Assembly: GCA_963818475.1 (NCBI GenBank)
Contig: CAWFSF010000006.1
Span: forward strand, 1,760,001 to 1,824,000
Length of the DNA: 64,000 nucleotides
Direction of reading: 5' to 3'
Source: Nitrospirota bacterium
GTDB taxonomy: Bacteria; Nitrospirota; UBA9217
In this document: piece after piece, positions 1-64,000 of the stretch
How positions within the stretch are numbered: position 1 is the first letter of the stretch
How the letters are laid out: each line of letters starts with the position of its first letter
Made by a program: the position numbers and the translations under genes
The notes under the pieces: model-generated
The model's database searches: none
What the model saw: only the letters and a program-made list of their open reading frames with translations
What the model was told of the DNA's origin: nothing

Positions 1-572
1 CCTCGATGCAGAGGAAGTGTTCTGGAAACAGGGAATGAAACCCGTATTTCTTGAGCAAAAGATAGAATCGTACAAGCTGACCCTGTCGGACGACAGCGAG
101 GTCGAGATCAATGCCAAAGTCGACCGCATCGATGTGGACGAGCAGGGCAACTTCATCATTGTTGATTACAAGACCGGCAAGTATCCAACACCGAAAACAA
201 AGGGTGATCAGGATATCTTCCAGCTCCCGGTCTACGCGGTAATGGCGCGGCAGATGTTGTCCGAGCAAGGAGCAGGAGCCCTGCGGCAAGCCCATCGGCC
301 TTGCCTACTACGATCTCATGGGGAAGAACAAGGGACTGGCCAGGGATGTCGTTCTTTTCAACAAGGACGTGGGCCTCGACCAGCCAGTCATAAAACCGCA
401 ATCAAGCCCGAAAAGCGCAGAGGATTTTGAACTGATTTTGAAGCAGAGCATGGACAAGGCCCGCAAAGCCGTCGAAGGCATCCTGGCAGGCGATTTCGCC
501 TCAGAACCGCAGGATGAGAACAAATGCAGGTATTGTCCCAATGCGGTGATGTGCGAGGAAAAAGAGGCGTAG
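1..572 (+). CDS. addB: AddB/RecB-like PD-(D/E)XK nuclease, 3' part (one frameshift near 290)
   Basis: KVDRID...IIVDYKTG and QLPVYA nuclease motifs in 17..430; C-terminal CRYCPNAVMC Fe-S motif in 318..572; lies upstream of addA; open at window start. Confidence 0.8.
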
Positions 573-651
573 GGGCGGGTTGCACGTAGAGGATGGTTTG
601 CATGTAGAGGGCGGGTTTGCATGTAAGGGCGGGTTTCAAACCCGCCCCTAC
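569..651. repeat. REP array: three tandem half-REPs plus one full GTAA/GTAG-type REP palindrome
   Basis: gtaggggcgggttgcac, gtagaggatggtttgcat, gtagagggcgggtttgcat, then gtaagggcgggtttcaaacccgcccctac (623-651). Confidence 0.85.
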
Positions 652-665
652 GGTAATTGATAATT

Positions 666-1271
666 ATGACATTCGATCCTGAAATCCATCATCGCAGGTC
701 CATCCGTTTGCAACATTACGATTATGCGCATGCAGGGGCATATTTCGTAACCATCTGCGCACAGAACCGTGCATGTTTATTTGGCACTATTTCGGAAGGA
801 CAGATGCAGGCGAACGATCACGGCAAGATTGTGAACGAATGCTGGAATGATCTGCCAAATCATTACGAAAACTTTATTCCTGACGCATTTCAGATAATGC
901 CGAATCACGTGCATGGGATTATAATTTTGTCTAATGCCGCCGTAGGGGCGGGTTTCCCTGTAAGGGCGGGTTTTAAACCCGCCCCTACAATAGATGTCCA
1001 TGGGATGCACTCCAGACATTCATCTAAACACCATGGGTTGCCGGAGATCATCCGCGCATTCAAAACATTTTCAGCACGCCGTATTAACCAGGCACGCAAC
1101 ACCCCCGGCATGACGGTATGGCAACGGAATTATTATGAACATGTCATCAGGTACGAAGAAGATCTGAACAAGGTTCGCGAGTATATCATCACCAACCCCG
1201 CGGGATGGGATAAGGACGAAGAGAATCCAGATCATGTAAGGGCGGGTTTGAAACCCGCCCCTACGAGATAA
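666..1271 (+). CDS. REP-associated tyrosine transposase (RAYT, Y1 HUH)
   Basis: RRSIRL..YDY..GAYFVTIC, MPNHVHGII (HUH), WQRNYYEHVIR..YI..NP motifs; flanked by REPs. Confidence 0.9.
   Translation: MTFDPEIHHRRSIRLQHYDYAHAGAYFVTICAQNRACLFGTISEGQMQANDHGKIVNECWNDLPNHYENFIPDAFQIMPNHVHGIIILSNAAVGAGFPVRAGFKPAPTIDVHGMHSRHSSKHHGLPEIIRAFKTFSARRINQARNTPGMTVWQRNYYEHVIRYEEDLNKVREYIITNPAGWDKDEENPDHVRAGLKPAPTR
942..988. repeat. In-frame REP (half plus full) inside the RAYT gene
   Basis: gtaggggcgggtttccct + gtaagggcgggttttaaacccgcccctac, encoding VGAGFPVRAGFKPAPT. Confidence 0.85.
1236..1264. repeat. REP palindrome at the RAYT 3' end
   Basis: gtaagggcgggtttgaaacccgcccctac, encoding VRAGLKPAPT. Confidence 0.85.
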
Positions 1272-1275
1272 CGAC

Positions 1276-4200
1276 ATGACCACCGATTCAAAAAACCAGA
1301 CAGCCAACAAGGCGGCCGATACCGAACGATCCATCCACCTCTCGGCCTCGGCCGGGTCGGGCAAGACCCGTGCGCTCAAGGAGCGTTACCTTGCGCTCCT
1401 GGACAAGCTCGATCTCCGCGGGCTCAACATCGACCAGGCCGTTGCCATCACGTTCACGGACAAGGCGGCCGCGGAGATCAAAGAGCGCGTGATGCACGAC
1501 CTGCCCGACGCCATGCTCAAGAAGATCATCCGCGGCAGGCAGGACCTCCGCATCTCGACCATTCATTCCTTCTGCATGAACCTGCTGAAGCGCTACCCGC
1601 TCGAAGCAGGGCTGCCGCCGGACTTCGGCGTGCTCGACTCCCGGGACCAGGTGTACAAGATCCGGAAGGCCATCGAGGACAGCCTCGAAGAAGCGGACCG
1701 CGATCCGGCCGTCATGGCGCCGCTCAATGCTTTTACCGCAGACGAGCTCGTTGAGTCCATCGAGTTCCTGCTCAAGATCAGGACCAGGCTGAAGCGCGTC
1801 GAGATCGACGCCAAAGGGCCTGACGGCATGCTCCGCGCTGTTCAGGCCGGCATGGACAGGGAAGCCCTCGAAGCAGAGCTGGGTTCGCTCGTCGGAAGCC
1901 CGGCATGGAGCGCCCTGTTCATGCAGATGGAGCTCCTGCTCAGGTCGCAGCCGGATCTGTATGAGGCCTGCAGGGGAGCGGCACATCGTTCTCTTGCTTC
2001 AGCGCCGGACAGGCAGGCCGCCTATCGTATCGCTACTTCGCTCATGCCGGTCTACTTTACGCTCAAGGACGAACCGCGCAAGAAGCTGCCGATCGCAAAA
2101 GGCAAGTTCTGCTCAGACCGACAGGTGCACCTATCCGGTATATGAAACGCCTCTGCTCGCAGGTGACCGATGCCCTGTCGCGATTCAGATCAGCATACCA
2201 TCGTGCTGCAGGCGGGCAGCAGAGGCCACTCAGCCTGCTGCAGCTCTACCTGCTCGCAGAGGAACGCTACCAGCGGTCAAAACTGAAGGAAGGCCTGCTG
2301 GACTTCGACGACCTCGAGATCTACGCCTACCGCCTGCTCCAGGGCATGGAATCGCCGGAGATCCTTTACTGGCTCGACCGGAAGATCCTGCATTTCCTCG
2401 TGGACGAGTTCCAGGACACGAGCGACATCCAGTGGGCCATCCTGAACAAGCTGACCGAAGAGATCTTTGCGGGCCAGGGCACGGAAAAACGCATGGCCCC
2501 CACCCTGTTCGTGGTGGGCGACGAAAAACAGTCCATCTACCGGTTCCGCGAGGCCAACTACCGCCTGATCAGGGACATTCAGGAAAAGATGGAAACACTT
2601 CTGCTGCCGGAAGCGCGGGAGATCCTGACGCTGCAAGAAGAACTACCGGTCCACTCCCGCGGTCATCGAGACCGTGAACCGGGTCTTCAGCGCGCTCTGG
2701 GGCGACGCCTACCAGCCGTCCGATCCGGACCGCACCGAACATGCGGGAAGCGTACGGCTCATCGAGATCCTGCCGGAACCGCCCGATGATGACAGGACAG
2801 GCCGGGCTCCTCGGCGAAGCCGCCATCCTGGCGCAGGAGATCAGGCAGATCGTGGACAGCAACACCATGATCTACGAAAAATCAGGCGACGCCTGGAACG
2901 AGCGGGCCGCAGCCTTCGGCGACTGCGCCATCCTCATCCAGTCCAGGACACGGCTGAAGGAATATGAAGCAGCGCTCCAGGAGGCAGGCGTCCCCTTCCG
3001 CGTGGTCGGCGGGATCGGATTCTATGAGGAGGATGAGGTCCAGGCCATCCTGAACGTGCTCTTCTTCCTCTGGAACCGTGACGACAGGCTTTCGCTCGCC
3101 GCGGCGCTCAGGTCGGCGCTCTTCGGCATGACCGACCGGGAGATCCTCGAGCTCATGCTGGACAGCAGGGACATGCTCGAAGGCCTCAAAGAGCGCAGGC
3201 CCGACGCCTGGATGCTCATCCAGGGATGGGAGCGGAACGCCGGACTGGCCCCGCTTTCCGTGCTCGTGCACCGGATCATCGCCGATACGGGCGCCTATGT
3301 GCGGTTCGGCAGGCGCAATGCGCAGGCGATCTTCAACCTCGACAAGCTGCTCGATACCGCGCGCGATTTCGACCGCAGGGGCTACACCACGCTCCAGGAT
3401 TTCGTGGAATGGATCAGGAACATCCGCGAAGCGGAACAGCGCGAGGCCACGGCGGACATGAACCTGCCGGGGTTCAAGGGCGCGGTAAGCATTATGACCG
3501 TGCACAAGGCAAAAGGTCTGGAATTTCCCGTCGTGTTCCTGCCCGCCATGAACCAGCAGCCGCGATCGGTCACCACCGGCCCGCTGGCGATCGTGGAGAA
3601 CAGCAGCAGCGGAATGAGGCTGGCGGTCAAGGACGGGGACAACCCCCTGTATGAAGAGCTGTGGGACCAGGAGAAGCAAGAGCTCCAGCGGGAGCACCAG
3701 CGCCTGCTCTACGTGGCGATGACGCGCGCCCGGGACTGCCTGGTCATGATCGGGACGCTGGAGAAGAACAGTAAACCGTTCAAGGAGAGTGCCTGGCTCA
3801 ACTACCTGCATCAGGCCATCCCCGTGAGCGCGGACGGTCGCGGCCGGAACGGCCCGGTGTAACGGTTTCCGCCTATCCTGAGTGGCAGGCAGAGATGCTT
3901 CCTGTTCTGCAGGCCGGGCGTTTTCCAGAAGGAGCAGAAGGAAGAAACGCGCACCATGGTCAACGCGCAAATCATCCTGGAGAACATCGCGCCCGTTCCT
4001 TCTTCAACCTCGCTCGAATGGAGAACAGCCACTGACCTCATTTCACGGGACCGGGAGGATGCCGCCGAGCAGCCTCTCCCTGGAAAAGAGCGGGGACATG
4101 CATATCGCCGCTTACGCGCGGAAGCATCCTGCACCGCTGTCTTGAGGAGCATACGAAGACCGGCGCCTGCGACCTGGAGCCGATCATCGGCGAATACCCC

Positions 4201-4594
4201 GAGATGCACGCCGTCAGCCCCGAGGTGCGGGCCGCCTTCGCTGCCGACGCCGATGCGGTCTTGAAAAAAGTACTCACCACACCGGCCTTCGCGTGGATCT
4301 TCGAGCAGCGCGACAGACTCCTATTCCGAACTGCCCTTCATCTGCCGCCGCGGACAAACGCTCATCAGCGGCATCATGGACCGCGTGGTCATCCAGGGAG
4401 ACACCGGGTATGTGATCGACTACAAGGCCATCGCTGTTCAGGATGAAGCAGAGGCCGCTGCCTGGAAAGACCATTATCGACCCCAGGTACAAGTCTACTG
4501 CGAAGCGGTCAAGGAGCTGTTCCGCCTTCACCGGGTCGAGGGCCACCTCCTCTTCCTCGACAGCGCCCGCCTGGAACTGACCGTATCCGTCTGA
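1276..4594 (+). CDS. addA: AddA/UvrD-type helicase-nuclease, split by several frameshifts
   Basis: Consecutive ORF pieces carry ASAGSGKT, AITFTDKAAAE, LVDEFQDTS, VGDEKQSIYRFR, MTVHKAKGLEFP, LLYVAMTRARD and a C-terminal MDRV..VIDYK nuclease motif. Confidence 0.85.
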
Positions 4595-4743
4595 TCCCTT
4601 TGTTCGCCCCACCCTCTTGACCACCGGCATTATTTTTTTTATAATTACTGGCACGATCAACGGCAGCCGGCTAAATGCGCGCTATACTTATGGAGTACAG
4701 ACCGGCATTGACACGAGTAAACCGAACAAACCAAAAAACAATT

Positions 4744-4860
4744 TTGCCACGAAGTCACGAAGACACAAAGAAAATCCGGGGTATATTCTTCATGAAGTAC
4801 CTGACTTGACGATTTATTCTTGTCACTGATTTACTTCGTGCCTTAGTGCCTTCGTGGCAA
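4744..4860. repeat. Gene-less inverted repeat with 3x8-nt periodic arms
   Basis: ttgccacgaagtcacgaagacacaaag ... cttcgtgccttagtgccttcgtggcaa. Confidence 0.75.
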
Positions 4861-4920
4861 GATCATTGTTTTCAGCTTTAGAGATTTTTTTCAATATCAT
4901 CTACTCATAAGGAGGAGATC

Positions 4921-6366
4921 ATGAAAAAGACGCATCTACGAACAGGACTTTTTGCATTACTCATCATCGCAGCACTCACCCTCTCCGGGAGCGGCCTTTC
5001 GGCAAAAGAAGCGAAAGTCTCGCCCGAATCCACCAAATTCCTGTCCCAGCTGAGCATCGCTCTCGATGAAGTGGCAGAAACCGCAGGCCCCTCGGTCGTG
5101 AACATCTCGACCACCACCACGGTCACCCTGGATCAGAGCCCCTTTGGAGACATGTTCAACGACCCGCTCTTCCGCAGGTTTTTCGGCGACGGGAACGGCC
5201 AAAACGGCCACCCCGGCCAGAAAAGAAAGCAGAAGTCCTCGGCCCTCGGCTCCGGCGTGATCGTATCCGAGAACGGCTACATCCTGACCAACAACCATGT
5301 GGTGCAGGGTGCTGACGAGATCAAGATCGTCCTGTCCGACAAGCGCGAGTTCAAAGGCAAGATCGTGGGAGGCGACCCCAAAACGGACCTCGCCGTGGTC
5401 AAGATAAACGCCACGAACCTGCCGACCGTCCAGATCGGGAGCTCGGGCAAGCTCAAGACCGGTGATGTCGTGCTCGCCATCGGCAACCCCTTTGGATTGA
5501 ACCAGACGATCACCATGGGCATCGTAAGCGCTGTGGGGCGGTCGAACGTGGGGATCGCGGACTATGAGGACTTTATCCAGACCGACGCGGCCATCAACCC
5601 GGGAAACTCGGGCGGCGCGCTGGTGAACACCAGCGGCCAGCTCGTCGGCATCAATACGGCGATCTTTTCGACCAGCGGCGGCTACATGGGCATCGGCTTC
5701 GCCATTCCCATGGACATGGCAAAGACCGTCATGGACAGCATCATCAAGCATGGCAAGGTCGTCCGCGGCTGGCTCGGCGTCAGCATCCAGAACATCACCC
5801 CGGACCTGGCGAAATCGCTCGGCATCACGGAGACCGCGGGTGCACTGGTGTCAGGCGTAATGAAGGACAGTCCGGCTGAAAAGGCCGGCATTAAGCGCGG
5901 CGATATCATCACCGAACTGGACGGGAAAGCGGTCGGAGACTCGCGCATGCTGAGGAACATGGTGGCCGACAATGCTCCGGGAAAGACCGTGACCGTCACG
6001 GTGCTGCGCAAAGATAAAAAGGAGCTGCTGAAGGTGACCCTGGGCGAGTTCCAGGATACCAAAGTTGCAGAAAAGGCTGACTTTGATTTCGAGAATGTGC
6101 TGAAGGATGTGGTCGTTCAGGACCTGACGCCCGACCTCAGAGAGCGGCTCAACATTCCCGCTGATATCGCCGGCGTGGTGGTCTCGCAGGTTGATCAGGC
6201 ATCGAATGTGCTGCAGCAGGGCGACGTGATCATGGAAGTGGAGCGCCGGCCAGTTGCGAACGTGAAGGAGTACAGCGAGATCGTATCGAAGATCGGGCCC
6301 AAGGACGGCGTGCTGATGCTCATCTACCGCGACGGGGCATCAATATTTATTACGATAAAACCGTAA
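4921..6366 (+). CDS. degP: Do/DegP-family periplasmic serine protease with two PDZ domains
   Basis: Signal peptide; LTNNHVV, DLAVVK, QTDAAINPGNSGG triad motifs; AAGGAGGAG RBS. Confidence 0.92.
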   Translation: MKKTHLRTGLFALLIIAALTLSGSGLSAKEAKVSPESTKFLSQLSIALDEVAETAGPSVVNISTTTTVTLDQSPFGDMFNDPLFRRFFGDGNGQNGHPGQKRKQKSSALGSGVIVSENGYILTNNHVVQGADEIKIVLSDKREFKGKIVGGDPKTDLAVVKINATNLPTVQIGSSGKLKTGDVVLAIGNPFGLNQTITMGIVSAVGRSNVGIADYEDFIQTDAAINPGNSGGALVNTSGQLVGINTAIFSTSGGYMGIGFAIPMDMAKTVMDSIIKHGKVVRGWLGVSIQNITPDLAKSLGITETAGALVSGVMKDSPAEKAGIKRGDIITELDGKAVGDSRMLRNMVADNAPGKTVTVTVLRKDKKELLKVTLGEFQDTKVAEKADFDFENVLKDVVVQDLTPDLRERLNIPADIAGVVVSQVDQASNVLQQGDVIMEVERRPVANVKEYSEIVSKIGPKDGVLMLIYRDGASIFITIKP

Positions 6367-6370
6367 ATTT

Positions 6371-6480
6371 AGGGGTCAGGGGTCAGGGGTCAGGGGTCAG
6401 GGGTCAGGCTCTTGGCCCCTGATCTTACATCTGACTTCTGACTTCTCACATCTTACTTCTGACTTCTGACTTCTCACTTC
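6371..6480. repeat. Heptamer tandem arrays (aggggtc)x5 and (tctgact-like)x8
   Basis: Direct reading; the second array overlaps the 3' end of the GNAT gene. Confidence 0.8.
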
Positions 6481-6970
6481 CCTCTTCTATTTCCTTTTCC
6501 ATCCTATAGTCGTCCATGACAAAACCGTGGCCGATGTCCTGAACAATGGCTTCGACCTTCTTAAAACCGATCGCCTCATAGGCCTTGATTGCGAGGGTAT
6601 TATTCTTGTTGACCGTGAGAACGATCTTTGTCAGGCCTTTTCCTTTCGCCAGGCCTTCAACAAACCTGACAGCCTTCCTGCCGTACCCCCTGCCGCGCCA
6701 CGATGAAAGCACATAGATCTTGCTGAGGAACAGTTCCTGTTCTTTCGGCTGGACGCTTATATAGCCAATGAACTGCCCCGCTTCCTGGATCAAAAAATAG
6801 AGATAACCGTTCGCAATTTGTTCTGAAATAGCCTGTGCGGACTGGAACCGGGCGAGCATGTAAGCGACCTGCTCTTTCCCGATGATGGGGATGTAGTGTT
6901 CGGTCCAGATCTCCCTGGCCAGGGCTTCGACGGCCTCGATATGGTTTTTGGTTGCGACCTTGATGAACAT
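6446..6970 (-). CDS. GNAT N-acetyltransferase
   Basis: LSKIYV..WRGRGYGR and LTVNKNN..AIKAYEAIGF motifs. Confidence 0.88.
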   Translation of the reverse strand: MFIKVATKNHIEAVEALAREIWTEHYIPIIGKEQVAYMLARFQSAQAISEQIANGYLYFLIQEAGQFIGYISVQPKEQELFLSKIYVLSSWRGRGYGRKAVRFVEGLAKGKGLTKIVLTVNKNNTLAIKAYEAIGFKKVEAIVQDIGHGFVMDDYRMEKEIEEGSEKSEVRSKM

Positions 6971-6983
6971 GGTTTTTTAGTGA

Positions 6984-7130
6984 CTCTTCAGGTTGAAGGT
7001 TGTAGGACTGAAGGCTAAAGGTGGTAAAACGTGATGTCTGATCTTTCTCGTTAGGATTTTCTTGTGTGATTGAGCACAAGCCTTATCTTTTACCTTCAGT
7101 CTTCGGCCTTCAGTCTATTCACCTGAAGAG
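6984..7130. repeat. Heptamer-periodic inverted repeat (ctgaagg/ccttcag family)
   Basis: ctcttcaggttgaagg...gactgaaggctaaaggt versus accttcagtcttcggccttcagtctattcacctgaagag; related copy at 34567-34647. Confidence 0.65.
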
Positions 7131-7185
7131 GTACCTTTTTTATATCGTTGTTCCCTCAGGAAGTCAAGCACGGAGAAGGCCCGCG

Positions 7186-7213
7186 TTGACTCTCTCCCTA
7201 AACATGCTACAAT
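7186..7213 (+). promoter_or_regulatory. Sigma70-like promoter
   Basis: TTGACT-N16-TACAAT with extended TG, upstream of 7231. Confidence 0.5.
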
Positions 7214-7230
7214 GCAAAAAGAGGTGAACC

Positions 7231-8607
7231 ATGAAAGAATACGACGTGATCATCATCGGGTCCGGGGCCGGCGCGAACCTTGTTAATGATGCTCTGGGGC
7301 ACAACAAGACCGTGGCGCTCGTGGACAAAGGGCCCGTCGGCGGCACCTGCCTGAACGTGGGCTGCATCCCGACCAAGCTGATCGTCTACCCCGCCGACCG
7401 CATCATGGAGATCCGCGAAGCGAAGAAGCTCGGCATCACGGCCGAGATCAAAGAGATCGACTTCAGGGCCATCATGGACCGGATGCGCAGCTCGATCAAA
7501 GATAGCCACGATCGCATCCAGGAAGAACTCGAAAAGACGAAGGACTTCGATTTTTACTTTGGCGAAGCCCACTTTACCGGCGAGTACACGCTCGACGTGA
7601 ACGGCCAGACGATCAAGGGAAAAACGATCTTCATCGCTTCCGGCGCCCGTCCTTTCATCCCTCCCATCAAGGGCATCGATGCCGTCCCCTACCTTACGAA
7701 CGAGAGCGCGCTCCAACTCACGGAGCGGCCCGAGAGCATGATCATTATCGGCGGCGGATATATCGCGGTCGAGTTCGCCCATTTCTTCGAGGCCGTCGGT
7801 ACGAAGGTGACGATCATCCAGCGGAATCTACGCCTCGTGCCGGACGAAGAACCCGAGATCGCGGACCTGCTGCAAACAAACCTCGCCCGCCGCATGACGA
7901 TCCATAGGTCCACCGAAGCCGTGGAAGTGCGCAGGAGCGACGGAGGCATCACGGTCATTGCCCGTGAACGGGGCGGCAAGACCATGGAGTTTTCAGGTCA
8001 GACGCTCCTGCTAGCGGCGGGAAGAAAGTCGAATGCGGACCTGCTGCAGGTGGAGAAAACAGGGGTGAAGACGAATGAGCGAGGCTATATCGTCGTCGAC
8101 GACCATTTCGAGACCACGAAAAACAACATCTGGTCCTTCGGCGACGCGATCGGCAAGAAGATGTACCGTCATTCCGCGAACGAAGAGGCGGAACTTGCCT
8201 GGCACAATGCCATTCACGGGAAAAAGTCGCGCATCAACTATCTCACGGTGCCGCATGCCGTGTTCTCCTACCCCGAGATCGCATCGGTGGGACTGACCGA
8301 AGAGCAGGCAATCAAGCTCATAGGCAAAAAAGAACTGCTGGTGGGCAAGGCCATGTATACCGATGTGGCGCGCGGCAAGGCCATGATGGAGCGGGAAGGG
8401 TTTGCCAAAGCAGTGGTGCTTCGAAAGAGCGGCAAGATACTGGGGTATCACATCATCGGGCCGCAGGCCTCGATCCTGATCCAGGAGGTGGTGAACGCCA
8501 TGGCAGCCGACGGCAATCTCTGGTCGGTCGCCAAAGGCATGCACATCCATCCGGCGCTGCCGGAAGTGGTCCTGAAGGCCTTTGGAAAGCTGGAGGAGCC
8601 GAAGTGA
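7231..8607 (+). CDS. Dihydrolipoyl dehydrogenase / pyridine nucleotide-disulfide oxidoreductase family
   Basis: GGTCLNVGCIP redox disulfide; IIGGGYIAVE; HIHPALPE. Confidence 0.88.
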   Translation: MKEYDVIIIGSGAGANLVNDALGHNKTVALVDKGPVGGTCLNVGCIPTKLIVYPADRIMEIREAKKLGITAEIKEIDFRAIMDRMRSSIKDSHDRIQEELEKTKDFDFYFGEAHFTGEYTLDVNGQTIKGKTIFIASGARPFIPPIKGIDAVPYLTNESALQLTERPESMIIIGGGYIAVEFAHFFEAVGTKVTIIQRNLRLVPDEEPEIADLLQTNLARRMTIHRSTEAVEVRRSDGGITVIARERGGKTMEFSGQTLLLAAGRKSNADLLQVEKTGVKTNERGYIVVDDHFETTKNNIWSFGDAIGKKMYRHSANEEAELAWHNAIHGKKSRINYLTVPHAVFSYPEIASVGLTEEQAIKLIGKKELLVGKAMYTDVARGKAMMEREGFAKAVVLRKSGKILGYHIIGPQASILIQEVVNAMAADGNLWSVAKGMHIHPALPEVVLKAFGKLEEPK

Positions 8608-8676
8608 ACGCGTATTTCTGAACGCAGGAAAAAAACGGCATACCATAGATAAAATCGGATGATAAACCTTCGCGCC

Positions 8677-9519
8677 CTAGAACGAAGCCCCGATCCTCAC
8701 GCCGAGCATATCCGCTTCCGATTCAGGCTGATAATATCCGACATAGAACCCCGAATACGGGTCGTACACAACAACTGTTGATGATTTTTTGAAGCGCATG
8801 CTGTCGTAGAAGGCACTGATCCTGAAGCGCTGCAGCTTTACGCCGGCCTCGGCGAACAACGACGGTTTGTTGCCTGGTTCGAGCGTTATTGACTCGTAGG
8901 AAACATTGTCGTCATCGATATAATTTTCGGTGTAGATTGGCAGCTTCACCCCTGCCTCAAGGAATATTTTATTGTTCTCTCCCAAAGACTGTTCTCCCCT
9001 GACCCCGAGACGTCCGTAAAACGTGGTCCAGTTCTCTGTATACCCGCTTACCGGAGACCCGTCCGCAGTATTGCCATCCTCGATATCGCGCGCCCAGGAC
9101 CTGATTCCGATGCCTCCGAAGGGTTCGAGAACAAAGTCCTGCGATGGCCTGATCTTCCCCCCCAGGTCAAGCTCAAATTTGAACCCGAAATAATTTGTCG
9201 TGGTGGACACGGCTTCCGGCGGTATCGCATTCGTTTGCCCGTCGTAATCCACAGAACCGCCGTTGAGCTCGACCCGGGGCTTCAGGGTCATATGATTGGG
9301 GAACTCGTGCGCATACGCCCCCCCCACGCCGAAACGGGGACCCGACTCCTTCAAAAGCTGCCCTCCGGCGTCGTCAAATTCCCTCCACGTGAAGCTCTCT
9401 ATGAGGCCATAGACCTCCAGGTCACCCTGCGTAAGGGCATGGACATTAGAAATTCCGAACACAAGCGTGCATGCTACGACCAGCAATGATGACCGCCCCA
9501 CCCTGCCTACGAATTTCAT
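8677..9519 (-). CDS. Outer-membrane beta-barrel protein
   Basis: AGGAGG RBS before MKFVGR; signal peptide; alternating beta-strand pattern; C-terminal Phe. Confidence 0.7.
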   Translation of the reverse strand: MKFVGRVGRSSLLVVACTLVFGISNVHALTQGDLEVYGLIESFTWREFDDAGGQLLKESGPRFGVGGAYAHEFPNHMTLKPRVELNGGSVDYDGQTNAIPPEAVSTTTNYFGFKFELDLGGKIRPSQDFVLEPFGGIGIRSWARDIEDGNTADGSPVSGYTENWTTFYGRLGVRGEQSLGENNKIFLEAGVKLPIYTENYIDDDNVSYESITLEPGNKPSLFAEAGVKLQRFRISAFYDSMRFKKSSTVVVYDPYSGFYVGYYQPESEADMLGVRIGASF

Positions 9520-9778
9520 GCAATCCTCCTCATAAAGAACGAAATGATCAGCGCCGGTCCGGCTGCAGACGACCCAATCTGACCTAAGCATACCAGACTT
9601 TTATCGCAACCGGGATAAAAACAGGGATTTCTATTATTATTCAATTGACAAATCATGCTCTCACAGGGTATTATGCCCAGCTTCATACAGAATCCATTTC
9701 GTTCCACGGAACCCCACGTCACCAAGAACTTCTTCCTGCGCGACCTGCACTTCGTGGTAAAAAAAAGGACAAAACAGA

Positions 9779-11605
<1,827 letters not shown>

Positions 11606-11647
11606 TTCGTCCTTGAGATAATGCAGCAGCACTTGCCACGCATACGA

Positions 11648-11683
11648 AGAGCCGCTGAATGAACTTCAGCGGTTCTTTCTTTT
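11648..11683 (+). terminator. Intrinsic terminator after typA
   Basis: aagagccgctgaa-tgaac-ttcagcggttcttt followed by a T-rich tail. Confidence 0.65.
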
Positions 11684-11767
11684 CCGTCACTTTGAAACGC
11701 CATCGCAAGCTAAGTGCTCGAACGGAGAATTCGCTTCCTCCTGGGAAGATGAAAGGAGGTGTATGCA

Positions 11768-11920
11768 ATGAATAAAATGATCGCCATCACGATGATCGCG
11801 GCAGTTGTATCGGTTTTTGCATTGGCTGGCTGCAAAAAAGAAGAAGCTCCTAAACCGGCAGAACAGTCGTCCGTTACCACGACCGTGGCTCCTGCACCGA
11901 AAGCGCCGAAGGGCTGCTAA
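11768..11920 (+). CDS. Small 50-aa lipoprotein (not in ORF track)
   Basis: GAAAGGAGGT RBS; MNKMIAITMIAAVVSVFALAGCKKEEAPKPAEQSSVTTTVAPAPKAPKGC; LAGC lipobox. Confidence 0.75.
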   Translation: MNKMIAITMIAAVVSVFALAGCKKEEAPKPAEQSSVTTTVAPAPKAPKGC

Positions 11921-11946
11921 GCTGCGTTGTACTTGCCAGGCACACA

Positions 11947-11983
11947 AAAAGCCGCTGAGATTCATTTCAGCGGCTTTATCTTT
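11947..11983 (+). terminator. Intrinsic terminator
   Basis: aaagccgctga-gattcatt-tcagcggcttt hairpin. Confidence 0.65.
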
Positions 11984-12005
11984 GAGACTCCAAAAAAACT
12001 TCTTT

Positions 12006-12129
12006 ACCGCGAGGGCGCAAGGGACGCGAGGACGACAAAATGCTTAATGCCTCGTTTTCGGTTCAATACAATCAGAAATAAAGACGGTGGGCTTCATGGT
12101 GTCCTTGAGCACCCTCGCGCCCTCGCGGT
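12006..12129. repeat. Gene-less inverted repeat with 3-unit periodic arms
   Basis: accgcgagggcgcaagggacgcgagga ... tccttgagcaccctcgcgccctcgcggt. Confidence 0.7.
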
Positions 12130-12155
12130 TCAAGCCTTTCTTCTTGCTTCCCCGA

Positions 12156-12548
12156 CTAAAAATCCAGCGGACTTTTTCTTTCCTTCATCGTCCTGCTCGG
12201 AGCACAATGGGTACAGATCATCGTCGTCCTGACATCGGCATGGCCGAGCATTTCCCGGATCGTGCGGATATCGTAATTAGCTTGAAGCAGATGGGTCGCG
12301 AATGAATGGCGGAATGTGTGGGATGTAACGCGTTGCGTGAGCCGGGCCTTGCGCACCGCTTTGTACAGCGGCTCTTGTACGTCCTTGTCGCTCAGATCTG
12401 ACTTTGCATCTGACGGCGGATACTTGACCAGAAAATCAAGGTAATAGCGAAGCAATTTCCGGTAGTCATCCCTCAATGTCGCCGATACAGCCTTCTGTTC
12501 TAAAACCGCATTAAATTGTACAAGAATGTCTTCCGGGATAGGCTGCAC
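12156..12548 (-). pseudogene. intI: Integron integrase IntI with a large internal deletion
   Basis: HTFRHSFATHLL..YDIRTIREMLGHADVRTTMI and C-terminal SPLD typical of IntI; only 130 aa; catalytic Tyr position reads Cys (MICTH); divergent from the cassette array. Confidence 0.85.
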
Positions 12549-12685
12549 GGTCTCCTCCTGGAATTAGCTAATACCGTATTTGCATATTAGTTCGAATTCT
12601 GGGAATATATTATTATATGCATATTAGCCTTTTGCTCGAAGTTTAATTAAATCAGAAAGATACATCAAGTTTTTTCTTAAATTCA

Positions 12686-12715
12686 TTGACTCATAAAACG
12701 GTTCCGTGCTACTGT
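12686..12715 (+). promoter_or_regulatory. Candidate cassette promoter (Pc-like)
   Basis: TTGACT-N18-TACTGT with extended TG, just upstream of attI. Confidence 0.45.
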
Positions 12716-12720
12716 ATCCC

Positions 12721-12743
12721 GAAGAACTAATAACTTGTTAGAC
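12721..12743 (+). other. attI site (core GTTAGAC)
   Basis: GTTRRRY at 12737-12743 between intI and the first cassette; nearly complementary to R'' GTCCAAC of the first attC. Confidence 0.7.
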
Positions 12744-12756
12744 ATGGAGCGACTTA

Positions 12757-13353
12757 ATGAATTTGCCCCAAATCGCGGTAAGCCATCTAAACTCTATCCC
12801 GCAAAGCGTCATTGATGAGTTCACGGCAGCAATCTCACATCCAAAGCTCGATCTACGCACGGAAACCAGGGAGGATTCGGTCTATGCTGGGGTAGAATGG
12901 CTTCTGCCTACTGCTTTGGTTGTTTACATTGGGAAATCGTATTTTGATGGTTTTCTTAAGGAGATGGGCAAAGATCATTATGTTTTACTGAAGAAAGGTT
13001 TGATTAAACTCAAATCCAAGCTACGAGACTTTTCACTTATTAAGTTGACGGGCTCAGCAGGCAAGATTTCAAAAGAATCTACATATACTTTTACCTTTTC
13101 AATTTATGCGGAAGCGGACAACAATCAAAGATTCAAACTGTTAATTCAAAATAACATCACAGATATTGACTATGAAATAATCATCGAGGCCTTCCTGAAT
13201 TTTCTCGCCGCATATAATAATAAAACGATAGCTGAAGCTGTACTCAATAAATTGTCGATCGGTGATCCTTCCTCCAAAACCATCTTAATAGCATATAATT
13301 TCAAAAAGCATGAATTGGAAACCGTTGAAGTGAAGCGGGGCTCGAACCAATGA
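12757..13353 (+). CDS. Cassette hypothetical protein
   Basis: 198-aa ORF with GGAG RBS directly after attI. Confidence 0.7.
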   Translation: MNLPQIAVSHLNSIPQSVIDEFTAAISHPKLDLRTETREDSVYAGVEWLLPTALVVYIGKSYFDGFLKEMGKDHYVLLKKGLIKLKSKLRDFSLIKLTGSAGKISKESTYTFTFSIYAEADNNQRFKLLIQNNITDIDYEIIIEAFLNFLAAYNNKTIAEAVLNKLSIGDPSSKTILIAYNFKKHELETVEVKRGSNQ

Positions 13354-13775
13354 TCAAACTCGTCAGTTTTGGAATTATCATTCTACTGTTTTTAGCTATC
13401 GCGATCCCTTTTGAAATAAAGAGACGTCGTCGGCTTAATAAATACTGGTCACGGTCGTGTACGGGACGGGATTGGAAGAAGCGTTTTCCTAATGTGCCCA
13501 AAAAGGATATAAGAGACTTCTTAGAAGCCTTTATAGATGGCTTGGCATTCAGCAGCAAGAAGAGACTAAAATTCAATCCTGATGATCCAGTTATGGATAT
13601 TTACCGCTCTCTTTATCCTACGACCGGTTGGTCTGATGCGCTCGAACTTGAAACCTTTTCAGTGAATCTAAAAAAACGATACGGTTTCGGACTGGAGCAG
13701 GTGACTGATCACGATATCACGCTTGGAACAATATTTGAGATGACGAGAATGAAGTCCAACCATCGCGTCGAGTGA
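13350..13775 (+). CDS. Cassette hypothetical membrane-anchored protein
   Basis: ATGA overlap with previous ORF; N-terminal TM helix; stop lies inside attC. Confidence 0.7.
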   Translation: MIKLVSFGIIILLFLAIAIPFEIKRRRRLNKYWSRSCTGRDWKKRFPNVPKKDIRDFLEAFIDGLAFSSKKRLKFNPDDPVMDIYRSLYPTTGWSDALELETFSVNLKKRYGFGLEQVTDHDITLGTIFEMTRMKSNHRVE

Positions 13776-13811
13776 GTCGCGAAAAGCACGCTCCTCACGC
13801 GAGCGTTAACT
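13754..13811 (+). other. attC site
   Basis: GTCCAAC...cgcgtcgagtgag..ctcctcacgcg..GTTAACT imperfect palindrome. Confidence 0.8.
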
Positions 13812-13842
13812 TCCAGAGTGCAGATCGTGGAGGTCGTCTCGA

Positions 13843-14664
13843 ATGAAAAAGAAAACAGTCATTTTTATCGCAGTGCTTTTAGCAGTCGGTGCGATCCTAC
13901 TCGTTGTGAAGAATCTTGATTATCTTGTAGACAGGTACCAGTGGCACAAAGCTGATATAGCGGCCGAAACAAGACACGATGAAACATTAAAGAAGTTCAA
14001 AGCTGAGAATAAGTTGAGTTCAACTATAAACAGAGACATTGGAATAATATGTAGATCGGACAATAAATATGAAAGCGAAAAAACAAGTTTTCCTGATAAA
14101 AGGATTGACGTATATGATGCACCCTGTGGATCCGTGCTTGGAACTATTGGGCGTGTTAGCCGGTACTCATTAAATTTAATCGACAACAACCTGAAAAGTA
14201 TTGACATTGCAGACGCCGACAAAATCGAAATCGTTTATGAAGGAAACGTTCTTAAATATTATAAGGAAGATGAAGAATATGCAAACATCCTTACATATAC
14301 CCTTCCTGAAGGTGTCTGGATTCGCAAAGCCGATTTAAACGCCAATAACTTTAAAGCTCAAAGCTGGCTGAATTATCTGGTATCAAGCAAGAGGGAATAT
14401 CATTACCAATACAATAACGTTGAGTTAAGGAAATTTCCTAATTCGGATTCGGCAAGTGATACGATTGCTTCGATAGGTGGGGATTTAGATTACATTAGCT
14501 TTACTGGGAAAAACGACGGCTTCTGGGCCGAGGTAGTAGTTAATCGCTATGATAAGCATCCTTCGATGGAGGATGGAAAAATTGTTGAAAAGTTAAACGG
14601 CTGGATTCGCGCAGTAGACGATAACGGCAAACCGCGTGTCTGGTATTATACGCGCGGTATATAG
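13843..14664 (+). CDS. Cassette exported hypothetical protein
   Basis: GGAGG RBS; N-terminal hydrophobic segment; 273 aa. Confidence 0.75.
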   Translation: MKKKTVIFIAVLLAVGAILLVVKNLDYLVDRYQWHKADIAAETRHDETLKKFKAENKLSSTINRDIGIICRSDNKYESEKTSFPDKRIDVYDAPCGSVLGTIGRVSRYSLNLIDNNLKSIDIADADKIEIVYEGNVLKYYKEDEEYANILTYTLPEGVWIRKADLNANNFKAQSWLNYLVSSKREYHYQYNNVELRKFPNSDSASDTIASIGGDLDYISFTGKNDGFWAEVVVNRYDKHPSMEDGKIVEKLNGWIRAVDDNGKPRVWYYTRGI

Positions 14665-14686
14665 AACCTCGTGATGTCAGCGATGA

Positions 14687-14744
14687 TTCTAACCATTTGA
14701 GAGAGAGGTCGCTAAAATCACGCCCCTCACGCGTGTTGTTAGCC
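14687..14744 (+). other. attC site
   Basis: TTCTAAC...GTTAGCC, similar to 13754-13811. Confidence 0.75.
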
Positions 14745-14754
14745 GGAGAGATAA

Positions 14755-16368
14755 ATGAGATTCAGTGAATTCAAAATAATGTTCATCGCTCTCTCAATTC
14801 TTTTTACAACATGCATATCAAGTGCATTCTCTGAAACAGTATATAAAGAGAATATCAAGGCGAGTTTTGCTTGCTCGAAGGCTTCATCCGCAACTGAGAA
14901 AGCGATTTGTTCTATTCATGAGCTAGCAGAAGCAGATGTCGAGATGGCCTCGATATATAAGAGTCTTCTGTCTGGCATGTCCACTTCCGAGCAATCGCAG
15001 CTGAAAGAAGATCAACTTACTTGGTTAAGGACACGAAACGACTGCGGCAACGACAAGAACATAGTCGCCTGCCTAAAAGAAGCGTATAAAGACCGAGTTG
15101 AAGTTCTCAAAAAGAAGCAGTCGGCCTCGCCTTTAACTGCGATAGAATTCTCCAACGTCAATAATGTTGACTGCAATAAAATATCTGCAAGACCCGATCT
15201 GACATTTTCATTTTGGATTAATGGCCGCAAAGTACGTTTAATTGCTATGGAAAGAGTTGTTAATAAAGAACGTCTAATGACAGTGTATTTAGAAGAAGAT
15301 AATCGATGCAGGTCTTTAGTATCTGATCCTGGTGGTTATGCCGCGTATTATTATCCGGTCAAAGATAAATATCCTGGAATAGCAATATATGGAAAGAAGG
15401 ATGCATTCGGTCAATCGAAACAATATTTCAGATGGACCGGCCAAACGTATGAGCAAATCAATCTTGCCGTATCAAATAAGATGAATGCAGCTGCTCAAGC
15501 CCTTCTTGATAAAGGACAGACAGAAAAAGCTATTGCGCTGTGGGAACAGGCTGCTGAGCTTACAAGAATTCCCGGCCTAAGTGTTTCTGCCAATCATGAA
15601 ATTAGCTATCGTCTGGGCTACGCATATTACAACAAAGGAAAAGAATATTTCGATAAGGCAACCGAATATCTGCAGGCTGGCATCAAAATAGATTCATCAC
15701 CCGATGGTGAACAACGTTGGTCAGCTAACCTTGCTTTGGGAGACATGTTTTCTCAAATGAATAAAGTTGATGACGCGATCCAACGTTACAAGTGGGGCAT
15801 CAATTATAGGCTACCACCTGAATCTAAATCAAAGATAATAGATGATATAAGGAAATTAAGAAAACTTCAGGCCCAGAATGGTTCTCTACCGGCGGGAGCG
15901 ATCACTGATCCTATTGAAGATTTTATTGCAGATGTACGCGTATTGAGTGCAGACGATGATTATGGCCACATTGTGCGAGTTATTGCTGACTTTAATAATG
16001 ACGGTTTACGAGATATAGCGATAAATACTTGGCCTTTCGGAACAGCCGTACCCGAGTGGCACCTATATTTGCAGGATAAGAACGGAAAGTATATTCGAGC
16101 GGAAGATATAGGCTTTCATCCCGCCGATATTCGCATACAACCAATCGATAAAAATAATGCAAAAATAATTGCGACGTCGTACGGATCTAGTCAAGATGAA
16201 CGCACCACAGTCGAATTTCTTATGTTCGGACGTGACATGGTTGGATTAGGGATTCCTGATGAAAGTAATAATAAATTATATTCTCAACCGCTTCAATATC
16301 CAACTTCGGAATATTGCATAATTCGGGACTACTTCAGTAAACAATGCCAATGGATAAGTGGTTATTGA
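14755..16368 (+). CDS. Secreted LprI (DUF1311)-like and TPR-containing protein
   Basis: ASFACSKA..EKAICS..QLTWLRTRNDC..ACL..AY..R pattern; TPR-like helices in the middle. Confidence 0.72.
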   Translation: MRFSEFKIMFIALSILFTTCISSAFSETVYKENIKASFACSKASSATEKAICSIHELAEADVEMASIYKSLLSGMSTSEQSQLKEDQLTWLRTRNDCGNDKNIVACLKEAYKDRVEVLKKKQSASPLTAIEFSNVNNVDCNKISARPDLTFSFWINGRKVRLIAMERVVNKERLMTVYLEEDNRCRSLVSDPGGYAAYYYPVKDKYPGIAIYGKKDAFGQSKQYFRWTGQTYEQINLAVSNKMNAAAQALLDKGQTEKAIALWEQAAELTRIPGLSVSANHEISYRLGYAYYNKGKEYFDKATEYLQAGIKIDSSPDGEQRWSANLALGDMFSQMNKVDDAIQRYKWGINYRLPPESKSKIIDDIRKLRKLQAQNGSLPAGAITDPIEDFIADVRVLSADDDYGHIVRVIADFNNDGLRDIAINTWPFGTAVPEWHLYLQDKNGKYIRAEDIGFHPADIRIQPIDKNNAKIIATSYGSSQDERTTVEFLMFGRDMVGLGIPDESNNKLYSQPLQYPTSEYCIIRDYFSKQCQWISGY

Positions 16369-16383
16369 GCATTTGCCATTCCA

Positions 16384-16417
16384 TGCCAACCTGGCGCTCG
16401 ACAGCGACGCGTTAGGT
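16384..16417 (+). other. Internally deleted attC (34 bp)
   Basis: TGCCAAC ctggcgctcgacagcgacgc GTTAGGT; left half matches attC at 23974. Confidence 0.6.
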
Positions 16418-16463
16418 ACAAAATGATTAAATATACATCATACCGATTCTGATCGCAGGCGGG

Positions 16464-16757
16464 GTGCTTTGGGTCGTCGGATGGCTCGCATTTCGTCATA
16501 TCCGTTTCTTAATAAGAGGCTGGATGGTCATCGGTCACGGACGGGATGAAATTGCCTACGTGGAGCGCGGAAAGGGCGAGATTGTTATCTATGCTGAGCT
16601 TATGGGGAGCGGCCCAATTAACCGAGTCATTTACCTTCCGGGTGAGGATAATTGGAGAACTAAGTGTCCCCCTTGGGCACAGAATCGAAGAGCGGAGATT
16701 GTGAAGAGAATTAAACAAGTTTTGCCGGAGTCGCGCTACAAGTACAGAAATGAATGA
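16464..16757 (+). CDS. Cassette hypothetical protein (start uncertain)
   Basis: ORF between two attC sites. Confidence 0.55.
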   Translation: MLWVVGWLAFRHIRFLIRGWMVIGHGRDEIAYVERGKGEIVIYAELMGSGPINRVIYLPGEDNWRTKCPPWAQNRRAEIVKRIKQVLPESRYKYRNE

Positions 16758-16800
16758 ACCCCTTATTTGGGTAGAATGTCGTAAAAGAAACAGTAAATGA

Positions 16801-16862
16801 CTCTAACGGAGCGGGTCCACAGCGACGCGCCCAACGGCGACGCGTCACCCGCGTCGTTAATT
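16801..16862 (+). other. attC site
   Basis: CTCTAAC..gcgggt..gacgcg..cgcgtcacccgc..GTTAATT. Confidence 0.8.
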
Positions 16863-16909
16863 TGAAGTCAGACTCGTTCGCTCATGAGACAACAGGAAAA
16901 TCATTCACC

Positions 16910-17206
16910 ATGGCAAGACTATCACGACGGCGACGTATATTCTTCGTTATTTGGGTCACATATGTTCCCGGGGTATTTATTCTTAGCTACCCTCTTTCAA
17001 AAATGTTTTACTCAGGAATGCCTGTTTACGCAATAGCCGGAGCTTGGATGCTCGCATTTGTCATTTCTTCAATCTACTTATCATCCTTCCCCTGTTCGCG
17101 GTGCCATCGTTCATTCTTCTATACCTGCTGGTTCCATAATCCATTTGCTCGTCGCTGCGTTCATTGTGGTCTTCCTAAGTGGAGTGACCAGTATACTGTA
17201 AAGTGA
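16910..17206 (+). CDS. Cassette membrane protein with C-terminal zinc-ribbon-like Cys pairs
   Basis: Two TM helices then CSRC...CVHCG. Confidence 0.6.
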   Translation: MARLSRRRRIFFVIWVTYVPGVFILSYPLSKMFYSGMPVYAIAGAWMLAFVISSIYLSSFPCSRCHRSFFYTCWFHNPFARRCVHCGLPKWSDQYTVK

Positions 17207-17255
17207 ACACATGGCTTCCTACTCCCTCGTTAACTAGACCTTCGCACAATACTCC

Positions 17256-17289
17256 TTGACAAATTTGGTGATACCGCATATAGTATCAC
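17256..17289 (+). promoter_or_regulatory. TA promoter with overlapping operator palindrome
   Basis: TTGACA-N17-TATAGT; GTGATAC-N8-GTATCAC overlapping the -10. Confidence 0.7.
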
Positions 17290-17293
17290 TATC

Positions 17294-17719
17294 ATGCCTG
17301 ACAAAAAACTGCGGATAGTTTTGGATACCAACGTGTTGTACGCGGGTCTTTATTCATCTCAGGGCGCTTCGTTCAAGGTTTTACGTGCAATAGATGAAGG
17401 TAAACTGCGAATTGTATTATCCACGGCACTGCTCTTTGAGTATGAAGATATTTTAAAGAGAAATCAGGAAATATTGAATCTGTCGAGTCAGGGCATTGAA
17501 AAAATATTAGACAATCTGTGTTTGCTGAGCGAGCACCAAAAGATATATTATCTATGGCGACCACGTCTTTCAGACCCCAAAGACGACCTTGTATTGGAAT
17601 TGGCAGTTGCCTCGGGGGTAAAATATGTGGTGACGTTCAATACGGCGGATTTTAAGGGTGCAGAAAAATTCGGAGTTAAGTCAATTACACCAAAAGAACT
17701 GTTGGAGGTAATATTATGA
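17294..17719 (+). CDS. PIN-domain toxin
   Basis: IVLDTNVL, EYE, DPKDDLVLELA, VTFN..DF PIN acidic residues. Confidence 0.88.
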   Translation: MPDKKLRIVLDTNVLYAGLYSSQGASFKVLRAIDEGKLRIVLSTALLFEYEDILKRNQEILNLSSQGIEKILDNLCLLSEHQKIYYLWRPRLSDPKDDLVLELAVASGVKYVVTFNTADFKGAEKFGVKSITPKELLEVIL

Positions 17720-17952
17720 GTACTTTAAGTTTACGTTTACCGGGCTCTATTCATCGACATATCAGGGAAATAGCGAAGAAAGAAGGAGTTTCCATAAACC
17801 AGCTAATTTCATCTGCGGTAGCTGAAAAGATATCCGCATTGATGACAGAAGATTATTTAGGGGGGCGCGCAAAGAAGGCGAAGCGGGAAGATTTCAAGAA
17901 GATATTGGCAAAGGTTCCTTCCAGAAAACCGCTGCCCGGTGATGAGTTGTAG
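17716..17952 (+). CDS. Ribbon-helix-helix (HicB-like) antitoxin
   Basis: LSLRLP.SIH...AKKEGVSINQLI; ATGA overlap with toxin. Confidence 0.85.
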   Translation: MSTLSLRLPGSIHRHIREIAKKEGVSINQLISSAVAEKISALMTEDYLGGRAKKAKREDFKKILAKVPSRKPLPGDEL

Positions 17953-17957
17953 TATTA

Positions 17958-18233
17958 ATCAGGTAGCCGGGGGATTCCCTCCCCCAGCCCCCACACCACC
18001 CGGCGTGCGGGTCCGCACCGGGCGGTTCGCGAAAGTCATCGGGCCGTATGGTGAATCTTGATCCACAGTGTTCGCATTGACGTAAGCCCCTGCTTCGTGA
18101 GATATGCGTTGGACAAGCCCACGTTTATCGCTTCGGTCTTCGCAAGATGCCAGTAGGCTTTCCTGCTCATTCCAGCCTTGACCGCGTGCCGCTCGCCCAC
18201 ACAGTTTTGTCTGACACCAGAGGCAGAGTACAA
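17958..18233 (-). mobile_element. Group IIC intron 3' remnant (maturase tail, domains V and VI)
   Basis: Minus strand GAACCGCCCGGTGCGGACCCGCACGCCGGGTGGTGTGGGGG...GGCTACCTGAT; upstream frame SRKAYWHLAKT..GLSNAYL..QGL resembles intron RT C-termini. Confidence 0.85.
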
Positions 18234-18459
18234 CCAGATGGAAACCGAATTTCTTATTTACAATCTCGGTCCAGAACGGGAATATGAAACAGGTACCCTG
18301 CAACGACTATCAGTATTAAATAAACCACAAATTACTTGCATAATACATTTCCTTGAGTGGTGCTCGGGAGGACGATAAACGTTAGGTAGTTTAACCTGTC
18401 GTTCGAGTCCCGCGCTCTATGGCGCGGGGGTCAACTCGTTGTTGAACCGGGAAGGGACT

Positions 18460-19071
18460 ATGGCTGACGAGGATATGGATTTTCAGCTAATCTTCGCGAA
18501 GTATCATCCGAAGATCATTGGGTATCTGCGCCGGCTCGTGGGCGAAGCAAATGCCGAGGACGTGGCACAGGAGGTTTTTGTAAAGGTGAACAAGGGACTG
18601 GGCGATTTCCGGGGCGAGTCCCGGCTGTTCACCTGGATATATCGGATCGCCACCAATGCGGCCATGGACCATTTGCGGAAGCCGCCGCTCCGGCACGTCC
18701 GGCACACAACAAACCGCCCGGTTGATGACGATGACCTTGCGGCCGAGATCGATATGTTGCCGAAAGAGAGCGAACTGGCCCTTGATACGCTCTTGATCCG
18801 GAAGGATATGAACGAGTGCATTCGCAGCCTTGTGGATAGCCTGCCGGAGGGCTACCGGACCGTGCTGGTGTTGAGCGACGTGGAAGGCATGACGAATGCC
18901 GAGATTTGCGAGGTGCTTGGCCTCACGCTGGACACCGTGAAAATCAGGCTGCACCGGGCCAGGATACGGCTTAGAAAGGAATTCAATGCGCAGTGCCAGT
19001 TCTACCGCGATGAACGCAATGAGTTGGCCTGCGACCGGAAACCCGGCTATCTTCAGCTCAGGAAAATATAA
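18460..19071 (+). CDS. ECF RNA polymerase sigma factor with C-terminal Cys extension
   Basis: AEDVAQEVF, FTWIYRIATN, EICEVLGLTLDTVKIRLHRAR; tail CQFYRDERNELACDRK. Confidence 0.9.
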   Translation: MADEDMDFQLIFAKYHPKIIGYLRRLVGEANAEDVAQEVFVKVNKGLGDFRGESRLFTWIYRIATNAAMDHLRKPPLRHVRHTTNRPVDDDDLAAEIDMLPKESELALDTLLIRKDMNECIRSLVDSLPEGYRTVLVLSDVEGMTNAEICEVLGLTLDTVKIRLHRARIRLRKEFNAQCQFYRDERNELACDRKPGYLQLRKI

Positions 19072-19078
19072 AGAAAGC

Positions 19079-19106
19079 GTATCCTTTTCTTGCTTGCCGC
19101 CGTCTA
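19079..19106 (+). promoter_or_regulatory. Candidate ECF promoter
   Basis: GTATCC-N16-CGTCTA between the sigma gene and the Fe-S gene. Confidence 0.5.
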
Positions 19107-19137
19107 AATAAATAAAGTACCAGAGGAGGGCGAGCCA

Positions 19138-19665
19138 ATGCTGTTAAAAGGATACCGTAAGGAGATCTTCAATCCAACCTGCAACTCCAACTTTCAGTCG
19201 GTCCACTGCATCGCACACCTGGATGAGGATATCGGCGAGGTCCTACCATATCTGAACGCTGTGCTGGGTGGCGACACCTATATCAAGAGTCCGCCGTCGG
19301 TTACGTTCAAGACCCATGGCAAGCTCATTACCGTCCATGCTCGGAAAATTGCAGTAAATGCTTTAAAAAATGAGGCCGAAGCGCATCATTTTCTCGAGTG
19401 GCTGAAGGAAGAAATCAACAATGCCTGGATAAATCGGGAAACGATAGTTCCTAAATTCGTCGGCGCTTCTAAACCACATATTCTCGAGGTCTATAAGCTC
19501 CTTCCCAAGACCAATTGCCGTAAGTGCGGCCAACCGACCTGCATGATGTTTTCCTCTCTTGCCGTTGACGGGATCAAAGGGCAGAATGATTGCCCGTCGC
19601 TGAAAGAAGAAGACGCGGAAAAGTTGCGAAATTATCTTGGTCAATTCAAGATTGGCTCGATATGA
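19138..19665 (+). CDS. Fe-S-binding domain protein
   Basis: LLPKTNCRKCGQPTC...CP motif as in RnfB/AcsC-type FeS domains; GGAGG RBS. Confidence 0.8.
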   Translation: MLLKGYRKEIFNPTCNSNFQSVHCIAHLDEDIGEVLPYLNAVLGGDTYIKSPPSVTFKTHGKLITVHARKIAVNALKNEAEAHHFLEWLKEEINNAWINRETIVPKFVGASKPHILEVYKLLPKTNCRKCGQPTCMMFSSLAVDGIKGQNDCPSLKEEDAEKLRNYLGQFKIGSI

Positions 19666-19941
19666 ATTTGGATTGCATTCTCCAAGAATCCAAGACTGAT
19701 GCCCTCCTTGCCCCTCTTGGAAGAAGTTCAGGAATACTCGCAAATATACCTTCTCGCGAAAGAAAGGCAGAAAGGCTGTAACAGCATGGCTCAGTTTGTC
19801 ACGCTCAAAGAGGAATTCAAAGATGTAATTGACAAACTGTTTCACCATTGCCGACAGAAAAACAACCACCAACTCTCATTCGAAGAGAACGATCTTGATT
19901 CTCTTGCAGTCAGATTTTCGAAAATTGTCAAAGCGAGGTAA
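19662..19941 (+). CDS. Hypothetical protein, frameshifted near 19718
   Basis: ATGA overlap; MNLDCILQESK continues in the 19699..19941 frame. Confidence 0.45.
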
Positions 19942-19967
19942 GGAATAGATGTTCAAAAGGTCCAATT

Positions 19968-20023
19968 TCACAACACGCGGCTGTGGGTCGCTATGAATCG
20001 CGCCTCAGACCCGCGTGTTGAAT
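19968..20023 (+). other. attC site
   Basis: TCACAAC acgcgg ... ccgcgt GTTGAAT. Confidence 0.75.
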
Positions 20024-20035
20024 CCAGAGGAAATA

Positions 20036-20905
20036 ATGAAAGTTTTAAATGTCTCAGAGGTCGTCTTCGGTCACAAAAGACTAGTCTGTCGTCAGGGTCG
20101 TCTGGTGGGTATCCTTTTTAGGATTGCCATGATCTGTGCGTTGGCGGTTCCTATCTTATTCTTGGGGGATCGGGGTTCACTCTGGCCATGCTTATTTATA
20201 GGATTTTTCTCCCTCCTCTTCATTCCGTCCCTTCTCACAGATATTCCTGCTCTTTGGCGAGAATCGAACTGGATACTAGTTGTTCAACCCGATGGATTGT
20301 GGGTTAATATTCGGTCTTGCTTCAACAGTCACCTCCCAGCTGGCCGAACCGCGGTCTGGATCGACATTGCAGAAATCGTCTCTTTAAGAAAATACGTGGA
20401 AACCCATTCAACGCCCGGCACCTCTCGTGGAGAAACTACTTTCGAAAAGACGATTCATCTGCAGGTTGAGCTGGCGCACAGCGATACGGAGCAACTGCGC
20501 GAAGCGCTCCAGTCGGAGCATGAGCTGGAACAAGCGAAACGTAAAGTGTTAGGCTTCATAAGTGTGTCATCAAAGACCCTTGACTATCCAGTTACACTGC
20601 CTCATTCTAACGAGGTGCGAATCAAGTGGCGCGGGCGCACCCATGTGGTGCCGTCGATCGATTCCGTCTTACGTGAAGTGACATTGAGAGGCAGGGCCGG
20701 CAAAACCGTGAAGGACGAGGTCGGCGATTGGCAAACCCTAGACGATGCAGCATTGGATGAACTGGTCCGCACTCTGCTGGCGTCAGGTGATCGCATCTCC
20801 GCAGCCAAACTGCTTGTCGCTCGTCGAGGGCTCTCACTGTCTGAAGCCATGCAGCATGTAAACCATGTTGATACGGGGTCAGAGTTGGTGAACCCAGAGG
20901 CTTAA
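20036..20905 (+). CDS. Cassette membrane protein
   Basis: GAGG RBS; two TM helices plus soluble domain. Confidence 0.7.
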   Translation: MKVLNVSEVVFGHKRLVCRQGRLVGILFRIAMICALAVPILFLGDRGSLWPCLFIGFFSLLFIPSLLTDIPALWRESNWILVVQPDGLWVNIRSCFNSHLPAGRTAVWIDIAEIVSLRKYVETHSTPGTSRGETTFEKTIHLQVELAHSDTEQLREALQSEHELEQAKRKVLGFISVSSKTLDYPVTLPHSNEVRIKWRGRTHVVPSIDSVLREVTLRGRAGKTVKDEVGDWQTLDDAALDELVRTLLASGDRISAAKLLVARRGLSLSEAMQHVNHVDTGSELVNPEA

Positions 20906-20974
20906 CGGACGGATTATCCAGCGGTCGTTCCCAGATTATACGACTCGAAATAGCATAGGCACGTAATCAAAATA

Positions 20975-21040
20975 TCAGAACAAGAATTCCAGGGACCGGG
21001 TCGAGAGGGGCGCGAAAAACCGCCCCTCACCCGGGGCGTT
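20975..21040 (+). other. attC site interrupted at its R' core by an IS
   Basis: ccgggtcgagaggggcg..cgcccctcacccgg palindrome ending in GTT; GTTAGCT resumes at 21613. Confidence 0.7.
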
Positions 21041-21612
21041 GAAGCTGTAGGAAAAGCCATTTTATGCTATAATGACGCCATGCAAAGGCAGTAAACACCC
21101 ATCAAAACCCCTCATAGCGGGAGGCGTATGGCGAAATACAAACACTACGACTATTCGCAAGGCAAATTCTTCCCGGCACGTTCGTCGCAGATGAGCAGCA
21201 CCTCGGAAGAGCTCGGGCCGGGGAAGGACGTCAGAGGATGACCATGGAAGTGACGAATGTAAACGGTGCTTTATCGGTCGAAGCCCGCAAAGGATCGGAG
21301 AGATGCAGTGTAGATGGATCTTCAAGGTGCATGTCTCTCATAAACTACCGATCAACAGGGGCATTCTTTCTATTTCGGGAAGATCTCGCCTGATGCCAGT
21401 AATAGCTTTACAGCATCGAAGCGGCAGAGGCAGTTTGCGTAGTCAGTAGGACGAAGGGCAGTAAAGAGAAGTAAACGATAAGCGTCAGGCAAGAAACAAT
21501 GATATAATGCAGCCGATCACCACGCTAAAGCAATAATCCGAACAGACAGAACAGATCACAGACGATAAATTGTAGAAAGAGTTTTTCGCAAAGTGACTTT
21601 TTCTACAGACTC
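21041..21612 (+). mobile_element. Internally deleted IS (IS1182-like)
   Basis: IRs GAAGCTGTAGGAAAAGCC / GACTTTTTCTACAGACTC (14/18); GTT on both flanks; RBS plus MAKYKHYDYSQGKFFP start at 21128 resembles IS1182-type transposase N-termini. Confidence 0.6.
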
Positions 21613-21630
21613 GTTAGCTGAGGGAATACG

Positions 21631-22092
21631 ATGGAACTCGATGACCCAAGATGGCAAAAGCTTAAGGGCGGATACAAGATTGAATACGATCCCACGCCTG
21701 TCCTGCGGAAACTTGAACTTGATAAAGCAGCCTGGGACGAGCTTTGGGAGAACCTACATCATCAAGGCGATGTTGGCGAGGCATCGTACGCGGTTGTACC
21801 CCATATTGTGAAAATTAGCCAGACAGTTGCTGAGCGAGACTGGAATATTTATGCGTTGGTATCAACAATTGAAATTGAAAGGCATCGGAAAGCTAATCCG
21901 GCCATTCCTTCTTGGCTACTCAAAGAATATGAACAAGCTTGGCAAAAGCTGCTTCAGCTCGGACTCGCAGATTTGCAGAATACAACAGATCCACTTCTCA
22001 TCAGAAGTATTCTGGGCGCGCTTGCACTTGCTAGAGACAGAGGTTCTTTACATGTTCGTAAACAACAGATATGCGGTGCTCGTCCAGGGTAA
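21631..22092 (+). CDS. Cassette helical hypothetical protein (3' end likely disrupted)
   Basis: RBS; LWENLHHQGDVGEASYAVVPH segment. Confidence 0.65.
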   Translation: MELDDPRWQKLKGGYKIEYDPTPVLRKLELDKAAWDELWENLHHQGDVGEASYAVVPHIVKISQTVAERDWNIYALVSTIEIERHRKANPAIPSWLLKEYEQAWQKLLQLGLADLQNTTDPLLIRSILGALALARDRGSLHVRKQQICGARPG

Positions 22093-22258
22093 TAGTATAA
22101 ACAGTCTAAGAATTGAGGATGAATTGCTGATGATTGGTTCAGGGACTTATGGCTATGAAGGTGCACATGGCGATGTCATTGCCTTCGATGGAAACAGATC
22201 GTTTGACATTTGCCACTGGGAGTCCGGGATATAAAGGGATACCGTTTGGGCGTTTTGA

Positions 22259-22326
22259 TTCTAATCATTCGGCCGAGACCGACGGGCCACAGACGCGCGC
22301 TCACCTCCGCGTTCAGCAGGTTGAGC
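22259..22326 (+). other. Degenerate attC
   Basis: TTCTAAT...gcgcgctcacc..GTT. Confidence 0.45.
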
Positions 22327-22388
22327 TGAATGCATTAACTCTACAATAGCCGTTTAGTTGCATTTCTAACCGCATCGGGGAATATCTT

Positions 22389-22751
22389 CTGAGTATTAGC
22401 CAAATAAACAAAGTAGATTTAATTTCTCAATCGAAGACGGGTGAATTTTTTTTGATTATTGTCGTGGATGAGCCTTGGGTAGACAGCGATGAATTTAAAT
22501 ATCTGTTACAGGAAAAGCTAAACAATTATAGCGCCTATTTTTTAGACGGCCAAACTGCTTTGCAAGAGTACCAGATTGGAAGCAGCAGCGAGTTACCGTT
22601 AGGATTTCTTCTACTACTGCATTCCCAAACGACTACAGGAGTTCATTGGAAAATTAGAAGCAACAAAATCATATGGCTGACATTGTCAAACTACGTTGAT
22701 ACTAATGAATTCTATAGAAGGCGTCTTGAAATGTCAACTCGATTGGGATGA
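22389..22751 (+). pseudogene. DUF6572-like cassette gene remnant
   Basis: KVDLIS...LIIVVDEPW...LLQEKLNNY..Y..DGQ; no standard start, 3' part degraded. Confidence 0.45.
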
Positions 22752-22824
22752 ACGAAACGAAACCCATAGATGCCGTTGAATTTCGTTTAACTCAAGTTAC
22801 GAACTAACCTGCGGGTCCACGTCG

Positions 22825-22940
22825 GCAGGTCGGGTAGAATGACTTTGTCGAAACCCGACGTTCTGATTCTGCTCGGAACAGTCACAAAAGTAATGAATAG
22901 AACTGAAGAATGTCAGGTTTCGCAAGCTATACCGACGTAC
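22825..22940. repeat. Degenerate inverted REP pair within an attC-like site
   Basis: gcaggtcgggtagaat..gaaacccgac ... gtcaggtttcgcaagctataccgacgtac, directly after aactaacctgcgggtccac. Confidence 0.45.
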
Positions 22941-23486
22941 CGGCTCGGTGTCCCGAAACCTGGGGAACCGGCGATTATGAGGATGACGAATCGGTTCGAA
23001 CCAAGCGATCCTTGCTTCTTTTTTGCTTATGAAATGGCAGCTTCCAAGAATTTTGTTAACTTATTTCTAGTATGAAGTCTCTGGACGCAGCAATGAGTCG
23101 GCCGAGGAGCGCGTTCCGGGCATCAAGAGGTAAATAATTAAAATATGTTCAACCGATTAGATCAAGACTTTATCGATTGGTTTAAGGAAGATTATCCACA
23201 TTCGATACTTGCAAATCAGCTAATTCCTCCTATCCGTCATCGTAGATGGACGCGCGTCGGGTTTTACGTTGACATCAAGTGATAAGAGTTAGCCAAACTG
23301 GGAATGGATGATCGAAGGACACTTCCCAATATGAGGCCCTGTCATTGAAAGAGGAAGACCATCATGGCGGTGGGTGCTTATTAAGGGGCAAAGATGGTTA
23401 TGTTGATTGTCTGAATGTATGCTTATGGTGAATACCTTAAAGAGGAAGTACAGGATTAAAAGATTGATCGACTTCCTCCAGCGAAA

Positions 23487-23545
23487 ACTAGACAAACGGG
23501 TCGATATGGGCGCGAACACCACGACCGACACCCTTAGTGTTGACC
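23487..23545 (+). other. Degenerate attC
   Basis: gggtcg...cgaccgacaccc..GTTGACC just before ATG 23554. Confidence 0.5.
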
Positions 23546-23553
23546 TGAAAGAA

Positions 23554-23871
23554 ATGATAACTCGAGAAGAAATGATGGTCCGTATGCAGGAGGTATGCCC
23601 TTCCTTCGCCCCCACTTGGGCAGCCTTTCTGACTGATTGGAAAGACGATAAGAAGGGGCTACCCCTATATCTTGCACTTGCAGACTTAGCTAGACACGTC
23701 TTGTCGATGTTGGAAAAAGGCGAAACGGAAACATTCCCACGCATTTTTGAGGTGATCGAGCAATGGCACGCTGAAGGTGATCCGTACGTCCAAGCGGCCG
23801 CTAGTGTTGGGTTTCTTGAAGTTCTCCAAAACACAAACATACATGAGACAATAATTCAGAATCATATCTGA
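23554..23871 (+). CDS. Cassette hypothetical protein
   Basis: MITREEM.. immediately after an attC core; helical. Confidence 0.6.
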   Translation: MITREEMMVRMQEVCPSFAPTWAAFLTDWKDDKKGLPLYLALADLARHVLSMLEKGETETFPRIFEVIEQWHAEGDPYVQAAASVGFLEVLQNTNIHETIIQNHI

Positions 23872-23973
23872 CTCACAAGTGACCGAAAAAATACATAGAA
23901 GCAGGGGATGAGCTTTAGCGTTGGCACAGAAAAAAACGAAATCAAGTCCTTGATGTTACAAGTTCTAGAGAAG

Positions 23974-24033
23974 TTACACCAGCGCCTTCGACAGCGACGC
24001 GCCGAAGGGCGGCGCGTGAGGCGCGCGTTGAAT
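23974..24033 (+). other. attC site
   Basis: gcgccttc..acgcgccg aagggcggcgcgt gaggcgc..GTTGAAT. Confidence 0.75.
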
Positions 24034-24050
24034 TTTCAAGGAGGGCTCCC

Positions 24051-24608
24051 ATGAGCAACCACAATTCGTTTTCCGGAAACCCAAAGACCGAATGGCTCGT
24101 TGATTCCAACGGCGCGGATAGAAATATGATGGTCATTGAGGACTTCTGGTACGTCGACCCGGACGGGAAAAAGTGGCCGGCTCCGGCGGGAAGCATCATT
24201 AACGGGGCAAGCATTCCCCGCCCGCTGTGGTCGCTGGTCGGCAGCCCCTATACCGACGACTACCGGCGCGCATCAATTGTTCACGATGTTGCCTGCAAGG
24301 ATTCAGCAGTTGGCCGAAAGGATGCCGACGTTATGTTTTTTCACGCTTGCCGCGCGGGTGGCTGTTCCCCCCAGCAAGCCCGGTGGCTGTATGCAGGTGT
24401 CCGTATGGGCGCATGGGCGTGTGCGTCCCTGCCTGAGGAGTCGATCTCAAAGGAGACGCTGCTCTTTCAATTTCCCTTCAAAACATCCTATGTAAAACAA
24501 TTCCTCCAGGGAAAATTTTACGAACTTGCCTCAGAATTGACCGGCCTGCCCGACGAGGCCTCGATCGAAGATCTTGACGCGGTGATCGAACGGCATGTCA
24601 AGTTCTGA
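24051..24608 (+). CDS. DUF1353 domain protein
   Basis: GASIPRPLW..G.P..YRRASIVHD...ADVMF..Y.GVR. Confidence 0.8.
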   Translation: MSNHNSFSGNPKTEWLVDSNGADRNMMVIEDFWYVDPDGKKWPAPAGSIINGASIPRPLWSLVGSPYTDDYRRASIVHDVACKDSAVGRKDADVMFFHACRAGGCSPQQARWLYAGVRMGAWACASLPEESISKETLLFQFPFKTSYVKQFLQGKFYELASELTGLPDEASIEDLDAVIERHVKF

Positions 24609-24782
24609 CACAAAAATGCCCCCCACCTTACCTGCTTCACGCAAGGTTCGTAAAGCGCGACAGGCAACCACATCCCGGATTTTCACCTTAACCACGCATG
24701 GCACGCAGAAAATTATCCTCCGGCAACCATGCAGGTAGTACGCTATAATTAAGCAAATCCTGCCAGCATTACTGCATGATCA

Positions 24783-25805
24783 ATGAGCGGCAACGATACC
24801 ACCATGCACATTGCAGATTTTATCCATACGTATCCCGGCATGTACATTGTCCAGTCGTTCTTTCATGCCCTCATCGCCACGATCATCACGGGATCGGCGA
24901 TCGAGGCCTGGAAGATCGACAGCCCTATCGTGCGGCAGCGCTTCCGGCTGAGCGTCATCCTGATCGCCATCTTCTCATTCCCCGTGTACCAATTGATCAA
25001 TCCCGAGCGCGGCACGCTTTTTTTTCGGCTCGATGCTCTTTTCGACAGCTCCCGCTGGCTGGAAATGGAGCTCTGGAGCGTCGTGCCGTTGTCGCTCTTC
25101 TTCGTGGCGCTCTTTGTGGTCACCTCCGTCATCTTTGTGCTGCAGGAAATGGTCCCCATCCTCAGGCATTTCATCGAACCGACCGTGGATCCTCAGTTCG
25201 CGGTGATCAGGCCGTCCAAAGCCTCTCCGGTGGGCAAAGCGCTGCGGGGAATTTCGGCGAACCTGCCCGATCTTTTCATCATTCATGACGAGGAAATGGT
25301 CCTCTTTTCCAACACCCGGGGCAAGCCGGCGATCTATATGTCGGCGGGGCTCGCAAAAAAGCTTACCGCGGAACAGCTCCAGGCCGCTGTTGCCCATGAA
25401 ATGGCCCATATCGCGAGGAGCAAATACTCGATCCTGCTTGCCGGATTCATTCTTCGGACGCTGATGTTCTTTAATCCCGTGGTGCTCGTCGAGTTCAGAA
25501 GGGCCATCCGGAATGAAGAGAAGATCTGCGACGATATCGCCGTATCCCTGACCGGAAAACCCTCCGCTCTTGCGGAAACGCTCAAGAAATTCTACTCCCT
25601 CGAACACGAGGAAGATCTGGTGGAGGGCGAGGCGCCGCGCCAGGCATCGGGCAAGGTGAGCCTTGAAGAATACAGCCACAATCTTCAGCTTGAGACCCGG
25701 ATCGCCCGTCTCGAGGAAGGGAGACCGCCCGTGCGGGAGGAAGCATGGTTCCCCCTGGTTTTATCGTTCGCCATCATCGCAGTCATTAACTATTATGTCG
25801 TCTAA
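24783..25805 (+). CDS. M56 (BlaR1-like)/M48 membrane zinc peptidase
   Basis: Multiple TMs; AHEMAH zinc motif; EKICDD. Confidence 0.8.
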   Translation: MSGNDTTMHIADFIHTYPGMYIVQSFFHALIATIITGSAIEAWKIDSPIVRQRFRLSVILIAIFSFPVYQLINPERGTLFFRLDALFDSSRWLEMELWSVVPLSLFFVALFVVTSVIFVLQEMVPILRHFIEPTVDPQFAVIRPSKASPVGKALRGISANLPDLFIIHDEEMVLFSNTRGKPAIYMSAGLAKKLTAEQLQAAVAHEMAHIARSKYSILLAGFILRTLMFFNPVVLVEFRRAIRNEEKICDDIAVSLTGKPSALAETLKKFYSLEHEEDLVEGEAPRQASGKVSLEEYSHNLQLETRIARLEEGRPPVREEAWFPLVLSFAIIAVINYYVV

Positions 25806-25811
25806 CCGGAG

Positions 25812-26348
25812 GTGGAAGCCTTGAAACGCAAGACGTTCGGATTTATTTTTTTTCTGCTCATAACAACGGTGGTGGTCGTCCTTATCAAGACGGTCAATTG
25901 GCTGCCGCTCGCGTTCCAGCACGATACGCTGAGACGGTACAACTCGGTCGAGGAGGTGAAGGCATCGCTGCGCATCAAGGACCTGTACGTGCCGGCCTAT
26001 TTCCCGCAGACCATCAGCTGGCCGCCCACCGCGATCGTGGCGCAGTCCAGGCCCTCCCTTGCCGTCATGATGACGTTTCACCGGACCGGCAGCGATGAAG
26101 AGTCGCTCGTCATAACCCAGACTGCGTCCACTGCCTTCGCCCATGAACCGGGGCTCACGCTGGTCAAGATCGCCGAGTCGGCGCCCTACAAGCTCCACAA
26201 CCGCAACGCCCTTCTCGAAGTAGGCGCCTGCAGGAACGAGGAGCCGTGCAGCCGCATCGAGTGGCAGGAAGGCGAGTACCGATTGGCCGTTATCATGAAA
26301 GCCCCCCCTTTTGAACTGATCAGGATCGCCGGGAGCATGCTGCACTGA
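25812..26348 (+). CDS. Membrane-anchored hypothetical protein
   Basis: Operonic position; N-terminal TM. Confidence 0.7.
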   Translation: MEALKRKTFGFIFFLLITTVVVVLIKTVNWLPLAFQHDTLRRYNSVEEVKASLRIKDLYVPAYFPQTISWPPTAIVAQSRPSLAVMMTFHRTGSDEESLVITQTASTAFAHEPGLTLVKIAESAPYKLHNRNALLEVGACRNEEPCSRIEWQEGEYRLAVIMKAPPFELIRIAGSMLH

Positions 26349-26498
26349 CGCTGTATCTTCGGGACTGCTACTTTCAGTTATTTTTTGACTACGATATATT
26401 ACCCCCGGATCTAGGCTGTTCTTCCAATTGGCAAAGCACCCCTCCATTGATATATTCAAATCAACAAGCGATCTGAACAAGAAAGGAGGTGACACAGT

Positions 26499-26735
26499 AT
26501 GGACATGGCCAATGTCGGAAAGAACGCAGTCATGCTGGTAGTCGGGCCGCTTCTCGGTCTTCTCTACGTGGTGCTGCTGCCCTTTGCCTGGATCGTTGCA
26601 TCGCTCGTCATTATCGCGAAGCAGCTCGCAGGCCTGGTGGTCGCGACGACCCATTCGTCATTCGGATGGAGACCGATCGAGTCGTATCTGGCTGGCAGAC
26701 GAAACAAGAAGAATGCGAAGAACGACAAGAAGTGA
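26499..26735 (+). CDS. Small membrane protein (WRPIExYL motif)
   Basis: AAGGAGGT RBS; TM segment; WRPIESYLAG plus basic tail. Confidence 0.7.
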   Translation: MDMANVGKNAVMLVVGPLLGLLYVVLLPFAWIVASLVIIAKQLAGLVVATTHSSFGWRPIESYLAGRRNKKNAKNDKK

Positions 26736-26793
26736 CCGGAGCGGACCGCGGAAGAGCGTAAAGAGGCCGCCAGAAGGAAAGGAGGAACAGGCC

Positions 26794-27159
26794 ATGTTGA
26801 CACATAAAGGAGGACATACGGTTTCTCAAGGAACGTACTGGAACGTAATGAACGGTCAGCGGGTGGACATCAGCAGCGAGGCGGCGCTCCCCGGGAACAG
26901 CCGCACGAGATATATTAAAATGTCCGGCGCCATGATCCTGATCGCAGGCCCGGCCTTAGGGCTGCTCTTCGCCGTTTTCCTGCCATTCATCGGGATCGCC
27001 ATGGCTCTCAGCCTGATCGGCAAAAAACTGATCACCGCAGCGGCTCATGTGGCGGTCAAGAGCACGACCTTCAGCTGGAGGCCGATCGAGGCGTATCTCA
27101 GCGGAAAACAACGCCGCAAAGGCGGACCGCGGGGAAGCAGGAAGGATGGGAAATCGTGA
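26794..27159 (+). CDS. Small membrane protein, paralog of previous
   Basis: AAGGAGG RBS; GPALGLLFAVFLPF and WRPIEAYLSG. Confidence 0.7.
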   Translation: MLTHKGGHTVSQGTYWNVMNGQRVDISSEAALPGNSRTRYIKMSGAMILIAGPALGLLFAVFLPFIGIAMALSLIGKKLITAAAHVAVKSTTFSWRPIEAYLSGKQRRKGGPRGSRKDGKS

Positions 27160-27253
27160 TGCATCGAACCTGCACAAGAGCGAGGCAGAACCGGGATGCC
27201 CACGGGCAATCGCTTTCTGCCTCACTGCTTCTGCATGCCTGGGAGGTCCCGCT

Positions 27254-28705
27254 ATGAGTGGAACAGCTAAATTCAAAACGATTGCGCTCAACGTGCTCGC
27301 TGTTGCAGCGCTCCTCGTATTCCCCGGCACGGTGCGCGCTGCCGGCGCCCCACCGTCGGATGAATCCGCCGCGTGTCTTGAATGCCACGGCCAGCATGGA
27401 CTGTTGGTCGACTTCAAGAACAAGGACAAGCTTGAAGCCTTTGTCGATGCAGAAAAGTTCAGAGCGTCTGTGCACGCCTCGCTCGCCTGTTCCAGTTGTC
27501 ATGCCGATTTTTCCGCAAGCAATCATCCGCAGCGTACTTTTTTGTCGAAAGACCAATATTCCCTGAAATCATCCCTCGTCTGCAGGCAGTGCCATGCCGA
27601 CGATCAACTCAAGAAATCACCGATCCATGCGGCGTTGCTGGAAAAAAGCGACACCTCGCCGGTCTGTTCGAGTTGCCACAGCGCCCATGCGATCACCGCG
27701 CTCTCGAACGGCAGAAAGTATGCCACGGAGCAACAGTATTGCCTCGGGTGCCACAAACATGACCTGCGCATGAGGATGAAGAACGGGGAAACGATCCCCC
27801 TGCGCGTTGAAGAGGCCCACCTGGCAAACTCGGTGCACGCCAAGCTGAGCTGTTTCGATTGTCACTTCGGCTTCTCCACCAGCCAGCATCCGAAGCGCGA
27901 CTTCAAGGACAGCCGTAATTTTTCGATCATGCATTCCGATGCCTGCAGGCGGTGTCATTTCGACAAATACACCAAGACCATAGAAAGCATCCATTACACC
28001 ATGCTGAGCCAGGGCAACCTGAAAGCTCCGGTATGCACCGACTGCCACGGCGCCCATCGTGTCGCCCTGGCACGGTCCGGTTCACCGGCAGGAGCCCATC
28101 GCTGCGGAAATTGCCACCGCGAAATTTTTGCGACCTATGCAGTGAGCGTCCATGGCAACGCGATGCTCAACGAAAAGAACACCGACGTGCCCGTTTGCGT
28201 GGATTGCCATACTGCGCACACCATCGAGGACGCACGAACCGTGAATTACCGCGACAAAGTGCCCGACATCTGCGGACGGTGTCACGCGAACAAGGACATC
28301 ATGAAGAAATACGGGCTCAGCACCAATGTGGTGAATTCCTACCTTCAGGATTTCCACGGCGTGACGCTCAAATTCTACAAGCAGCAGGAAAAATCACCTG
28401 ATGCGGTAAAGAGGAAATCCATCGCCACCTGCACCGACTGCCACGGCGTCCACGACATCACCAAGTCCGGCGGCGTCAGTGCGGCTGCCGTTAAGGCCAA
28501 ACTGGTGAAACGGTGCGCGAAGTGCCACGCGGGAGCGACCGACGAATTTCCCGACACCTGGCTGTCCCACTATGAACCGTCGCTCGCAAGCGCACCTCTG
28601 GTATTCGGGATCAACTTCATGTACGTGGTCTTCATCCCGTTCATGATGGCCGGTCTGATCCTCCAGATCCTGCTGCACATCTGGCGCTATATCGTGAACC
28701 GGTAA
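27254..28705 (+). CDS. Multiheme cytochrome c (13 CxxCH), C-terminal TM
   Basis: 13 CxxCH counted; signal peptide; GGAGG RBS. Confidence 0.92.
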   Translation: MSGTAKFKTIALNVLAVAALLVFPGTVRAAGAPPSDESAACLECHGQHGLLVDFKNKDKLEAFVDAEKFRASVHASLACSSCHADFSASNHPQRTFLSKDQYSLKSSLVCRQCHADDQLKKSPIHAALLEKSDTSPVCSSCHSAHAITALSNGRKYATEQQYCLGCHKHDLRMRMKNGETIPLRVEEAHLANSVHAKLSCFDCHFGFSTSQHPKRDFKDSRNFSIMHSDACRRCHFDKYTKTIESIHYTMLSQGNLKAPVCTDCHGAHRVALARSGSPAGAHRCGNCHREIFATYAVSVHGNAMLNEKNTDVPVCVDCHTAHTIEDARTVNYRDKVPDICGRCHANKDIMKKYGLSTNVVNSYLQDFHGVTLKFYKQQEKSPDAVKRKSIATCTDCHGVHDITKSGGVSAAAVKAKLVKRCAKCHAGATDEFPDTWLSHYEPSLASAPLVFGINFMYVVFIPFMMAGLILQILLHIWRYIVNR

Positions 28706-28728
28706 TGCTGTTGAGAAAGGAGACTATC

Positions 28729-29469
28729 ATGACTGTACCTGAACCGGTTGAAATCAGACGCTTCGGTGCTTTCCGCATATCGGAACACTGGCTTAACGCC
28801 CTGGTCTTTGCAATACTGGTCGTCACCGGCCTGTCCCAGCGGTTTCATGAGTATGCACTGTCGCAATGGATCGTCACCAAACTGGGCGGGGTGGATGCTG
28901 TTCGGCTTATCCACCGCTATTCCGGCATCGTCTTTGCCGCCCTTACGGTCGCGCACATCGTCATGGGTTCTCTGGGGGTCCTTCTGAAGAAATGGCAGCC
29001 CACCATGGTGATCAACCTGAGCGACTTCACCGATGCTATCGACAACATGAAGTATTATTTCGGCATTACGAACCACCCCGCACGATGCGGCCGCTACGAC
29101 TACAAGCAGAAATTCGAGTACTGGGGCGTTGTGGTAGGAGGGTTGCTCATGATCGCCACGGGATTGACGCTCTGGTTCCCGGTTGCCGTTGCCTCCCTGC
29201 TGCCCGGCGAGATCATCCCCGCAGCCAAAGCGCTGCACACCAACGAGGCGTTGCTCGCATTTCTGGTGATCATCACGTGGCATATCTATAATTCCATCTT
29301 CAGCCCGGAAGTGTTTCCTCTGGACAAGGCGATCTTTTCCGGATATATCTCACGCGAACGCATGATCCACGAACATCCGCGCGAACTTGCGGATTTGGAG
29401 GGAAAACCGCTTGCAGCGATCATGTCCCATCACCAGGACAGCGCTTACGCGGAAACCTCCCATGAATAG
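28729..29469 (+). CDS. Cytochrome b subunit (FdnI/HydC-like)
   Basis: Four TMs with conserved His; GRYDYKQKFEYW. Confidence 0.88.
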   Translation: MTVPEPVEIRRFGAFRISEHWLNALVFAILVVTGLSQRFHEYALSQWIVTKLGGVDAVRLIHRYSGIVFAALTVAHIVMGSLGVLLKKWQPTMVINLSDFTDAIDNMKYYFGITNHPARCGRYDYKQKFEYWGVVVGGLLMIATGLTLWFPVAVASLLPGEIIPAAKALHTNEALLAFLVIITWHIYNSIFSPEVFPLDKAIFSGYISRERMIHEHPRELADLEGKPLAAIMSHHQDSAYAETSHE

Positions 29470-29576
29470 CCAAAGGCGAGATGCGGGCTGGGGGCACGTT
29501 TTGTTGCACTTAATCGACTATCGTGCAGCACAGAGCCCCCTATATTTTTACGGCACCTTCGTCTATACTATTCATT

Positions 29577-31427
29577 ATGAGGGGTAAAAACGGCGGGCTC
29601 CGCAGGCACATAAGGCTGTTCGTCCTGGCAGGCATATCGATCATCCTGTTCAGCCTGGGCATCGTGAGCTATTTCATCATTCAGCGGAATATCGAGGAAT
29701 CGCTCAACAAGCGGCTTGCCCTCTCACGCCTCATCAGGAACAATATCGACAATATCATCACCGACAACATCAATCGCCTGTACGATATATCCCTTTCAGG
29801 AAGCGTCAACCTGCAGGATGGCAACTTTGAGACGGAAAAGGACGCCCTTAAGTCAGCCTATCGGTACTCCCTTTTTACCGACGGCATCTTTCTCATTGAT
29901 AACGAGGGCAATATCATCCTCAGCTATCCCGAACGCATCAGGGATACGGCGCTGAATATCCTGAGCATAGAACCCGTGGGCAGAATGCTGTCGCTGGGCA
30001 AGCCGGTTGTCTCGAACATCTACACCATGGATACGGGGAAAAAGACCCTCTACTTCATCGTTCCGCTCAAGGACAAGAACGGCGTCACGGTTGGCGCCGC
30101 CGGCGGCCAGATCGACCCGACCAACCCTACCCTTATCCAGAAACTGGGCCTTTCGGACATCGGCAAGGGAATGTTCATAGATATCGTGGACTCCAACGGC
30201 GTCATTATTTCCTCGTCGAATACCCGGCGCATCCTGACCCAGTGCAACCGGGAGAAGTTTTTCACCAAGATCATCGCCGCCAGGGAAGAGCGGGTAGCGA
30301 CCTGCCACGTTTGCCATTTTTCCGAGACCATGGCGGACAAACAGCGGACCGTTCTGGCTTTTGTCCCCCTCGAAACAGCTCCCTGGGGCATTTCGATCCA
30401 GGAGCCGGAGACGGAGGTGTTCGCTTCCGCGGAACGGCTCAAAAGGACCTTCGCGGCCCTCGGGATCATCTTCGTCGGAACCGCTTTCATCCTGACCATC
30501 GGGATCAATCGGCGCATCGTTGACCCGCTCAACGCGCTGATCCGCGGTGCTGAACGCATCGCACAGGGACAACTGTCGAAGCCTGTATCCCCGGGAGGCA
30601 GCGACGAGATCGGACAGCTGAGCCGGAGCTTCGAGACCATGCGGCTCAAGCTCGTCGAATCCATGAACCATATCAACCAGCACACGCTGGAGCTCGAGGG
30701 GCGGGTACAGGAGCGGACGCGACAGATCAACGAAAGCCAGAAACGGGCGGAGGTGCTTCTGCAGAAGATCATTTCAACGCAGGAGGAGGAGCGCAAGCGG
30801 ATAGGCCGCGAGCTCCATGATGACACGCTTCAGGAACTGTCAGCAGCGCTGATGCGGATCGACATGCTCAAGATATACCCGGAGAAGATGTCCCTGGAGT
30901 ATATTGAAAACATCCGCAAGATCATCGTAACTTCCCTGGACGGCGTGGTCTGCATCATCCAGAACCTGAGACCGACCCTTCTTGATGACGTCGGCCTCGT
31001 TGCGGCGATCAAGTCACTCCTTGACCTGCATCTCGGTGAAAAGGGCATCAACTACTTCCTCAATACCGCGAGTGTGACGGACCGGCGTTTCCGGCCCGAG
31101 TTGGAGATCGTCCTCTTCAGGATCGTGCAGGAGGCGGTCGCAAATACGGCGCGCCATGCCAACGCTGACAACTTTTTCATTATGATCAAGGTCTCCGACG
31201 ATACCGTCCATGTGGACATCGAAGACGATGGAGAAGGGTTCAATCTCAAGTTACTGTATTCCGGCGCAAGCTGTGACGTGATCGACAAGCGGGGACTCGG
31301 CCTCCTCGGGATGAAGGAACGGGTGGCCCTGATCGGCGGCAAGATCCATCTGTGCTCGAAACCCGGCGTTGGAACGCAGGTTGATATCCGCATACCCCTT
31401 ATGGAATCGAAGGTGGCACATGCTTAA
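29577..31427 (+). CDS. HAMP sensor histidine kinase (NarX/HisKA_3 type) with CxxCH in the sensor domain
   Basis: EEERKRIGRELHD; DDGEGF, GLGLLGM; CHVCH. Confidence 0.9.
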   Translation: MRGKNGGLRRHIRLFVLAGISIILFSLGIVSYFIIQRNIEESLNKRLALSRLIRNNIDNIITDNINRLYDISLSGSVNLQDGNFETEKDALKSAYRYSLFTDGIFLIDNEGNIILSYPERIRDTALNILSIEPVGRMLSLGKPVVSNIYTMDTGKKTLYFIVPLKDKNGVTVGAAGGQIDPTNPTLIQKLGLSDIGKGMFIDIVDSNGVIISSSNTRRILTQCNREKFFTKIIAAREERVATCHVCHFSETMADKQRTVLAFVPLETAPWGISIQEPETEVFASAERLKRTFAALGIIFVGTAFILTIGINRRIVDPLNALIRGAERIAQGQLSKPVSPGGSDEIGQLSRSFETMRLKLVESMNHINQHTLELEGRVQERTRQINESQKRAEVLLQKIISTQEEERKRIGRELHDDTLQELSAALMRIDMLKIYPEKMSLEYIENIRKIIVTSLDGVVCIIQNLRPTLLDDVGLVAAIKSLLDLHLGEKGINYFLNTASVTDRRFRPELEIVLFRIVQEAVANTARHANADNFFIMIKVSDDTVHVDIEDDGEGFNLKLLYSGASCDVIDKRGLGLLGMKERVALIGGKIHLCSKPGVGTQVDIRIPLMESKVAHA

Positions 31428-32091
31428 AAAAAAGGTCCTTATTGCCGATGACCACGCCCTCGTACGAGAAGGAATCGTTGCATTTCTCAAGCTCTGCGAC
31501 GACATCGAGGTGGTCGCGGAAGCTTCCGACGGGATCGAGGCCCTTGAAAAAACCGGCAAATACCACCCCGATATCATCATCATGGACATCAACATGCCAA
31601 AGCTCGGCGGACTGGAAACGACCGTCGAGATCAAAAAAACGCACCCTCACATCAAGATCCTGGTCCTGACCCAATACGAAGACCGGGAATATATCTCGCG
31701 TTTCCTCAAAGCAGGGGTATCAGGGTATCTGTTGAAGAAGGCGGTCGGGAGCGACCTGATTGCGGCCCTGAAAGCGATCGCGCGGGGTGAACTCTACCTT
31801 TATTCATCGATCGCAACAGAAGTGGTTGCCGGCTTTCTCCAGGGAGAGAAAAAGGTCAATCTTGAAGTTCCTTACGAGAAGCTGAGCGACCGGGAAAAGC
31901 AGGTGTTAAAACTGGTCGCGGAGGGGTATACGCACAAGGATGTGGCCGACATGCTGACCATCAGCACCAAAACCGTCATCGCCCATCAAACGAACATTGG
32001 CGAGAAGCTCGGCATCCATACGCGTGCAGGCCTCATAAAATTTGCGATCCAGAAAGGAATCATCAAAATAGACGGCGTAGAAGGGAGTTAG
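31420..32091 (+). CDS. NarL/LuxR-family response regulator
   Basis: IADDH, MDINMP receiver; LSDREKQVLKLVAEG HTH. Confidence 0.92.
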   Translation: MLKKKVLIADDHALVREGIVAFLKLCDDIEVVAEASDGIEALEKTGKYHPDIIIMDINMPKLGGLETTVEIKKTHPHIKILVLTQYEDREYISRFLKAGVSGYLLKKAVGSDLIAALKAIARGELYLYSSIATEVVAGFLQGEKKVNLEVPYEKLSDREKQVLKLVAEGYTHKDVADMLTISTKTVIAHQTNIGEKLGIHTRAGLIKFAIQKGIIKIDGVEGS

Positions 32092-32204
32092 ACCTTCCCT
32101 ATCCTAAGTCGCAAAAGACGTAAAAAACAAACCTGTTTCACCACAGGCAGAAAAAGGGCCATCTCCCGATGGCCCATCTATACTCCACCTGGTTACACTG
32201 CCGA

Positions 32205-32651
32205 CTACAGTTTGTCTGCAACGATCCTGTCAACGGACCACTTCCCGCCGCCTTTGATGATCAGCGCGATCGACATGGCGATCACCAGGAGATGAAATTC
32301 ATACCCCTCCCCTGCCTGCTTGCCGCTCCAGTTCATGTAGAATCCGTGCTGCAAATGAAGCAGGATAATCGCAACGACCATATTAACGCCGATGCCGAAT
32401 GCCGAGATCCTCGTCAGGAACCCGGTGAGCAGGCCGAGCGATCCCAGCCCTTCTGCAATGATCGCAAGAAATGCTAAGACTGCGGGAATCCCAAGCGTTC
32501 CCGTGAAGAACCCCATGGTCCCGTCAAAGCCGTAACCGCCGAACCAGCCCAAAAGCTTCTGCATCCCATGGGGAAGGAACACCACGCCCAGCAGAACCCT
32601 CAGTATCATGGTAGCGGTATCATCGTCCGTTTGAAATAACCTCTTTAACAT
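32205..32651 (-). CDS. DoxX family membrane protein
   Basis: [12 protein letters not shown]; GEGYEFHLL; G.GKWSVD. Confidence 0.88.
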
Positions 32652-32757
32652 ATATACCTCCATTCAAAATGGTCCGATCCAAATCCCCTGCACCCGTGCA
32701 TGCCTCCAGATCCACCGTGACCGGTCTCTTACCCTGTCGCCTACACCTTTGCTTATG

Positions 32758-33210
32758 TCATGCTGCCTGCTGCAGCCCCAGCTTGCGGCACAGATGGCCG
32801 AGCTCCTGCAGTTCCTCCTTCGTAAGCACATTCATTTGAGAAGCGATCTTCGCCGCATGGCGAGGAAAGATGCTCTTGATCAGTTTTATACCTGACGGGG
32901 TCAGCGTGATCCGGTAGAGACGGCGGTCCTCTTCATCCCGCTCTCGCTTCACCAATTCCCGCTTTTCGAGATTATCGACCACCATGGTGACATTGCCGCC
33001 GCTTTTGAGGATCTTCTGTGCCAGCTCCCGATGGCTCAAGGGGCCAAGATGGAACAACGCCTCGAGCACCCCGAACTGGCTTACGGTCAGTCCATCATCG
33101 TCCAAATGCCTGACCACCCGCGACGTCACGGATTCAGACGCCCGGACCAGCTTGATATAGGCGTCCAGCGCCTGCCTGACCTCCGGAGATCCCTTGTAAT
33201 GTGTTCCCAT
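32758..33210 (-). CDS. MarR family regulator
   Basis: LTVSQFGVLEAL; VVDNLEKRELV.R...DRR..ITLT. Confidence 0.9.
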   Translation of the reverse strand: MGTHYKGSPEVRQALDAYIKLVRASESVTSRVVRHLDDDGLTVSQFGVLEALFHLGPLSHRELAQKILKSGGNVTMVVDNLEKRELVKRERDEEDRRLYRITLTPSGIKLIKSIFPRHAAKIASQMNVLTKEELQELGHLCRKLGLQQAA

Positions 33211-33286
33211 AATAGTTCACCAATTAACCATTCAATGTTAAACTAATTATATCGCAACGCTTCGGAAAGTCAAGAGGCTCTTTTCT

Positions 33287-33422
33287 GATGGTCTCGTAAA
33301 AGATCACCGGTCTGTCATTGCGAGGAGCGAAGCGACGCGGCAATCTCGTTTTTCCTGCCAACAGCGAGATTGCTTCGCTACGTTCGCAAAGACGGCTTTT
33401 GGACTTTTTTCGAATGCGCCAT
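33287..33422. repeat. Nested palindromic element
   Basis: Outer gatggtctcgtaaaag / cttttttcgaatgcgccat; inner gtcattgcgaggagcgaagcgacgcggcaatctc / gagattgcttcgctacgttcgcaaagac. Confidence 0.65.
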
Positions 33423-33428
33423 TTTTTA

Positions 33429-34187
33429 CTACAGCTCTTTTTTGAGGCGGTACCAGGTCAGGCTGAGGCGTTCGGACAGCGCTCGAGAGGAGATATCGAG
33501 GAATTCCAGGCTGGGTATCGCAGCATAGAATGAGCGGTCCCGCTGCCCGCTCAGGAATGCAGAGGGATGGGGGATCACCTCGAGGCCCTGCGTTTGGAAC
33601 AGGGCCACGGACCGCTTCAGGTGATAGGCGGAGGTTACTAAAATCATGCGTTTTCCGGCAAAGGCGGCCTTCATATTCCTGGCGCTGGCCTGCGTATTGA
33701 ACGAGGTATTGTCGACGGTTATGTTTTTTTTCGGCACGCCGAGGTCAAGGGCAATACGCGCCATCGGGGCTGCATCGGAAAGCTGCGGCCTGCTGGGGTC
33801 GCCGGCGCCGCCCGTTATCACGATCGGGACATGCAAGGAGCGATAGAGTTTCACCGCGGCCACCACCCGCTCAAGCGAACCGGCGCTCGGCATGGGCTCA
33901 AGGCCCAGCGTGGTAAGATCAACGGCCCCGCTGCCCAGCACCACGATAACATCGGCCTTGACGCTCTTGACGTCAACGGGCCGGTAGTCGGCCTCCAGCG
34001 GTGAGATCAGGGCATCCGATACGGGGCTGATGCTCAGACCGTACAGCAGCAGAAATGCAGCAGTGATCAGCAGCCGGCCCACGAGGCGATGGGACCGCTG
34101 CAGCAGGAATCCCAGAATCATGAGCGCCAGGATGCTCGCTGGCGGCAGCATCAGGAGGAGCAGTGTTTTTGTGATGATAAAATCCAT
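33429..34187 (-). CDS. YdcF/ElyC (DUF218) family protein
   Basis: IVVLGSG; ITGG; NT..SARN; LVTSAYHLKRS. Confidence 0.85.
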   Translation of the reverse strand: MDFIITKTLLLLMLPPASILALMILGFLLQRSHRLVGRLLITAAFLLLYGLSISPVSDALISPLEADYRPVDVKSVKADVIVVLGSGAVDLTTLGLEPMPSAGSLERVVAAVKLYRSLHVPIVITGGAGDPSRPQLSDAAPMARIALDLGVPKKNITVDNTSFNTQASARNMKAAFAGKRMILVTSAYHLKRSVALFQTQGLEVIPHPSAFLSGQRDRSFYAAIPSLEFLDISSRALSERLSLTWYRLKKEL

Positions 34188-34348
34188 GGGTGTCGGCCCC
34201 CTTCGCACGAATGATATTCCGGACGGCTTTCGCAAGTATACGGAAAACGCAGGTATTTAAAAAGCGTTTTTTTTGGCGGCGGGCAGGAAAGGCTATGCGC
34301 AGGTTTGATCGTATGGTATATTAATTACCGGAAAGAACGGGGGTTCGT

Positions 34349-34564
34349 ATGGAATTCATTTCAAAAATGCCGTGGGTATTGATCATTCTTGCCTGTCTGA
34401 CGTTGGGGCTTGCCCCCTTTTCACCACCCCATATCTGGGAAAAGCTTCAGATGCTGTCAAAGGGCCACCTTGTGAGGCCCATTGACTGGTTCGATCTCGT
34501 GCTGCATGGCACGCCGTGGGTGCTGCTGATCCTGAAGGGCATTGTTTCACTGATACAGAAATAG
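34349..34564 (+). CDS. Small membrane protein
   Basis: LGLAPF.PPHIWEKL..L.RPIDWFDL..HG.P. Confidence 0.7.
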   Translation: MEFISKMPWVLIILACLTLGLAPFSPPHIWEKLQMLSKGHLVRPIDWFDLVLHGTPWVLLILKGIVSLIQK

Positions 34565-34566
34565 TA

Positions 34567-34647
34567 ACTACTCAGGTATGTAGGCTGAAGGTCTCCGGAG
34601 ATTTTCACCTGAAAGCCTTCCACCTTCAGTCTATCCACCTGAGGAGT
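34567..34647. repeat. ctgaagg/ccttcag inverted repeat, likely bidirectional terminator
   Basis: ctcaggtatgtaggctgaaggt / accttcagtctatccacctgag between convergent genes. Confidence 0.6.
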
Positions 34648-35141
34648 CAATCCTTCAATAGCTCTTCAAGTATCTCTGCCGCATCCTTCACATATCCAGG
34701 ACAGCGTTTTTTGAAATGCTTTTCCTGTTTCGCCGAATTGAGTCCTTCCGAGGTTGTCACGTCACATCCCAGCAGCTCCCTGCAGACCACCGTCCCATGC
34801 CGGGTCTTAAACCTCTCCGTGAACTCGTGGGCGACTTCCTCAGTTTTGTCTTTTGAAAGCAACGTAACGCCCTTTACCCTTGAGTGCTTCAGCCCGATGA
34901 CCATGAGCGCTCCGGTCACGGCGCCGCAGGTCTCCCCCAGGCCCATGCCGGAGCCGAAGGCAGCAGCGATCTTGAGCGCCGTTTCCCGATCCAGGCCTAA
35001 CTGCCGGCCGTAAGTAGACACGACAGCCTGGGTACAGTTTATCCCTTTTTTAAAGCAGGCGACGCACAGGTCAACCTGTTCTTGTGCCGGGTTTTCATCA
35101 CTTCTATTCTTGAACAACACGGCAGATAGTTCTCCTTTCAT
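34647..35141 (-). CDS. C_GCAxxG_C_C family putative redox protein
   Basis: NCTQAV; GETCGAVTGA; VCRELLGC; RCPGYV. Confidence 0.85.
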   Translation of the reverse strand: MKGELSAVLFKNRSDENPAQEQVDLCVACFKKGINCTQAVVSTYGRQLGLDRETALKIAAAFGSGMGLGETCGAVTGALMVIGLKHSRVKGVTLLSKDKTEEVAHEFTERFKTRHGTVVCRELLGCDVTTSEGLNSAKQEKHFKKRCPGYVKDAAEILEELLKD

Positions 35142-35249
35142 ATGTTCCTGCTGCAGGCGACCGTCATCACGCCATTTTCCCCTTGATTTATCGTGAAGCT
35201 TGCATTAGATTATAGCCCTATTAACTCATTGACTGCAAGGAGGTTTCTC

Positions 35250-36125
35250 ATGGCAGAGCAGGATTTCTCGAAAAAAGAAAAAAATTATTATACCGACATT
35301 CCCCAAAAGAGCGAAGCATTTTTTCTGAAGGGATCGAACTCCTATGACTGGGGTATGAAGAACCGGCTGGCCCGCATTTTCAACCCGCGGTCCGGTAAGA
35401 CCGTGATGCTGGCCTTCGACCACGGATATTTCCAGGGCCCCACCACCGGGCTCGAGCGGGTCGACATCACGATCAAGCCGCTCATCCCTTCTGCGGACGC
35501 ATTGATGCTGACGCGCGGGATCCTGCGCTCCGTTATCGACCCGTCGTCGACCAACGCGGTGGTCATGCGCGCAAGCGGAGGGCCCAGCATCCTGAAAGAG
35601 CTCTCCGACGAGCGCATCGCCGTGGACATAGAGGACGCCCTGCGCATGAACGTGAGCGCCGTGGCGGTACAGGTCTTCATCGGCGGCGCCAATGAGACCC
35701 AGACGGTCAATAACATGACCCGGCTGGTCGATATGGGCATGCGCTACGGCATGCCCGTACTCGGCGTTACGGCAGTCGGCACCGAACTCGTGCGCGACGC
35801 CCGGTATATCGGCCTCGCGACGCGTATCCTTGCGGAACTTGGCGTCTCCATTGTGAAGACCTATTTCATCCCGGGCTTCGAACAGGTCGCCGCGGCCTGC
35901 CCGGTGCCGATCGTCATCGCCGGCGGCAAGAAACTTCCCGAGAAGGACGCCCTGCAGATGGCGCGCGATGCGATCAACCAGGGCGCCTCGGGCGTGGACA
36001 TGGGCAGGAACATCTTCCAGTCCGAGTCCCCCGTCGCCATGATCGGCGCCGTGCGCAAGGTCGTGCACGATAACGTAAGCGTCAAGGAAGCGTACGAGTA
36101 TTATCTGGATATGAAGAAGAAGTAG
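35250..36125 (+). CDS. lsrF: LsrF-like thiolase / class I aldolase
   Basis: DWGMKNRL; [18 protein letters not shown]; VIAGGKK; DMGRNIFQ. Confidence 0.88.
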
Positions 36126-36167
36126 AAGTTCATCCGTAATGACAGCGTAACGGGGGAGCAGACCGGA

Positions 36168-36254
36168 CCTCACCCTCCCCGCACCCCTCCCATCAAGGGA
36201 GGGGTTATTTTTCGTCCCCTCTCCCCCTCGTGGGAGAGGGCTGGGTGAGGGGGG
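36168..36254. repeat. C/G-rich palindromic element
   Basis: cctcaccctccccgcacccctcccatcaagggagggg..cccctctccccctcgtgggagagggctgggtgagggggg. Confidence 0.65.
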
Positions 36255-36262
36255 AGCTTCAC

Positions 36263-37292
36263 ATGAAAGTAGGAGTCTACTTCAAAAACAGCGATGTCCG
36301 TGTGGAAACGCGTCCGGAACCCAAAGCCGGCGACCGCGACATCGTGGTCAAGGTCATGGCCAGCGGTCTCTGCGGATCTGATCTGCTTGAATGGTACCGC
36401 ATCAAACGGGCGCCCCTGGTGCTGGGCCATGAGCCGGCAGGGACCGTTGTCGAGACCGGAAAGCTCGTGACCAATGTCAAACCCGGGGACCGCGTCTTTG
36501 TCACCCATCACGTGCCCTGCAACAGCTGCTACCATTGCCGCACCGGCCATGAGACCGCCTGCACGACCTTCCAGACCGTCAATAATTTCGAGCCCGGCGG
36601 TTTTTCCCAGCTCCTGCGCGTGACCGGCAAGAGCGTTGAGACCGGCACCTTCGTGCTTCCCGATTCCGTGACCTTTGAACAGGCCACCTTCATCGAACCT
36701 TTGGCGACCGCTGTTCGGGCGCTCCGGACCGTGGCTTTGAAACCCGCCCAGAGCGTGCTCGTCTGCGGCAGCGGTGTTGCAGGCCTGCTCCTGATCAAGC
36801 TGGCCCGTGCCATGGGCGCCGGCACGATCATCGCAACGGATATCAGCACCTACCGCCTTGAGAAGGCGCGCCAATTCGGCGCGACGCATACGATAACCGC
36901 CAATGAAGATGTTCCCGCCTTCGTCAGAAAGGTCAACGACGAACCGGCTGGCTGATGTAGTCATCCTCTCCGCCGGCGCGCTTCCTGCGGCAAAGACCGC
37001 GCTCATGTCAGCCGAAAAAGGCGGCACCATCCTCTTCTTCGCGGTCCCCAAACCGGGCGAGACCGTGGACGTCGACTTCAACCCCTTCTGGCGCGACGAT
37101 ATCACGATCAAGACCTGCTACGGCGCAGCCCCCCTCGACAATCTGCAAGCCCTCGAACTTATTCGGCACAACACCGTGACCGTGACCGACATGGTGACCC
37201 ACCGCTTCGCTATCGACAAGATCGGCGAAGCGTTCATGACCGGCGCAAAACCCGACGGCTGCATGAAGGTCATTATCGAACCGAACCAGTAA
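36263..37292 (+). CDS. Zn-dependent alcohol/sorbitol dehydrogenase family (frameshift near 36940)
   Basis: GLCGSD, GHE, CNSCYHC..C; continues in 36903..37292. Confidence 0.85.
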
Positions 37293-37384
37293 GCCGAGTC
37301 GTTTAAGCAATGAACGTTTTCAGCCTTTCTCCGTGTCTCCGTGCCTCCGTGGTGAAAAAGCCTTGCCGTTGCCCTACAATTCTT

Positions 37385-37413
37385 TTGACTCTTCGTCACA
37401 TTCCCTTTATAAT
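37385..37413 (+). promoter_or_regulatory. Sigma70 promoter, probably leaderless gpsA mRNA
   Basis: TTGACT-N17-TATAAT, ATG 8 nt downstream, no SD. Confidence 0.65.
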
Positions 37414-37421
37414 TCCAGCCT

Positions 37422-38423
37422 ATGAACACTAAGATCGCAGTGATCGGCGCAGGCGCCTGGGGCACTGCCCTGGCAATGCTTTTGGCTGACAAAGGGCACG
37501 ACGTAACCCTCTGGATGTACGAGAAGGACCTTGCCGAGGAGACAAGCAGAACGCGCGAGAACCGCGTGTATCTCCCGGGGTTTACCCTGCCGGCTTCCCT
37601 TAAGATAACCTCATCGCTTGAATCGGCGGTCAAGGATATGCCGGTCATCCTGTCCGTCGTCCCCTCGCACACCGTGCGCGCGGTGGCCAGACAGTTCGCG
37701 ACTTTTCTTGCCAAAGACGCCATCATCATCAGCGCTTCCAAAGGCATCGAGATCGAGACGCTCATGCCGTTGTCGGAAGTCTTCAAGGACGTCCTGGCCC
37801 CGCACCACCACAATAATCTCTGCTTCCTCTCCGGCCCGAGCTTCGCCAAGGAAGTAGCGCAAAAGATGCCGACCGCTGTCGCCCTTGCCTCCTATGACAC
37901 AGTTGTGGGGATAAAAGCACAGGCGATCTTCAGCAACTCTTATTTCCGCGTATATACCAACACGGACGTCATCGGCGTGGAGCTTGCCGGCTCGCTCAAG
38001 AACGTGATCGCCATCGCAGCCGGCTTGCTCGAAGGGCTGGGCTACGGGTACAACACCATGGCCGCGCTGCTCACGCGAGGGCTCGCGGAAATGGCACGGC
38101 TTGGTGCTGCCATGGGCGGCAGTATCCAGACGTTCTCGGGACTCGCCGGTATGGGGGACCTCGTACTGACCTGCACCGGAGGTTTATCGCGGAACCGCAC
38201 GCTCGGCGTCCGGCTCGGCAAGGGCGAGAAACTGGACGACATCATGAAGGGCACAAAGACTGTTGCCGAAGGCGTAAAGACCGCCAAAGCAGCGCGCGAG
38301 CTTGCGGCGAAATACCACATGCACATGCCGATCGTAGAGCAGGTCTATCGCATTCTCTACGAGGGCAAGGACCCGGGTCTGGCGCTCAAGGACCTAATGG
38401 CCAGGGACCTTAAGGCGGAGTGA
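37422..38423 (+). CDS. gpsA: NAD(P)H glycerol-3-phosphate dehydrogenase
   Basis: GAGAWGTALA; LSGPSFA; KNVIAIA; GDLVLTC..SRNR. Confidence 0.96.
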   Translation: MNTKIAVIGAGAWGTALAMLLADKGHDVTLWMYEKDLAEETSRTRENRVYLPGFTLPASLKITSSLESAVKDMPVILSVVPSHTVRAVARQFATFLAKDAIIISASKGIEIETLMPLSEVFKDVLAPHHHNNLCFLSGPSFAKEVAQKMPTAVALASYDTVVGIKAQAIFSNSYFRVYTNTDVIGVELAGSLKNVIAIAAGLLEGLGYGYNTMAALLTRGLAEMARLGAAMGGSIQTFSGLAGMGDLVLTCTGGLSRNRTLGVRLGKGEKLDDIMKGTKTVAEGVKTAKAARELAAKYHMHMPIVEQVYRILYEGKDPGLALKDLMARDLKAE

Positions 38424-38450
38424 TCAATACAACATCACGCCTGCGACCCT

Positions 38451-39209
38451 ATGAATAAATCAGACCTCACAAAACTCCTCGAAAGCGTACGCGCGGGCAA
38501 GACCGGCGTGGAAACTGCGCTCAACCGGCTCAAGGACCTGCCGTTTGAGGATGTTGCCTATGCCCACATCGACCACCACCGTCATCTGCGCCACGGCATG
38601 CCCGAGGTGATCTACTGCGAAGGCAAGACGCTCGAGCAGGTCGTCGGGATCACGAAGCGCATGCTCAAGGTTGGAAGCGATATCCTGGCAACACGCGCAT
38701 CGGAAGCAGTGTTTAAAGCGATCAAAAAACTGGACCGCCGGGCAATCTATCACAAAGCGTCCCGTGCCATCGTTGTCCAGGATGCAAAGAAAAAGCTGAC
38801 TACCGGTGTCATTCTCGTTTTGACGGCAGGCACCTCGGACATTCCCGTTGCCGAGGAGGCCGCGGTCACCGCAGGAATGCTCGGCAGCAGCGTTCAGACC
38901 GTCTATGACGTGGGCGTTGCCGGCATCCACCGCATCCTGAGCAAAAAGGAAATCCTCGATTCCGCGCGGGTGATCGTTGTTGTGGCGGGCATGGACGGCG
39001 CCCTCCCGTCTGTCGTAGGCGGCCTGGTGGACAAACCCGTGATCGCCGTACCGACGAGCGTGGGCTATGGCGCAGGCTTTCAGGGCCTGGCTCCGCTGCT
39101 CACCATGCTGAACTCCTGCGCCGCAGGCGTGGCGGTGATGAACATCGACAACGGCTTCGGGGCAGGCGTAATGGCGCATAGGATCAACCTGTTGGGAGAG
39201 TCGAAATAA
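38451..39209 (+). CDS. larB: Nickel-pincer cofactor biosynthesis protein LarB
   Basis: AGTSDIPVAEEA; DVGVAGIHR; AVPTSVGYGA; NIDNGFGAG. Confidence 0.93.
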   Translation: MNKSDLTKLLESVRAGKTGVETALNRLKDLPFEDVAYAHIDHHRHLRHGMPEVIYCEGKTLEQVVGITKRMLKVGSDILATRASEAVFKAIKKLDRRAIYHKASRAIVVQDAKKKLTTGVILVLTAGTSDIPVAEEAAVTAGMLGSSVQTVYDVGVAGIHRILSKKEILDSARVIVVVAGMDGALPSVVGGLVDKPVIAVPTSVGYGAGFQGLAPLLTMLNSCAAGVAVMNIDNGFGAGVMAHRINLLGESK

Positions 39210-39220
39210 ACACCTTTTTC

Positions 39221-39349
39221 TCTCGCAAAGGCGCAAAGGTCGCCAAGAAGGTCAAAAACAAAAAGCATTAAGCGTTGTCTTAATAAAAAACATCGTACTC
39301 AGGTTTTTATACCTTAGATTTCCTTTGCGTACTTTGCGCCTTTGCGAGA
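39221..39349. repeat. Gene-less copy of GxxExxY-associated inverted repeat, family A
   Basis: tctcgcaaaggcgcaaaggtcgccaagaa ... ttcctttgcgtactttgcgcctttgcgaga. Confidence 0.85.
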
Positions 39350-39401
39350 AACGCTTTTAATTTTGTTTTTTCGGTCTCAGACTTTTCCTCGCTAAAAAAT
39401 T

Positions 39402-40604
39402 ATGACTACAGCCTACTTCGACTGCTTTTCCGGCATATCCGGCGACATGACCCTCGGCGCTCTCGTGGATGCAGGCGTCAGCATCGATGCCCTGCGCGCA
39501 GAGCTTGCGAAATTGAACCTGCCCGGTTACGAGATCACGGCAGAGAAGGTGATGCGCTCCGGCATCTCTGCAACAAAGGTGCATGTCAGGCTTGATGCTA
39601 AACCTCAACCCGCGCGCCACCTCGCGGACATCGGTCAGATCATCGAAGACTCAGAACTGTCCACATCGATCAAACAAAAGAGCATCAGGATATTCGAACG
39701 TTTGGCCCAAGCCGAAGCCAAAGTTCACGGCACAACGCCTGACAAGGTCCACTTTCACGAGGTCGGCGCGGTTGACGCCATCGTCGACATTGTGGGCTCG
39801 ATCATCGGGCTAGACTTGCTCGGGATCACGACCATTGCCGGCTCTGCCGTAAACCTTGGCTCCGGTTCGATCAAAACAGCACACGGCGTACTCCCGGTCC
39901 CTGCGCCAGCCACGGCGGAACTGCTCAAGGGCATCCCCTCCTACGGGTCATCAGTGCCCTTTGAGCTCACCACGCCGACCGGAGCGGTCATCCTGAGCAC
40001 CTTAAGCTCATCTTTCGGCCCCATGCCGCAGATGAACGTGTCACGGACAGGACACGGAGCCGGGAACAAGGAAATTCCGGGCCAGCCGAACGTGCTCCGG
40101 CTCATGATCGGCGAACCTGCTTCAGCCTATGACGAGGACAAATCTGTCGTCATTGAGACGAACATCGATGACATGAACCCGCAGCTCTATGAGCATGTTA
40201 TCGACAAACTCCTGCAGCAGGGCGCCCACGACGCCTACCTCACGCCGATCATCATGAAAAAAGGGAGGCCGGCGATCCTTCTTTCAGTTCTGACGGATAA
40301 GATGAAGGAAAGCGCCATCCTTGAAACGATCTTCCGCGAGACCACCAGCATCGGCGTCCGGATCCAGGAAGTGGGCAGAAAGAAGCTGACCCGCGAGATA
40401 GAGCTCGTTGAAACGGCCTACGGAAAGGTCAGGGTCAAAGTGAGCAAGCGGGGAGAGGAAATACTCACGATTACCCCGGAGTATGAGGACTGCAAGAAGA
40501 TCGCGGAAGAGAAACATGTACCCTTGAAGCAAGTTATGGAAGAAGCGAAGGGTCTGTTTTCTCGCAAAGGCGCAAAGGTCGCAAAGGAAATCAAAGACAA
40601 ATGA
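39402..40604 (+). CDS. larC: Nickel insertion protein LarC
   Basis: DCFSGISGDM; VHFHEVGAVD; ETNIDD; MKKGRP; PEYEDC. Confidence 0.93.
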   Translation: MTTAYFDCFSGISGDMTLGALVDAGVSIDALRAELAKLNLPGYEITAEKVMRSGISATKVHVRLDAKPQPARHLADIGQIIEDSELSTSIKQKSIRIFERLAQAEAKVHGTTPDKVHFHEVGAVDAIVDIVGSIIGLDLLGITTIAGSAVNLGSGSIKTAHGVLPVPAPATAELLKGIPSYGSSVPFELTTPTGAVILSTLSSSFGPMPQMNVSRTGHGAGNKEIPGQPNVLRLMIGEPASAYDEDKSVVIETNIDDMNPQLYEHVIDKLLQQGAHDAYLTPIIMKKGRPAILLSVLTDKMKESAILETIFRETTSIGVRIQEVGRKKLTREIELVETAYGKVRVKVSKRGEEILTITPEYEDCKKIAEEKHVPLKQVMEEAKGLFSRKGAKVAKEIKDK

Positions 40605-41028
40605 CCGAGAATCAGCTGGCAAAAATCGTTGTGGATCTTTGCTTAAAAATACATAGGCTTCTCGGTCCAGGGTTGCTAGAATCAGTATATGAAGAGGCGC
40701 TGGCATATGAACTGAAAAAGCTCGGGATCCTGTTTGAACGGCAAATAGGAATCCCGGTCTCATATGAAGACATAAAGATGGACTTAGGATTTAGAGCGGA
40801 TTTAGCAATAGACAATAAGATAATCGTTGAGTTGAAATCCATTGAGAACATTTTACCTGTCCATAAGAAACAAGTCGTGACCTATTTAAAGTTAACTAAA
40901 ATGAGACTCGGACTTCTTGTCAATTTTAATGTCGAGTTGATCAAAGATGGTATCATTCGTATAGCCAATGGACTTTGATCTTAACTCAGGCCTACGCCTT
41001 CCTTTGCGACCTTTGCGCCTTTGCGAGA
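40560..41028. mobile_element. Putative GxxExxY element A: gene between perfect 30-bp inverted arms
   Basis: 40560-40589 tctcgcaaaggcgcaaaggtcgcaaaggaa is the exact reverse complement of 40999-41028; mobility is inferred. Confidence 0.6.
40601..40978 (+). CDS. GxxExxY protein (PD-(D/E)XK-like)
   Basis: GPGLLESVYE; RADL..IIVELKS; Q..TYLK; GLLVNF; AT-richer than neighbours. Confidence 0.92.
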   Translation: MTENQLAKIVVDLCLKIHRLLGPGLLESVYEEALAYELKKLGILFERQIGIPVSYEDIKMDLGFRADLAIDNKIIVELKSIENILPVHKKQVVTYLKLTKMRLGLLVNFNVELIKDGIIRIANGL

Positions 41029-41096
41029 GACGCCCTTGACTTGATAGTATCATTGCCTTATGACTTTTGAGCACTGCATCACATGAGAGATTAATT

Positions 41097-42809
41097 ATGA
41101 GAACTATCCGCATATCCATGGCACAGATCAATCCGATCGTCGGCGACCTCAAGGGCAACCGGGACAAGATCATCGACTACATCGGCCGCGCGAAAAAACT
41201 CGGTTCCGATATCGTCGCATTTCCCGAACTGGCGGTTACCGGTTATCCGCCCGAGGACCTGGTACTGAAACCACAATTCGTCAAAGACAATCTGCGCACG
41301 CTCAAGGAGATCGCACAGGCGGCCAAAGGGATCACGGCGATCGTCGGCTTTATTGACGGCAAAGACAAGGACCTGTATAACGCCGCCGCTATCCTGGACA
41401 GCGGGAAGCAGATCTACACCTACCGGAAGATTCTCCTGCCGAACTACGGCGTGTTCGACGAATACCGCTACTTCAAACCCGGCAACCGCTGCCATGTCAT
41501 CACGGTCAAAGGCGTTGCTGTTGGCGTGAATATCTGCGAAGACATCTGGTACGCCGAAGGGCCGACCTTTGTTCAGGCGCTTGCAGGCGCTGAAGTGATC
41601 GTGAACATCAACGCGTCGCCTTTTCATAAGGGAAAGGGAAAAGAACGGCGGGCCACGATCTCGGAACGGGCGCAGGAGAGCGGCGTCGTCGTTACCTACA
41701 CCAACACGGTTGGCGGTCAGGACGAACTGGTCTTTGACGGACAGAGCATGGTGATCGACCGGAACGGCAAATTGATCGCCGTCGGCAAACAATTCGAGGA
41801 AGAGCTGATGACCGTGGACATCAGCGTAGCAGGCGTAAAACCGTCGCTTCCCGAAGACCTGATCCAATATCAGGACCACATCGATTACGTTGTTATTTCC
41901 GAAAAGCCTGCAGGTAAAAAGAAATCGCTCCCACCACGACGGAAGAGCAAACCGCTCCCGGTCTGCGAAGAGGTGTATCATGCGCTGGTGCTCGGCACGC
42001 GGGATTACATGACCAAGAACGGCTTTAAGTCCGCGGTCGTCGGCCTCTCCGGCGGCATCGATTCGTCCCTGGTGGCAGCTGTTGCCGTTGCTGCCATCGG
42101 CAAAGAAAACGTGACCGGCGTTTTCATGCCGTCCCAGTATAGTTCGAACGAAAGCCGGGAGGATGCCTGCGATCTGGCGGAACGCCTCGGGATAAGCATA
42201 CTGGATATCCCGATCAAGCAGACCTTCGACGCCTATCTCAATACGCTCCGCCATACCTTTTCGAAAACAAGGACCGACGTGACCGAAGAGAACCTGCAGG
42301 CACGGATCAGGGGCAACACGCTCATGGCGCTTTCGAACAAGTTCGGCTGGCTGGTGCTCACGACCGGCAACAAGAGCGAGATGTCCACGGGCTATGCCAC
42401 CCTCTACGGAGACATGGCCGGCGGCTTTGCCGTTATCAAGGACGTGCCCAAGACCATGGTCTACGACGTCTGCAGATGCATTAATCGTCTTGCCAAAAAA
42501 ACGATCATCCCCAAACGCGTGCTGACCAAGGCCCCGACTGCCGAACTCCGCCCGAACCAGAAGGACAGCGATTCCCTGCCTGAGTACGAGGTGCTCGACC
42601 CGATCCTGAAAGCCTACGTCGAGGATGACCGGTCGTTCGATGAAATGCTCAAGATGGGCTTTGACAAAAAGACCGTGGAACGCGTGATCCGGCTCGTGGA
42701 TTCCAGCGAGTATAAGCGGAGACAATCGCCCCCGGGGATCAAGATCACGCCGAGGGGCCTGGGCAAGGATAGGCGATTTCCGATTACCAACCGATATAAG
42801 AGCTTTTAA
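41097..42809 (+). CDS. nadE: Glutamine-dependent NAD+ synthetase
   Basis: Nitrilase domain (FPEL..TGYPPEDL, ICEDIW) plus GLSGGIDS and TGNKSE. Confidence 0.95.
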   Translation: MRTIRISMAQINPIVGDLKGNRDKIIDYIGRAKKLGSDIVAFPELAVTGYPPEDLVLKPQFVKDNLRTLKEIAQAAKGITAIVGFIDGKDKDLYNAAAILDSGKQIYTYRKILLPNYGVFDEYRYFKPGNRCHVITVKGVAVGVNICEDIWYAEGPTFVQALAGAEVIVNINASPFHKGKGKERRATISERAQESGVVVTYTNTVGGQDELVFDGQSMVIDRNGKLIAVGKQFEEELMTVDISVAGVKPSLPEDLIQYQDHIDYVVISEKPAGKKKSLPPRRKSKPLPVCEEVYHALVLGTRDYMTKNGFKSAVVGLSGGIDSSLVAAVAVAAIGKENVTGVFMPSQYSSNESREDACDLAERLGISILDIPIKQTFDAYLNTLRHTFSKTRTDVTEENLQARIRGNTLMALSNKFGWLVLTTGNKSEMSTGYATLYGDMAGGFAVIKDVPKTMVYDVCRCINRLAKKTIIPKRVLTKAPTAELRPNQKDSDSLPEYEVLDPILKAYVEDDRSFDEMLKMGFDKKTVERVIRLVDSSEYKRRQSPPGIKITPRGLGKDRRFPITNRYKSF

Positions 42810-42815
42810 CTGTTT

Positions 42816-42981
42816 TCTCGCAGAGGCGCAGAGTATGGCTAAATTGGCCAAGATCATCTCTCGCAAAGTCCGCAAAGGTCGCAAAGGAAGGCTAAATTCT
42901 GAGTCTTAACAAGCAACACGTAATTGTTATTTGCAATTTGCTTTTGATCTACTCTGCGCACTTTGCGCCTTTGCGAGAGAT
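42816..42981. repeat. Gene-less family A inverted repeat with an extra left arm
   Basis: tctcgcagaggcgcagag; tctctcgcaaagtccgcaaaggtcgcaaagg ... ctctgcgcactttgcgcctttgcgagaga. Confidence 0.8.
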
Positions 42982-43017
42982 AATTTTTGATTATCTTTGG
43001 CCTCGCGAGTCGACTCT

Positions 43018-43866
43018 ATGTCAACAGGAACCCTCTACATAGTCGCCACACCCATCGGTAACCTTGAGGACATGACCCTCAGGGCTATCCGTGTGCTGAA
43101 GGAAGCGGACCTCATCGCTGCCGAGGACACGCGCCACACCCGGCACCTGCTCGACCGCTACCAGATCGACACGCAGCTCACCAGCTACCACGACCATAAC
43201 AAGGAAGAGAAAGCTCCGGTCCTTGTCGCCCGTCTTCTCGAAGGGAAAAGCGTGGCACTCGTGTCGGATGCGGGAACTCCCGGTATATCAGACCCTGGCT
43301 ACTTCCTTATCAACCTCGCCATTGATCAGAAGATACCCGTCGTCCCTATCCCCGGCGCAACTGCAGCCATTGCCGCCCTCTCGATCTCAGGCATGCCGAC
43401 CGACCGGTTCATTTTCGAAGGTTTTCTCCCTGCCAAGCACCTGGCCCGGCAGAAACGGCTTCAGGACCTGGTGAAAGAAGAACGCACCCTGATCTTCTAC
43501 GAAGCACCGCATAAGATCATTAAAGCAGTCGAGGACATGCTCGAAGTTCTCGGCGACCGCCATGCAGTCATCACCCGGGAACTGACGAAGATCCACGAGG
43601 AAGCCATCAGGGGAACCCTTTCCGAGATCCTCAAGCGCCTGAACGAGGGCTCGATCAAAGGCGAGTTCACCGTCATCGTGCACGGCGCGTCAGCAGAACC
43701 GCTGAAGCAGGATATCGATACCGGTGAATATCTTAAGAACCTGATGCTGCATCGGGGCCTGAGCAAGAAAGAAGCGATCGCTGCTACTGCGGAGGAGCTT
43801 GGGTTGCCGAAGAAGGAAGTGTATAAGGAAAGCTTGAAGATAGAGGATGATAGGAACCGCGAATGA
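43018..43866 (+). CDS. rsmI: 16S rRNA C1402 2'-O-methyltransferase
   Basis: LYIVATPIGNLED; AEDTR; VSDAGTPGISDPG; RELTKIHEE. Confidence 0.96.
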   Translation: MSTGTLYIVATPIGNLEDMTLRAIRVLKEADLIAAEDTRHTRHLLDRYQIDTQLTSYHDHNKEEKAPVLVARLLEGKSVALVSDAGTPGISDPGYFLINLAIDQKIPVVPIPGATAAIAALSISGMPTDRFIFEGFLPAKHLARQKRLQDLVKEERTLIFYEAPHKIIKAVEDMLEVLGDRHAVITRELTKIHEEAIRGTLSEILKRLNEGSIKGEFTVIVHGASAEPLKQDIDTGEYLKNLMLHRGLSKKEAIAATAEELGLPKKEVYKESLKIEDDRNRE

Positions 43867-44337
43867 ACGCTAACGAACACGAATTGATCTTGAAGGATGA
43901 AGTCTTTCAAATCGTGGGCGCGGCGATGGAAGTGTCTAATGAATTAGGGTGCGGTTTTCTTGAAGCGGTTTATCAGGAAGCCTTGGAGATCGAACTTGAT
44001 GAGCGAAAGATTCCTCATGTGCCCCAGAAGCGGATAGAGATCCCCTACAAAGGCAGGATATTGAAAAAAGAGTACAATGCGGACTTTTTGTGTTATGACC
44101 GGATCATGGTCGAGATCAAGGCCATCAAAGCGATCACGGGGATAGAAGAAGCTCAGATCCTGAATTACTTGAAGGCAACGAATCTTCCGCTTGGGCTGGT
44201 CGTCAATTTCGGTGCGCCTCAGCTTGAATGGAAACGCTATGCCAACACCAGGAGGAACCACTAATGAACACTAATGTACGCGAATTAAGAACAAAAACAA
44301 GGAAGTTATTAGCGTCCATTCGCGTTCATTCGCGGTT
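43855..44337. mobile_element. Putative GxxExxY element B: gene between 3x10-nt inverted arms
   Basis: Left arm aaccgcgaat gaacgctaac gaacacgaat (43855-84); second left arm 44256-85; right arm 44308-37 (25/30 to the first). Confidence 0.55.
43863..44264 (+). CDS. GxxExxY protein (PD-(D/E)XK-like)
   Basis: GCGFLEAVYQE; ADF..IMVEIKA; QILNYLK; GLVVNFG. Confidence 0.92.
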   Translation: MNANEHELILKDEVFQIVGAAMEVSNELGCGFLEAVYQEALEIELDERKIPHVPQKRIEIPYKGRILKKEYNADFLCYDRIMVEIKAIKAITGIEEAQILNYLKATNLPLGLVVNFGAPQLEWKRYANTRRNH

Positions 44338-44620
44338 GATCTCGGCTCTGTTGATCTGTGCATTGTTAACCACCGGCTGTGCAACACTCACTACCGCTAC
44401 GCACTTTACCCCAGAAAGCCCGATGATATATAGCGGAACCAGGCTTGACTTACATGCGAGCGCAAATCACGATGAGATACTCCGCGTTTACAGCGATAAG
44501 TATGGTGTAGAACCACCGGCCTATCCAAAATTAGATCTCCCCTTCAGCCTATTGTTGGATACGCTAATTCTTTTCCCTGTCGTATACCCTATTGCTCTGT
44601 ATCAAGCTGTTTTCGACTAA
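44264..44620 (+). CDS. YceK/YidQ-like lipoprotein
   Basis: TTGC lipobox; YSGTRLD; DLPFSLLLDTL. Confidence 0.7.
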   Translation: MNTNVRELRTKTRKLLASIRVHSRLISALLICALLTTGCATLTTATHFTPESPMIYSGTRLDLHASANHDEILRVYSDKYGVEPPAYPKLDLPFSLLLDTLILFPVVYPIALYQAVFD

Positions 44621-44641
44621 GAGTCGACTAACAACTTATAA

Positions 44642-44947
44642 TTATTTCTTTTCCGTCAGTGTGCCGTTTTCGGGATTATACTCGTAATTGTCACTCTTAA
44701 GGGTCAGTTTGCTGAAGGACGACAGTTCACTGAGGTCCGCGGGATATCTCCCGTTGGCGGCATTAAATTCCAGGATCGACTGCTGAACTTGCTGGACATT
44801 CACATCCTTATCGAGCTTTTTGGTGGTCTTATATGATTCTGTTAGCGTGTTCCCGTATTGCTGGACAGGGTTCTTTTCCTCTGAACACGATACCACGGCA
44901 CACAATAAAAGGAACAATCCAACACGCACAGTATTCATCAGTTTCAT
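44642..44947 (-). CDS. Hypothetical lipoprotein
   Basis: VVSC lipobox; GRYPADLSEL. Confidence 0.65.
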   Translation of the reverse strand: MKLMNTVRVGLFLLLCAVVSCSEEKNPVQQYGNTLTESYKTTKKLDKDVNVQQVQQSILEFNAANGRYPADLSELSSFSKLTLKSDNYEYNPENGTLTEKK

Positions 44948-45103
44948 CGTTTTTCCTGAGAGTTCTACAACAGTTTTTCAATTGACCCTGGTCGTCATAA
45001 TACTAGATTTCGTTTCACTGAGCAAGTCAGAATACCGTAGGCAAGTCGGGCAGAGTGAAAACCCCGACGAAATTATCCCAACCATCTAAACAAGAGGTTG
45101 AAT

Positions 45104-46231
45104 ATGTCCAAAGTCTACTTCTCTACCGCCCGCACGCTCCGCTGGGACTACAGCCACAGCGGGCCGGGCAAGCTCGAAACCCTGCTCCGGAAAATGAACT
45201 TCTCCGACCGGTTTACGGAAGACGAATGGGTCGCGATCAAGACCCATTGGGGCTCCCATGGCGCGTTCCGCATCGTGCCTCCGGTCATGATCCGCAAGGT
45301 CGTTGAAGCGGTCAAAGAAACCGGCGCCAAGCCCTTTGTCACGGACACGGTCAGGATCATGGGGCTCGACTACATCGAGGTGGCGAACCAGAACGGCCTG
45401 AACCATCTCTCCTGCGGCGCGCCGGTGGTGCTGGCTGACGGGCTCTACGGCAAGGACAGCATCCTGGTCAAGGCCGGCCCGATCCTGGGCGAGATCGCTG
45501 TTGCCTCGACCATCCACGACGTTCCGGCCATGGTCGTCTGCACGCACACGAAAGGCCACATCAACTCGGGCTATGCCGGGGCGCTCAAGAACCTGGCAAT
45601 GGGCTGCGTCAGCTCCCGCCACCGGGACCATGGCTGGAAAAAAGGCCGCGGCTCCATGCACTGCCACGGGGAATCGAACCTGCAGTGGAACCAGGAGCTC
45701 TGCACCTTCTGCGAACAGTGCAAAAGCATCTGCCCCCTGAACGCCATCGACTTTAAAGACGGGGCATTCACCGTGGACAAGAACACCTGCTGGCATTGCG
45801 GCAGGTGCAGCCGGGTCTGCCAGGAAGGCGCGCTCACGCTGCCGCAGGACGACGTTACCTTCCAGAAAAGCCTTGCCGAGGCTGCAGCTGCAGTTCTTTC
45901 GACCTTCAAAAAAGGCAAGGTCATTTACATCAACTTCCTGTACGAGATCCAGCCCGAGTGCGACTGCATGCCGACTGCCGACGTGCCGATGATCCAGGAC
46001 CAGGGCATCATGATCTCCGATGATATCGTGGCCATCGAACAGGCGTCCCTTGATATGCTCAAAACCGCCCCTCCCCTGCCCCAGTCGGCTGCGGAAGAAT
46101 CTGCAACTTGCTCCAGGAGATGATATACTGTTATAAATTGAACCCCAGGCCAATGCAGCATCCAAATCGACGAAGCGGAGAAGCTGGGGCTCGGTACAAG
46201 GAAGTACGAATTGGTGAGGATTGAACCTTAA
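45104..46231 (+). CDS. DUF362 / 4Fe-4S protein (frameshifted 3' end)
   Basis: AIKTHWG; two CxxCxxCxxxC; PECDC; tail EKLGLGTRKYEL in a shifted frame. Confidence 0.82.
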
Positions 46232-46240
46232 AGACAGTTG

Positions 46241-46334
46241 AACCGCGAATGAACGCTAATTTTCGCGAATAAATCAGAAACATAATTCATGTCTTAAAGT
46301 TTTCATTCGTGTTCATTAGCGTAAATTAGCGGTT
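46241..46334. repeat. Gene-less family B inverted repeat
   Basis: aaccgcgaatgaacgctaattttcgcgaat ... attcgtgttcattagcgtaaattagcggtt. Confidence 0.8.
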
Positions 46335-46351
46335 AAAAGGAAAGGTTTTAC

Positions 46352-47788
46352 ATGACCAAACGCACCAAGATCATCGCCACCATCGGCCCGGCATCCAGCT
46401 CCCCTGCGATCATCGCCAGGCTCATCCGAGCTGGCATGGACGCGGCTCGGCTGAACTTCTCGCACGGCGAGCGAGAAGACCATATCAAGCGCATCAACCT
46501 CATCCGCAGCGAGGCGGCTAAGGCGGGAAAGCATATCGCGATCATCCAGGATCTGCAGGGACCGAAACTGCGCGTCGGCGCCATAAAGAACGACGCGGCA
46601 GTGCTCAAGCGCAACGACACCATCGTGCTTACGACGAAGAAGATCGTCGGCACGAGCGAACAGGTATCCATAACCTATCCCCGGCTTACCAAGGACCTGA
46701 AGGTCGGCGACACCGTGCTGCTCGACGACGGCAGGCTGGAGTTCAGGGTCGTGAAGAAAAACGCGCAGACGCTCTCTTGCAAGATCATCCGCGGCGGCGT
46801 GCTCAAGAGCCACAAGGGCGTCAATCTGCCCGGGGCGAAGCTCTCGCTTCCCTCGCTGTCGACCAAGGACCGTGAGGACCTCCGGTTCGGCGTCAAACAG
46901 GGTGTTGACTACATCGCGCTCTCGTTCGTGCGCACGGCAAAGGACATCCTCCAAACCCGACTTTTCATCCAGTCGCTGAAAGCGGATATTCCGATCATCG
47001 CGAAGATCGAAAAACCCGAGGCCATCTTGAACCTCGATGAGATCATTTGCGAAGCCGACGGTATCATGGTCGCCCGCGGCGACCTGGGCGTGGAGATGTC
47101 GCCCGAAAAGGTTCCGTTGCTCCAGAAAATGATCATCGAAGCCTGCCACTGGGCTGAAACACCGGTGATCACGGCGACCCAGATGCTCGAAAGCATGATC
47201 GAGAACCCCCAGCCCACGCGCGCCGAAACATCGGACGTGGCGAACGCGATTCTCGACGGCACGGACTGCGTCATGCTTTCCGGAGAGACCGCGGTTGGCA
47301 AGTATCCGGTCCAGAGCGTGGAGTTCATGGCGCGCATCGCGCTGCAAGTCGAGACATCGGTCAATCCCTGGCCTCCGGACGTTGACGTTGCCGGCATGGG
47401 AGAAAGCGTTGCCCATGCCGCCTGCCGCGCAGCCGAGGAACAGCAGGCGCAGGCCATCGTGCCCTTTACCCAGTCCGGATCAACCGCCCTTCTGGTCTCG
47501 AAACACCGTCCGCGGATGCCTATCATCGCGCCGACGCCCTTCGAGCAGGTGGCCAGAAAAATTTCGCTCTACTGGGGAGTTACACCGGTTATCCTGAAGG
47601 CAAAAAAAACTACCGACGACATGATCACGAGCGTGGAAGGGATCATGCTCAAAAAGAAGCTGGCAAAGCAGCACGATCTCATCGTGATCACGGCAGGCGT
47701 GCCCATCGGCGTTGCTGGAAGCACCAACATGATGAAGATCCACCGGGTGGGCGAGGCGACGAGCCTGGAGTCGAAAAAGAGGTCATAG
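46352..47788 (+). CDS. pyk: Pyruvate kinase
   Basis: RTKIIATIGP; RLNFSHG; IIAKIE; MVARGDLGVE; ATQMLESM. Confidence 0.97.
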   Translation: MTKRTKIIATIGPASSSPAIIARLIRAGMDAARLNFSHGEREDHIKRINLIRSEAAKAGKHIAIIQDLQGPKLRVGAIKNDAAVLKRNDTIVLTTKKIVGTSEQVSITYPRLTKDLKVGDTVLLDDGRLEFRVVKKNAQTLSCKIIRGGVLKSHKGVNLPGAKLSLPSLSTKDREDLRFGVKQGVDYIALSFVRTAKDILQTRLFIQSLKADIPIIAKIEKPEAILNLDEIICEADGIMVARGDLGVEMSPEKVPLLQKMIIEACHWAETPVITATQMLESMIENPQPTRAETSDVANAILDGTDCVMLSGETAVGKYPVQSVEFMARIALQVETSVNPWPPDVDVAGMGESVAHAACRAAEEQQAQAIVPFTQSGSTALLVSKHRPRMPIIAPTPFEQVARKISLYWGVTPVILKAKKTTDDMITSVEGIMLKKKLAKQHDLIVITAGVPIGVAGSTNMMKIHRVGEATSLESKKRS

Positions 47789-47830
47789 GCCGGTAATTGC
47801 ATGAATCTTATAGCGGCAAGAAAGGAGAAT

Positions 47831-47951
47831 CTTTGACACGGATACCAAGTAGGCGCTTCTAAGCGAGTGCGGATTTAATTATGAAGAAGCATGATACACC
47901 CTGCTTTATCCGCTTTTATCATAGCCTTTCTCTGATTTTTCCGTGTCAAAG
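47831..47951. repeat. Degenerate inverted repeat element
   Basis: ctttgacacgga / tccgtgtcaaag termini with inner gcggat / atccgc. Confidence 0.5.
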
Positions 47952-48033
47952 TTTTAACTCTTTGGCTGTATGATGAATGAATAGCGCAGTACTTAATGAA
48001 TGCGCATATCTTTTTTAAGAGAGGACGAAAACG

Positions 48034-48465
48034 ATGAAAGTACGCGACTTGATGGAAACCAAGGGGAAGGACACGGTCTCGATCGATGCGAGCAGCTCGG
48101 TGGACGATGCGATCCGGTCAATGCACGCACGGAAGATCAGCGCCCTCATGGTGATGGAGAATGGAAAGAGCGTCGGGATTTTCACAGAGCGGGATGTTGT
48201 GCGGACCTACATCGCATCTGCCGGAAAAAGCTTCAAGGAAATCTCCGTACGCGATTTCATGATCAAGGACCTCATTGTTGCTGTTCCTGATGAGGACATC
48301 CACGAGGTCTCGGCCACCATGGTCGAGAAGAACATCCGGCACCTGCCCGTGGTAGAGAACGGCCACGTCATCGGCATGCTGTCTATCCGCGATATCATCC
48401 AGACCCAGGTCACGAAGCTCACTACGGAGATCCATTATTTGAAGGATTATATCTCCGGGTTTTAA
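48034..48465 (+). CDS. CBS domain protein
   Basis: GIFTERD; RHLPVV..GMLSIRD. Confidence 0.9.
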   Translation: MKVRDLMETKGKDTVSIDASSSVDDAIRSMHARKISALMVMENGKSVGIFTERDVVRTYIASAGKSFKEISVRDFMIKDLIVAVPDEDIHEVSATMVEKNIRHLPVVENGHVIGMLSIRDIIQTQVTKLTTEIHYLKDYISGF

Positions 48466-48572
48466 CGATCGGGCATATCTTGACCTGTTGCAAAGTACCG
48501 AAATAAGAGCGGTGACAAGACCCCATCGCTCTTTTTTTGTTTTTTTTCGGCTCCGCGGAGTTATAATTTCAT

Positions 48573-50702
48573 ATGGACAAGATCTCCACGACCTGCCCTT
48601 GGTGCGGCTGCGGCTGCGGGCTGTACCTGCATGTTGAGAACAATATCATCACGGGTGTGTCTCCGAGCCGCAACCATCCGGTGAACCATGGGACGCTGTG
48701 CGTCAAGGGCTGGAACTGCCACGAGTTCGTCCAGCATCCCGACCGCCTGACCACACCGCTTGTTAAGGAAGGAGCGGCCTTCAGGCGCGCCACCTGGGAG
48801 GAAGCGCTCAACAAAACCGCGGCAAAACTCACCGAGATCAAGAACACTTACGGCCCCGATGCCATCGGCATCCTGGGGTCCGCCAAGTGCACGAATGAGG
48901 ACAACTTCTTGCTCATGAAATTCGCACGCGCGGTGATCGGCACGAACAATGTCGACCACTGCGCCCGGCTCTGTCACTCCTCCACCGTGGGCGGCCTGGC
49001 TGCTGCTTTCGGCTCCGGCGCCATGACGAACTCTATTGACGAGATCAGGGACGCCCGGGTCATCTTCGTTATCGGATCGAACACCACGGAACAGCACCCT
49101 ATGATCGGGATGCATATGCTTGAGGCAAAGGACCGCGGCGCCACCATCATTGTCGCCGATCCCCGTCGCACCCAGATCGCCCAATTCAGCCACCTCCACA
49201 TGAGGCACAAAAGCGGCACCGACGTGGCGCTGCTCAACGCCATGATGAACGTGATCATCACCGAAGGCCTGGTGGACGTTTCCTTCATCCGCCAGCGCAC
49301 CGAGAACTTCGATGATTTCGAGAAAGGCGTACTGGCCTATTCGCCGGAGGTCGCCGAGCGGATCACCTCGGTCCCTGCCGATGAAATCCGCAAGGCGGCG
49401 CGGATCTATGCATCCGAAAAACGGTCCATGCTTTTTTATTCCATGGGCATCACCCAGCACATCACGGGCGTGGACAACGTCCGCTCCTGCGCCAACCTGG
49501 TCATGCTCACCGCGCACATCGGCCAGCCCATGACAGGCCTGAACCCGCTCCGCGGCCAGAACAATGTGCAGGGCGCATGCGATGTGGGAGCGCTTCCCGA
49601 CGTTTTTTCCGGTTACCAGAAGGTGGCCGACCCTGTTGCGCGGAAAAAGTTCGAACGGGCATGGTCCCGGCCCCTGCCCGTAACACCGGGGCTCACGCTC
49701 ACCGAAATGGTGGACGCCATTCATGAAGGGAAAATCCGCGCCTTGTACATCATGGGCGAGAACCCGGTGATCTCTGACCCCGACAGCGCCCATGTGAGAG
49801 CGGCCCTGGCAAAACTTGATTTTCTCGCGGTCCAGGATATTTTCCCCACGGATACCGCGGAGTATGCCCACGTGATCCTGCCGGCCACAACCTTCGCGGA
49901 AAAGGACGGCACGTATACGAACACCGAACGCCGGGTCCAGAAGATCAGGAAGGCCGTGCAGCCCGTGGGCGAGTCAAGGCCGGATTACGAGATCATCTGC
50001 AGCATTGCCCGGCTCATGGGGTATCCCATGGACTACCGGGCGGCCCATGAGATCATGGAGGAGATTGCCATCCTCACACCGTCCTACGGCGGCATCCTCC
50101 ATCACCGTCTGGACGCCGGTTTCGGGCTCCAGTGGCCCTGCTTCGGCATGGACCACCCCGGCACACCCTACCTGCACCGGAAGAAGTTCACCCGCGGCAT
50201 GGGCGCATTCATCCCCGTGGAGTTCATTCCGCCTGCAGAGCCCACGGACAGCGAATATCCGTTCCTCTTGACCACCGGCAGAAGCTATTTCCACTACCAT
50301 ACGGGCACCATGTGCAGAAGGACCATAACGCTGGAACGCGAAGAGCCCGAATGCACCGTCGAAATCAATCCTGCTGACGCAAAACGGCTTGAAGTCCGCC
50401 GTGGCGACCCCGTGCGCGTCAAGACACGCCGCGGCAGCATTGAGGTTAAAGCACGGGTCACGAACGTCGTGCCCGAAGGGATCATTTTCATCCCCTTCCA
50501 CTTCCGCGAAGCTGCAGTGAACCTGCTTACGATAAACGCCGTGGATCCCGATGCCAAGATCCCCGAGTTTAAGGTCTGTGCAGCGTCGATCGAAGCGGTC
50601 CGGAAAAAACCGGGTACGCGGCCGGCGCCGAGGCTCAGCTATCACGAGGGAATGAAAAAGGGGCTTGACCTGTATATTCCGCCTGAAGAAATGGAACGCT
50701 GA
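48573..50702 (+). CDS. fdhF: Formate dehydrogenase alpha subunit (Mo/W-bisPGD, Cys ligand)
   Basis: CPWCGCGC..LCVKG; CARLCHSS; PLRGQNNVQGACD; no Tat signal. Confidence 0.92.
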   Translation: MDKISTTCPWCGCGCGLYLHVENNIITGVSPSRNHPVNHGTLCVKGWNCHEFVQHPDRLTTPLVKEGAAFRRATWEEALNKTAAKLTEIKNTYGPDAIGILGSAKCTNEDNFLLMKFARAVIGTNNVDHCARLCHSSTVGGLAAAFGSGAMTNSIDEIRDARVIFVIGSNTTEQHPMIGMHMLEAKDRGATIIVADPRRTQIAQFSHLHMRHKSGTDVALLNAMMNVIITEGLVDVSFIRQRTENFDDFEKGVLAYSPEVAERITSVPADEIRKAARIYASEKRSMLFYSMGITQHITGVDNVRSCANLVMLTAHIGQPMTGLNPLRGQNNVQGACDVGALPDVFSGYQKVADPVARKKFERAWSRPLPVTPGLTLTEMVDAIHEGKIRALYIMGENPVISDPDSAHVRAALAKLDFLAVQDIFPTDTAEYAHVILPATTFAEKDGTYTNTERRVQKIRKAVQPVGESRPDYEIICSIARLMGYPMDYRAAHEIMEEIAILTPSYGGILHHRLDAGFGLQWPCFGMDHPGTPYLHRKKFTRGMGAFIPVEFIPPAEPTDSEYPFLLTTGRSYFHYHTGTMCRRTITLEREEPECTVEINPADAKRLEVRRGDPVRVKTRRGSIEVKARVTNVVPEGIIFIPFHFREAAVNLLTINAVDPDAKIPEFKVCAASIEAVRKKPGTRPAPRLSYHEGMKKGLDLYIPPEEMER

Positions 50703-50715
50703 ACACGGATAGATC

Positions 50716-51753
50716 ATGACCGAAACCTATATATTGAACAAAAACCACCTCTCGTTCTGGCTCCGCAGGCTCAAGACCACACATGAGCTGATCGCGCCCG
50801 TGCGGGACGTTTCTGGCGACATCGTGCTGACCGAGCTGCCGCAGATGCACGAAACAGCGCTCGACGGGCCTGCACTCATGCCCTCTCCCAAGGAGTTCCT
50901 GCTTCCTCAGATGGAGCAGCTTTTCTGCTACTCCGAGGAAGGGATTGAAGAAGCATTGAACAAGCGGCCCCGTGTCCTCTTCGGCATCAGGTCCTGCGAC
51001 GTCTCGGCCATCAGGATCCTCGACACCTTTTATCTCGGCAAGACCAGGGACGCTTATTACGAAGCGCGCCGCTCCAGGACCGTCCTGATCTCTATTGCCT
51101 GCAACCATCCCGATCCGACCTGCTTCTGCATCGGCCTCGGTACCGGCCCATTCCTGAAAAGCGGCTTTGACCTCCAGCTCACCGACCTGGGAGACCGTTT
51201 TCTGGTCGAGACAGGATCGGAGACAGGCGCGTCGCTCGTTACCGCCTATCCGCACATCTTCACCGAGCCGAAGCCGACGGATAGCGACGACCTGTACGAG
51301 ACACGGCTTGCTTCCCAGAGCCAATTTGAGAAACGGGTCAATCTGGAGCAGGTGCGCAGGCGCATCCTGGCCGGGAGCGTGAGCGATGCGTTCTGGGAAT
51401 CGGTGGCACTCCGCTGCTTTGAATGCGGCGGCTGCGTGTATAACTGTCCGGTCTGCACCTGTTTCAATGTCATCGACCGCGCGTCGTCATCCGACGCGGG
51501 CAAGCGGGTCAGGCTCTGGGACACCTGCATGTTCAAAGGGTTTACGAGAACTGCTGGAGGAGTCATTCCTGCCGAGGCCAAGATAAACCGCACCAAGCGG
51601 TGGTTCCATCACAAGCTTATCCACTGGCCGGAGCAGTTCGGGGCTTTCGGATGCGTTGGCTGCGGCCGGTGCGCCATTTCCTGCCCCGGGACCATAGACA
51701 TGGCCACGGTGGCGCTCAGGATCAAAGGTGAGGGCAAGGCTGAAGAAAAATAG
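50716..51753 (+). CDS. AsrA / sulfhydrogenase-beta-like 4Fe-4S protein
   Basis: GIRSCD; CFC; CFECGGCVYNCPVCTCF; CVGCGRCAISCP. Confidence 0.85.
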   Translation: MTETYILNKNHLSFWLRRLKTTHELIAPVRDVSGDIVLTELPQMHETALDGPALMPSPKEFLLPQMEQLFCYSEEGIEEALNKRPRVLFGIRSCDVSAIRILDTFYLGKTRDAYYEARRSRTVLISIACNHPDPTCFCIGLGTGPFLKSGFDLQLTDLGDRFLVETGSETGASLVTAYPHIFTEPKPTDSDDLYETRLASQSQFEKRVNLEQVRRRILAGSVSDAFWESVALRCFECGGCVYNCPVCTCFNVIDRASSSDAGKRVRLWDTCMFKGFTRTAGGVIPAEAKINRTKRWFHHKLIHWPEQFGAFGCVGCGRCAISCPGTIDMATVALRIKGEGKAEEK

Positions 51754-51761
51754 CATGGAGG

Positions 51762-51893
51762 CAAAATTCCAAAATGCAAATAGCAAATCCAAAATAAATT
51801 ACAATATCAAAGTTTCAATTTTCCAACGTTTCGAATTTACTATTTCGCCGTTTGAAACTTATTTGTAATTTGGTACTTGAGATTTGGAGCTTG
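51762..51893. repeat. Heptamer-periodic inverted repeat
   Basis: caaaattccaaaatgcaaatagcaaatccaaa ... tttgtaatttggtacttgagatttggagcttg. Confidence 0.55.
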
Positions 51894-51903
51894 GTGTTTC
51901 ATT

Positions 51904-52740
51904 ATGACCACAACTAACATCTACCTGCCGTTCAAGACATCGATCACGAACGTCAAAGAGGTGGCAAAGGACGTGAAGCTGTTCTCTATAAGCGTCCCCG
52001 CTGACTTCACCTATCAGCCCGGCCAATTCGTCATGGTATCGGTCATCGGCGCCGGCGAGGTCCCGATCTCGATCACGTCCACACCCGGGAAGAACAAGGA
52101 CCTTGAGCTTTGCGTGCGCACGGTCGGACGCGTTTCCTCTGCGATAAACTCGCTTACCGCAAACGATATGATATGGATCCGCGGTCCCTACGGCAGGTCC
52201 TTCCCGATCAACAGTCACCAGGACTCCCTGTTTATCTGTGGAGGCATCGGCATTGTGCCGCTGCGGCCGCTGATAAACCAGATGTTGAATAGCCGTGAAG
52301 CAGGCGCACAAACAGGCGTAACGGTCATGTACGGCGCGCGGAACCCCTCGGAAGTATTGTTCATGGATGAGGCCGTTCAATGGCAGGAACGGGGCGCCAA
52401 CATCGTCATGACCGTAGATGTGTGCAATATCGAGGGGTGGAAGGGATGTACGGGGTTGGTTACCGATCACTTTGCCAAGGCGAACGTCGACTACAAGAAC
52501 AGTACTGCTTACATCTGCGGGCCCCATGTCATGATCCAGGCAGCCATGCGAGATCTGTCGCTCATGGGCATGCCCGATGATCACATCATCACAACGCTCG
52601 AAGCGCATATGAAGTGTGGTGTGGGAAAGTGCGGGCACTGCTTCTGCGGGGGAAAGCTCATCTGTGAAGAAGGCCCTGTTTTTTCACTGGAAGAGATAAA
52701 AAAATACAATATCAAACCGGGCATCGACAACCTGGGCTGA
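51904..52740 (+). CDS. AsrB / sulfhydrogenase-gamma-like FAD/NAD(P), 2Fe-2S protein
   Basis: PGQF..GEVPISI; RGPYG; GGIGIVP; MKCGVGKCGHC..CEEGPVF. Confidence 0.88.
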   Translation: MTTTNIYLPFKTSITNVKEVAKDVKLFSISVPADFTYQPGQFVMVSVIGAGEVPISITSTPGKNKDLELCVRTVGRVSSAINSLTANDMIWIRGPYGRSFPINSHQDSLFICGGIGIVPLRPLINQMLNSREAGAQTGVTVMYGARNPSEVLFMDEAVQWQERGANIVMTVDVCNIEGWKGCTGLVTDHFAKANVDYKNSTAYICGPHVMIQAAMRDLSLMGMPDDHIITTLEAHMKCGVGKCGHCFCGGKLICEEGPVFSLEEIKKYNIKPGIDNLG

Positions 52741-52856
52741 CCGCAGCACCGGACACGCAGACCACCACACCAGCGCGGTCCTCGAGCTGAATCATTCTCA
52801 CAGAAGCATAGGAAGGAGTTATGGGGTTTTCAAGCAACATACAGCGCGGCTGCGAT

Positions 52857-53387
52857 ATGAGGGGAGCCCTCCATGTGCTCCTCGTGGTCAGCCTCCTCGT
52901 CCTCGCCTATACCAGGAACACAGCGTGGCGAGACGAAACGCTCTTATGCGAAGACATTATACGGCAAAGCCCCCGCAAGGCGCGCGCTCACGGAAACCTC
53001 GGCAATGCGTACCAGAAGAGCGGCCGTCTTGACAAAGCGTTGGAAGAGTATCAAACGACCATATCGCTCGATCCCGGCGATGCGACGGCGCACAACAATC
53101 TGGGATTCATCTATGAATTGCTGGGGCGTTTCGATGATGCTCTTCAGGAGTATCTGACCGCCCTGGAGCTGAAACCTGACCTGGCTGCTGCATACAACAA
53201 CCTTGGGAATCTCTATTGGAAGCGAGGCAATGGAAATGAAGCCACGCTGGCATATCGGACCGCCGCGCAGCTCGATCCTCTCTCAGCCAGCATTCATTAC
53301 AATCTCGGGATGGTGTACAGCATGCAGGGGAGAACGCAAGAGGCTGCCCGGGAATTCGCCCTGAACCGCATGCTCGCGCCGCAGTAG
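52857..53387 (+). CDS. TPR protein
   Basis: Repeated AH/YNNLG..Y TPR units. Confidence 0.8.
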   Translation: MRGALHVLLVVSLLVLAYTRNTAWRDETLLCEDIIRQSPRKARAHGNLGNAYQKSGRLDKALEEYQTTISLDPGDATAHNNLGFIYELLGRFDDALQEYLTALELKPDLAAAYNNLGNLYWKRGNGNEATLAYRTAAQLDPLSASIHYNLGMVYSMQGRTQEAAREFALNRMLAPQ

Positions 53388-53516
53388 AGCACTACACTAA
53401 CGCGTCACAGAAGAGACCCCCCTGACGCAACAAAAATCCACCTGCCCTTTCGGACCAGGTGGATCATAGAGAATGACCAGAAGCGGTTCTAATAAACCCG
53501 TCCTAACGCGTGAATA

Positions 53517-53819
53517 TTATTCTGTTTCGTAGTTCGGGTTCGCCGGCTTGCCATGATCCTGAAGATACTGGTGGCTGAATGCCGGGATCACTCCCGTATC
53601 GCCGTTCTGAGGATGGATCATAAAGCGGTAGGACACGAGCTGCCCTACGGTCTGCATCATGTGGTCCCACCCTTTTTTGAAGAGTGTGCAGTCATTGTTG
53701 AAACAGACCCAGAGATAGGGCGAGTCCCAGTCCAGGTGGCGCGAATCCATCTGTTCCATCTGCGCTTTGCAGTGCGGACAGGTCGGTGCTTCCCTTACTT
53801 TCCATGTCGTCGTATCCAT
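53517..53819 (-). CDS. Small zinc-ribbon hypothetical protein
   Basis: CPHC..CFNNDC; GGAGG RBS. Confidence 0.7.
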   Translation of the reverse strand: MDTTTWKVREAPTCPHCKAQMEQMDSRHLDWDSPYLWVCFNNDCTLFKKGWDHMMQTVGQLVSYRFMIHPQNGDTGVIPAFSHQYLQDHGKPANPNYETE

Positions 53820-54018
53820 ACACCATTACCTCCTCATGATAAGAGGAGCATTATACGACAGCATTGGTGCATTTGCAATAGTGAAAAGACCGGACCAGCA
53901 GCCAGCGGGAGACAAGCTGCCTCCCCCTCGTAGCTGCAAGCCTAAGTGGCTGTTTTATAAAGAATTTTCGCTTTTCACTGCTTTCCGGAGCCTACCCCAA
54001 ACGAATATATCTGCTGCA

Positions 54019-54591
54019 TTAATAATTTTCCGCTGCAACCTCGAAGTACGTCTTTGGATGCTGGCAGGCAGGGCAGAGGTCAGGCGCCTCCACACCTTCA
54101 TGATGATATCCGCAGTTGCGGCATTTCCATGACGAGGAAGTGTCCTTCTTAAAAACCTTCCCCTTCTCAACGTTTTCCAGAAGTTTCCGGTAGCGCTTTT
54201 CATGCTTTACCTCGACCTTCGCGATCTGACGAAACGCCTCGGCCACCTCGCGGAACCCTTCATCCTCCGCGACCTTCGCAAAACCGGGGTACAGCTTCAT
54301 CCACTCTTCGTTCTCGCCTTCTGCTGCGGACCTCAGGTTCTCGGCGGTCGTCCCGATCCGGCCGGCAGGAAAGGACGCCGTAAATTCAGACAGTCCGCCC
54401 TCCAGGAACTTGAAGAACCGCTTGGCATGCTCCTTTTCATTATCTGCGGTCTCAAGGAAAAGAGCGGCGATCTGCTCATATCCTTCTTTTTTTGCCGCAC
54501 TGGCGAAGTAAGTATAGCGGTTCCGCGCCTGCGACTCACCTGCAAAAGCAGCGAGCAGATTTTGTTCGGTCTTTGTGCCTTTCAGTGCCAT
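54019..54591 (-). CDS. rbr: Rubrerythrin
   Basis: [12 protein letters not shown]; EKEH; EVKH; CRNCG..CPAC. Confidence 0.95.
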
Positions 54592-54638
54592 ACATCCTCC
54601 ATTGTGAAATAACCGTACTGCTCAGGTCAAAACACTAT

Positions 54639-54719
54639 CCGCTGATCACGAAGATTTCACCGATAAAAAAACCTGTACTACTTTTCTTAAAAATCTGCGT
54701 TTATCTGCGAAATCTGCGG
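54639..54719. repeat. Gene-less inverted repeat with 3-unit periodic arms
   Basis: ccgctgatcacgaagatttcaccgat ... atctgcgtttatctgcgaaatctgcgg. Confidence 0.65.
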
Positions 54720-54735
54720 CAAAACCGATCCCTAC

Positions 54736-55878
54736 CTACCGCATCCGCCTCGCCAATTCAGCTCGCGCAGCAAAGATATCGGCACGGGCAAGCAGCCAGT
54801 AGCTGATCCGCTCCTTCCCCTTCTGGATGCAGGGCCGCTCGCTCCATTGCGTAAGAGAAATACGTTCCGACTGTTTCAAATCTTCATCGAAGTTCGACCG
54901 TGCCTGCGCCGCGATCGCCGGATCGTGAACCACCGCCACGAGCTCGTAGTTGATCCGTCCGCTCCTGATATCCAGATTTGCAGAACCGGCGATGACCGTA
55001 TCATCAACGACCGCCAGCTTGGCATGCAGCATGGTCGGAAGATATTCCCACACCTCGATCCCCGCGCGCAGCAGTCTGCCGTAAAGCCCGCGCGCGGCCC
55101 ACCTCGCCATCGGCACATCGCTCTTCCGGGAGAAGAGAAGCCGCACGCGCACGCCGCGCCGCACCGCCCGTTTGAGTGCGCGCATAATGCTTCCCGGAGG
55201 ATAGAAGTACCCCATGGCAAGGTCGATGCTGGTGGCGGCAGTGCCGATCACCGTGCCATATCTCTTGCGCACCGGCTGCAGCGGGTTATCCAGCCCGCTT
55301 TCGAGAAACCGCACGCCGTCCTGCGGGATGTTCGGAACCGTGCGCTCGCGCCGAAGGCTAATAAGTTTGAGCCGGCGGATCATACGGTGGATCGGCAATT
55401 CCGCCCTGACCCACATCCGGGCAAAAGATGGGCGGAGCCGTGCAACCTCATGACCCGTTATCTCCAGTGCGTTATCGCGCCAGGGAAGCTCACCGTAGGC
55501 GCCCCGGTAATATTCGTCAGCGACATTGAAGCCGCCGATATAAGCAGCATGGTTGTCTATCAGCAGAAGTTTCCGGTGGTTCCGGAACAGGAACAGGCCG
55601 TGTTTGAACTGCCGGAACCAGCGGACATCGCCGCCCGCAGAGCGCAACCCGTCCCAGAAAGAGTCAGGGAGCGCCCAGGACCCAAAGGAATCCACCAGCA
55701 CCATCACACCGACACCCCGCTGGGCGGCAGCAACAAGGTGGCTGCGAAACTCCCGCCCCGTCTCGTCGTCGGCCACAACATACATTTCAAGGGCAATAGA
55801 GGTACGGGCCACGCCGATGGCTGCGAACATGGCGGGGAAAGCCTCGATGCCGTTTTTGAGGAGACGGACGGATGTCAT
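54736..55878 (-). CDS. Cardiolipin synthase-like phospholipase D (ClsB-type)
   Basis: Two HKD motifs: NHRKLLLID and LHAKLAVVD. Confidence 0.88.
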   Translation of the reverse strand: MTSVRLLKNGIEAFPAMFAAIGVARTSIALEMYVVADDETGREFRSHLVAAAQRGVGVMVLVDSFGSWALPDSFWDGLRSAGGDVRWFRQFKHGLFLFRNHRKLLLIDNHAAYIGGFNVADEYYRGAYGELPWRDNALEITGHEVARLRPSFARMWVRAELPIHRMIRRLKLISLRRERTVPNIPQDGVRFLESGLDNPLQPVRKRYGTVIGTAATSIDLAMGYFYPPGSIMRALKRAVRRGVRVRLLFSRKSDVPMARWAARGLYGRLLRAGIEVWEYLPTMLHAKLAVVDDTVIAGSANLDIRSGRINYELVAVVHDPAIAAQARSNFDEDLKQSERISLTQWSERPCIQKGKERISYWLLARADIFAARAELARRMR

Positions 55879-55890
55879 GGCGACGATACC

Positions 55891-55983
55891 AGTGCAAAGT
55901 TCGAAGTGCAAAGTTCAAAGTGCAAAATGAGGAACGTGAGATCTTCCCCCCACTTTGCATTTTTCAATTTGCAATTTGCATTT
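55891..55983. repeat. Heptamer-periodic inverted repeat
   Basis: (gtgcaaa/gttcgaa/gttcaaa)x5 ... tttgcatttttcaatttgcaatttgca. Confidence 0.7.
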
Positions 55984-56455
55984 AAATATTCTCGAACGTA
56001 TACTCCACCTTCACCTTCAGGTCCTTCCTGAGGGAATGATAGACCGAGCAATACTTTTCCTGCGACAGCGATATTGCCCGTTCGATCTTTTTCGCGGTCA
56101 ATCCCGTGCCGGTCACCGAGATGATCATTTCGATGGAAGTATAATACTGAGGAGGCGTGGGATTTCGTTCACCTACGATGTCCATCTTATAGGACTTTAT
56201 TTCGATCTTCATTTTTTTGAGGAACGACACCATGTCGATCCCCATACACCCGGCCACACTCAGCAGGAGCGTTTCCGTGGGCGAGCAGCCCCATTGCTGC
56301 GCTGCATCGTATTCGACCTCATACCCCCGGTTCGTGCGGCCCACGAAGATGAGTTCCTTGTCCCAGGTAAGGGTCGCCTTGTTCACCTGCGATATTTTTG
56401 ATTTGTACGCTTCGAGCGATTCGTCCAGCTCATTGATCTCTTTTTCCTCAGACAT
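55982..56455 (-). CDS. OsmC/YhfA family protein
   Basis: SPTETLL..AGC; EKYCSV. Confidence 0.85.
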   Translation of the reverse strand: MSEEKEINELDESLEAYKSKISQVNKATLTWDKELIFVGRTNRGYEVEYDAAQQWGCSPTETLLLSVAGCMGIDMVSFLKKMKIEIKSYKMDIVGERNPTPPQYYTSIEMIISVTGTGLTAKKIERAISLSQEKYCSVYHSLRKDLKVKVEYTFENI

Positions 56456-56525
56456 ATACCACTCCTTTATAATAAAATGGAAGGGCCAGGTACGGTGGAT
56501 GCTCACCGCTGCCCCCCGTTTCGTG

Positions 56526-56840
56526 TCAGCCCTGGTTCTTCATTCTCTCACGCAGAAGGCTCACGGCCTCCTCTTCCCTGCCCGCCTCCACCTTCAGGAC
56601 GTAGATCTTGATCTCCCGCAAGGGATAGGCGTCGAACGTGGCCTGTATCCCGGCCGCGCCGAGATACAGGATGTATTCCATCATGGTGGTGTCGCTGTAT
56701 CCCTTGCCCGTATCTCCGCGCAGGACCTCAACATATTCGACAGCTTCATCGGGCTCCGGCTCATCGGTTGTCCCTTGGTCCCAGACGTCGCCATAGGCCC
56801 ACCCGTCGTCACTATTATTTGTATCATCGTTCCGTTTCAT
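56526..56840 (-). CDS. Hypothetical acidic protein
   Basis: ORF with plausible composition upstream of the OsmC gene. Confidence 0.55.
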   Translation of the reverse strand: MKRNDDTNNSDDGWAYGDVWDQGTTDEPEPDEAVEYVEVLRGDTGKGYSDTTMMEYILYLGAAGIQATFDAYPLREIKIYVLKVEAGREEEAVSLLRERMKNQG

Positions 56841-56946
56841 AGGGTTATACTTGTAAATAGTAATGGAGAGCACCGGGAGAGTCAAATAAAAAATCCTGAT
56901 ACTAGCGTTGTTGACAGATCTCCGGAGAAAGGCTACTATTCCTCCC

Positions 56947-57141
56947 ATGATAGAGACAACAGGTTTTCTCCTCGGATTCGGCTTCAGCGTGCTTGTCTAT
57001 GTCCGCTCCATCAGGACCGCGGACCTGTCATGGCAGAAAAAAGCGGTCTACTCCCTTTTCACGTTCATCGGGATCACCGGTACGGTCTTCCTCGCCGGCG
57101 TCCTGATCGCCCATGCGTTGAGAAAGTACTGGGCATTTTAG
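56947..57141 (+). CDS. Small two-TM protein, probably leaderless
   Basis: TTGACA-N17-TACTAT at 56911-39, ATG 7 nt later. Confidence 0.55.
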   Translation: MIETTGFLLGFGFSVLVYVRSIRTADLSWQKKAVYSLFTFIGITGTVFLAGVLIAHALRKYWAF

Positions 57142-57530
57142 CCCGCCTCGTTGATCGCATCAAGCGCCTCTTCTGCAGCTTCACGCACCCCGGGATGGAC
57201 GTCGGCCATGCAGGCCTCGATCGCCGCTCGAGCCGCAAGTGCCCTGATGGTCCCCAGAACGGACAGCGCATCGCCGCGGATGGTGGGATTATCATGCTTC
57301 AGGAGGGCGATGAGGCCCGGCACCGCAGCATCAAGCCCTTCCCGGTGCTCACCCACCAGCTCTTCCACCAGCGCAGTAGCTCCGAGCCGCACGCGAATCT
57401 GCTCGTCACCAACCATGTCGGCGATGAACCGGCAGAGGGATTGGTCCTGCCTGAACATGGCTATGATATTGTCGAGAAAACCCTTTTCCATGTACTCGAT
57501 CAGCATGGCCCGCATCTCATTCTCTTCCAT
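57138..57530 (-). CDS. HEAT-repeat protein
   Basis: LLKHDNPTIRGDALSVLG; D.HP.VREAAEEAL. Confidence 0.8.
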   Translation of the reverse strand: MEENEMRAMLIEYMEKGFLDNIIAMFRQDQSLCRFIADMVGDEQIRVRLGATALVEELVGEHREGLDAAVPGLIALLKHDNPTIRGDALSVLGTIRALAARAAIEACMADVHPGVREAAEEALDAINEAG

Positions 57531-57549
57531 AGGCTCGTCCTCGTAGAAA

Positions 57550-57608
57550 CGCAAAGGGCGCCAAAACGGAAAGATCCTTTCGATCTTTGCGTCCTGCGCG
57601 CCTTTGCG
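57550..57608. repeat. Degenerate family-A-like inverted repeat
   Basis: cgcaaagggcgccaaaacggaaagatc / gatctttgcgtcctgcgcgcctttgcg. Confidence 0.5.
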
Positions 57609-57632
57609 GAAACCAGCGGGTGATGAACTGCT

Positions 57633-59090
57633 TTAGAACTCGACGGACTCGATGATCCTTCTCACTTCGGCGGGCATCTCACCGATGGCGCCGATCTTCT
57701 TTTTGATAAAGGAGTTGCTCATCATGAGCTTCATAGCGGTCATCATGTACTTCTTTTTGAACTCGTCCCGTTCCTGCAGCGTCATTTCGGCATAGCGGTT
57801 CATATAGAACGCGCGATAGCAGTCTACGATCGCCCGGTCGAGCTCTTCCAGGGTCATGTTCTTCGGTTTGATGATCGGATCGATCAGATTATACTTCCGG
57901 TAGTCGGTGACCGCAATATAGGGCTTCAGGTCGTTATAGATGTCTGCATAGGGCCAGGGTGCGATGGCGAGGAAGTGCGCCATGTCCGGATTGAATTCCA
58001 TGGCCAGTTCAAGCGTCTTTGCGATGGAATCCTCGGTCTCGTCCGGAAAACCGAGGATCATGGAGGTCTCGGTGATGATGCCGTGCTCGCGGCAGAGCGC
58101 CAGCGCCTTTTTGGATTCCTCGAGGCTCAGGTCCTTCTTGATATAGTCCAGGCTCGATTGCTGCGTTGACTCGGTGCCCACATAGATGTGGATGATGCCG
58201 GCCTTGCGGTACTTGGGGAGGATGTCCTCGTCCCGGATGATGTCGGCGGCCCGGGTCTCCATCAGGATATACTGTCCCACTTTTTTCTCGATCAGCAGGT
58301 CCAGGAGCTTTTCCCAGCGCTGCCGGTCCGGCGTGGGGTAATCGTCGGTAAAGAGCACCACGTCAACGCCGAACTTGTCCCGGAGCTCGAGCATTTCCCG
58401 CACAATGTCCTCGGGGCTCCGGGCGCGCCACTTCTGGTGCCAGAACTTCTGCTGCGAGCAGAACGTGCACTCCTTGTCGCAGCCGCGCGACGTGTCGACT
58501 GCGCCGAGGCGCGAACCGGGCAGCACGTAATAGTGGTAATCGCTCCAGTCCAGGAGGTCCCATCCCATGGGCTGGTTGTCAAGGTTCTGCATGAGCGGCC
58601 GGTCCGGGGTGACCGCAAGCGCTCCGTTCTTCCGGTAAACGAGACCCTTGACCGCGGCAAGGTCGTGATTGCCGGTCACGGCGTTCAGCAGCTCCACGAT
58701 CGTCCGCTCTCCTTCTCCGCGCACAACGAAATCCAGCCCGGGAGCCAGGCCGAACATCTCTTCGTACATAAAGGTCGCATGCACGCCTCCCAGGATGGTC
58801 GTAATCGCGGGATCGACCTTCTTGGCAAGCTCGATGACCAGCATGCCGTCAGGCGACGTGCAGGTAAATACGGACACTGCCACAAAATCCGGTTTGTATT
58901 CCCTGATCTTCTGCTCGATCTCGGGAAAGCCCACGTTCTTGGTCATGGCGTCGTAGATTGCGGCCTCATAGCCTGCCTGGCGCGCGGCGCCGGCAAGATA
59001 TACCAGATACAGCGGCACCCAGCTGCCCGCCACCTCGACCACGCCCGCATGGAACGGGACTGTTATAAAGAGGACCTTCTTGTTGCCCAT
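57633..59090 (-). CDS. Cobalamin-binding radical SAM protein (class B / BchE-like)
   Basis: N-terminal B12 domain (LGGVHATF, RGEGE); SRGCDKECTFC. Confidence 0.9.
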   Translation of the reverse strand: MGNKKVLFITVPFHAGVVEVAGSWVPLYLVYLAGAARQAGYEAAIYDAMTKNVGFPEIEQKIREYKPDFVAVSVFTCTSPDGMLVIELAKKVDPAITTILGGVHATFMYEEMFGLAPGLDFVVRGEGERTIVELLNAVTGNHDLAAVKGLVYRKNGALAVTPDRPLMQNLDNQPMGWDLLDWSDYHYYVLPGSRLGAVDTSRGCDKECTFCSQQKFWHQKWRARSPEDIVREMLELRDKFGVDVVLFTDDYPTPDRQRWEKLLDLLIEKKVGQYILMETRAADIIRDEDILPKYRKAGIIHIYVGTESTQQSSLDYIKKDLSLEESKKALALCREHGIITETSMILGFPDETEDSIAKTLELAMEFNPDMAHFLAIAPWPYADIYNDLKPYIAVTDYRKYNLIDPIIKPKNMTLEELDRAIVDCYRAFYMNRYAEMTLQERDEFKKKYMMTAMKLMMSNSFIKKKIGAIGEMPAEVRRIIESVEF

Positions 59091-59398
59091 CCTGAGTTCA
59101 CCCTGTTCTTTTTCGTATTCCGGAATTCTTGCATCCTCATGCCAAAACAGCCGCGAGAATGTCCGTTATCTTACCAGATAATCAGCTCATTAAAAAGCAG
59201 AAAATGCATCTTCTTCCTGGAGAGAGCAACGAGGACCGTGAGTTTTTTGACCATGAACGACGACCCTTGATCTTATGAACTGGTTGTAAATATGAGGGCC
59301 CATCTTAATAGGACACACGATAAGTGTCAAGGCTTTTCCGGACTACAGCAAGCCAAAAACCGTTGACTTTGGCGGTAAAGGCAAGTAATATGACGCCG

Positions 59399-59776
59399 AT
59401 GATTCCCGTGGTTATCATGAGCATCAATTACTCGCACGACATTGCCACGGCGCTGCTGGCGGTCAGCGGGGCCTTTCTGTGGATGCTGTCGAGCCTGTAC
59501 CCGTCGGAAGCCTCGATCGGCATGGAACGCTATTTTGTCACAACCTACCATGGCATCACCAGGCTTGCGAAACTGTCCCTGTTCTGGATCCTGGCCGCGG
59601 GCGTGCCGCGCATCGTTTTTTACACTCAGTATGAATGGTCCGATGCGGCCGGAGACCTGCAGGTCATCGCGATCATCATCAAGCATGTTGTTATGTTCCT
59701 GCTCGTCGGCACCGGTCTGTTCTACTGGTCCAAGCTTGCCAAACGCGTAAAGCAGCTCCAGCTGAAGCACGGTTAG
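59399..59776 (+). CDS. Membrane protein, probably leaderless
   Basis: TTGACT-N17-TAATAT at 59363-91, ATG 7 nt later; three TMs with His residues. Confidence 0.65.
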   Translation: MIPVVIMSINYSHDIATALLAVSGAFLWMLSSLYPSEASIGMERYFVTTYHGITRLAKLSLFWILAAGVPRIVFYTQYEWSDAAGDLQVIAIIIKHVVMFLLVGTGLFYWSKLAKRVKQLQLKHG

Positions 59777-59798
59777 TTATTCTTAAGGAGGCAGCAGA

Positions 59799-59987
59799 AT
59801 GATCAGAACTCTCGTAATGGGCGCAGTACTCGGCCTGGTGGGCGGGCTACTCTTCGGCGTTCTTTATTTCGGCGCAGGCCAGATAACCACCCCCATGGCC
59901 TACATCCATGACATTTCCGGCACGGGCCTCGGCATCCTGATCGCCGCGATCGTTTACCTTTATAAGCGGGGGCCGGCACGCAAATGA
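59799..59987 (+). CDS. Small two-TM protein
   Basis: AAGGAGG RBS; overlaps next gene. Confidence 0.65.
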   Translation: MIRTLVMGAVLGLVGGLLFGVLYFGAGQITTPMAYIHDISGTGLGILIAAIVYLYKRGPARK

Positions 59988-60472
59988 TGCCCCGCAGGAT
60001 CAAAACGCTATCCGCTGCTTTACTCCTGGTGCTGATCCTTGCCTGTGCAGGAGGACTGCCGGCAGAATTTCCCGCCCCGGACTTTACGCTCAAGAGCCCC
60101 CTGAGCGGTACCGAGGTCAGTCTTGCATCCATAAAAGGAAAACCGACCATCATCTACTGGTTCACCAGCTGGTGAACACGCTGTGTTGAAGAGATCCCGC
60201 TGGTCCAGCGGGCAGAAGAAAAATACAAGAACGAAAAACTGACCGTGCTCTGGGTGGGCCACCAGGACCGACCGGAAAAGCTCACGGAATATGCAAAAAA
60301 GAACAATATCCCCGACTATTTATTCGATGGCGATGAGAATATGTCGAAAAAATTTCGCATGACCTACGGCGGCGGTGTCGTATTCATCGATCGGACCGGC
60401 GTCGTCAAGATGCGGGTCCCGAAGGGTTTTTCTCCCGCCAGCCTTGAGGCCGCGCTCAAAAAGATCCTTTAG
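59984..60472 (+). CDS. TlpA/ResA-like redoxin with selenocysteine (UxxC)
   Basis: 59984..60175 and 60245..60472 are in the same frame; FTSW-TGA-TRCVEEIP; hairpin at 60196-60212. Confidence 0.82.
60196..60212 (+). promoter_or_regulatory. Candidate bacterial SECIS hairpin
   Basis: CCCGCTG-GTC-CAGCGGG starting 20 nt after the UGA, with G at loop start. Confidence 0.6.
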
Positions 60473-60474
60473 GA

Positions 60475-61857
60475 ATGTCTGAAACGTTTTTCATATCCTT
60501 CCGGGAGTCTTTCCAGTGCGCTTTTCTCCTGGCGCTGGTGTTGTACTATCCCTCCGTGCGGGACCGGAAGGATCATGCCGCCAGCGTCGTTGCCGGCGTG
60601 ATTCTCGCTTTCCTTGCCGGGTTCCCTCTGGGCTATCTCCCCGCTCTCAGCAAAGCGCTGCAGTCGCACGAAACCTGGACCTACTGGCGGCACCTTGCCG
60701 AAGCCCTCCTGTTCTCGCTCAGCATCCTGTTCGTTGCCAGGCCTGTTATCAAAGCCCCGCCTGTTGTCCTCTCCCTTGCCCTGTTCGCGCTGGGGTTCTC
60801 GCTCTTCTTTTTCGAATCCCGCGCAGCGGCGTTCATCATCCAGGACATGGGCGCCATGCAGGACAATGTGCAGGGCGCCCTGGCTTCTGCCGCTGGAGGC
60901 CTGGTAGCAGGTTTTGCCCTGCTCGTCCTGCTCAAACCAATGCTCCGCAGGATTCCTTTCGAGAAGGCATTTACCCTGCCCAGCCTCCTGATGACGATCG
61001 GTGCGCTGCAGTTCGGTTTTGGCGGAGTGGCCGAACTCGAGCGGGAGAACATCCTGACCCCGCTTCAGCGGGGGCTGCAGAACTTCCTGGGAGATGCGGT
61101 CAGGGCGGTCCAGAAAACGCTGCTCATCCCCGAGCACCCGTTCCTCGACGTCAACTGGGACGGCCTTGCGCGTTTCATCGGCGGCGACCGCACTGCGCTC
61201 ATGCTGACGGTGATCTTCATCATGACCCCGCCCGTCCTTATCCTCATCCGGCTGTTCTCGCAGCCCGACCCCATCATCGGCAGTGAAACGGTGGCTGCGC
61301 AGCGCCGGACGCAGATCGCCTTCTTCAGAAATGAGCTGCTCTTCAAGACCGTGCCGGTCCTGACGGTCTTTGCGGTCCTGGTGATCATGCTGCACGCGGT
61401 GAATGTATCCATGAATCCGCTCTACGAACCGACGCCGGTGCCGGTACGAGAGGCAGAACAGGCAAAGGTCGTCAAGATCCCCTTTGCCGACAAACTGGGT
61501 GATCTGAGCGACAAAAAGCTCAGAAAATATGTCTACTACTACGGGGCGAAGCAGATCATCTTCATCGCCATCCTGAAGGCTGATGGGGCCGTAGGCGTGG
61601 CCTTGGATGAATGCGAGATCTGCAGACCCGCGGACTGGAACACCGATGCCAAAGGCTATGCCCAGAAGGGCGAGCACCTCATCTGCAAATACTGCATGAC
61701 GCCCATCGCCACATCAACGGTCAACAACCCCGGGGGATGCAACCCCATCCCCATCCCGTTCATCGTTCAGGACGGCTCTATCGTGATCAAGCTTGCTGAC
61801 CTGACCGGCATCTATGACAAGACCCAGGCACTGGAGAAAAAGGGGACGCATCTGTGA
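60475..61857 (+). CDS. FTR1-like membrane domain fused to DUF2318 Cys-rich domain
   Basis: N-terminal RESFQ in the first TM, many TMs; DECEIC..GY.Q.G..LICKYC..GGCNPIP. Confidence 0.72.
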   Translation: MSETFFISFRESFQCAFLLALVLYYPSVRDRKDHAASVVAGVILAFLAGFPLGYLPALSKALQSHETWTYWRHLAEALLFSLSILFVARPVIKAPPVVLSLALFALGFSLFFFESRAAAFIIQDMGAMQDNVQGALASAAGGLVAGFALLVLLKPMLRRIPFEKAFTLPSLLMTIGALQFGFGGVAELERENILTPLQRGLQNFLGDAVRAVQKTLLIPEHPFLDVNWDGLARFIGGDRTALMLTVIFIMTPPVLILIRLFSQPDPIIGSETVAAQRRTQIAFFRNELLFKTVPVLTVFAVLVIMLHAVNVSMNPLYEPTPVPVREAEQAKVVKIPFADKLGDLSDKKLRKYVYYYGAKQIIFIAILKADGAVGVALDECEICRPADWNTDAKGYAQKGEHLICKYCMTPIATSTVNNPGGCNPIPIPFIVQDGSIVIKLADLTGIYDKTQALEKKGTHL

Positions 61858-63098
61858 TGAGATCCTTCGCCATGCGCATTACGGCATCCTGGTGGCTAAC
61901 TGCTCTCTTCTGCATCCTGATGCTCGCAACCTATATTGCCGCGACATTTGGAGAGCACCCCTTTGCACGCTGGATATCGTTCCTCCTGCTTTCCCCGACA
62001 GGGCTCGCGCTCTACTGCGGCCTCGCAATCAATATCATGCTTGTCAGCATCCGTGTCGTGCTGTTGCCTCTTCAGAGGCCGCTCCCTTCCCGGGATACGG
62101 TCATGTCCATGGACACCTGGTTCACGGTTCCCGCATCCGGTGCAAATGCTGCTTCGCGTGCCGCAGCATGGATGACTGGCCGGGAATTTCCCGCCGCCAT
62201 CACGGGCAACACGGTTTCCGCGATCAAAGGAAAATACTCCTTCCTGCCGGGCACTATCATGCGGGCAGGCATCGTGCTGTTGATGGCAGCCCTGCTGATC
62301 AGCGCGCATACGAGGAAAACCGGCGAGTTGGCGCTGCACGAGGGGGAAGAAGGCGATCTTTTCGGGGAAAAGGTCGCGCTGCGCGCCATCAACGCCCCGC
62401 TGCCGGCCGATTATCTGCAGGTCGGCGATGAAAGTTCGTTCAAACTCAAAGACGTCTCGGCGGTGCTTACAGCACAGGGCGCCGACCAGATCATTGACAC
62501 GCGCTGGCCTGTCCGGATCGCGGGCCGCTTTTGCCGGATCAGCCATTTCGGCTATACCCAGCCGATCACCGTAACGACGGACACAGGATCGTTTTCAAAA
62601 AAGCTGGACCTTGACGTTCTGCCGCCGGGAAAGAGCCAGCTCGTGGCACCCGTGCCAAGCGGTCTCCTGCTCACCATCGCGCTGCAGCCCGAGAAGACGA
62701 TCTCCAAAGGACTGTTGACCGGGAAGCAATATAACCTCGAGACCCCCCGCTACCGGATCATGGTGCAGAACGGCGGTTCGAAGACCCCGCCCCAGGAGCT
62801 GACGCTCCGTTCCAATGAACAGGTTGCCGCGAAAGGGGCCACACTATCGCTCGGCGGAGACAGCAGGTTCATCACCCTGCACTATGCCGTCGATCCTGCG
62901 CTCAGATTCATCTACGCAGGCATCCTGCTCGTTCTGGGAGGGGGCGTTCTGATGCTGTCACGGTTCTTCTGGTACCGCAAGGAGATGGCTGCTGTACTGG
63001 ATGGGGACAGCCTGCTGGTCGGTTTTCAAGAGGAATTTTACAGCAAGTGGGGCATCCTGCAGTTCCACCGCTGGAAGGACGATCTTTTGCAGAAGTAA
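61854..63098 (+). CDS. ResB-like membrane protein
   Basis: N-terminal TMs, KGKYS + TM, large periplasmic domain, DPA..IYAG C-terminal TM. Confidence 0.55.
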   Translation: MMRSFAMRITASWWLTALFCILMLATYIAATFGEHPFARWISFLLLSPTGLALYCGLAINIMLVSIRVVLLPLQRPLPSRDTVMSMDTWFTVPASGANAASRAAAWMTGREFPAAITGNTVSAIKGKYSFLPGTIMRAGIVLLMAALLISAHTRKTGELALHEGEEGDLFGEKVALRAINAPLPADYLQVGDESSFKLKDVSAVLTAQGADQIIDTRWPVRIAGRFCRISHFGYTQPITVTTDTGSFSKKLDLDVLPPGKSQLVAPVPSGLLLTIALQPEKTISKGLLTGKQYNLETPRYRIMVQNGGSKTPPQELTLRSNEQVAAKGATLSLGGDSRFITLHYAVDPALRFIYAGILLVLGGGVLMLSRFFWYRKEMAAVLDGDSLLVGFQEEFYSKWGILQFHRWKDDLLQK

Positions 63099-63164
63099 CC
63101 GCGGGCATGGTATTTTGTAGCGGACCGCAAGCCGGTTGGCGCGGGCCTGCTGGATGAATTAGCC

Positions 63165-63896
63165 TTATGCAACCCTTGAGGCTGTCGTGTAAAACTTTCC
63201 GCAGAGGAAACCAACCCCTCCGATAGAAAGCAGTACCCCTCCCAAAAGCGCCCAGAGCGCGCCAGGATCGCGGCAAACGCGGACAAGGGCTGTTTTTTCC
63301 GGACCACTGCTGACCGACTTGCTATAGAGCCCGAACTGGCCGAAATAACGAGGATGGAGCGGTTTGAGGCTCGTGATCCGGACGTCTCCTCCGTCATCCC
63401 AGAGCAGCCTCGCCTCCCAGTCCGCATCATACCCCTGGTGGTCTTTGCGTACAATAACGTCCTGGAGCAACAACGCCTTATCGCCAATCACGACTTTCGG
63501 TTCACCCTCTTTGAGCAACACATCCATTTTGAATCCCATGGATGCCGTGAGCAAATGGCCCAGCATGATGAACAGAACGCCGATGTGCATGACCTGCGGC
63601 GAGAGCTTCAGCAGGAATGCCTGCCAGCCGGTCCGGTTCAAGAGCGCTTGTGCGGTACAGAACAGGGTGCTGACCGCCAGAACAGCAAGCATAACGATCA
63701 TCACGTAGATCCACCAGGTTATCGAGATCGTGCCTGCGGCGGACAGCCATCGGAACAGCGGGGTCTCATCGATGCCGGAGAAGAAGGCAAGATTGCCGGG
63801 AAGCGAGAGCGACCCGATAAAGAGAATAATGATGAACGCCGTGAACAGCCAGAATGCTGTTTTCAGTGAAAGCAGGAATTGCATGATCAGTTTCAT
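63165..63896 (-). CDS. Short ResB-like cytochrome c biogenesis protein
   Basis: LLSLKTA; STLFCT; MHIGVLFIMLGH; RDPGA. Confidence 0.65.
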   Translation of the reverse strand: MKLIMQFLLSLKTAFWLFTAFIIILFIGSLSLPGNLAFFSGIDETPLFRWLSAAGTISITWWIYVMIVMLAVLAVSTLFCTAQALLNRTGWQAFLLKLSPQVMHIGVLFIMLGHLLTASMGFKMDVLLKEGEPKVVIGDKALLLQDVIVRKDHQGYDADWEARLLWDDGGDVRITSLKPLHPRYFGQFGLYSKSVSSGPEKTALVRVCRDPGALWALLGGVLLSIGGVGFLCGKFYTTASRVA

Positions 63897-63922
63897 TCGA
63901 TCTCCGGCATAACGAAGGACTT

Positions 63923-64000
63923 TTAAAACTGCGTCGGCGGGCTCGGCAGGATCGTGCCGACACCGAAATAGGCAAAAAGAGCCACCGGGAAACCGAGCAG
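63923..64000 (-). CDS. 3' end of a membrane protein, possibly CcsA/ResC
   Basis: LLGFPVALFAYFGVGTILPSPPTQF*; adjacent to a ResB-like gene; truncated by window end. Confidence 0.4.
   Translation of the reverse strand: MLGFPVALFAYFGVGTILPSPPTQF

What the first reader, a model, noticed from the sequence alone, without database searches (positions are those of the whole stretch)
40560..41028. GxxExxY nuclease-fold gene inside perfect 30-bp periodic inverted arms: candidate uncharacterised mobile/repeat system
Seen: the AT-richer GxxExxY gene sits between tctcgcaaaggcgcaaaggtcgcaaaggaa (40560-89) and its exact reverse complement (40999-41028). Each arm is three CGCAAAGG units. The unit lies between larC and nadE with no obvious target duplication. 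Known: GxxExxY proteins belong to the PD-(D/E)XK superfamily and I know of no assigned function. Inference: the protein binds and mobilises or maintains its cognate arms, as RAYT does with REPs, or the arms fold in RNA and loop out the gene like an intervening sequence.
Basis: partly seen in the sequence, partly recalled or inferred. Interest (0 to 1): 0.9.

Follow-up and report, generated by a model that had tools for sequence, protein, structure and literature searches.

The report
Nuclease gene inside periodic palindromic repeat
A small nuclease gene lies between two mirror-image repeat arms that belong to a repeat family found across this genome and many bacterial phyla, and the repeat's short sequence code tracks the type of nuclease, which suggests an undescribed protein-repeat partnership resembling the known REPIN-RAYT systems.

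Summary
A perfect 30-nt inverted repeat (40560-89 / 40999-41028), each arm made of three CGCAAAG(G) units, encloses an AT-rich GxxExxY (PF13366, PD-(D/E)XK) gene. It is not a one-off. The genome holds 255 arms of three or more C-R-C-R-R-A-K units, against 2 for a reversed-motif control. Most are gene-less doublets lying just after stop codons.

At least 8 of its 11 GxxExxY loci carry such arms, each with its own unit. In 78 homolog loci from many phyla, 56 have flanking inverted arms, against 2 of 154 controls. The unit ends in G around relatives of this gene and in T around relatives of the window's second GxxExxY gene.

The larC-nadE copy is old. It is syntenic in 7 relatives, with synonymous sites saturated and pN 0.11-0.24, and its arms are kept.

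My reading: the nuclease recognises its heptamer units and maintains or spreads the doublets, much as a RAYT does with REPINs. In RNA the arms would form a duplex like those that RNase III cuts in ORF-bearing 23S rRNA intervening sequences.

Binding, cleavage and mobility are inferred, not shown. I judge it a new variant of a known kind, with high interest.

The parts
40560..40589 (.). Left arm: TCT + three CGCAAAGG units (spacing 8 and 9) + AA. It lies inside the 3' end of the larC reading frame.
40560..40604 (+). Element-derived last 14 codons and stop of the larC ORF. The TGA overlaps the ATG of the cargo gene (ATGA), which would allow translational coupling.
   Evidence: ORFs 39402-40604 and 40601-40978; the Pfam Ni_insertion match ends at residue 379 of 400; relatives without the element end LarC 5-6 residues after the conserved F.
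40601..40978 (+). Cargo gene: a 125-aa GxxExxY protein of the PD-(D/E)XK fold. E27, D67, E77 and K79 are invariant in 40 aligned homologs. G+C is 38.6%.
40999..41028 (.). Right arm, the exact reverse complement of the left arm.
39221..39349 (.). Gene-less doublet of the same arm family in the larB-larC spacer (arms 39221-50 and 39320-49, loop 69 nt).
   Evidence: LarB identified
42816..42833 (.). Solitary left-arm remnant with CGCAGAG units, directly after the nadE stop codon.
42859..42978 (.). Gene-less doublet of the CGCAAAG family in the nadE-rsmI spacer (arms 42859-89 and 42949-78).
   Evidence: RsmI identified
43855..44337 (+). Second gene-bearing element, laid out as L - gene - L' - loop - R. 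Left arm 43855-84 (units CGCGAAT/CGCTAAC/CACGAAT, spacing 10). GxxExxY ORF 43863-44264, starting inside the arm and overlapping the rsmI stop by ATGA. Second direct copy of the left arm at 44256-85. Right arm 44308-37.

Best explanation
WHAT IT IS (well supported). The feature is one gene-bearing copy of a large class of palindromic elements. Each arm is an array of usually 2-4 heptamer units with the code C-R-C-R-R-A-K, spaced 8-10 nt, and the two arms are inverted. The cargo is a GxxExxY PD-(D/E)XK nuclease with an intact E...D...ExK site. This copy entered the last codons of larC in an ancestor of several genera and has been inherited vertically since. Both gene and arms were conserved while synonymous sites saturated. 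The same genome carries hundreds of gene-less arms and doublets with the same code, mostly just downstream of stop codons.

HOW IT WORKS (inferred). The nuclease is the sequence-specific partner of its own heptamer units. One protein subfamily goes with units ending in G, another with units ending in T. I propose it binds the arrayed units and nicks or cuts at the arms in DNA. That would maintain, homogenise or spread the gene-less doublets in trans, as a single-copy RAYT does with its REPINs, while the gene itself stays put. When the operon is transcribed, the two arms are predicted to pair into a 30-bp duplex. That is the kind of stem RNase III cuts in ORF-bearing 23S rRNA intervening sequences, so the element probably also splits the larC-nadE transcript. 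The larC frame reads through the left arm and ends in ATGA, which could open the stem and couple cargo translation to larC.

SHOWN versus INFERRED. Shown here: the anatomy, the genome-wide and cross-phylum association, the link between protein subfamily and unit code, the synteny and the purifying selection. Inferred: binding, cleavage, mobilisation and RNA processing.
For: 1. Anatomy and family. The catalytic residues are invariant in 40 homologs. The AlphaFold model has pLDDT 95.5, and its best PDB matches are all PD-(D/E)XK nucleases: Cas4 SSO0001, alkaline and lambda exonucleases, Hjc, R2 endonuclease.
2. Own genome: 13 PF13366 matches make 11 loci. Eight have clear inverted arms of tandem units, each with its own unit (CACGGAG, CACGGAT, CGCAAAG, CGCGAAT twice, CACGAAG twice, CGCAGAG). 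Two are atypical and one has none.
3. Own genome: 255 arms with three or more CRCRRAK units, against 2 for the same motif read backwards.
4. Of 86 short periodic doublets, 73 are less than 20% covered by called genes. They sit a median 21 nt after a stop codon and are rare between divergent genes (2 of 86, against 450 of 4059 spacers genome-wide).
5. Survey 1 (the best 80 of at least 586 homolog loci in genome contigs, many phyla): inverted-repeat score of 12 or more in 56 of 78 loci, against 2 of 154 shifted controls. At least two CRCRRAG units upstream and at least two complements downstream in 44 of 78, against 0 of 154. The commonest unit number per arm is 3 (28 of 78), and the usual spacing is 8-9 nt.
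6. Code follows protein subfamily. Relatives of this gene have units ending in G more often than T in 72 of 77 loci, and the reverse in 0. Relatives of the window's second gene (metagenome contigs) have T more often than G in 55 of 65 loci, and G more often in 1.
7. Age and selection. The gene with its arms is syntenic at larC-nadE in 7 relatives (G002, G003, G009, G010, G012, G016, G019). Protein identity is 64-80% in six of them, and G012 is split into two frames. pS is 0.74-0.93 and pN 0.11-0.24. G019 carries CGCAGAG units in both arms.
8. Co-occurrence. Among 24 genomes of the same family, the 10 with a homolog of at least 61% identity hold 24-101 CGCAAAG tandem dimers (median 67.5). The 14 without hold 0-100 (median 9). 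The 16 genomes of other families hold 0-1. Close homologs at other sites (G021, G017, G011, G016) also carry CGCAAAG-type arms.
9. Amplification within genomes. The spacer variant CGCAAAG-G-CGCAAAG, the one in this gene's arms, counts 30 in G000 against 4, 10, 4 and 10 in G003, G010, G012 and G016. The -C- variant counts 38 in G010 against 1, 0, 7 and 3 in G000, G003, G012 and G016.
10. Units rather than pairing are conserved. In 13 doublets the two arms of one element match at 25.8 of 30 positions, and arms of different elements at 26.1 (permutation p 0.94). The variation sits in the spacers.
11. RNA side. The arms pair in the predicted fold (-173.1 kcal/mol, z -8.0). An RNase III gene is present. 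No promoter-like or terminator-like site was found on the + strand in 39100-44400. In the Coxiella 23S intervening sequence, a 28-bp terminal stem with three tandem heptamers ahead of the ORF is cut mid-stem by RNase III (passages read).
Against: 1. No binding, cleavage, excision product or new insertion was observed. No RNA or DNA run could be used.
2. Four-helix-bundle genes (PF05635), which have no nuclease fold, sit in elements of the same architecture with other units: 5 of 5 strong hits in this genome. The architecture therefore does not need a nuclease.
3. The link between subfamily and code could arise from gene and arms being inherited together, without any recognition.
4. Three genomes with many CGCAAAG arms have no close homolog: G001 with 100, G004 with 92 and G013 with 49. 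They are 65%, 74% and 85% complete.
5. In G010 the dominant spacer variant is not the one beside its larC-nadE gene.
6. In survey 1, 15 of 77 loci show no arm cluster and 16 more show one on only one side under the strict motif.
7. The gene shows no sign of moving within this clade. There is no target duplication.
8. The genome has 11 Y1-transposase-domain matches that could in principle act in trans, although the 9 inspected are not flanked by these units.
9. Related genomes are not independent, so the co-occurrence counts overstate the support.
Confidence: 0.5

Rival explanations
1. Purely RNA-level element of the intervening-sequence type. The arms exist to form a long duplex in the transcript that RNase III cuts. 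This separates the flanking messages and releases or silences the cargo mRNA. The protein does not act on the arms, and spread happens by an unknown route.
For: The architecture matches the ORF-bearing 23S rRNA intervening sequence of Coxiella: a 28-bp terminal stem, three tandem heptamers ahead of the ORF, and an RNase III cut in mid-stem that removes the ribosome-binding site. The arms pair in the predicted fold (z -8). RNase III is present. Elements lie inside transcription units and are rare in divergent spacers.
Against: RNase III needs a duplex, not a conserved heptamer. Yet C1, C3, A6 and K7 of the unit are kept across phyla and differ by protein subfamily. Mismatches between arms show no excess of G-U (38) over A-C (47) on the sense strand. 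The two arms of one doublet are no more complementary than arms of different doublets. Doublets occur in both orientations relative to flanking genes. None of the 40 (of 80) survey loci scanned lies in an rRNA gene.
Confidence: 0.2
2. Homing-type selfish gene. The nuclease cuts gene-less doublets, which are its target sites, and the gene copies itself into them by repair, using the arms as homology. The doublets themselves are spread by something else.
For: The nuclease gene lies exactly between the two halves of a sequence that also exists uninterrupted by a gene. PD-(D/E)XK homing endonucleases exist (I-Bth0305I is among the fold matches). L-gene-L'-loop-R layouts occur: the window's second element, G012 and G019, and 3 of 60 loci in survey 2.
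Against: Only about one copy per unit family carries a gene while tens do not. The larC-nadE copy has stayed at one site across genera. Arms of 25-30 nt are short for recombinational repair. The loops of gene-less copies share their own consensus, unlike the gene-bearing loop.
Confidence: 0.12
3. The arms are binding sites for a host chromosome-organising or global regulator protein, and small genes merely accumulate beside them. This is the reading given to paired tandem-repeat sites in Geobacter metallireducens.
For: Aklujkar et al. 2009 described paired sites on opposite strands made of 3-5 tandem 7-8-nt repeats, including three repeats of TCTCCGTS[Y], which is the complement of the CACGGAG units seen here. 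They proposed IHF/HU or unknown global regulators (passages read).
Against: One genome holds over a dozen unit types. The unit type follows the subfamily of the enclosed protein across phyla. Unit variants are amplified genome by genome. The same spacer holds different unit families in close relatives. None of this fits a conserved regulon.
Confidence: 0.06
4. Another enzyme, such as one of the genome's Y1 (IS200/RAYT-like) transposase-domain proteins, moves the arms. The GxxExxY gene would be passive cargo.
For: The genome has 11 PF01797 matches.
Against: The 9 inspected have 0-3 scattered unit matches in 600 nt of flanks and no arm arrays. The gene found between cognate arms is GxxExxY, here and in other phyla.
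Confidence: 0.07

Closest known systems
REPIN-RAYT systems (REP doublets forming hairpins, with a single-copy REP-associated tyrosine transposase). Bertels & Rainey 2011, PMC3116915: abstract read. Later preprints seen only as search listings.
   Same: Extragenic inverted doublets occur in tens to hundreds of copies. There are several families per genome, each next to one protein gene that is itself flanked by its repeats. The gene is single-copy, vertically inherited and conserved. Variants are amplified within a genome.
   Different: The protein is a 125-aa PD-(D/E)XK nuclease, not a Y1/HUH transposase. Each arm is an array of about three direct heptamer units rather than one imperfect palindrome. 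The gene sits inside the doublet, between the arms. The two arms of gene-less copies show no compensatory pairing.
ORF-bearing intervening sequences of 23S rRNA (Coxiella, Leptospira). Warrier et al. 2016, PMC4990558: passages read.
   Same: A small ORF of about 120 aa lies between terminal inverted repeats that form a stem of about 28-30 bp. There are three tandem heptamers in the 5' part. The mode of spread is unknown.
   Different: This element lies in an mRNA spacer and gene end, not in rRNA helix 9, 25 or 45. The cargo is GxxExxY, not the four-helix-bundle S23p (PF05635). RNase III cutting is untested here.
Paired tandem-repeat 'global regulator binding sites' of Geobacter metallireducens. 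Aklujkar et al. 2009, PMC2700814: passages read. Its supplementary figures and tables could not be opened.
   Same: These are the same kind of gene-less doublet: 3-5 tandem 7-8-nt units on opposite strands at variable distance. One class is the complement of CACGGAG(A).
   Different: They were interpreted as IHF/HU or regulator sites in one genome. In the text I could read they are not linked to GxxExxY or four-helix-bundle genes, nor to other phyla.
MITEs and their parent insertion sequences
   Same: Terminal inverted repeats, with many gene-less copies per gene-bearing copy.
   Different: No target-site duplication. No known transposase family. The gene-bearing copy is fixed and old. The gene-less loops are not deletion derivatives of the gene-bearing loop, with one possible exception at 39221-39349.
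Cas4 and lambda-exonuclease-type PD-(D/E)XK nucleases
   Same: They are the best fold matches (4ic1, E 3.6e-3, TM 0.51) and share the E-D-ExK core. There is a weak Cas4 profile hit (E 0.017).
   Different: The protein is half the size, the matches are weak, and there is no CRISPR context. Sequence search of the PDB finds nothing.

Membership tests
GxxExxY / PDDEXK_3 (TIGR04256, PF13366), PD-(D/E)XK superfamily | Profile match above the curated cut-off | tested here: met
   PF13366 136.4 bits (cut-off 22). TIGR04256 139.3 bits (cut-off 35).
GxxExxY / PDDEXK_3 (TIGR04256, PF13366), PD-(D/E)XK superfamily | GxxExxY motif and catalytic D...ExK | tested here: met
   G22, G24, L26, E27, Y30, D67, E77 and K79 are invariant in 40 sequences.
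GxxExxY / PDDEXK_3 (TIGR04256, PF13366), PD-(D/E)XK superfamily | Restriction-endonuclease-like alpha/beta fold | tested here: met
   Model pLDDT 95.5 with helix-helix-three strands-helix-strand order. The top Foldseek matches are all PD-(D/E)XK proteins, but weak (best E 3.6e-3).
GxxExxY / PDDEXK_3 (TIGR04256, PF13366), PD-(D/E)XK superfamily | Nuclease activity | not testable with these tools
   Needs biochemistry.
REPIN-RAYT system | Over-represented extragenic inverted doublets | tested here: met
REPIN-RAYT system | Associated protein gene flanked by its own repeat family, about one gene per family | tested here: met
REPIN-RAYT system | The associated protein is a Y1/HUH tyrosine transposase | tested here: not met
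   The protein is PF13366. The genome's PF01797 genes are not flanked by these units.
REPIN-RAYT system | Long vertical persistence of gene and repeats | tested here: met
   Synteny in 7 relatives, saturated pS with low pN, arms kept.
REPIN-RAYT system | Protein-dependent replication of doublets | not testable with these tools
   Only indirect evidence: co-occurrence and genome-specific variants.
23S rRNA intervening sequence with ORF | Inserted in a 23S rRNA helix | tested here: not met
   It lies between larC and nadE. No rRNA or other Rfam family reaches threshold in 38000-45000.
23S rRNA intervening sequence with ORF | Terminal inverted repeats forming a long stem around a small ORF, with tandem heptamers | tested here: met
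   compared with the description.
23S rRNA intervening sequence with ORF | Cargo of the S23p / PF05635 family | tested here: not met
   The cargo is PF13366. PF05635 cargo occurs in sister elements elsewhere in the genome.
23S rRNA intervening sequence with ORF | Excision by RNase III | not testable with these tools
   An RNase III gene is present. No RNA data.
MITE / insertion sequence | Target-site duplication | tested here: not met
   Mean 1.2 nt against 1.6 nt in mismatched flanks, 13 copies.
MITE / insertion sequence | Known transposase in the full-length copy | tested here: not met
   The only domain is PF13366.

The most novel reading that the evidence does not exclude
GxxExxY proteins are the protein half of a second, phylum-spanning class of vertically inherited protein-repeat replicators. 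In this reading a minimal PD-(D/E)XK nuclease reads a 7-nt code (C-R-C-R-R-A-G or C-R-C-R-R-A-T, according to protein subfamily) presented as arrays of about three units, and copies, homogenises or replaces palindromic doublets at gene ends. Four-helix-bundle (23S intervening-sequence) proteins, and perhaps small GIY-YIG genes, would be parallel partners with their own codes. That would make the classical rRNA intervening sequences a special case of this class.
Probability: 0.35. Interest if true: 0.85.

Novelty: new variant of a known kind. Interest (0 to 1): 0.72.

Why it matters
GxxExxY/PDDEXK_3 is a very large family. A profile search found 40,897 cluster representatives at E of 0.001 or better and 19,933 at 1e-10 or better, among 1.84 billion representatives. 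The literature I could search assigns it no function: 'GxxExxY' occurs in 3 papers and PF13366 in 2, none on function.

The results give it a concrete, testable partner: a short DNA code that is conserved across phyla and switches with protein subfamily. They also connect three things so far treated apart. These are the unexplained ORF-bearing intervening sequences of 23S rRNA, the 'paired tandem-repeat sites' annotated in Geobacter genomes as regulator sites, and REPIN-like intragenomic sequence populations.

If the nuclease does read a 7-nt code in arrays, it would be a compact, naturally diversified set of sequence-specific nucleic-acid binders. For annotation, the arms explain two recurrent artefacts: odd repeat-encoded N-terminal extensions of these genes, and altered C-termini of host genes such as larC here.

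Tried and rejected
RNA-specific pairing. Among 57 survey loci with arm score of 12 or more, sense-strand mismatches were 38 G-U, 47 A-C and 68 other, so there is no wobble excess.

Compensation within an element. In 13 CGCAAAGG doublets, arms of the same element match at 25.8 of 30 positions and arms of different elements at 26.1 (p 0.94). An earlier version of this test was dropped because those elements had been found by their pairing.

Orientation of doublets, defined by the asymmetric GACGC flank, against flanking genes. Orientation A gave ++ 7 and -- 7. Orientation B gave ++ 3, -- 6, +- 2 and -+ 1. There is no bias. My first idea, that the purine-rich arm always lies upstream, is empty: an inverted repeat reads the same on both strands.

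Target duplication: none.

Known RNA families. The only hit is a sub-threshold plant miRNA precursor match to the hairpin at 39218-39352 (31 bits against a cut-off of 135). Nothing was found in 40 of the 80 survey-1 loci; the other 40 were not scanned.

Defence and phage libraries. PADLOC gave only Cas4 at E 0.017. PHROGs gave one Cas-associated family at E 0.0047.

Phage records: no tblastn match in 50,697 records. Plasmids: 8 records, all typed non-mobilizable.

Solved structures by sequence: nothing meaningful (best E 0.41).

Sequencing runs: no RNA holder was listed.

Homodimer prediction: the tool returned 'no answer'. This is reported here only and is not used as evidence.

Complete concerted change of unit type between genomes was rejected. 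All five genomes checked hold both CGCAAAG and CGCAGAG arrays, in different proportions.

My periodicity filter (0.7 or more) missed the window's own element because its spacing mixes 8 and 9. The count of 106 periodic elements is therefore a lower bound, and the context statistics rest on a crude self-trained ORF caller.

The upstream-gene orientation count in survey 1 (54 same strand, 18 opposite, 3 unclear, of 75) uses long open frames only and is rough.

They may already show GxxExxY-type neighbours.

That Avd of diversity-generating retroelements belongs with PF05635 is recalled. I saw only a search listing.
Full report
OBSERVATION. The window holds a perfect 30-nt inverted repeat, 40560-40589 and 40999-41028, with 409 nt between the arms. 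Each arm is TCT, then three CGCAAAGG units spaced 8 and 9 nt, then AA. Between the arms lies the ORF 40601-40978. It matches PF13366 (E 7.5e-40) and TIGR04256 'GxxExxY protein' (E 6.7e-41). Its G+C is 38.6%, against about 56% in the flanking larC and nadE. The neighbours are LarB, LarC, NAD+ synthase and RsmI.

The left arm lies inside the larC reading frame. The Pfam LarC match ends at residue 379 of 400. The last 14 codons are arm and loop sequence, and the larC TGA overlaps the cargo ATG as ATGA. There is no target duplication. The finding is therefore confirmed as described, with one addition: the arms are not unique to this gene.

THE ARMS ARE A GENOME-WIDE FAMILY. The same arms bound gene-less loops in the neighbouring spacers: larB-larC (39221-39349) and nadE-rsmI (42859-42978). 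A solitary CGCAGAG-type arm lies at 42816-42833. In the whole genome (G000, 4.66 Mb, 91% complete), the 30-mer recurs 40 times with up to 7 mismatches. These form 13 convergent pairs with loops of 36-409 nt, and only the window's pair holds a gene.

A motif-free scan found 375 inverted repeats of 20 nt or more within 1.2 kb. After merging, at least 106 of them are distinct elements with periodic arms, and 86 have loops of 150 nt or less. This is a lower bound: the window's own element fell below my periodicity cut because its spacing is mixed.

Counting arrays of the generalised unit C-R-C-R-R-A-K gives 255 arms with three or more units, against 2 for the same motif read backwards. The short elements are extragenic: 73 of 86 are less than 20% covered by called genes. 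They lie a median 21 nt after a stop codon and are rare between divergent genes, 2 of 86 against 450 of 4059 spacers genome-wide (crude gene caller).

EACH GxxExxY PARALOG HAS ITS OWN ARMS. The genome has 13 PF13366 matches, which make 11 loci. Several are decayed by a stop, a frameshift or truncation. Eight loci have clear inverted arms of tandem units, each locus with its own unit: CACGGAG, CACGGAT, CGCAAAG, CGCGAAT (two loci), CACGAAG (two loci) and CGCAGAG. Two are atypical and one has none.

One of these is a second intact element in the window. Its layout is left arm 43855-84, ORF 43863-44264 (again overlapping the upstream rsmI stop by ATGA), a second direct copy of the left arm at 44256-85, and right arm 44308-37.

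Genes of the four-helix-bundle family PF05635 ('23S rRNA intervening sequence protein') sit in elements of the same architecture but with other units. All five hits above the cut-off show this.

THE ASSOCIATION HOLDS ACROSS PHYLA, AND THE CODE FOLLOWS THE PROTEIN SUBFAMILY. I fetched the best 80 of at least 586 homolog loci from one-genome-per-species contigs. They come from Bacteroidota, Verrucomicrobiota, Planctomycetota, Cyanobacteria, Acidobacteriota, Proteobacteria, Chloroflexota, Nitrospirota and one Methanothrix bin, at 45-60% protein identity.

Of the 78 loci with enough flank, 56 have an inverted repeat of score 12 or more between their 160-nt flanks, against 2 of 154 shifted pseudo-gene controls in the same loci. 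Forty-four have at least two CRCRRAG units upstream and at least two complements downstream, against 0 of 154 controls. The commonest number of units per arm is three (28 of 78), and the usual spacing is 8-9 nt. The commonest layout is L-gene-R (30 of 77), although 15 of 77 show no strict arm cluster at all.

A second survey used relatives of the window's second gene in metagenome contigs (the best 80 of at least 550; 65 had enough flank). It gave arms of the same build, but with units ending in T: CGCAGAT(T), CACAGAT(T), CGCGAAT. In subfamily 1, units ending in G outnumber those ending in T in 72 of 77 loci, and the reverse holds in none. In subfamily 2, T outnumbers G in 55 of 65 loci and G outnumbers T in 1. 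Six protein columns are fixed differently between the two subfamilies.

HISTORY OF THIS COPY. I searched 40 related genomes and could read the larC-nadE junction in 20 of them.

- The GxxExxY gene with its arms is syntenic in 7. Two are of the same genus (G002, G003) and five of other genera (G009, G010, G012, G016, G019).
- In G012 the gene is split into two frames.
- In G019 both arms carry CGCAGAG units.
- A congener, G005, instead holds a gene-less doublet of a different unit family (CGCAGAT).
- G011, G013, G014, G018 and G023 hold other gene-less or nested periodic elements.
- G006, G008, G015, G017, G020 and G024 have no element; in G020 only 8 nt lie between the anchors.
- G021 has an unrelated ORF.

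The two neighbouring spacers show the same pattern of conserved occupancy with changing or nested occupants.

The orthologous proteins are 64-80% identical to the window's. Synonymous differences are saturated (pS 0.74-0.93) while pN is 0.11-0.24. Gene and arms have therefore been kept by selection or by continual homogenisation for a long time.

POPULATION BEHAVIOUR. Tandem CGCAAAG dimers number 75 in G000. In the ten genomes of the same bacterial family that have a homolog of at least 61% identity they number 24-101 (median 67.5). In the fourteen without they number 0-100 (median 9). The three high outliers among those fourteen are G001, G004 and G013, assemblies that are 65%, 74% and 85% complete. 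In sixteen genomes of other families they number 0-1. Related genomes are not independent, so this is suggestive only.

Close homologs at other chromosomal sites (G021, G017, G011, and a second copy in G016) also carry CGCAAAG-type arms. More distant homologs carry CGCAGAG, CACGAAG, CACAGAG or CGCGGAG arms.

Spacer variants are amplified genome by genome. CGCAAAG-G-CGCAAAG, the variant beside the window's gene, counts 30 in G000 against 4-10 in four relatives. CGCAAAG-C-CGCAAAG counts 38 in G010 against 0-7 elsewhere. In G010 the dominant variant is not the one beside its larC-nadE gene, which counts against a simple one-master model.

The family is essentially chromosomal. There is no match in 50,697 phage records, and the 8 plasmid matches are all in records typed non-mobilizable.

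DNA OR RNA? Folded as RNA, the arms pair, and the pairing extends into the flanks (-173.1 kcal/mol, z -8.0). No + strand promoter-like or terminator-like site was found between larB and the second element. The genome has an RNase III gene.

The best-studied relatives of this architecture are the 23S rRNA intervening sequences. In Coxiella a 28-bp terminal stem encloses an S23p (PF05635) ORF preceded by three tandem heptamers. RNase III cuts in mid-stem and removes the ribosome-binding site, and the mode of spread is unknown (passages read).

Three tests for an RNA-specific constraint were negative. There is no excess of G-U over A-C mismatches (38 against 47). The two arms of one doublet are no more alike than arms of different doublets (25.8 against 26.1 of 30, p 0.94), and the variation is concentrated in the spacers between units. 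Orientation relative to flanking genes shows no bias. What is conserved is the unit, not the pairing. That argues for sequence recognition of the units, on top of whatever the duplex does in RNA.

THE PROTEIN. E27, D67, E77 and K79 are invariant in 40 homologs. The AlphaFold model is confident (pLDDT 95.5). Its PDB neighbours are all PD-(D/E)XK nucleases (Cas4, alkaline and lambda exonucleases, Hjc, splicing endonuclease, R2 endonuclease) but none is close (best E 3.6e-3, TM 0.51). Sequence search of the PDB finds nothing. A profile search found 40,897 cluster representatives at E of 0.001 or better. Sixteen of the top 18 are 240-295 aa long with two matched stretches, meaning fused tandem domains.

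WHAT IS KNOWN. 'GxxExxY' occurs in 3 papers of the searchable library, and PF13366/PDDEXK_3 in 2. In the passages I read it is a domain label or is listed as 'Unknown'. Searches combining REPIN, RAYT, restriction endonuclease-like, four-helix bundle and intervening sequence found no paper joining these.

Aklujkar et al. 2009 annotated gene-less paired sites of 3-5 tandem 7-8-nt repeats in Geobacter metallireducens. One class is the complement of CACGGAG(A). They proposed IHF/HU or unknown regulators. I cannot exclude that database curators have remarked on the flanking repeats in family descriptions I cannot read.

VERDICT. My best reading (confidence 0.5) is a REPIN-RAYT-like partnership. In it, a fixed, selected GxxExxY nuclease recognises arrays of its heptamer code and maintains or spreads gene-less doublets, with intervening-sequence-like RNase III processing as a likely RNA-level consequence. 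It is not a member of the REPIN-RAYT family (no Y1 transposase) nor a 23S intervening sequence (not in rRNA, different cargo). I class it as a new variant of a known kind.

Noticed in passing
L014-L018 (G000:C6:2338101-2338415, C3:7651-7962, C6:864517-864816, C6:1705765-1706049, C6:1993680-1993967): All five PF05635 ('23S rRNA intervening sequence protein', four-helix bundle) genes above the cut-off are flanked by arrays of other 7-8-nt units (ATTGCGG/ATTTCGG, GGTGAATG, AGTAGCA, GAAGTTT, AATTTCC). Several have the layout L-gene-L'-loop-R. The ATTGCGG type also forms at least 18 gene-less doublets.
   Followed up: partly
L028 (G010) and L032 (G024), larB-larC spacer: In two relatives this spacer holds a decayed small ORF that looks like a GIY-YIG nuclease. 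That judgement rests on a recalled motif and was not tested by profile. The ORF is bounded by a different inverted repeat, and in G010 it is itself interrupted by another repeat. This may be a third cargo type of the same kind of element.
   Followed up: partly
window 4748-4770 (+), 37329-37351 (-), 54693-54718 (-), 57550-57608: Further arrays of CACGAAG, CACGGAG and CGCAGAT units, and a small CGCAAAGG hairpin, elsewhere in the window. Their partners and context were not examined.
   Followed up: no
G000:C2:239460-239715 and C2:425532-425794: Two periodic-arm pairs enclose loops of about 212 nt that share another repeated sequence (both translate to ...RGAERR.NL.YQ...NCEIASL...). This looks like nesting of a different repeat family.
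   Followed up: no
P0001-P0016, P0018: Sixteen of the top 18 representatives in the family-wide search are 240-295 aa long with two GxxExxY stretches. These are natural tandem fusions, which may hint that the unit of function is a dimer.
   Followed up: no
L232-L237 and other G000 places: The genome carries 11 matches to the Y1 transposase domain (PF01797), mostly in open frames of 190-340 aa forming two or three paralog groups. They are not flanked by the CRCRRAK arrays.
   Followed up: partly
L029 (G009), downstream of the larC-nadE GxxExxY gene: Four right-arm copies follow one another at intervals of about 100 nt. This is a tandem amplification of the element's right end, and it lengthens the spacer to 811 nt.
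   Followed up: no
window 39218-39352: The gene-less doublet gives a sub-threshold match to a plant microRNA precursor family in Rfam (31 bits against a cut-off of 135). It is a hairpin artefact that could mislead automatic annotation.
   Followed up: yes

Follow-up and report, generated by a model that had tools for sequence, protein, structure and literature searches.

Element B, a GxxExxY gene flanked by arrays of a 7-nt word: a candidate nuclease-repeat partnership in a Nitrospirota genome

Element B is a small GxxExxY gene bracketed by inverted arrays of a 7-nt word, and the explanation towards which we lean, with modest confidence, is that it is one case of a widespread nuclease-repeat partnership in which a clade-specific word array is read, cut and spread. 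Such a partnership consists of a gene for a small RecB/Cas4-like PD-(D/E)XK nuclease (GxxExxY), placed inside or beside a palindromic element whose arms each hold three copies of a 7-nt word, C-R-C-N-R-A-K, at a fixed spacing of 8-10 nt. Word and spacing are particular to each protein clade, and thus several non-overlapping pairs can occur in one genome, here including elements A and B. The protein would read its own word array, probably with one subunit per word, and would then nick or cut there. As the break is repaired or copied, the arms would be spread or homogenised, which would yield the many hairpins that share the gene's arm family but lack a gene, preferentially near the gene, by analogy with a RAYT enzyme maintaining its own REPIN population. 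In this scheme the binding, the cleavage, any action in trans and the way in which the arms are copied are inferred.

Position and Layout of Element B

The window is the whole 64-kb stretch of DNA that was analysed, and the genome from which it comes is referred to below as G000. A repeat search places the left arm of element B, L1 (43855..43884, plus strand; letters AACCGCGAATGAACGCTAACGAACACGAAT), and its right arm, R (44308..44337, minus strand; letters ATTAGCGTCCATTCGCGTTCATTCGCGGTT), at 30 nt each, 83% complementary and with 423 nt between them. A second left arm, L2 (44256..44285, plus strand), is a direct copy of L1 lying directly 3′ of the GxxExxY gene; in the same search the segment 44253-44286 repeats 43852-43885 with 82% identity. 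L2 is 80% complementary to R (44256-44285 with 44308-44337) across an A-rich loop of 22 nt (44286..44307), so that R can pair with L1 or with L2. The first-pass annotation had described a gene bracketed by inverted arms of 3x10 nt with a second left arm behind it, and both features are found in place. Each of these 10-nt units comprises a 7-nt word and a 3-nt spacer. The words of L1 are CGCGAAT, CGCTAAC, and CACGAAT at 10-nt spacing, while those of R, on the minus strand, are CGCGAAT, CGCGAAT, and CGCTAAT. Scored at +1/-1, the inverted repeat of element B reaches 20, whereas 300 shuffles of its two flanks give 8.2 +/- 1.1 with a maximum of 11. The arms coincide with no called terminator-like site and are not followed by a T-run, the letters after R being GATCTCGG; a search of the 64-kb window with Rfam at the gathering threshold gave no match on the arms.

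Element A (40560..41028, plus strand), only 3 kb away, has its gene at 40601..40978; the 30-nt arms on either side (40560-40589 and 40999-41028) are a perfect match and score 30 against 8.1 +/- 1.2 in shuffles. The two elements share an architecture and differ in sequence, as the annotation had pointed out, with the word CGCAAAG at 8-9-nt spacing in element A and CGCGAAT at 10 nt in element B. The further claim of a different arm family holds only as far as this difference goes, since the A and B families are variants of a single word class, CRCNRAK. Gene-less hairpins lie close to both elements: one of family B at 46244..46331, 1.9 kb downstream of element B; one with CGCAAAG at 42862..42975, 1.8 kb downstream of element A; and a second with CGCAAAG at 39224-39346.

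The arms of element B overlap coding sequence. Upstream lies rsmI, encoding 16S rRNA (cytidine1402-2′-O)-methyltransferase (42997..43866, plus strand; TIGR00096, 2.5e-86), whose last codons and TGA stop fall inside L1 (...AGG AAC CGC GAA TGA); L1 also contains the ATG with which the GxxExxY gene starts, the two codons overlapping as ATGA. L2 in turn includes the TAA stop of the GxxExxY gene as well as an ATG in frame with the following ORF, a DUF1375 (YceK-like) lipoprotein gene (44264..44620, plus strand; PF07119, 2e-07). If this ATG is the start, the 5′ end of the lipoprotein gene spans L2, the loop and R; an alternative start is the in-frame TTG at 44336. Family-B arms thus bring both a stop and a start codon (TAATGA), so that insertion of an element would end the upstream host ORF, and the element's own gene would be translated by coupling to that ORF. 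In G003, a genome of the same genus, the GxxExxY ORF continues into the DUF1375 gene and is called as a 252-aa protein with both PF13366 and PF07119, and in the congener G005, which lacks the element at the rsmI locus, the 3′ end of rsmI differs. A hairpin directly follows the stop codon in all five of the B-clade members inspected.

The GxxExxY Protein

The gene of element B (43863..44264, plus strand) is intact and encodes 133 aa. It matches PF13366 (PDDEXK_3) at 4.1e-39 and 134 bits, against a curated cut-off of 22, and TIGR04256, 'GxxExxY protein', at 1.6e-41 and 141.3 bits, against a cut-off of 35; a Pfam scan of the ORF returned PF13366 alone. An alignment of 52 sequences shows no variation at E34, D74, E84, K86, and Q98 and at least 90% conservation of Y102, giving the series E...D...ExK...QxxxY, which we take to be the motifs of the RecB family. 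The predicted structure (pLDDT 89.6) finds its best fold match in the PDB in Cas4 SSO0001 (4ic1; E 6e-5), with lambda exonuclease and RecE among the further top matches. A search of the PDB by sequence, with a profile of four sequences, gave no solved relative (best E 0.057). Protein B is modelled as a RecB/Cas4-like PD-(D/E)XK fold with its catalytic motifs intact. It is not Cas4 proper, as it has only two cysteines in its 133 aa and not a four-cysteine Fe-S cluster, and the adjacent genes are rsmI and one for a lipoprotein and not CRISPR-cas.

Compared with its ortholog in G003, the gene has a dN/dS of 0.09 at a dS of 0.59 and is under strong purifying selection. The proteins of elements A and B share 34% identity. 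The PF13366/GxxExxY family is large: a search with protein B gave 13,803 representative clusters at E <= 1e-3. The sole catalogue entry found for the PDDEXK_3/PF13366/TIGR04256 family gives its function as 'Unknown'. Homologs returned as longer proteins are assorted fusions to unrelated neighbouring genes, and among them no conserved partner gene or domain was seen.

Arms and Hairpins in the Genome

The G000 assembly, 91% complete, contains about 390 arms (392), including 111 gene-less hairpins. These arms fall into approximately seven word families, all of the class C-R-C-N-R-A-K, and 81 of the 111 hairpins have the same word on both arms, against 15.9 under random pairing. Eleven GxxExxY loci are present, of which 6 are intact and 5 decayed, and for 6 of the 7 main hairpin families there is a GxxExxY locus with the same arms. 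Family-B arms occur elsewhere in 13 gene-less hairpins and at one decayed gene copy; the arm family is thus not the gene's own, contrary to what the annotation had claimed. For the CGCAGAT family, which comprises 7 hairpins and 33 unpaired arms, the 91%-complete assembly contains no gene with such arms. Families with an intact gene have 19, 18, 16, and 13 hairpins, and those whose gene is decayed or absent have 11, 10, 8, and 7, in a post hoc comparison of eight families.

The arms of a family are not scattered at random with respect to its gene loci. Within 3 kb of eight gene loci there are 14 arms of the same family against 0.41 expected, a count that none of 2000 random placements reaches, while arms of other families are not enriched (5 against 3.5 expected). 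A different protein family also occurs in hairpins of this genome, as all five strong PF05635 genes lie between tandem-repeat arms. Their repeat units, four of 7 nt and one of 8 nt, appear to include none of the CRCNRAK class.

Covariation of Word and Protein

A set of 151 GxxExxY loci from at least 14 phyla was compared. At 102 of the 151 there are at least two class words in each flanking arm, among them 47 of the 80 loci from genome contigs of 14 named phyla. The first-pass annotation had proposed mapping arm type on a GxxExxY tree. When this was done for 145 proteins, of which 99 have a scorable word, arm type proved not to be random with respect to clade. There are 49 changes of arm word on this tree, where 500 shuffles of the labels average 76.3 and never go below 69. 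For position 7, the last letter of the word, 10 changes compare with 35.9 in shuffles, and for the spacing 23 compare with 47; in no case is the observed count reached by any of the 500 shuffles. Words mostly end in G in clade I (67 rows), with 8-9-nt spacing, and mostly in T in clade II (78 rows), with 9-10-nt spacing. The chance that loci in two genomes share a word is 0.90 at a protein identity of 80% or more, 0.52 at 60-70%, and 0.06 at 40-50%. Within genomes, none of 56 paralog pairs below 60% identity has a word in common, and in G000 as well as in G011 five loci carry five different words. The host does not set the word.

The words also outlast their surroundings. Between G000 and G003, 6 of 90 positions differ in the three arms, compared with 33 of 80.7 synonymous sites, and the right arm R is identical to that of the G003 ortholog at 30 of 30 positions at a dS of 0.59. 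Among loci at 60-80% protein identity, the free positions of the words are 0.71 identical and the spacers 0.47. These comparisons indicate that arm words are selectively conserved beyond spacers and synonymous sites.

Over 41 genomes, the number of arrays correlates with that of PF13366 hits (Spearman 0.75), and the median is 144 arrays in genomes with a GxxExxY gene and 1 in those without. The gene is patchy within one bacterial family (19 of 24 genomes). Four genomes have arrays and no PF13366 hit: G001 (206 arrays, 65% complete), G020 (67, 91%), G029 (44, 98%), and G038 (183, 92%). In G029 the arrays lie inside a conventional MITE-like element whose interior is conserved and which has outer inverted repeats of its own. 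A test on phylogenetically independent pairs, comparing position 7 of the word with a column of the protein, found only two supported pairs (five on all branches), too few to give it any power.

Recognition or Linkage

The annotation had inferred that protein and repeat co-diversify as cognate pairs. Word and spacing do track the protein tree; however, gene and arms are physically linked, and linkage alone predicts as much, so that co-diversification is by itself no proof of recognition. The distinct words of paralogs below 60% identity, the selective conservation of the words, and the concentration of arms of the matching family near each gene favour recognition, and the four genomes with arrays and no detected GxxExxY gene count against it. 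Direct recognition of the arm word by the GxxExxY protein is likely from these sequence comparisons.

Inheritance and Turnover

Elements A and B showed no sign of recent movement among congeners, and both are old and vertically inherited within the genus. G003 has element B; G002 keeps the left arm and about 16 nt of the gene, followed by a rearrangement; and G005, which lacks the element, has a different downstream gene. No clean empty site for element B was found among the congeners compared. The hairpins, on the other hand, turn over between congeners. At two orthologous intergenic sites the hairpin family differs from one genome of the genus to another, and the site orthologous to the hairpin at 46244..46331 holds other families in four congeners.

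Target-site duplications are absent from the 111 hairpins at 5 bp (0/111) and at 6 bp (0/111), and a 3-bp duplication occurs in 6 of the 111, where shuffling the partners gives 1.8 (maximum 6). Copies of one family have arms that are 0.83-0.91 identical, while in 6 of 8 families their loops resemble one another about as much as shuffled loops do. Since the loops are unrelated and target-site duplication is lacking, a simple copy-and-paste of whole hairpins does not fit.

Alternative Explanations

The alternative that survives best is still an unlikely one, namely that the gene is passive cargo. The hairpins would replicate through a host function or an unlinked enzyme, the gene would sit in one loop per family, and word and protein would covary through linkage. 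This would accommodate the arrays without a detected gene in G001, G020, G029, and G038, the terminal repeats of another kind on the MITE-like element of G029, and the finding of only two supported independent pairs. With unrelated loops, any DNA, even a gene, could be a loop, and the unrelated small protein family PF05635 indeed fills analogous hairpins in G000. However, passive carriage gives no reason for the strong purifying selection on the gene, nor for words that are kept while spacers and synonymous sites decay. One host holds up to five words, each with its own protein clade, a range that no single host factor could dictate. Furthermore, the five strong PF05635 genes all use other repeat units, meaning that cargo and arm class are not swapped, and it is arms of the same family, not of others, that cluster near genes.

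Somewhat less probable is a cassette acting at the RNA level, like the ORF-bearing 23S rRNA intervening sequences, in which the arms would be an RNA stem joining the ends of the transcript. A stem cut by RNase III or protecting the mRNA would insulate the gene in operons, and any contact between protein and word would be autoregulatory. The tight bracketing of the ORF by arms that provide stop and start codons within operons agrees with this, as do the longer homologs, since fusions to unrelated neighbours are expected from insertion into operons, and the presence in similar hairpins of PF05635 genes, whose family is named after 23S intervening sequences. The L2/R hairpin also folds as RNA (44250-44345, -24.1 kcal/mol, z = -2.24), but the stems carry regular mismatches. 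Moreover, the need for a stem permits compensatory change and leaves unexplained why one word class recurs across 14 phyla, and neither the clade-specific spacing nor the hundreds of gene-less hairpins and unpaired arms would be accounted for.

It is improbable that GxxExxY is a domesticated host DNA-binding nuclease or regulator, serving for example genome maintenance or defence, with the arrays as its scattered intergenic binding sites. The fixed site of the gene across the genus, its vertical inheritance and its strong purifying selection are what such a role would lead one to expect. Three sites about one helical turn apart are a typical layout for cooperative protein binding, and the three-word arms resemble it. 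A domesticated gene would, however, sit poorly with the decay of 5 of the 11 loci in G000, the patchiness even within one bacterial family, the replacement of hairpin families at orthologous sites, and the lack of a conserved partner gene or domain among the homologs found. Finally, chance inverted repeats or ordinary intrinsic terminators, which the annotation had already set aside and which only the position of arms at gene ends and between genes recommends, are refuted by the shuffle score, the missing terminator-like site and T-run, and the recurrence of the same arm in 13 gene-less hairpins and beside orthologs in other genomes.

Implications of the Proposed Partnership

If each clade reads its own word, the nuclease-repeat partnership would supply the first candidate substrate for the PF13366/GxxExxY family, and it would account for a large share of the intergenic palindromic repeats in many phyla. 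A wider reading, which we hold only tentatively and think rather less probable than the partnership itself, is that GxxExxY proteins in general are word-reading nucleases, each clade with its own 7-nt word in triplicate at a spacing particular to the clade, forming pairs that do not interfere within one genome, and that the enzyme copies or homogenises the arms and not the loops. The replicator would then be the 30-nt word array, an as yet undescribed mode of mobile DNA, and the natural map from word to protein could be read as a DNA recognition code. With at least five intact gene-word pairs, and with elements A and B 3 kb apart, G000 offers a ready test set for specificity.

Comparison with Known Systems

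The fold and the motifs E...D...ExK...QxxxY are shared with Cas4, RecB and lambda exonuclease and with small PD-(D/E)XK homing endonucleases such as I-Bth0305I. GxxExxY differs in being a minimal stand-alone domain with no Fe-S cluster, helicase or CRISPR context, and it is tied to repeat arrays and not to an intron, intein or CRISPR locus. The 23S rRNA intervening sequences (S23p/PF05635) likewise have a small ORF in a long inverted-repeat stem, as well as gene-less versions, but element B lies outside rRNA and has another protein family and another word class. It is not such an intervening sequence, being located between rsmI and the DUF1375 gene in a window where Rfam found no rRNA. MITEs are similarly short, non-coding, dispersed and intergenic, with terminal inverted repeats. 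The class-word hairpins differ from them in lacking target-site duplications (0/111 at 5 bp) and in having interiors that are not homologous between copies, and no DDE transposase parent was seen for them; one true MITE-like family, that of G029, does carry class words.

A literature search on GxxExxY, PDDEXK_3, PF13366, and TIGR04256 found no description of a gene-repeat pairing, and one on intervening-sequence proteins, inverted repeats and heptamers gave nothing relevant; no published description of a matched GxxExxY gene-repeat pair was found. The closest analogue is the REPIN-RAYT system, with a different enzyme. That system ('REPtron') also has an enzyme gene in single or few copies, with a short repeat in inverted orientation on either side of it. 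The repeat is likewise far more numerous as gene-less palindromic doublets between genes, several repeat families per genome each have their own gene, and inheritance is mostly vertical, with purifying selection on the gene (PMC3116915, PMC3337134, 10.1101/2021.07.10.451892). Element B shows the inverted flanking repeat, the dispersed gene-less doublets and a family to go with each gene. The enzymes differ, RAYT being an HUH/Y1 (IS200/IS605-like) transposase and GxxExxY a PD-(D/E)XK RecB/Cas4-like nuclease of roughly 125 aa. The repeats differ as well, a single imperfect palindrome in REPIN-RAYT as opposed to an arm of three tandem 7-nt words at 8-10-nt spacing, and many GxxExxY gene copies are decayed. 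If the proposed partnership is correct, it would stand beside REPIN-RAYT as a second, mechanistically independent partnership between a repeat and an enzyme.

Element B and its product

Sequence reading of 43500-44800 and ORF listing show three plus-strand genes: rsmI (42997..43866, +; TIGR00096, 2.5e-86), the GxxExxY gene of element B, encoding 133 aa (43863..44264, +; PF13366 (PDDEXK_3), 4.1e-39; TIGR04256 (GxxExxY protein), 1.6e-41), and, 3′ of the latter, an ORF of the DUF1375 lipoprotein family (+; PF07119, 2e-07). The first-pass annotation had described inverted arms around 43855..44337 with a second left arm right behind the gene, and the repeat search bears this out. The outer arms (43855-43884 and 44308-44337), each of 30 nt, show 83% complementarity. 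The second left arm (44256-44285) repeats the first in direct orientation (82% over 34 nt) and is separated from its pairing partner, the right arm, by a 22-nt loop. Within each arm, a 7-nt word, CGCGAAT or a close variant, occurs three times at a spacing of 10 nt. The stop codon of rsmI and the start codon of gene B both fall within the first left arm, and the second left arm holds the stop codon of gene B as well as an in-frame ATG of the downstream ORF. The view that these arms are not chance terminators also holds, with an inverted-repeat score of 20 against a maximum of 11 among 300 shuffles and no terminator-like site called on the arms. Element B is thereby confirmed as an observation. 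Element A (gene 40601..40978; perfect arms 40560-40589 and 40999-41028) has, as first noted, the same layout but a different sequence, with the word CGCAAAG at a spacing of 8-9 nt instead of CGCGAAT at 10 nt; the identity between proteins A and B is 34%.

Across a 52-sequence alignment, residues E34, D74, E84, K86, and Q98 of the gene B product never vary, and Y102 shows at least 90% conservation. AlphaFold predicts the structure with good confidence (pLDDT 89.6, pTM 0.83), and the PDB entries that match the model best are Cas4 SSO0001 (E 6e-5), a restriction-endonuclease-like protein, lambda exonuclease, and RecE. Compared with the ortholog in the same-genus genome G003, dN/dS is 0.09 at a dS of 0.59, which places the protein under strong purifying selection. 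A search at E <= 1e-3 puts 13,803 representative clusters in the large GxxExxY family, whose longer members show no recurrent partner domain, only assorted fusions to adjacent genes. In G003 (locus L059, G003:C7:84273-85311), the gene B stop codon is absent and the reading frame stays open across the second left arm, loop, and right arm until it joins that of the DUF1375 lipoprotein gene; gene calling gives a single 252-aa product (P0001) that matches both PF13366 and PF07119.

Arm families with and without the gene

In the source genome (G000; 4.66 Mb, 7 contigs), a regular expression for three words of the class C-R-C-N-R-A-K finds 373 arms, and the first megabase of contig C6 holds 59 of these vs. 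1-2 in shuffles. An unbiased scan returned 329 inverted repeats, 180 of them with internally periodic arms and loops mostly of 20-100 nt. A stricter census gives 392 arms, made up of 111 gene-less hairpins (paired arms without a GxxExxY gene) and 170 unpaired arms. The main gene-less hairpin families are CACGAAG (30), CGCAAAG (18), CACGGAG (16), family B with words ending in AAT (13), CGCGGAG (10), CGCAGAG (8), and CGCAGAT (7, plus 33 unpaired arms). Both arms carry an identical word in 81/111 hairpins vs. 15.9 under random pairing, and mismatches fall mostly at word position 4.

PF13366 has 13 matches in this genome, corresponding to 11 loci, of which 6 are intact and 5 decayed by six-frame reading. 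A GxxExxY locus with arms of the same family exists for 6/7 of the main hairpin families; no locus bearing CGCAGAT arms is present in the assembly. A CGCAGAT arm occurs in the window at 54693-54718 (-), and such arms flank GxxExxY genes in other genomes (e.g., loci L064, L072, L095, and L126). At C2:774195-774810, an intact GxxExxY gene has no left arm, and its last ~40 nt are repeated behind it as two tandem copies, together with a hairpin (word CGCAAAG/CGCAGAG, spacing 10 nt), which is a local duplication beside arms. Separately, the window has an Rfam match to the group II intron catalytic domain at 17958-18027 (-) (RF00029, 43.3 bits vs. a gathering score of 40).

Across 41 related genomes, the number of arrays correlates with that of PF13366 hits (Spearman 0.75), with a median of 144 arrays in genomes with the gene and 1 in those without. 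Evidence against strict dependence on the gene comes from four array-bearing genomes without a PF13366 hit: G001 (206 arrays, 65% complete), G020 (67, 91%), G029 (44, 98%), and G038 (183, 92%). The arrays of G029 (L171-L176) are part of a MITE-like element that is bounded by inverted repeats of its own (ATCCTAG...CTAGGAT) and conserved in its interior. G029 belongs to another family of the same phylum, and its class words are CGCGGAG/CGCAGAG.

History and turnover

In G003, element B occupies the identical place with ~90% identical DNA, accompanied by an additional gene-less hairpin, behind which the last ~21 nt of rsmI are repeated. This is the structure expected from tandem duplication followed by gene loss between two direct arm copies. 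In the congener G002, the left arm and ~16 nt of the gene remain, followed by a rearrangement; G005, also a congener, is without element B, but its downstream gene is different as well. These comparisons indicate that elements A and B are old and vertically inherited within the genus.

Two orthologous intergenic sites, compared in five same-genus genomes (L164-L170), carry different hairpin families, and gene-less hairpins therefore turn over. The site at 46180-46400 of the window has family B in G000, and two other congeners have CACGGAG together with a TTGACACTGAT-type hairpin there; that at 47740-48030 has a TTGACACGGAT-type hairpin in G000 and G005, and CGCAAAG in G003 and G004. Within G000, hairpin arms are 0.83-0.91 identical between copies of one family, the similarity of loops does not exceed that of shuffled loops in 6/8 families, and no target-site duplication is seen at the gene-less hairpins. 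Unrelated loops without target-site duplication do not fit copy-and-paste of whole hairpins. Either copying or homogenisation is confined to the arms, or the hairpins are old with selection on the arms only. Of the 392 arms, 170 are unpaired. It seems to be the 30-nt arm, rather than the hairpin, that is conserved or copied.

Co-diversification of protein and arm word

The proposal that protein and repeat co-diversify was examined with 151 loci, 11 from G000, 60 from genomes of the same bacterial family, and 80 from genome_contigs (19 named phyla). At least two words of the class C[AG]C..A. are present in each flanking arm at 102/151 loci. A quick IQ-TREE tree (LG+G4; 145 near-full-length proteins, 127 alignment columns), with strong support on 31/142 inner branches, consists of two clades, one of 67 rows with words mostly ending in G at 8-9-nt spacing and one of 78 rows with words mostly ending in T at 9-10-nt spacing. 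Element B falls within a well-supported 4-row CGCGAAT clade, and element A within a 12-row clade with CGCAAAG in 11 rows and CGCAGAG in one. Fewer changes were counted on the tree than in 500 label shuffles for the whole word (49 vs. a mean of 76.3, minimum 69), word position 7 (10 vs. 35.9), word position 5 (16 vs. 29.7), and spacing (23 vs. 47.0), and no shuffle reached the observed value for any trait. The chance that two loci of different genomes share a word drops smoothly with protein identity, from 0.90 (>=80%) through 0.82, 0.52 (60-70%), 0.20, and 0.06 to 0.02 (30-40%). Arm type is thus not random with respect to protein clade, and co-diversification is supported by the test.

Linked DNA is inherited along with its gene, and the tree test alone therefore cannot show recognition. 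A phylogenetically independent test yielded 2 supported pairs only. Among same-genome paralogs below 60% identity, 0/56 pairs share a word, and G000 and the related genome G011 each have 5 loci with 5 different words; the word is not set by the host. Between G000 and G003, 6/90 arm positions differ (three arms) vs. 33/80.7 synonymous sites. At 60-80% protein identity, free word positions are 0.71 identical vs. 0.47 for spacers, and the word class is retained across 14 named phyla. Selection maintains the words. Furthermore, 14 same-family arms lie within 3 kb of 8 GxxExxY loci vs. 0.41 expected (at least 14 in 0/2000 random placements), and other-family arms are without enrichment there (5 vs. 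3.5 expected).

All 5 strong PF05635 (23S_rRNA_IVP, four-helix-bundle) genes of G000, located outside the window (C6:2338101-2338415, C3:7651-7962, C6:864517-864816, C6:1705765-1706049, and C6:1993680-1993967), also lie between inverted arms of tandem units. These are 7-nt words such as ATTGCGG, GAAGTTT, ATTGGAA, and AGGGTCA/AGTAGCA, with one 8-nt unit, and inspection found no CRCNRAK-class word in the arms of the five genes. Cargo and arm class are unswapped between GxxExxY and PF05635, and the latter appears to form a second cargo family whose arms are of a separate class. The most economical explanation, and a somewhat probable one, is a putative specific recognition of the word by the GxxExxY protein.

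Comparison with known systems

The literature searched holds no published description of an association between GxxExxY genes and repeats. Element B is not a 23S intervening sequence, as it lies outside any rRNA gene, nor a classical MITE, since target-site duplication and a homologous interior are missing. Gene B was rejected as Cas4 proper because it is without Fe-S cysteines and a CRISPR context. Judged by the part of the source available, the nearest analogue is REPIN-RAYT, which follows the same logic. In element B, however, the enzyme is of the PD-(D/E)XK type instead of HUH/Y1, and the repeat is three tandem words. With a different enzyme and a different repeat, element B is therefore an analogue and not a member of REPIN-RAYT.
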